Origin: an uncultured virus (IMG/VR IMGVR_UViG_3300046507_000407)
Lineage: Duplodnaviria; Heunggongvirae; Uroviricota; Caudoviricetes; Schitoviridae
Virus record (IMG/VR): IMGVR_UViG_3300046507_000407
Reading direction: 5' to 3' (one strand)
DNA length: 20,000 nt
Shown here: positions 1-20,000 of the stretch, piece after piece
Layout: every line of letters starts with the position of its first letter
Numbering within the stretch: the first letter of the stretch is position 1
Made by a program: the position numbers and the translations under genes
Notes under the pieces: generated by a model
Seen by the model: the letters and a program-made list of their open reading frames with translations, nothing else
Told to the model about the DNA's origin: nothing
Databases searched by the model: none

Positions 1-749
1 AAGAAGTTGCGGATGTCGATCACCTCGGCCGTCGGCCGGTTCTCCAGCAGCTGATCGACCTCAACCGTCTCCATGCCGGTTTTCACGGCATAGGTCATCT
101 GGCCATTCTCCTGGTAAAGGGAGACGGCCGACTGCATCTCGGGCGGCACCTGCTCGGCGTAGGTCTTCGGATCCGTCTGAGCCAGGGACAAAGCCTGTTG
201 CAGCGCCTGCATCTGCTGCTGGGTGTCGATCTCGAAGTGGGCAAACTTCGGCACCTGCTGCTTGACCTTCTTGCTCACCCGCTTCCAGCCGAGGCGCACG
301 ACCGACGTGCCTTCGTCGACCGTGCAGCGCACGAAGTCATCGACGAACTTCACCCGGTTCATCTTGGTGCGGAACTGCCAGTTCAGCACCAGCTCGTTCT
401 GTTGCGCACCGGGCCTGTCTTCCCAGCTCGTGGGCTTGACCTCGAACAGCTTGTCTGAGCCAAGGAAAGGCTCGGAGAGCGCCGAGTAACGCCACTCGGC
501 CTGACGCCGGATGAGCTTGGGCTGCACGGATGAGCGGCCCTTCACCTTCGGCGGAGCAGCCTTGCCCTTCACATCACGCAGGGCGACCCAGTGATTGATC
601 CGGGTGACCTGCTCATCGTGCGAAGGCTTGGCCGCCTCCATGTCACCCTTGAGGATGTCGAGCGTCGGCTCGTTCTTCCAGGCGGTGAGTTTCTTGGGCG
701 GTACACCCGGCGCCGGCAGAATCTGGTCAGGAGATTGGAGTTGTGTCAT
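1..749 (-). CDS. N4-like portal protein (gp59-type), N-terminal part; runs off the window
   Basis: Not in the ORF track. Hand translation from the ATG at 749 (ATGA overlap with the Rz stop) gives MTQLQSPDQ...KLTAWKNEPTLDILKGD...KGRSSVQPKLIRRQAEWRYSALSEPFLGSDKLFEVKPTSWED, which I recognise as the N4-type portal N-terminus. Its position after the spanins matches N4 gene order. Confidence 0.92.
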   Translation of the reverse strand, partial: MTQLQSPDQILPAPGVPPKKLTAWKNEPTLDILKGDMEAAKPSHDEQVTRINHWVALRDVKGKAAPPKVKGRSSVQPKLIRRQAEWRYSALSEPFLGSDKLFEVKPTSWEDRPGAQQNELVLNWQFRTKMNRVKFVDDFVRCTVDEGTSVVRLGWKRVSKKVKQQVPKFAHFEIDTQQQMQALQQALSLAQTDPKTYAEQVPPEMQSAVSLYQENGQMTYAVKTGMETVEVDQLLENRPTAEVIDIRNF

Positions 750-1270
750 GGGGCGGTATCCGTGTTGAGGAGCTGGCGATCCGCCATCAGTTGCTGGCCG
801 ACTTGCACGAGCTGTCGGTCACGCAGTTCAACAGTTGCCCGGAGCTCTCCAACCAGAGATCGGCCCGCTTCAAGAGCCCGGTCGAGTTCGGCTGTATGGC
901 CTGCGAGATCTGCGCACTGAGCGCCTCCGCCTTGGGCCTGACGTTGATAAATTGCGGCCCGGGCGGCACTGCGCTGCACGCTGAGATCAGCATCACGGCG
1001 CACAGCAGCAAGCTGTTGCGCGTGTGCTTCAGAAGCCGCATCGAGTGCGTCCGCTGCACGTTGGGAGTCATGGGCATGCTCTTTTTCCTTGTCCGCGTAC
1101 TCAGCCCGGAGCCTGTCCGTGGCCTCGTTGCGCGCTATCTTGTCTGCATCCCATTTGGACTGGATCTCGGCTTTTCCGTGATCCACTCCAGATGAGTAGC
1201 AATACCAACCTGCTCCACCGACGACGACTGCCGGCAACACACAGTAGAGCAGGAGTCTAGGTAGAACCAT
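746..1270 (-). CDS. Rz: i-spanin (Rz-like)
   Basis: N-terminal TM segment (LLLYCVLPAVVVGGAGWYCY) followed by an Ala/Gln-rich coiled coil, downstream of the endolysin. The ATG at 1270 has a GGGGAG SD; the track start at 1288 is an alternative. Confidence 0.88.
   Translation of the reverse strand: MVLPRLLLYCVLPAVVVGGAGWYCYSSGVDHGKAEIQSKWDADKIARNEATDRLRAEYADKEKEHAHDSQRAADALDAASEAHAQQLAAVRRDADLSVQRSAARAAIYQRQAQGGGAQCADLAGHTAELDRALEAGRSLVGELRATVELRDRQLVQVGQQLMADRQLLNTDTAP
787..1041 (-). CDS. Rz1: o-spanin lipoprotein (Rz1-like), embedded in Rz in another frame
   Basis: MRLLKHTRNSLLLCAVMLISA-C has a basic N-region, hydrophobic core and lipobox Cys, followed by Pro-rich SAVPPGP. It lies entirely inside Rz. 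Confidence 0.88.
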   Translation of the reverse strand: MRLLKHTRNSLLLCAVMLISACSAVPPGPQFINVRPKAEALSAQISQAIQPNSTGLLKRADLWLESSGQLLNCVTDSSCKSASN

Positions 1271-1877
1271 GGGAGGTCTCCCCTTCATCCTTGCACCGCT
1301 CTAGCGGCACGTTTCCGATACGGTTCGATACCCAGCCGGTTGTGTACTGGTTGAGTCCCGTGAGACTCATGTAATACACAGCCTGTTGGGCATCGAGTAA
1401 CTTGACCACCAGCTCACAGGCCTGGACTCTTCCCCGAAGACGCTGCAATGCCTGGTACGCCTGAATTGTTCCTGGGCCGACTTTACCATCAACATAAGTT
1501 GAGGGGAAGTCACGCCCACCTCTGTTCAGGGAGTTGAGTGCTTTCTGGAGCCAGAGAGAAGGACGGGCCGGGCCAGTATTCACAGCACTGTCCACCAGTT
1601 CCTGTGCGACTGCCGGAGACAGTTTCAGGAACGGTTCAAAGCCCGGTTTCCGGATGTAATCTTCGAAGTAAATTGAGGTAGCCAGCTCCTGACTGAGACT
1701 CTTCATCGGGCCGGTGTAGCCGTGCTGCACCGCGACCGCCTGGGTGATCCCGTGATTGGTTTCTCCCCCTGGGTCTTTGGGGTCATTAACGTAGCCGCCT
1801 TCCACTGCGAAGACGGCTGCGATAATGGCCGCTGCTACCCCACCAATCCCGGCTTTTTTCGCGTTACTGACTGGCAT
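1257..1877 (-). CDS. Endolysin, GH108 N-acetylmuramidase with N-terminal SAR segment and C-terminal peptidoglycan-binding domain
   Basis: EGGYVNDPKDPGGETNHGIT is the GH108 motif, with VDGKVGPGT and GWVSNR further on. The Gly/Ala-rich GIGGVAAAIIAAVFAV just before the catalytic Glu is SAR-like. Confidence 0.92.
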   Translation of the reverse strand: MPVSNAKKAGIGGVAAAIIAAVFAVEGGYVNDPKDPGGETNHGITQAVAVQHGYTGPMKSLSQELATSIYFEDYIRKPGFEPFLKLSPAVAQELVDSAVNTGPARPSLWLQKALNSLNRGGRDFPSTYVDGKVGPGTIQAYQALQRLRGRVQACELVVKLLDAQQAVYYMSLTGLNQYTTGWVSNRIGNVPLERCKDEGETSHGST

Positions 1878-2118
1878 TATCGGTACCCTCCCTCAGCTGG
1901 TCGTGTGTCCACACGAGCACCCGGCTGATCATCACGGCAGCGAACAGCACCACGCCGACGGCAGGTGCATGCGGGATCCTGTCAAGTACAGGCTTGTCGA
2001 TACCCGTCCAGACGCTATAGATGAGGTCAGCCGTCGAGGAGACGAAGCCGATACCCGACCACCACATGGATGCCCACGAGTGGGCCTTGTCTGCGTTTTC
2101 AACCAGCTTCAGTGCCAT
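1864..2118 (-). CDS. Holin-like or lysis-regulator membrane protein
   Basis: 84 aa with two hydrophobic segments, overlapping the endolysin start. Confidence 0.7.
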   Translation of the reverse strand: MALKLVENADKAHSWASMWWSGIGFVSSTADLIYSVWTGIDKPVLDRIPHAPAVGVVLFAAVMISRVLVWTHDQLREGTDNASQ

Positions 2119-2119
2119 G

Positions 2120-2467
2120 TCATTTCCCTGTGAGCAGTGTGATCAGCCCCGTCTTGGCGGCGGCGATCAGACCGACCATGCCGAGAAGTGAGCCGGCTGC
2201 GCCCCAGATCCACTTGCCGGCAGCGCCTGCACCCTGGACCTTGTGCTTGATGGTGATGAACTCCTCGATGGTGGGTGCCTGGGTCTTCAGTGACTCCTCA
2301 ACCTTCTGCATCCGGCCATCCATGACGGCGAGCGTCTGCGACTGCTCTTCCATCTTCAGGTAGGTGGCCTTACGCGCGAGCTTGGCATCGTCCTGTTCGC
2401 GCACGATGTAGAGCAGTCGCTCTTCCATGCGTGCTAGCTGTACTGCGAGATTGACTTCGTCGCCCAT
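2120..2467 (-). CDS. Lysis-cassette membrane protein (coiled coil plus C-terminal TM; holin or antiholin candidate)
   Basis: 115 aa with a helical N-terminus and hydrophobic C-terminus (WIWGAAGSLLGMVGLIAAA). First gene of the lysis cassette. Confidence 0.65.
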   Translation of the reverse strand: MGDEVNLAVQLARMEERLLYIVREQDDAKLARKATYLKMEEQSQTLAVMDGRMQKVEESLKTQAPTIEEFITIKHKVQGAGAAGKWIWGAAGSLLGMVGLIAAAKTGLITLLTGK

Positions 2468-2484
2468 TTGCTGGCCTGTAAACG

Positions 2485-2526
2485 AAAAAAGGGGGAGCTC
2501 CGGCGATGTGCCTGGAACTCCCCCTT
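2485..2526 (-). terminator. Intrinsic terminator between the tail genes and the lysis cassette
   Basis: Minus strand reads AAGGGGGAGTTCC...GGAGCTCCCCC-TTTTTT. Confidence 0.85.
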
Positions 2527-2601
2527 GGTGAGCCGCAGATGGGCGTCACTGGGTTACGGAATGTACTCGGATGATACGCGAAGGCTGGTTAGCACTCCAG
2601 T

Positions 2602-2781
2602 TTAGTCGGAGGATTCGACCACACTGGCGTTGGGATTCACAGACACCGGCACCTCCGGATCGATCACCTTGCGACTGGAGTGATTGAGCAGGTGCGGATT
2701 CGCTGCCAGCCAGTCATCCAGTGTCGGTGTCTTCCAGTTCGATGCAGCAATCTGCACGGTGTCGGTCGTTGTATCGGCCAT
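2602..2781 (-). CDS. Small hypothetical protein (59 aa)
   Basis: Below the track cut-off. MADTTTDTVQIAASNWKTPTLDDWLAANPHLLNHSSRKVIDPEVPVSVNPNASVVESSD with a GGGAGA SD upstream; same strand as its neighbours. Confidence 0.65.
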   Translation of the reverse strand: MADTTTDTVQIAASNWKTPTLDDWLAANPHLLNHSSRKVIDPEVPVSVNPNASVVESSD

Positions 2782-2831
2782 GTCTTTCTCCCTGGCTCAG
2801 GACACCCACCGCAGTGGGCGCCCTGCTCCGG

Positions 2832-4178
2832 TTACGCCTGCACTACACCCGGCTTCCAGTAAGACTGACGCTTCGTCTTGTTGGTGACCGTGAAGTTGTT
2901 GAAGGTGTAGAGACCAGCGTCCTGCACGTAGACCGTCGGTGACAGGCTGGTCGTGCCCGGTGTGACCTTGAACTCCTGCGAGAAGATCACGTCCCGGATG
3001 GTCTTGTCCGCATTGATCGGACGCACGTTTCCATTGCCGGCCGGATTCTCGACATCGATCGACACCGTCAGGCCACCTGCCGTGGCGAGGTTCAGTGCCG
3101 GACCCGTGACCCGGCCACTGAATTCCAGCACGTCACCTGCCACCCAAGCAGCCGGATCGACCGAGCCAGCGAGTGCATAGGCACCGCCATTGGCGGCCAT
3201 CGTGTACTTGAACAGGTTGCCGCTCGAACGGGCCAGTGCCGTGTCTGCCGTGCCCGGTACCAGTACCGTGGCATTGTCACCGACCGAACCTTCGCCCCAG
3301 CCACCCATGTAGCCTTCGGCCACCTTGAAGTTGAAGCACCCGTTCTGCAGGATGTTGTGCAGACGGCCCGAGTCGGCCACTTCATTGGCCGAGGACAGGT
3401 ACACCTGGTTGAGCGCCAGCTGCGGATTCTGCAGGAAGTACGACACATAGGCCGCAATCGCATCGGCACCGGCCTGATTCGGGTGGACCCCGTCATCGGA
3501 CAGACCGGCACGGAAGCCACCGGTTGCTGTGTCACAGGTGAACTTGAACACGTCGATCAGCGGCAGGCCGTAGTACGCCGCGAGGTCGTACAGGAACGGG
3601 ATGAAGTCACGCGTCTCCGACCAGCCCGTGTTGTCCTGGCCAAGGCCAGCCTGCGTCTTCGCCGGGGGCGTGACGAGGATCGGGATGATGCCATTGGCGA
3701 GCGACTGCTGGACGATCCACTCGTAGTCGTCGAGCACGTCGGCCATGCCGGCAAACGAGATGCCCGTGGTGATCGAGTTGGTGCCTGCCATAAACAGGAT
3801 CGCTTCCGGCTGGAACGGCAGCACGTCCGTGGCAAAACGGGCACGCATCTGCGCAACCGTGTTCCCACCGACGCCCGCATTGGCCAGGTACGTGAAGCGC
3901 GCAGCACGACGGATCGCATTCTCGGCATAGCCGTTGCCCGCCTGCCAGTAGCCGTTGTTCAGCGTCGAGCTGTTCTGCGTGATCGAGTCACCGAACGGCA
4001 GGATGCGGCGGATACGCGAGAGGTTCACTTCCTTGACCTTGTCCGAGCCAAGGATACGGAAGGCACCCGTGGCATCCTTCGATCCCCACTGGCCATTCTC
4101 ATTCGGGAACAGCGAGCTGTAGCCGATGTCCGGCGTATCCGTCAGCGCTGCTGCGGTATTTTTCAGTACGAGTGGCAT
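2832..4178 (-). CDS. SGNH/GDSL esterase, probably a tail-associated polysaccharide deacetylase, with a C-terminal beta-rich domain
   Basis: All four SGNH blocks are present: FGDSIT, NAGVGGNT, AGTNS and DGVHPN. The gene lies in the tail gene cluster. Confidence 0.85.
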   Translation of the reverse strand: MPLVLKNTAAALTDTPDIGYSSLFPNENGQWGSKDATGAFRILGSDKVKEVNLSRIRRILPFGDSITQNSSTLNNGYWQAGNGYAENAIRRAARFTYLANAGVGGNTVAQMRARFATDVLPFQPEAILFMAGTNSITTGISFAGMADVLDDYEWIVQQSLANGIIPILVTPPAKTQAGLGQDNTGWSETRDFIPFLYDLAAYYGLPLIDVFKFTCDTATGGFRAGLSDDGVHPNQAGADAIAAYVSYFLQNPQLALNQVYLSSANEVADSGRLHNILQNGCFNFKVAEGYMGGWGEGSVGDNATVLVPGTADTALARSSGNLFKYTMAANGGAYALAGSVDPAAWVAGDVLEFSGRVTGPALNLATAGGLTVSIDVENPAGNGNVRPINADKTIRDVIFSQEFKVTPGTTSLSPTVYVQDAGLYTFNNFTVTNKTKRQSYWKPGVVQA

Positions 4179-4886
4179 TTATACCTCGATAAGGTAGCCA
4201 TCCAGTTTGAGAGTGCCGTCCACCGTGATGGCCATACGGAGGAAAGCCTGACTGTCGTCAGGAACGAAATAGGTCGTCCCTGCGGCAATTTTCCGGGGGG
4301 TGAAGCCACCGCTACCTGAGCCAGAGGAAGCAGGAAGCTGCGCAGCAGGTACCTTGCCGTCTGCCCCAAGCTGGGCCACACCGTTGATCGCACCGAGCTT
4401 TGAGGCCAGCAGGACATCCGGCTTGTTCAGGATGGCGCCCATGCCATTGGCTGCATTCCAGTCGGCCGGCACCTGTGCTGCGGGAATCGGCGGCAGCTGG
4501 TTACCCGGCACCTTGCCGTCGGCACCGAGTGCCGCTACCCCATTGATCTCGCCCACCCGGTCAGCCGCCAGTGCCTCGACCCATGCGCCTTTCGAACGGG
4601 CGTAGGCCTTGACTGCATCGGTCGGCTCGGGAATCCCGAAGGTGGTACCCGGGGGGAAAATCAGCCCCTTGGCCAGATCCGCCAGCGAGACAAGGTTCGT
4701 CCATGCCGGGTCACCCTCACGGCGCCACTGGAGATACTGCTGGTCCGGGCTTTCCTGGAGTTCGATATCCCGCGGTGCCAGCAGGCTCATGTTGTCGGCC
4801 ACGAACAGGATCTGCCCGAGTGCCGCATGCACTTCCTTCACAACCTGGTAGCTGTTGCCCAGCCGACTATCGACCAGTGTATTCAT
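4179..4886 (-). CDS. Short tail fibre/adapter protein with internal repeats
   Basis: Likely start MNTLVDSRLGNSY at 4886 (the track extends to 4949). Two copies of G-x-INGVA-x-LGADGKVP-x-x-QLP; the N-terminal motif is shared with the other fibres. Confidence 0.7.
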   Translation of the reverse strand: MNTLVDSRLGNSYQVVKEVHAALGQILFVADNMSLLAPRDIELQESPDQQYLQWRREGDPAWTNLVSLADLAKGLIFPPGTTFGIPEPTDAVKAYARSKGAWVEALAADRVGEINGVAALGADGKVPGNQLPPIPAAQVPADWNAANGMGAILNKPDVLLASKLGAINGVAQLGADGKVPAAQLPASSGSGSGGFTPRKIAAGTTYFVPDDSQAFLRMAITVDGTLKLDGYLIEV

Positions 4887-4900
4887 GGTGAAACCCTCAG

Positions 4901-5089
4901 TTAGTCCTTCTTGAAGCGGTCTTTCACCGCCTTGCAATGTTCGATCCACTCGACGGTTTCGGGAGGCAGCTCGATGCCATTCTGGCGAAGGGCATCAAAG
5001 CCCTTCATCAGTGCATCAAGCTGATCGCCCATGTCCATGTACGCATCTGCACGCAGTGGGCGTGGATCCACTTCGGTATGGATCTTCAT
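4901..5089 (-). CDS. Tail fibre assembly chaperone-like small protein
   Basis: The pattern R..AY...GDQLDAL...W...C.AVK.RF.K resembles small genes found next to phage fibres. ATGA overlap with the upstream gene. Confidence 0.55.
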   Translation of the reverse strand: MKIHTEVDPRPLRADAYMDMGDQLDALMKGFDALRQNGIELPPETVEWIEHCKAVKDRFKKD

Positions 5090-5508
5090 GGCTGGGTCAC
5101 CTGGAAAGTGGCATCGAGCATCGGAAACGCCGACACCCTGACTTCATAGGTGCCGGGTTGACTGAAGGACAGGTCGGCTGTGTCGTCCGTGCAGTCGTGA
5201 GCTACGCCCTGAACCGTGATTACACACGGATTCGGCAGCGTTAACAAGGTCATTCCAGAAAGAGTTGCCGGATTTTCCGGCCGGGCCGTGACAACACCAT
5301 CCTTTACATAGTCCGTGAGCAGACTAGCGGTGCCCTCGATCACACCCTCCCCCTGGAGCTCCAGCATCGAGCGGGGCACCGTGCCGAGCCACTGGATCCG
5401 ACCGGTGGCCGGATCGTACTTCACGAAGTTGACTGCAGGATCCGGTTGAACTTCCGGTTCCGGTGGGGGTGTCACTTCAAGTGCAGGCAGATCTTCTGCA
5501 TCATTCAT
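5086..5508 (-). CDS. Tail-associated hypothetical protein
   Basis: Start at 5508 gives an ATGA overlap with the J-like gene stop. Contains YDPATGRI and a beta-rich C-terminus. Confidence 0.65.
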   Translation of the reverse strand: MNDAEDLPALEVTPPPEPEVQPDPAVNFVKYDPATGRIQWLGTVPRSMLELQGEGVIEGTASLLTDYVKDGVVTARPENPATLSGMTLLTLPNPCVITVQGVAHDCTDDTADLSFSQPGTYEVRVSAFPMLDATFQVTQP

Positions 5509-7055
5509 CGCATTACTCCAAGACACAGCATCGAGAACTGGCCAAGCAGTGCCCGGCCACCATCCCAGTTATTGCCGAAGTAGACACTGAAGGTGTGGGT
5601 GCCGGCTGATACGTCGATCTTCGAGGTAGCCGTGCCTGAGCTGGTGAAGTCCTTCTTCAGGGAAATCGCCGTGTCGAGGAAGGTCTGACCGTCCACCTTC
5701 ACCACGCACCGGCTGTTCGTATCGAAATCCCGTGCACCAGCTATCCACGACACCATGGCCACAATGGCACAGGTATCCGGGTACGACACAGTCAGGTTGG
5801 CGAACGGACCGTCGAGCGTATTGGCGCCGCTGGAAAAATCATTACCCGTGCCCTGCGTGTAGGCAGGGACCGTCACCGAGTTGGGGCCGATCTTCAGCGT
5901 CGAGACCGCTGCATTGGTGATCTTGGCGTTGGTGATCGTCGCATCCCCGATCACCGCTGCGGCTACACTCAATGTCGGCACGCCATTCACGTTCTGGATG
6001 ATGAACGGCTGCTGGCCGGCATAGCCGGGGTACGCCACGATGAACCGGTCCACCCGTACATTGAAGGCCGAGTAGTAGCCATTGTTCATCAGGTTAAAAC
6101 CCGTGGCGTAACCATTCACGTCGATGGTTACACCCCACTGCCCGTACAGTCCATTGACCGACTGGGCCACCTGGTTGATGGTCGTGGTGTGTCCGTTCAG
6201 TGTGGTCGTGACGGACTGGATCTGGGTAGCGGTGGCCGCATAGTTGTTGGCAACCGCGGTCTGGATGTTCTCGATCTTCGCGTCAACGTCGACACTGACC
6301 GAGGCCTCCACCGTGCTCATACGGTTAGACAGTGCCTGGTAGTCATCTGCCCGCGTCTGATCCACATCAACGATGAGTGCCCGGTTGCCGGCGATGTCTG
6401 CCACCACCGCATCCACACGCTTGCTGATCGCCGTATCTGCGTTGACGTAGGCGGTCTTCGTCTCGTTGATCGCCGCGGTCGCATTGGCATTGCCCGCCAC
6501 AACCTGATCGATCTGGACAGCAATCGCATCGTCCTTGGTCGAACGGGTCAGTGATTCTTCCTGGATCGCTGCCACGTTGCCATCGATCCGCGAGCCGACG
6601 GTATCGACCTTGATCGCAATCGATTCGGTAGCCGTCTGGAGCGTGGCGATCTTCTCGCTGACGGTGGCCGTGATGATGCTGTCGATCAGCGTACGGGCCT
6701 GAGCCAGAACAGAAGTCGCAATCTCCTGCGCACTCTGTTCGAGTTCGAGATGGGCCGCAGCAATAGCTGCATCCTGCGCCGCTTTCACGAGCAGGTCTTT
6801 CTGTTCCTGGGTCAGCTCACCGCCCCCGGGGTTCCCCGAGAAAAACGGATCGTCGGGCTTCGGTACGCCGCCCGGCTGATACAGACGCAGAATCAGGTTG
6901 TCGGAGACGAGCTCCGCTTCAATTGCACTCTCTTCGAGTTCCGCTGACAGGACATCGGACTGGAGACCTAGCTGTACGTCATTGGTCTCCACTCCGATGG
7001 CCAGTCCCTGCGTTATGAACTCGATGGAGGCATCATCATCGAGTACGTCGCTCAT
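5505..7055 (-). CDS. Tail fibre/tip protein with coiled coil and lambda-J-like (DUF1983-type) C-terminal region
   Basis: Long Ala/Thr/Gln heptad region, then GQWGVTIDVNGYATGF...FNVRVDRFIV...PFII...IGDATITNAKITNAAVSTLKIG, typical of J-type C-termini. Confidence 0.75.
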   Translation of the reverse strand: MSDVLDDDASIEFITQGLAIGVETNDVQLGLQSDVLSAELEESAIEAELVSDNLILRLYQPGGVPKPDDPFFSGNPGGGELTQEQKDLLVKAAQDAAIAAAHLELEQSAQEIATSVLAQARTLIDSIITATVSEKIATLQTATESIAIKVDTVGSRIDGNVAAIQEESLTRSTKDDAIAVQIDQVVAGNANATAAINETKTAYVNADTAISKRVDAVVADIAGNRALIVDVDQTRADDYQALSNRMSTVEASVSVDVDAKIENIQTAVANNYAATATQIQSVTTTLNGHTTTINQVAQSVNGLYGQWGVTIDVNGYATGFNLMNNGYYSAFNVRVDRFIVAYPGYAGQQPFIIQNVNGVPTLSVAAAVIGDATITNAKITNAAVSTLKIGPNSVTVPAYTQGTGNDFSSGANTLDGPFANLTVSYPDTCAIVAMVSWIAGARDFDTNSRCVVKVDGQTFLDTAISLKKDFTSSGTATSKIDVSAGTHTFSVYFGNNWDGGRALLGQFSMLCLGVMR

Positions 7056-7378
7056 GCCGTGTTTGCCTCCGTGACAGTGTCGAGTACATCGATCTCCACC
7101 GTGTTGGAGATCAGCACCTTGCCTGCTGCGTTGACCAGTCGCACATCAATGACATGCGGCATGGCCAGCCACTTCGCCGTATCGGTGTTCACCGCGTAGA
7201 TCCGCACGAGCGAGGTCACCGGATCCACCACCGAGCAGGTCATGTGCTGAATGAACTCGAAGTTCGGCACTGACCGGATGTCGGCATACAGCGTGCAGCC
7301 TGCGAGTGGATAAGGCAAGCCCTTGTTCGTGAGTTGCCCCACGAAGTCAAAGGTCTGTCCACGTTTGAATCGAACCAT
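7052..7378 (-). CDS. BppU-N-like small beta-sandwich tail adapter
   Basis: KRGQTFDFVGQL...PLAGCTLYADIR...DVRLVNAAGKVLISNT resembles N-terminal domains of baseplate upper proteins. ATGA overlap with the J-like gene. Confidence 0.55.
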   Translation of the reverse strand: MVRFKRGQTFDFVGQLTNKGLPYPLAGCTLYADIRSVPNFEFIQHMTCSVVDPVTSLVRIYAVNTDTAKWLAMPHVIDVRLVNAAGKVLISNTVEIDVLDTVTEANTA

Positions 7379-7404
7379 GTCTGTATCCCGGTAGCTATGT
7401 AGGT

Positions 7405-9507
7405 TTATCGCTTGCCATACAGCCGATACGTACCTGCGGTCTGAGCTTGGTTATTGTTGAGGAAAATAACCAGCTTCTCGCACGCAGTGAGCGTGTTACA
7501 CAGGCCCGCCATAGTGCCTGAGCGGAACTGGTTGTCAGACAGAATGCCACTGAATGTACCGTGATACGTCTTGTAGTGGGCCGTGCTGCGTGGGTTGGGG
7601 AACTGGAGTGTGCAGGTGGAGAAGTTGACTGCCCCATTGCCAAGTCCACCACTGAGCGTACAGGCATTGACGCTGCCCTGCCATGACGCTACTGCGCCAG
7701 TAGTCCCAAGCACGAATGCGTTGAAACCGTACCCATAGGTAGTGGATGAACCGATGTCAGTACCGTTGGCATCTGCGAACTTCAGGAACAGTACGGTTTC
7801 AGTAGCACCACCCTTGAATCCGTCGAGCACCAGCTCGTAGTTTGTCCAGCCCGCATCCAGCGAGAGCACAAGACTGGTTACACCAACCAGAGAACCACTG
7901 GCCAGCAGCTTGGAACCAATGGCACCGTCAATGTATGCCTTGTTCGCCCCATCGCTTGAAGCTGTAGGGTCACCTAGGTTGGTGATCTTCTTCGCATTCA
8001 GGGCAAGGCCGTTCGACAGTGTCACCACGTCGTCCGTGCCAATCTGGATTGGTGTCGTCAGTGACGAGAAGTCTCCCGCTGCTGCCGTGTTGCGTTGCAG
8101 CGCCCACACATTGCCGGAGCTGCGCATGCGGAAGATGCCATTACCCCCCGCCTGAGCTGTGTCCCAGAGCGTGACTGCAGGCGTCGCATACTTGTGCGAA
8201 AGCGGACCAGTCAGGGTGCCTCCCGCAAGCGGCAGGCTGTTCGCCGCCGCTGTCGCCGCATCAGCTGCACTCGTCGATGCCTGTCCAGCGTAATACTTCG
8301 CTGAGTAGCTGACGCCATCGACCGTGCCTGCTGCCTGCGAGGCCCAGTTCTGTGCAGCCGTCGCCCGTGCGTCTGCTGTATCCCTGCTGGTCTGGGCTGC
8401 AACCTTGGCGTCGGATGCGGCCTGTGCACTCGTTGCGCTGTCATTCGCACTCTGCAAGGCGGCTGCGGCCCGGGTACTGGCATTGTCCTCGCTTGTCTTC
8501 GCGTTAGTCTCCGACGTCTTGCTGTGCGTCTCGGACAGGGCGGCCGCATTCTTGCTGTCGAGTGCAGCCTGGGCGCTCCCTGCTGCCGCAGCTGCACTGG
8601 CCGTGGCATTCGCTGCCATGGTCTCAGCCGTCAGATCCTGATCCTGCCAGCCCGTTGCCGTGTACACCCGGATCTGGTTGGTCGTGCTGTTGAAGTACTC
8701 AGCCCCAGTGATGAGCGGATCACCGTTATTGTCAGTGATTGGATCCGCTGCCTTCGAGCCCAGATAGAGCTGGTTCATCGTGCGGATGATTGCCTGCGCC
8801 TGAGCCAGGGAGGTAGCAGCACCTGCTGCTGATTGCCCTGCATTCTGCTCACTGGTAGCCGCAGCAGTCTGCGAAGCGAATGCCGACGCTTCTGCATCGA
8901 TGGCATTCGTTTCGCTCAACTTGCTGCTGTCTTCACTGGCCTTGGCGTGAGTCTCCGACAAAGCCGCCGCATCCCGCGCAACGATGGAGTCAGCCAGGCT
9001 TTGTGCTGCTGCAGCAGCCGACTGGCTCGCCGCCTCCTGACTGGCCGAAGCCTGTGCGGCTTTCTCAGTCGCTGTGTCTGTGTTGGCCTGGACATCTGCC
9101 TGCCTGAGCTCGATGTCTGCCTGGATGACAGTGACCGCTTCGAGCTTTTCACTTGCTACTTCCGCACTGATCCTTGCTGACGAGACTGCGACATCAAGGT
9201 CCAGTGCGCTTTGTGCGGCAGCAAGCTCCGACTGCTTTGCCTGCTGTTCGCTCGCTTCTGCTGCGAGCTGGCTGGCCAGAGCTGCTGCTGCCTTGGCAAT
9301 GGCCGTTTGCTCCGCAGTCACTGCCGCTTCCGAGGCTGTGCGAATGTCCAGCGCCAGGCTGTCTACGTTCTGCTCCAGATACGTGATGATCGGCAGCTTC
9401 TCAGCTACTGATTCCACGACCTTGTAGGCAGTGCCCAGCTTCTGGTCAATCACTTCGACAGGGGACGAGTTACGCCCCCTGCCGTCCAACGTATTGCGCA
9501 TGCCCAT
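7405..9507 (-). CDS. Long Ala-rich tail fibre protein
   Basis: Extended A/S/Q coiled coil with fibre motifs LYLGSKAADPITDNNGDPL..GAEYFN, SAKYYA, LPLAGGTLTGPL and KITNLGDPTASSDGANKAYID, and a distinct C-terminal beta domain. Confidence 0.88.
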   Translation of the reverse strand: MGMRNTLDGRGRNSSPVEVIDQKLGTAYKVVESVAEKLPIITYLEQNVDSLALDIRTASEAAVTAEQTAIAKAAAALASQLAAEASEQQAKQSELAAAQSALDLDVAVSSARISAEVASEKLEAVTVIQADIELRQADVQANTDTATEKAAQASASQEAASQSAAAAAQSLADSIVARDAAALSETHAKASEDSSKLSETNAIDAEASAFASQTAAATSEQNAGQSAAGAATSLAQAQAIIRTMNQLYLGSKAADPITDNNGDPLITGAEYFNSTTNQIRVYTATGWQDQDLTAETMAANATASAAAAAGSAQAALDSKNAAALSETHSKTSETNAKTSEDNASTRAAAALQSANDSATSAQAASDAKVAAQTSRDTADARATAAQNWASQAAGTVDGVSYSAKYYAGQASTSAADAATAAANSLPLAGGTLTGPLSHKYATPAVTLWDTAQAGGNGIFRMRSSGNVWALQRNTAAAGDFSSLTTPIQIGTDDVVTLSNGLALNAKKITNLGDPTASSDGANKAYIDGAIGSKLLASGSLVGVTSLVLSLDAGWTNYELVLDGFKGGATETVLFLKFADANGTDIGSSTTYGYGFNAFVLGTTGAVASWQGSVNACTLSGGLGNGAVNFSTCTLQFPNPRSTAHYKTYHGTFSGILSDNQFRSGTMAGLCNTLTACEKLVIFLNNNQAQTAGTYRLYGKR

Positions 9508-9535
9508 GGCTATTTCTCTTGCGGTTGTTGCTGAA

Positions 9536-11221
9536 TCAGTAGTTATGCTGGTCTACGACCAACCAGGAGAAACCATCCCCGCCGCCACGGCTCCACACGA
9601 GCTCGACAACACCACGCGCACCCCCTGCGAGCGTGGCAACCAGCTGACCGTCGGACGTGGTGACAGTCAGCGTCCCCTGGTTCGAGGCCTTGACGATACG
9701 ATAGCCACGGCCACGGAAGAGGTTCGTCGTATCGAGCGGACCCGACTGCGGCAGCTTCACCGTCCGGCCGGTCGATGCCGGGAAGACCTGGTTGAATGCC
9801 GAGTCGTAGGCGAGCGTCACATCGGCGTCGTCATTGACGTCGGTGCGTGCCTTGTCAGCCCAGTTCTCGACGATGGTCATGTCGGCAGCACCGGTACCCA
9901 GCACATCGGTGAGCCGCACATTGCCGGCGAACGGCATGCGGCACTGCTTGAAGCGCAGCGGATTCGGGCCGATAGCGAGCGAGGCGTTCAGTGTGCCGAG
10001 CAGATCGCCCTTGAGCTGGTTGCCGATCCCGTTCACCGAGTACAGCCGCACGTAAACCTCCGAGCGCGGACCTTCCGAGTGGAACACGTAGATGTCCACG
10101 CCGGCGTCCGAGCTGATCGATTCGGTGTAGATGAAGTCCGCCATCAGCACGGAGTTCTGCACGTCGAACAGCGTCGCACTGTTCCTGTAGTGGGCGCCTT
10201 CCAGTGCCCAGTGGCCGATGACGTGCGTCCCACCGCTCGTGTCCTTGAGCATGCGGGCACCGGACCAGCACTCGTTGACCTCGATGGAGTCGTACTGCGC
10301 AGCCATCGCCTGATGCTCGAACAGCACTTCGACCGCCGAGCCACAGGTGATGTACATCCGCTCGAAGCGGCAGTTCGGCTCCCCTGCTCCACCGGTGATG
10401 CGGTTCACGCCACCGGCAAAGTCGCCCAGCCACATGTCCCGGTAGCAGTTGCCCCAGAACAGCATGGTCGGTGCGTCGAAGAAGAAGTAGAAGTTGCCCG
10501 CCGTGATGTCCTCGAAGGTGGACATGTAGAACGAGTCGCCACCTTCCGCGGTGAAGACCGAGGCCTGCATCTGGCCGATCTGCATCGTGACGTAGGTGAA
10601 GCTCATCGTCTTCCAGTGGATCGTGTGGATGTACTTGCCCACGAAGCGGAAGATTGGCGTGTTGGTCTTCACCTGCTTGATGACCACACCCGTACGGGAC
10701 TGGCCCGTCACTGTCAGCCCGGTCAAGGCAGCAGCCGGATCCGTTCCGATCTGGATGGTGCCCTTTACCAGGTAGGTGCCGTTCGGGAAGTACAGGCCCA
10801 CCTTGTTGGCGACGGCGTAGTTAAACGCATCCTGCAGCGCCAGGGTATCGTCAGTGAGTCCATCGCCCTTGACCCGGAAGGACTTCACGCTGATGGCGTA
10901 GTCCGCGAGTGTCGCCTCGATGGTACGGGCGAATGAACCACGAGCCAGGGAAGGCAAGGTGCTCACCAGCCACGAGCCAAGGGAAGAGAGCTTCATCGAC
11001 AGGAAGCTGCCACCGGCCGGCACCGACAGCTTGGTGTCTGCCGTGACATCCGCCGGTGCGAGCTCTTTCTCGCCGGTGAATGCCGTCAGCGTGTCGAGCG
11101 TCTTGCGGATCGTCGGCATCGCCTTGAGCACGTCCAGCACATTGGCGTACGTTTTGCCCAGTGTCCGGTCCACCAGGTCGGTGGTTTCGACTTCGTTCGG
11201 GTTGTATCCCATCAGACCCAT
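9536..11221 (-). CDS. Tailspike/depolymerase with pectate-lyase-like beta-helix
   Basis: ISVKSFRVKGDGLTDDTLALQDAF...LYFPNGTYLV is the Pectate_lyase_3-type N-cap, followed by beta-helix-like sequence. Confidence 0.85.
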   Translation of the reverse strand: MGLMGYNPNEVETTDLVDRTLGKTYANVLDVLKAMPTIRKTLDTLTAFTGEKELAPADVTADTKLSVPAGGSFLSMKLSSLGSWLVSTLPSLARGSFARTIEATLADYAISVKSFRVKGDGLTDDTLALQDAFNYAVANKVGLYFPNGTYLVKGTIQIGTDPAAALTGLTVTGQSRTGVVIKQVKTNTPIFRFVGKYIHTIHWKTMSFTYVTMQIGQMQASVFTAEGGDSFYMSTFEDITAGNFYFFFDAPTMLFWGNCYRDMWLGDFAGGVNRITGGAGEPNCRFERMYITCGSAVEVLFEHQAMAAQYDSIEVNECWSGARMLKDTSGGTHVIGHWALEGAHYRNSATLFDVQNSVLMADFIYTESISSDAGVDIYVFHSEGPRSEVYVRLYSVNGIGNQLKGDLLGTLNASLAIGPNPLRFKQCRMPFAGNVRLTDVLGTGAADMTIVENWADKARTDVNDDADVTLAYDSAFNQVFPASTGRTVKLPQSGPLDTTNLFRGRGYRIVKASNQGTLTVTTSDGQLVATLAGGARGVVELVWSRGGGDGFSWLVVDQHNY

Positions 11222-11916
11222 CCGTTACGTTGAAAGCGGTTGTTGGTTTGGCTGATGCTGCTGCGCACCAGATCGTTGGCCACGACTTCGTTGCAGGTGT
11301 TTTCGTACGCAGCCAGGCTTCCCTGGCTCATGACCTGGGCTTCCTGCGTCTGCACCTGACCGAACGCCCGGTACGCAATCCAGCTGCGCAGTGCCGGGTG
11401 CAGCACCTCGGGCAGCTCGATCTCCTGATGAAGGTCATCGAGCGTGAGCTTCGGGTGCTTCGCCTGGTAGCCGATGGCAAGCGGCGTGCCCTGCACCGGG
11501 TTTGGCACCTGCAGCACGTCACCCTGCGGGAGGAACAGCGAGTACGGATTGCCTTCGTCATCGAGCGGCAGCTCGCTGCCCGTCGAGTCGAACACGTTCA
11601 GAATCCGGATCACGTCATCCGTGAACGGTTCCTCGTAGAGATCCTTGATGTAGAAGACCTTCTGGCCGGACGTGCCCATCTTCGACTCAGCGAACTTCGA
11701 CGACAGGTGGTAGTTCGTGATCCACTCGACCAGCTCGATGATCACGTTGTCCTGCTTGAGCATGTACCGGGTGTACAGCTTGAGCAGCCCGTCATTGGCA
11801 AAGCGGATGATGCGTTCCTTGCCGGCGTCCGTGATCAGCCCGTTGCCGTCGCTCGCAAGCGACAGCGTCGAGAGCTCACCGAAGGACAGGTCAGCGAAGA
11901 GTTCCTGGATATTCAT
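11212..11916 (-). CDS. N4 gp67-like virion head-tail adaptor
   Basis: LSFGELS...ANDGLLKLYTRY...DDVIRILNVFD...FQRNGWV; lies directly downstream of the terminase, as in N4. Confidence 0.75.
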   Translation of the reverse strand: MNIQELFADLSFGELSTLSLASDGNGLITDAGKERIIRFANDGLLKLYTRYMLKQDNVIIELVEWITNYHLSSKFAESKMGTSGQKVFYIKDLYEEPFTDDVIRILNVFDSTGSELPLDDEGNPYSLFLPQGDVLQVPNPVQGTPLAIGYQAKHPKLTLDDLHQEIELPEVLHPALRSWIAYRAFGQVQTQEAQVMSQGSLAAYENTCNEVVANDLVRSSISQTNNRFQRNGWV

Positions 11917-11923
11917 TTAGCCC

Positions 11924-13513
11924 TCACACGATGTATGCAGATAGCCCACTGGGTTCGGAGTGTTCCTCCTCGTCCTCGTAGATTTGCACTTCGCTGGGGG
12001 TTGCCGGCGCTGAATCGGATGGCTTCCACGGCTTGAGGAACGCCAGTTGGGACACGGTGTCCACAAAGTCGTCCTTGCCTTTGATACCCGACTGAGTGAC
12101 CAGTTTGATCTGGCCCATCGCCCGTCCCATGATGACGGAGTGCTTCATCTCTTCCGGGAAGAACATCTTCCCGACCTTGAACCAAGGAACAACCAGATTG
12201 AAGCGGGAGAGCTTGTCGGTGATTGGGCGTATGCCAGGAGAGCCACTCTTCTCGCTACTTGCGAAGCTAAACCAGATGTTGCGTCTGATCTGCTCCTGCT
12301 GAAGCCAGGAGATGAAGCCGCCCTGCTGTCCCGTGATCTCGATGCCTACCTGCTGCGGTTTGTACTGCTGAACGAGACGGAACAGATCGTCGACCGTCTT
12401 GTCCATTTTCTGACGTTCCAGGACACCATCTACCCAGAACCAGTCACCGTTGGAATTGTATGCCCAAACGCTGATGGCGGAGAAGTCGGCCGTGGTTTTT
12501 TCGCTGGTTGCGAAGTCCGTCGTGATGTAGAAGTTGAATGTGCTGCGGTTCTGCAACAGAAGTTTTCGGGAGTACCAACGGATCTCCTCGTCCTGCACGA
12601 GCCGCTCCTCGTCCGACGAGATGCGCAGCATCAGCTCCTGCATGAACGCCGCGACGTGACCGGTACCGACGGCGAGGTCGTACTGGTCCTTCACGTACTT
12701 GAAGTTGAAGCGATCCGGCCAGGCGCCGACGAACTCCGACTCCTCGCACGGGAAGCGCTCGCACACCGGCCACACGTTCACATCCCACTGCCCCGACTCG
12801 ACCGCCTCGATCAGGATGTCGTCCTTGTTGAACGGCGTGCCGTTGAAGATGATCTTGCGCCGGGTCGGATCGAGCGCGTGGTTCACGCCCTTGTAGACCG
12901 TGTCCTTGATCGCAATCATCGCGGCCTTGGACTTCGAGTCGTCGTCCGACACCAGGTCATCGAGCACGCACAGCTTGGGCCGCTTGCCGAAGATCTTCGT
13001 GCCACGGATACCGGTCTTCGCACCGAACATCTTGATGCCCAGGCGGTGGCCGTCCTTGCCGGTGAACTCCAGGTAGTTGTCGGTGAAGGTGGCCTTGGGG
13101 ATCCAGTACTGCAGGAACTCCGAGTTGTTGTAGCGGAACTCGATATTCTTGCGCGCGGACTTCACCCCGTTGTCCATCGAATCGGACACATAGATCATCG
13201 ACTCCACACTGCCGAAGCCGGGCAAGTAGCCAAACACTGCGAGGAACAGGGAAAAATACTCGAAGAAGAGAGTAGTTTTCGCTGCACCCCGGAAACAGAG
13301 GTTAGCGATGTAGTCGGACTTCGATTCGACTACCTTGTCCAGCATCTTCAGGTGAACCGGTGGTGTCTTGTGAGATTCGCCCTGTTCCCCATTCACGAGC
13401 TTGATGAAGTTCATGAAGGTCAGGGCAAACTCACTTGGCGTGTAACTCGCAGAGTTCAATTCGGCATAATTGACCTGGTCGAGCCACGCATCAAGCTCTT
13501 GTTTGATCATCAT
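11924..13513 (-). CDS. terL: Terminase large subunit (N4 gp68-like)
   Basis: Walker A CFRGAAKTT, Walker B LCVLDD, coupling motif FNGTP, and nuclease acidic residues in ITTDFA and KDDFVD. Confidence 0.95.
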   Translation of the reverse strand: MMIKQELDAWLDQVNYAELNSASYTPSEFALTFMNFIKLVNGEQGESHKTPPVHLKMLDKVVESKSDYIANLCFRGAAKTTLFFEYFSLFLAVFGYLPGFGSVESMIYVSDSMDNGVKSARKNIEFRYNNSEFLQYWIPKATFTDNYLEFTGKDGHRLGIKMFGAKTGIRGTKIFGKRPKLCVLDDLVSDDDSKSKAAMIAIKDTVYKGVNHALDPTRRKIIFNGTPFNKDDILIEAVESGQWDVNVWPVCERFPCEESEFVGAWPDRFNFKYVKDQYDLAVGTGHVAAFMQELMLRISSDEERLVQDEEIRWYSRKLLLQNRSTFNFYITTDFATSEKTTADFSAISVWAYNSNGDWFWVDGVLERQKMDKTVDDLFRLVQQYKPQQVGIEITGQQGGFISWLQQEQIRRNIWFSFASSEKSGSPGIRPITDKLSRFNLVVPWFKVGKMFFPEEMKHSVIMGRAMGQIKLVTQSGIKGKDDFVDTVSQLAFLKPWKPSDSAPATPSEVQIYEDEEEHSEPSGLSAYIV

Positions 13514-14202
13514 CAGGGTATCTGTTTCGCCTCCACGTCAACCACATCCACCAGACGCTGCGCTGCGATGTCCCTGGCTGTGGCTCCATTAGCGATGAGT
13601 TCACGTTGTTGCTGGCTCATCTTCTGCAACATGTCCTTGAGTTCCGACATTCCTGAACTCTCCTTCATGTCAATTGGAATCAGTGCGGTTACTTCCTTGG
13701 GTTTACTCAGGTGAGTGAGCAGTGAGTTGGCTGCTTCTGCCCTTACCTTCTCACTCGCCGCAGTTCGCATGAGGGTGGCCTGGGTTGTGATCGCCTCCTG
13801 GTACAGGTGGTTGTTCAGTACCCAGCTCGGCACGATGGTCTGTTCGAGGATCAGGTTGACGAGCTTGCCTTTGGCATAGGCCGACGTGTAGGCCGAGATG
13901 GTCTTCTCGTCGGCGCCCTTGGCCATCAGCGCCGCCATGCGCTGGGGGAACGTCTTGAAGTAGGCGTCCTTGATGGAGTCGCCCATCATCCGGTAGCTGA
14001 CGAAGGCCACCGCGTGCACGTAGTCCTCGGCCTTGAACTTGCCTTCCTTGAGCACCGACGTGTAGCTGATGACGTTGTTGCGCACCTGCTCGGCTACGAG
14101 CGGATCCGCGGCGATGTTGTTGATGAGGTCCACGAGCTGCGGGGTCACCGCGCTCTTCAGTGTGGCGGGCAGTGCCCGTTCGACGACTTCCTTGGTCAGC
14201 AT
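13513..14202 (-). CDS. N4 gp69-like protein, putative terminase small subunit
   Basis: 229 aa helical protein with a TGATG overlap into terL. Contains YTSVLKEGKFK..DY..AV.FVSY and SEKVRAEAANSLLTHL. Confidence 0.75.
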   Translation of the reverse strand: MLTKEVVERALPATLKSAVTPQLVDLINNIAADPLVAEQVRNNVISYTSVLKEGKFKAEDYVHAVAFVSYRMMGDSIKDAYFKTFPQRMAALMAKGADEKTISAYTSAYAKGKLVNLILEQTIVPSWVLNNHLYQEAITTQATLMRTAASEKVRAEAANSLLTHLSKPKEVTALIPIDMKESSGMSELKDMLQKMSQQQRELIANGATARDIAAQRLVDVVDVEAKQIP

Positions 14203-14205
14203 GAC

Positions 14206-14307
14206 TCAGCCCTCCCCGCCTATCTGGCAGACCGTCCATGCGAGCCAGGCCATACACACCAGGCACCCGGAGATGAGCACGCCCACTCCAACACCAGTCC
14301 AGAACAT
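14206..14307 (-). CDS. Small membrane peptide (33 aa)
   Basis: MFWTGVGVGVLISGCLVCMAWLAWTVCQIGGEG with an AGGGGA SD; fills the gap before the gp69-like gene. Confidence 0.55.
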   Translation of the reverse strand: MFWTGVGVGVLISGCLVCMAWLAWTVCQIGGEG

Positions 14308-14328
14308 TTTTCTTCCCCTGTTAACTGG

Positions 14329-14350
14329 GCAAGGGGCCGAAGCCCCCTGC
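14329..14350 (-). promoter_or_regulatory. cUUCGg-capped RNA hairpin (stability, processing or weak terminator)
   Basis: Minus strand GCAGGGGGC-TTCG-GCCCCTTGC, just after the stop at 14360. There is no U-tract on this strand. Confidence 0.6.
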
Positions 14351-14359
14351 TGTTTTCCC

Positions 14360-14884
14360 TTAGCCGCGGATGCCTTCTGCTTTCTGGATCCGCTTGGTGA
14401 GAATCCACACCAGCTCCTCCATGCAGTCGCGCTGCTTGACGAGGTAGCGGCGGTCGGCGTCGTCGAGCTTCTCGAACGCCGGCGTACCGATGAAGGCCAT
14501 CAGCCTTTGGTATTCGTCGCTGCGGTCGAGCAGCTTCTGCTTCACGCGGTCAAGCCAGGAACCAGGGGAAGGAACGGGGTTCTGGTCAGAGAGATGCAGC
14601 TTGTGGGCAAGCACGGCGCCGAGTACCGGCCAGATCTTTTCCTGGGCTTCCTTGAGAGCAATGCTCTCGCCCATGGCGGCATTGAAGTTTTCCTTGCTGA
14701 CGCAGCTCGACTCGCCCGTGACCGAGAAACGGCCACCGAAGATCTCGATGCAGCAGACAGTCGTGCGGCCATTCGGCAGGACGGTGTAGGTCACCTTGCC
14801 CTCCCGGATAGCAGCGTCGACTTCTTCCTTCGTGACACGCGGGGCAACAGCGGCCGCGGCCAGTTTCTCTTCTGTGACTTCCAT
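14360..14884 (-). CDS. Fusion of an N4 Gp49/Sf6 gp66-family domain and a crAss001_48-like helical domain; candidate anti-defence sponge
   Basis: N-domain PRVT...TTVCCI...FSVTGESSCVSKENFNAAMGESIA...A.EKIWPVLG, then a Pro-rich linker, then C-domain WLDRV...L.AFIGTPAFEKL...L.KQ...M....ILTKRI. Confidence 0.75.
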   Translation of the reverse strand: MEVTEEKLAAAAVAPRVTKEEVDAAIREGKVTYTVLPNGRTTVCCIEIFGGRFSVTGESSCVSKENFNAAMGESIALKEAQEKIWPVLGAVLAHKLHLSDQNPVPSPGSWLDRVKQKLLDRSDEYQRLMAFIGTPAFEKLDDADRRYLVKQRDCMEELVWILTKRIQKAEGIRG

Positions 14885-15024
14885 AACTTGGTTCCTTGTT
14901 TCCTTGGTTCGTTTACGTTAGAGTCCTGACATGGACTAAACGGATACTAAAGTCTATCTGCGAATTAGTCTATAGATATGAAAGGAAGGTGTCGCTAAAC
15001 TGTCAGCCTTTCGGGGGATGTGAC

Positions 15025-15216
15025 ATGCAGAAGTGGTTCAACGGAACGACGCCGGCCCAGAAGGTGTTCCTCTGGGTGATCGGGGTGGCACCGATGGTGG
15101 GGCTGGGGCTGACGCAACATGACACGCTCGGTGCCCTGGTCCTGACCTGCCCCCCGGTGCTGCTGCTGATCTACCTGCAACTCGGCACCCGCAAGGGCAA
15201 CAAGCGCACCACCTGA
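15025..15216 (+). CDS. Small two-TM membrane protein (63 aa)
   Basis: MQKWFNGTTPAQKVFLWVIGVAPMVGLGL...GALVLTCPPVLLLIYLQLGTRKGNKRTT with a GGGGGA SD before the ATG at 15025, GC3-rich codons and a basic tail. Confidence 0.7.
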   Translation: MQKWFNGTTPAQKVFLWVIGVAPMVGLGLTQHDTLGALVLTCPPVLLLIYLQLGTRKGNKRTT

Positions 15217-15300
15217 TTTATTTTTTCTGGCAGGACTTTTCCGACTCTATTTCCTTATGGGAATGGGAGGGTTACTCCTATGGTTGCTGCGCAACAGGCA

Positions 15301-15594
15301 GGAGGGGGAAGCCAATCAAACTGCTGTATACGTTAACCAGGCTGTGTTAACGTCTGGCTGTGGAGGGGTTGGCCACTTCCCCTTCCACTCTTGGTCGAGC
15401 GTCTGCGTTAGCTTCGTTTCGATACCCTAGCGGGCGTGGGGAATCAATAACCACCGCAGTTGCAGCTGGCGAACTCCTCTGCTGGACTGACATTCCAGCA
15501 GCTAGTCAGTGATGCGATGTCGAGCCTGAACGACTAATCAGTCAGGACATAAGGGAGAGCACGGTTACCCAACTGCTGCTCTCCCTTGTCTTTT
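15301..15594 (+). ncRNA. Candidate structured non-coding RNA or ssDNA element
   Basis: Nested stems, a possible pseudoknot and a terminal long hairpin with T-run, and no credible ORF. See findings. Confidence 0.35.
15546..15594 (+). terminator. Long hairpin with T-run, probable intrinsic terminator
   Basis: GAC..AAGGGAGAGCA-CGGTT-ACCC-AACTG-C-TGCTCTCCCTT-GTC-TTTT. Confidence 0.65.
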
Positions 15595-15902
15595 GTGGAG
15601 CCAGGAAAGACAGACAGTTAGTTGCATCCACATCAACGCGAGCTTGCTCCACGAGCAAGCGAGTCAGTCCCCATCCCACCCCGCTTATAGAGAAAAATCC
15701 TCGCCAAATTTTTTGGACGAACCGGATTGTCGTGTGCCTAAAAAAGAGGCAACGGTTTCCAGAAATTCTCATAGCTAGGTTCCATCGTAGGGTGTGGCGC
15801 TTGGGTCGGGTACACACGTACACCACCCCCCCGGTCATCAACGCTATGTGGTATCTCATGCCACCCCTGTTTGCTGGGGCTGCTGTACACACTGCCTACA
15901 CT

Positions 15903-15913
15903 CGGCTACGCCG
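15903..15913 (+). promoter_or_regulatory. Virion RNA polymerase hairpin promoter, copy 1
   Basis: CGGCTACGCCG; the template strand forms CGGC-GTA-GCCG with a C-GDA-G triloop. Confidence 0.75.
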
Positions 15914-16092
15914 CTGCGAGTACTGATCTCGGTGGTGTCATCACTGTGTGCTACGTCACCACACTCTCACTGTCATTGCACTCTGACTGTACATGCAGAG
16001 CACACACATTCAGATACTACTGAGCATGAGCTTGCTCCGTCTCTATATGGAGTGAGTGATCAGTCAGTGCCATGCCAGTGTTCTAGCTCTAT

Positions 16093-16105
16093 TCGGCTAC
16101 GCCGA
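16093..16105 (+). promoter_or_regulatory. Virion RNA polymerase hairpin promoter, copy 2
   Basis: TCGGCTACGCCGA with a 5-bp stem, upstream of the first early gene. Confidence 0.8.
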
Positions 16106-16197
16106 TGCTGGCTAATTCCCTTCTCTCTCTTTTCTTGGTTGGGCCTAAACACTAGGCTCTACCTCTTTCCTCTAACTTATCTCTACTGGAGTTCATT

Positions 16198-16539
16198 ATG
16201 TCCACAGCACGCATGACGTTTGGCACGGTCCTCGGCACGGTTTCGGATGCAGCAGTTGCTGTCTCCACCACTCTCGGTGCTGGCATCAAGGGCATCAACA
16301 TGCTCGATGAGTTCGTCACGGTTGCAGCGCTGAAGCAGAAGGCACGCAATGTCGTCGAAGTCGAAACCTTCGCTGTCCGCTTGCAGGAAGAAGTGGCCAT
16401 GGAGGAAGTCGAGCGTCAGATCAAGCTCGTCGAGTTCACGAGCAAGTCCGATGCACACAAGGCTGCATTCGAAGCATCGTTCGATCGTATCGGCGCATTG
16501 CTGGCCAAGCACAAGATCGGTATGCCTGTCTCGGCGTAA
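16198..16539 (+). CDS. First early gene product (N4 gp1-position hypothetical protein)
   Basis: 113 aa with a GGAG SD, directly downstream of the hairpin promoters and followed by a terminator. Confidence 0.8.
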   Translation: MSTARMTFGTVLGTVSDAAVAVSTTLGAGIKGINMLDEFVTVAALKQKARNVVEVETFAVRLQEEVAMEEVERQIKLVEFTSKSDAHKAAFEASFDRIGALLAKHKIGMPVSA

Positions 16540-16560
16540 GTCGTAGCGTTAAATCCTGCT

Positions 16561-16594
16561 GGCTCAATCACTTAGGTGTGGTTGGGCCTTTTTC
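16561..16594 (+). terminator. Intrinsic terminator after the first early gene
   Basis: GGCTCAATCAC-TTAG-GTGTGGTTGGGCC-TTTTT. Confidence 0.8.
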
Positions 16595-16660
16595 ATTTCA
16601 GGGCCAATCGGTTAGCTCTTGGGCTAATCCATTGGTCTTTTCTCATTTCTGGAGGCTGTC

Positions 16661-16882
16661 ATGTCGGCTGCAACTGTTGAAGCTGTTGATCGTATCGCTG
16701 CTGGTCTGTTCTTCCTGCTCGGCCTGTTTGCCATTGGCGGTGGTCTGCTCACCTCGCAGGGTGTGTTCCCCATGTTCAACGCATGGGCTGACGTCCTGCT
16801 GGTCATCGTCGGCTTCAACGCGTGGTTCATCTCGTGGGCACTCGTCGTCGGTACCCAGTTCCAGCACGGTCGTCGTATCTAA
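16661..16882 (+). CDS. Early small membrane protein (two TM segments)
   Basis: GGAGG SD and two hydrophobic helices. Confidence 0.75.
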   Translation: MSAATVEAVDRIAAGLFFLLGLFAIGGGLLTSQGVFPMFNAWADVLLVIVGFNAWFISWALVVGTQFQHGRRI

Positions 16883-16946
16883 ACGCTTGTGGCTCCTCTC
16901 GGGGCCGCAGCAACCCAGTCAGATAGATAGTCCATAGGGATAGCCC

Positions 16947-17198
16947 ATGTCACACGCTGAAACCGAGATTCAGAAGTTCAACCGCCTGCTACGTGAGCAG
17001 CGCATAGAACGTGAGCAGAAACGTCACGATCACTTTCACCAACTGCTGCTGGATAACGACATCCCCGAATCGGAGATCGAGCGTCTCGTGATTCAGAACG
17101 GATGGTCGATGCAACAGATCGTCGAGTGGTATCAGGAGCAAGGATTGATCGAAATCACCGATCCGGCCGAACTGGCTGAGCCGAGGGATCAAGCATGA
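16947..17198 (+). CDS. Early hypothetical protein (83 aa)
   Basis: AGGGA SD, charged helical sequence, ATGA overlap with the next ORF. Confidence 0.75.
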   Translation: MSHAETEIQKFNRLLREQRIEREQKRHDHFHQLLLDNDIPESEIERLVIQNGWSMQQIVEWYQEQGLIEITDPAELAEPRDQA

Positions 17199-17365
17199 CT
17201 TCATTCGACATCGGCTTCATTCAGGGAATGCTGGATGCACGCACCGACTTCACGCTGTCCGCTGAGCAAACGGCGTGCAACCCGTTCGACTCACAAACGG
17301 AGCGTGATGAGTGGCAAGGCTGGATAGCCGGTTACGACGCACATCGGCATCCCAACATCGTCTGA
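17195..17365 (+). CDS. Small early protein (56 aa) with an Rmf/CrpP-like motif
   Basis: Below the track cut-off. MTSFDIGFIQGMLDARTDFTLSAEQTACNPFDSQTERDEWQGWIAGYDAHRHPNIV, with ATGA coupling and a GAGGGA SD. Confidence 0.7.
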   Translation: MTSFDIGFIQGMLDARTDFTLSAEQTACNPFDSQTERDEWQGWIAGYDAHRHPNIV

Positions 17366-17380
17366 GGTGGATTGAGGCTG

Positions 17381-17395
17381 AGCGGCTACGCCGCT
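17381..17395 (+). promoter_or_regulatory. Virion RNA polymerase hairpin promoter, copy 3
   Basis: AGCGGCTACGCCGCT with a 6-bp stem, intergenic and upstream of the gp2-like gene. Confidence 0.8.
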
Positions 17396-17445
17396 GTTGG
17401 GGAGTGTCCAAGGCTCCCGTTCTCTCAATCTCTCCCGGAGTGCGT

Positions 17446-17604
17446 ATGCCCAAGTCCTACCGTCTGTTGCTGCTCGTGCTGGCTGGTGGCGCATGTGTGT
17501 GGTCACAGGCTGGCCAGTATGCGTCTGACATCGACGCAGCCAATGCCGGTGTGAAGGCCATCAACAGTGGCAAGGCATTTGCCCGCAAGGTAGTTGCAGT
17601 GTAG
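17446..17604 (+). CDS. Small early hypothetical protein (52 aa)
   Basis: MPKSYRLLLLVLAGGACVWSQAGQY...; GGAG SD before 17446. The longer track ORF runs through the promoter. Confidence 0.6.
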   Translation: MPKSYRLLLLVLAGGACVWSQAGQYASDIDAANAGVKAINSGKAFARKVVAV

Positions 17605-17689
17605 TTGGCAGTTCCGTTTCATCGTTTCATTGGGTGGAGCTCATCCGGAGCCCATCCCTACTTTCTCTCAAATCTCTCAAGGAATCATC

Positions 17690-18085
17690 ATGGCCGTCGA
17701 AGCTAGAAACCTGTTTGGTGGTAACAAGAACGCTCCTGCTGCTAACAGCCGTAGCGACCGTCCGAAGGCTCAGTTCTGGCTGAATGTGGGCCTGCTCAAG
17801 GAAGTCAAGGGCGAAGCCGTCTTCCTGTCACTGCCCGTCGGCATTCCGCTCGATACGCAGGATCGCCTGCCGGAGACGAGTTCCAACAAGGAATTCGCCC
17901 AGATGCAGGCTGCGCGCAACAACATCATGGACCAGTTGCTGGCCTATGCGCAGACCATGGAAGCGGGTGACGACGTCATCATCGATCTCCAGGTGCAGTT
18001 GCGTCGCGTGAAGGAAACGCAGGAAGTCAGCATCAAGCCCGAAGAAAATCCGTTCGCCATCGCGCTGGACCTGAAGGCAGCGTAA
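17690..18085 (+). CDS. N4 gp2-like (Drc-like) ssDNA-binding activator of middle transcription
   Basis: PKAQFWLNVG...FLSLPVGIPLDTQ...ARNNIMDQL...LQVQLRRV matches N4 gp2 as I recall it. AAGGA SD before 17690. Confidence 0.85.
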   Translation: MAVEARNLFGGNKNAPAANSRSDRPKAQFWLNVGLLKEVKGEAVFLSLPVGIPLDTQDRLPETSSNKEFAQMQAARNNIMDQLLAYAQTMEAGDDVIIDLQVQLRRVKETQEVSIKPEENPFAIALDLKAA

Positions 18086-18118
18086 ACGCAACGGCGGGCA
18101 ACGCCGTAAACACAGTTC

Positions 18119-18160
18119 TGGGGTAAGTGGCTACAATGCCGCTTACCCCAAACTTATTTC
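18119..18160 (+). terminator. Long hairpin, probable terminator after the gp2-like gene
   Basis: TGGGGTAAGTGGC-TACAAT-GCCGCTTACCCCA followed by AACTTATTTC. A second hairpin, ACGGCG-GGCAA-CGCCGT, lies at 18091-18107. Confidence 0.65.
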
Positions 18161-18241
18161 TAATCTGATAGTCAACTTTCCAAAGCCTAAGTAGAGCTTT
18201 GTGGACGAACACGGCTATATAAAGCCCAAAGGATAGAAACC

Positions 18242-18799
18242 ATGGTCAAACCACTGATTTATGCGGGTATTGGCAGCCGCGAAACACCCGCTGAGATCCT
18301 CAAAGACATGGTCTATATCGGGGAGGAAATGGGCAAGTCAGGCTGGATCCTGCGCTCCGGATTCGCAGATGGCGCGGACAACGCATTCGCTCAGGGTGCT
18401 GACTCGGTGGACGGCCAGATGGAGATCTACATCCCATGGCTGAAGTTCAACGGTGCACCCGTCGACCATCCGGCAATCATCATCCCGACGGTCACGGCCG
18501 AGATGGAGCAGATCGCAGCCGATCACCATCCTGCATGGGGTGCGTGCAAACAGGGCGCGAGAAAGCTGCACACACGCAACGTGTGCCAGGTGCTCGGGCA
18601 AGACCTGAAAACACCGGCCGATCTCATCATCTGCTGGACCAGAAATGGTGCTGGCGGTGGTGGTACCGGGCAGGCACTGCGCATCGCTGCGACCTACCAG
18701 GTACCCGTCTTCGATCTGGCACTGGGACAGGCCACTGTCGATGCCCTGTGCACCTTCATATCGCAGCTTGAACAGGCAAGGAATGGACACTCGTCCTAG
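18242..18799 (+). CDS. SLOG-superfamily (DprA/Smf-like Rossmann fold) protein
   Basis: YAGIGSRETP, LRSGFADGADNAF and GGTGQALRIA motifs. Confidence 0.8.
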   Translation: MVKPLIYAGIGSRETPAEILKDMVYIGEEMGKSGWILRSGFADGADNAFAQGADSVDGQMEIYIPWLKFNGAPVDHPAIIIPTVTAEMEQIAADHHPAWGACKQGARKLHTRNVCQVLGQDLKTPADLIICWTRNGAGGGGTGQALRIAATYQVPVFDLALGQATVDALCTFISQLEQARNGHSS

Positions 18800-18865
18800 C
18801 CCTTCGCTGCCGCTCAGCGCTAGTCCTCGCGTTTTGTTAGATCCCATCGTGGAGCCAGGAAAACA

Positions 18866-19237
18866 ATGACCACCAGTAAAGAATTTGCAGAGCAATACCT
18901 CGGCTCATTCGAGCAGCCCAAGCAGAGCGAACTGCTCACCCAGTTCTACCGTGCCTATGCCGCATGGATCGATGACGATGCACCGGACCATATCATCTTC
19001 AAACGGCGAATGGGCCTGTGTGGAAACCTGCGATTCTGGGCGCTTAATGGTCTGTGCCTGAACAACAGGGAATACGTCCATCTCTACGACGAGCTTACCC
19101 AGCAGTTGGAAAGGGTTTATGGCAGCTCACTGCATCCATTCCACGCAAGCTGTGAAGTCTGGAACGGGGAAGCGTATTCGCATTGCTGTCACCTCAACGA
19201 GAAACGCATTGCATGGGTCAGGGAGCACGCAGCATGA
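18866..19237 (+). CDS. Hypothetical protein (123 aa)
   Basis: AGGA SD and ATGA overlap with the next gene; contains GLC and RIAWVREH. Confidence 0.75.
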   Translation: MTTSKEFAEQYLGSFEQPKQSELLTQFYRAYAAWIDDDAPDHIIFKRRMGLCGNLRFWALNGLCLNNREYVHLYDELTQQLERVYGSSLHPFHASCEVWNGEAYSHCCHLNEKRIAWVREHAA

Positions 19238-19563
19238 ACGAACTCACAGTCGTCAACAAGCACCACGGCCAGTGGCCGCATCGACGCTATGTCTATATCG
19301 GCCGGCCGTCGGCACTGGGTAATCCCTTCCCTGTCAACGCCGGCCGCACCCGTGAGGAGGCCGTAGCCGAGTTCGAGATCTACCTGCAGCAGCAGATGGA
19401 AGCAGGTAACGAGGCCATCCTCAATGAACTGGAGCGCATTGGCGCCATGGTTCTGGATGACTCGGGTGAGCCGGTGTGTCTGCAGTGTTTCTGCGCACCC
19501 AAGGCCTGTCACGGTGATGTGATCAGGCGTGTCATTGAACAAGCAATCAAGGAGCAGTCATGA
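19234..19563 (+). CDS. DUF4326-family protein
   Basis: VYIGRPSALGNPF...R.EA...F...L.CFCAPKACHGDVI; start at 19234 from the ATGA overlap. Confidence 0.85.
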   Translation: MNELTVVNKHHGQWPHRRYVYIGRPSALGNPFPVNAGRTREEAVAEFEIYLQQQMEAGNEAILNELERIGAMVLDDSGEPVCLQCFCAPKACHGDVIRRVIEQAIKEQS

Positions 19564-19952
19564 GCAACCGAATGATATTTGTCTTCGGCTCCAATGAGCG
19601 AGGTGTTCATGGCGCCGGCGCTGCACGGCATGCCATGCAAGCCTACGGCGCACAGATGGGCACGGCGTTCGGCCCGACCGGAGAGGCATTCGCCATCCCG
19701 ACCAAGGATCACTCGATCCAGCACACATTGCCGCTTGAGCGCATCGGCATGTATGTGGCGGGCTTCCTGTATTACGCCTGCAACCACCCGGAACTGACCT
19801 TCCAGGTCACCCGGATTGGCTGTGGACTGGCGGGCCTGAACGACGGAGATGTGGCCATGCTGTTCGATGGTGCACCATCGAATTGTCTGTTCGATTACCA
19901 GTGGAAAGAGCATCTGCCCGATCCGGACGCGAAGTTCTGGGGCTCGTTCTAA
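19560..19952 (+). CDS. A1S_2505-like phage protein, probable macrodomain-like fold
   Basis: IFVFGSNERGVHGAGAA...AFAIPTK...FQVTRIGCGLAG. Confidence 0.75.
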   Translation: MSNRMIFVFGSNERGVHGAGAARHAMQAYGAQMGTAFGPTGEAFAIPTKDHSIQHTLPLERIGMYVAGFLYYACNHPELTFQVTRIGCGLAGLNDGDVAMLFDGAPSNCLFDYQWKEHLPDPDAKFWGSF

Positions 19953-19962
19953 GGAGACTCGC

Positions 19963-20000
19963 ATGGCCAAGGTTAGCTGGGTCGGTGGCCGTGGTGCCAC
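19963..20000 (+). CDS. Start of the next gene (truncated by the window end)
   Basis: AAGGAG SD, then ATG at 19963 (MAKVSWVGGRGA...). Confidence 0.55.
   Translation, partial: MAKVSWVGGRGA

Follow-up and report, generated by a model that had tools for sequence, protein, structure and literature searches.

The fusion gene on the minus strand of the window (the whole stretch of 20,000 nucleotides that was analyzed) likely encodes a two-module anti-signaling sponge of an N4-like (Schitoviridae) phage, in which an Acb4-like domain is followed by a Sequestin-like domain. An earlier reading, made from the sequence only, had proposed that one polypeptide could neutralize two signaling-based defense systems. 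This idea is right, yet it is already in print for the fusion protein of another phage; as two sponges in one chain have already been published and tested, the gene adds an example and no new principle. New here are a lysine, Lys117, at the position of an essential Sequestin glutamate, the lack of a middle domain in comparison with close relatives, and the location of the gene on the side of the terminase genes.

Domain architecture and published precedents

The gene and the parts of its product are as follows.

14360..14884, minus strand: Acb4-Sequestin fusion gene (ATG start, ORF of 174 aa)
14600..14836, minus strand: Acb4-like domain (residues 17-95; two helices, three strands, and one long helix)
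14558..14587, minus strand: Pro-rich linker DQNPVPSPGS (residues 100-109, from sequence)
14384..14557, minus strand: Sequestin-like domain, a helical hairpin (residues 110-167; PF21825)

The motifs and the linker on which the sequence-only reading had based its two-domain assignment were found in the translation, and both domains matched Pfam families above the curated gathering score, which was used as cut-off. The N-terminal domain, ascribed to the N4 Gp49/Sf6 gp66 family, matched PF13876 (Phage_gp49_66) over residues 17-95 with 62.2 bits (cut-off of 27; E = 6.6e-17), and the C-terminal domain, ascribed to the crAss001_48/T4 Y16Q-type hairpins, matched PF21825 (crAss001_48) over residues 110-167 with 36.6 bits (cut-off of 24.8; E = 4.2e-9). 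One PHROG match, to phrog_3934, extended across residues 10-170 (E = 2.9e-42), and a search for an NCBIfam model of the fusion protein returned none. The two-domain match is far beyond chance. The AlphaFold2 model of the protein, with a mean pLDDT of 95.5 that decreased to 77 in the linker block, has the order helix-helix-strand-strand-strand-long helix, followed by a helical hairpin with helices at residues 110-132 and 142-169. The C-terminal domain thereby fits the family trait of a short all-helical hairpin of approximately 60-80 aa.

The links from these two families to sponges, as given in the sequence-only reading, were correct. PF13876 corresponds to Acb4 and has SPO1 Acb4 as a member (Chang et al., bioRxiv 10.1101/2024.12.30.630793), and PF21825 corresponds to Sequestin and includes T4 Y16Q, printed as "Y16O" (Tal et al., bioRxiv 10.1101/2025.07.12.664507). 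SPO1 Acb4 forms a tetramer with four bound 3'3'-cGAMP molecules, and the same ligand was bound by all 8 Acb4 homologs tested, which formed a diverse set (10.1101/2024.12.30.630793). Sequestins form antiparallel dimers that bind 3'cADPR; their family had been chosen for study as the one most often fused to Acb4 (91 cases, Pfam) and to Tad2 (60 cases) (10.1101/2025.07.12.664507). The same preprint (Fig. 1C and text) presents a PF21825-Acb4 fusion of Pseudomonas phage YH6, modeled as a homotetramer; judging by this published description, it has the same domain combination as the window protein.

The experimental precedent is gp59 of Pseudomonas phage vB_PaeP_C2-10_Ab09 (HG962375 ORF59, 147 aa), an Acb4-Sequestin fusion described by Fedorova et al. 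(bioRxiv 10.64898/2026.06.04.730250). According to SEC-MALS, the full protein and its Acb4 part are tetramers, and its Sequestin part, for which a crystal structure is reported, is a dimer. Ab09 gp59 has a high affinity for 1''-3' gcADPR and a low affinity for 3'3'-cGAMP, and it also binds 2'3'-cAA; its inhibition is strong in the case of type I Thoeris and partial in that of type II-A CBASS, although the legend of Extended Data Fig. 10 reads "Thoeris II" where the text reads type I (10.64898/2026.06.04.730250). The window protein shares 31% identity with gp59 over 137 aa (BLASTP, E = 9e-23; residues 32-168 versus 16-144). Both proteins contain the same Pfam domains in the same order and are collinear, and both phages are N4-like. 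However, the window protein has a longer N terminus and a Pro-rich linker, and in place of the Sequestin Glu that is retained in gp59 it has Lys117. Furthermore, the gp59 gene is located in the primase-vRNAP hotspot, at 41.5 kb, whereas the window gene lies upstream of the terminase genes, adjoining the genome ends. The action of one polypeptide on two signaling defenses, as proposed in the sequence-only reading, is thus established experimentally for a homolog, but the support for the window protein itself is only partial, because the Glu of the Sequestin pocket is missing.

By homology with SPO1 Acb4 and Ab09 gp59, the Acb4 module would form a tetramer and capture CBASS-type cyclic dinucleotides, such as 3'3'-cGAMP and possibly cAA species, in pockets at the interfaces between its protomers. 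The Sequestin hairpins would associate into antiparallel dimers with two pockets at their interface and would hang off the Acb4 tetramer. In relatives, the signal of type I Thoeris, 3'cADPR (1''-3' gcADPR), is captured by such dimers with the help of the ribose-binding Glu that is Lys117 here. The oligomeric state and the ligands of the window protein are thus drawn by analogy with these proteins.

Ligand pockets of the two halves

The structural comparison that had been suggested for the Acb4 half agreed with SPO1 Acb4 (PDB 9e4w), a stand-alone protein of 96 aa, unlike the fusion studied here. In a Foldseek search of the PDB, all 13 matches at E <= 0.001 were chains of 9e4w (best E = 5.8e-5), and the next matches were dsRNA-binding domains, a fold likeness of Acb4 that had already been remarked on by Chang et al. 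(10.1101/2024.12.30.630793). The N-terminal domain can be superposed on 9e4w and consists of a three-stranded sheet with the N-terminal helices and the long C-terminal helix on its flanks. Comparison of the single sequence with SPO1 Acb4 gave an E value of 0.024, and a profile of 63 two-domain fusions (alignment A1) matched 9e4w with an E value of 1.1e-10, covering chain residues 16-86.

The ligand contacts of SPO1 Acb4, which are K36, F48, E49, V56, Y57, F62, N63, I66, T70, and K81, correspond to R40, F53, S54, C61, V62, F67, N68, M71, I75, and P86 in the fusion protein. Four of these ten (R40, F53, F67, and N68) are kept or conservatively replaced, whereas the guanine-reading E49 is changed to S54 and the phosphate contacts Y57, T70, and K81 are changed to V62, I75, and P86, respectively. 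Relative to SPO1 Acb4, the pocket has therefore retained its aromatic and Asn core but not its polar contacts. Its residues are usual for the fusion clade, since F53 is found in 50, C61 in 56, and F67 in 44 of the 63 rows of alignment A1. The retention of only 4 of the 10 contacts argues against a sponge role, as does the weak binding of 3'3'-cGAMP reported for Ab09 gp59 (10.64898/2026.06.04.730250), the Acb4 pocket of which is similar. Taken together, the Acb4 half is well supported and, by analogy with its characterized homologs, can be expected to work.

One codon of the Sequestin half is unusual.

14534..14536, minus strand: codon AAG for Lys117, the site of the essential Sequestin Glu (from alignment)

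The essential residue is E12 in SequestinA and E11 in SequestinB and T4 Y16Q. The activity of SequestinA was abolished by the changes E12A, Q47A, and R61A but not by R8A, and that of SequestinB was abolished by the corresponding E11A change (10.1101/2025.07.12.664507). In T4, the sole PF21825 match is a 64-aa ORF (67.3 bits), which was taken as Y16Q from its length and from the fit of R7, E11, Q45, and R59 to the SequestinB numbering. These four residues, and their equivalents in Ab09 gp59 and in phages Paxi and Axy22, align with R113, K117, Q151, and R165 of the fusion protein. T4 Y16Q and SequestinA/B have in common with the window protein the PF21825 domain and an identical R/x/Q/R pocket spacing (4/34/14); in contrast to it, they are stand-alone proteins of 60-80 aa with Glu at the second pocket position. 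The presence of the pocket residues had been named in the sequence-only reading as a check, and the outcome was mixed: three of the four ligand residues of SequestinA (R8/E12/Q47/R61) are kept as R113, Q151, and R165, but the essential Glu is replaced by Lys117, so that the full set of conserved Sequestin ligand residues is broken at the Glu site.

The rarity of this replacement was assessed among relatives. The representative search yielded 2,492 proteins at E <= 0.001, and 169 retrieved proteins were sorted by custom domain hidden Markov models (HMMs). These 169 proteins contain 117 Sequestin domains, of which 116 have Glu at the site; the remaining one belongs to P0001, which shares 99% identity with the window protein. 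In alignment A1, Glu occupies the column in all 62 other rows, and in no other fully conserved column does the window protein deviate. Glu is also present in T4 Y16Q, Ab09 gp59, Paxi, and Axy22, and the AAG codon stands against GAA in the close relative L005, a viral contig. No Lys at this site was found in the related loci from the metagenome scan (1 locus) and the viral contig scan (2 loci). A solved Sequestin structure was sought in the PDB by sequence, profile, and Foldseek searches, and none was found: the sequence search with the C-terminal domain alone gave only chance-level matches (E of about 1), and the profile searches returned Acb4 only and no Sequestin. Short stand-alone relatives of the C-terminal domain were likewise sought, and none was found. 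The C-terminal domain is a homolog of the Sequestin family but, on the basis of its sequence, unproven as a 3'cADPR sponge. Because the essential Glu is Lys117 here and Glu in nearly all retrieved relatives, the anti-Thoeris half of the fusion protein is uncertain.

The replacement of a residue whose change to Ala kills the activity of both SequestinA and SequestinB is in itself an argument against a sponge role, and the protein might serve a single function. The Acb4 half would then be active, and the Sequestin half, having lost 3'cADPR binding through the E117K change, would be kept only as a dimerizing clamp by which the Acb4 tetramer is cross-linked or stabilized. We consider this reading possible but somewhat doubtful. 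The E12A and E11A results in two Sequestins (10.1101/2025.07.12.664507) are in agreement with it, as are the autonomous dimerization of the gp59 Sequestin domain (10.64898/2026.06.04.730250), the identity of the last 29 residues with those of L005, and the occurrence of Lys117 in a single protein and its 99% identical copy among 117 domains, which suggests a recent change. However, the published mutants carry Ala only, and Lys is able to hydrogen-bond a ribose hydroxyl; moreover, the remaining three pocket residues are intact. The fusion gene is under purifying selection, with a dN/dS of 0.15 for the Sequestin module relative to L005, which also speaks against a loss of function, though this pairwise figure does not isolate the present lineage.

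Alternatively, Lys117 may represent a specificity switch and not damage. Together with R113, R121, and R165, it would make the pocket more basic, so that a nucleotide signal other than 3'cADPR is preferred. The charge is reversed at a ligand-contact site and the rest of the pocket is retained, ligand ranges vary in other sponge families, and, among close relatives, the gene forms a hotspot of mosaicism. The Lys117 variant, however, occurs in only two near-identical sequences, and we regard such a switch as unlikely. If true, this would be the first case of a natural Sequestin that has acquired a new ligand, and it would be carried at a second anti-signaling locus heading the late operon. The natural Glu-to-Lys change offers a ready-made test of ligand choice in the Sequestin family. 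Within the preferred reading of a two-module sponge, the Sequestin half is somewhat more probably weakened or changed in its ligand, and the chance that it still blocks type I Thoeris appears a little less than even.

Relatives with a middle domain and exchange of modules

The sorting of the 169 retrieved relatives by domain content revealed several architectures. Acb4 is joined to Sequestin by a short linker in 83 proteins and by an insert of >50 aa in 33; another 52 contain Acb4 without Sequestin, and 1 has the reverse order. In 31 of the 33 insert-bearing proteins, which include the closest relatives of the window protein, the insert is a conserved domain, here termed domain X. The three-domain relatives P0003-P0020 and L005 carry it as an extra domain of ~70-95 aa at the site of the linker. 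Those of L005 (2407-3213), P0003, and P0004 are encoded at the same locus as the window protein and differ from it by the presence of domain X.

Comparison with L005 located the boundaries of the exchanged segment.

14560..14831, minus strand: cassette of 272 nt that cannot be aligned with L005 (Acb4 core; the middle domain is absent in the window)

The first 18 and the last 29 residues of the L005 protein are identical to those of the window protein, and the homology between the two loci comprises the 5' region with the first 18 codons and then everything from codon ~109. In blastn comparisons, the flanks (14957-14832 and 14559-11375) are ~87% identical, whereas the interior of the cassette reaches only 69% over 134 nt. 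The small and large terminase genes of L005 are ~88% identical in DNA to those of the window, with a dN/dS of 0.08. Synonymous divergence from L005 was highest in the Sequestin module (0.72), followed by the small (0.36) and large (0.24) terminase genes.

The two shared domains served for a quick tree of 33 rows, which left out the linker and domain X columns and was rooted at the midpoint. The window protein falls within a clade of 21 rows (SH-aLRT of 97) that contains 16 three-domain and 5 two-domain forms. The well-supported branches of this tree, which is approximate owing to recombination, force at least 4 changes of architecture. On this basis, the window protein is likeliest a secondarily shortened form. 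The swap of the Acb4 core and the presence or absence of the middle domain among phages with closely similar terminases point to a rapid reshuffling of modules.

Domain X is itself conserved. It has ~70 residues, corresponds to phrog_872, and contains the motifs TYVGTKVV.A.PM, GYLVEY, and YISWSPKDVFE; sequence matches in Pfam and the PDB were looked for and none was found. Apart from the L005 locus, it was located at residues ~117-186 of P0003 and in L008 (1477-1971), L007 (592-990), and L009 (6143-6694), and in total it was found in 134 phage records. Its other fusion partners are Tad2 (in Klebsiella phage phi1_146050) and Sequestin alone (in Bacteroides phage BF1-TP2), and it can precede or follow Acb4. 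In the protein Atlas, it matched unnamed viral clusters only, with scores of <= 0.85. In an hhalign comparison (96.5%, E = 1e-9), domain X proved homologous to the N-terminal domain of CB1 gp68, an RyR Tad protein; a preprint describes this N-terminal domain as strand-swapped, dimerizing, and inactive by itself. Two other identifications were rejected. One record annotates domain X as Tad2 (DUF2829), but Pfam detects no Tad2 in that protein, and in Klebsiella phage phi1_146050 domain X adjoins a separate Tad2 domain within one protein. Lockin is reported to be absent from complete phage genomes (10.1101/2025.07.12.664507) and is thus set apart, on its published description, from a domain present in phage records.

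Position beside the terminase genes

The window represents the right arm of the phage genome. Its minus strand holds the genes for the portal, spanin, endolysin, tail fibers, and a structural protein, in addition to the large and putative small terminase genes, a 33-aa ORF, and the fusion gene. The neighbors of the latter are as follows.

14206..14307, minus strand: hydrophobic 33-aa ORF (MFWTGVG...GGEG) between the fusion gene and the putative small terminase gene; the reading frame is conserved in L005, though with many substitutions
13513..14202, minus strand: putative small terminase, 229 aa (phrog_2109, of unknown function in PHROGs; the Paxi gene at the same position is annotated as terminase small subunit)
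11924..13513, minus strand: terminase large subunit (phrog_38, E = 1.2e-93)
16198..16539, plus strand: homolog of N4 gp1, the first left-end gene of N4 (tblastn, 40% identity, E = 5e-17, to N4 166-477)

The DNA of the large terminase gene is ~77% identical to that of Achromobacter phage Axy13 and Pseudomonas phage inbricus, and the 33-aa ORF may, from its sequence, encode a small membrane protein. The fusion gene had been placed first in the minus-strand block and next to the probable genome end, and both statements hold. No long ORF precedes it in the block, where it is followed by the 33-aa ORF, the putative small and the large terminase genes, the tail genes, and the portal gene. Since the gp1 homolog starts at 16198 on the plus strand and the fusion gene heads the minus-strand block, the physical genome ends probably lie between 14885 and 16198; a plus-strand ORF (14896-15216) and ~1 kb without long ORFs intervene.

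This position is shared by many phages. In the phage collection, 523 records matched the fusion protein, and 57 of them covered at least 80% of it. Among the matches listed, 38 of 40 (21 distinct phages) were minus-strand matches at a distance of 1.4-5.2 kb from the right end, in records of 72-78 kb. In Paxi, the match is directly upstream of the annotated small and large terminase genes, and in Axy22 and L005, ORFs of matching size are in the same order beside the terminase genes. A description of a terminase-side locus of Acb4 in N4-like phages was sought in the running text of the literature, and none was found there. The terminase-side position in many N4-like phages suggests a second anti-signaling locus, unlike the published primase-vRNAP hotspot.

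The conserved place beside the terminase genes, together with the likeness of the Acb4 fold to dsRNA-binding domains, could also be taken to mean that the gene has no anti-defense role and serves DNA packaging or virion assembly. This is highly improbable, considering that both domain families have demonstrated sponge activity, that the same fusion is located elsewhere in the Ab09 genome, and that phages with terminases ~88% identical in nucleotides differ by a swap in the middle part of the gene, which is typical of accessory and not of core genes. For a two-module sponge, a place at the head of the late/packaging block may have a different meaning, as the protein may be made together with structural proteins able to set off such defenses.

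Several sequence elements surround the gene.

14892..14897, minus strand: AAGGAA resembling a Shine-Dalgarno sequence, 7 nt upstream of the start codon and unchanged in all 4 related upstream regions
14900..14985, minus strand: conserved upstream block TAGAC...ATAGACTTTAG...TTTAGTCC-loop-GGACT (alignment of 4 related loci)
14330..14350, minus strand: stem-loop rich in GC, with UUCG as its loop, immediately past the stop codon (-19.1 kcal/mol, z = -2.68)

The upstream block possibly contains, judging by its alignment, a weak sigma-70-like promoter and a 5' hairpin (14922-14937), which is weak (-9.6 kcal/mol, z = -1.3). A scan for consensus promoters upstream of the fusion gene on its own strand found none, a point against the preferred reading. 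At the site of the stem-loop after the stop codon, L005 has a hairpin of differing sequence. The stem-loop in the window might terminate transcription or stabilize the mRNA, dividing the sponge gene from the packaging genes.

A number of further features were observed in the window. The plus-strand ORF at 14896-15216 (63-106 aa, likely starting from MQKWF and then about 63 aa long) resembles a small membrane protein, and a PHROG match was sought for it and not found. The stretch of ~277 bp at 14958-15234 that carries this ORF is absent from L005, which has 20 bp in its place; it has the appearance of a moron-type insertion that runs divergently from the sponge gene. The region at 15230-16190, between the late block and the gp1 homolog, comprises ~1 kb without a convincing ORF, is partly conserved with L005 (73-77% identity), and is presumably the site of the terminal repeat and early promoters. 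The repeats detected at 14885-16200 were confined to short two-copy families, and the search of the window against Rfam returned no match. In the tail-gene region, a protein of 448 aa (2832-4178, minus strand) matched lipase/esterase PHROGs (phrog_6102, E = 3.9e-28) and may, from this similarity, be a tail-associated depolymerase or esterase. In the early region, the product of 18242-18799 (plus strand) matched DprA-like DNA recombination-mediator proteins (phrog_768, E = 1.1e-55).
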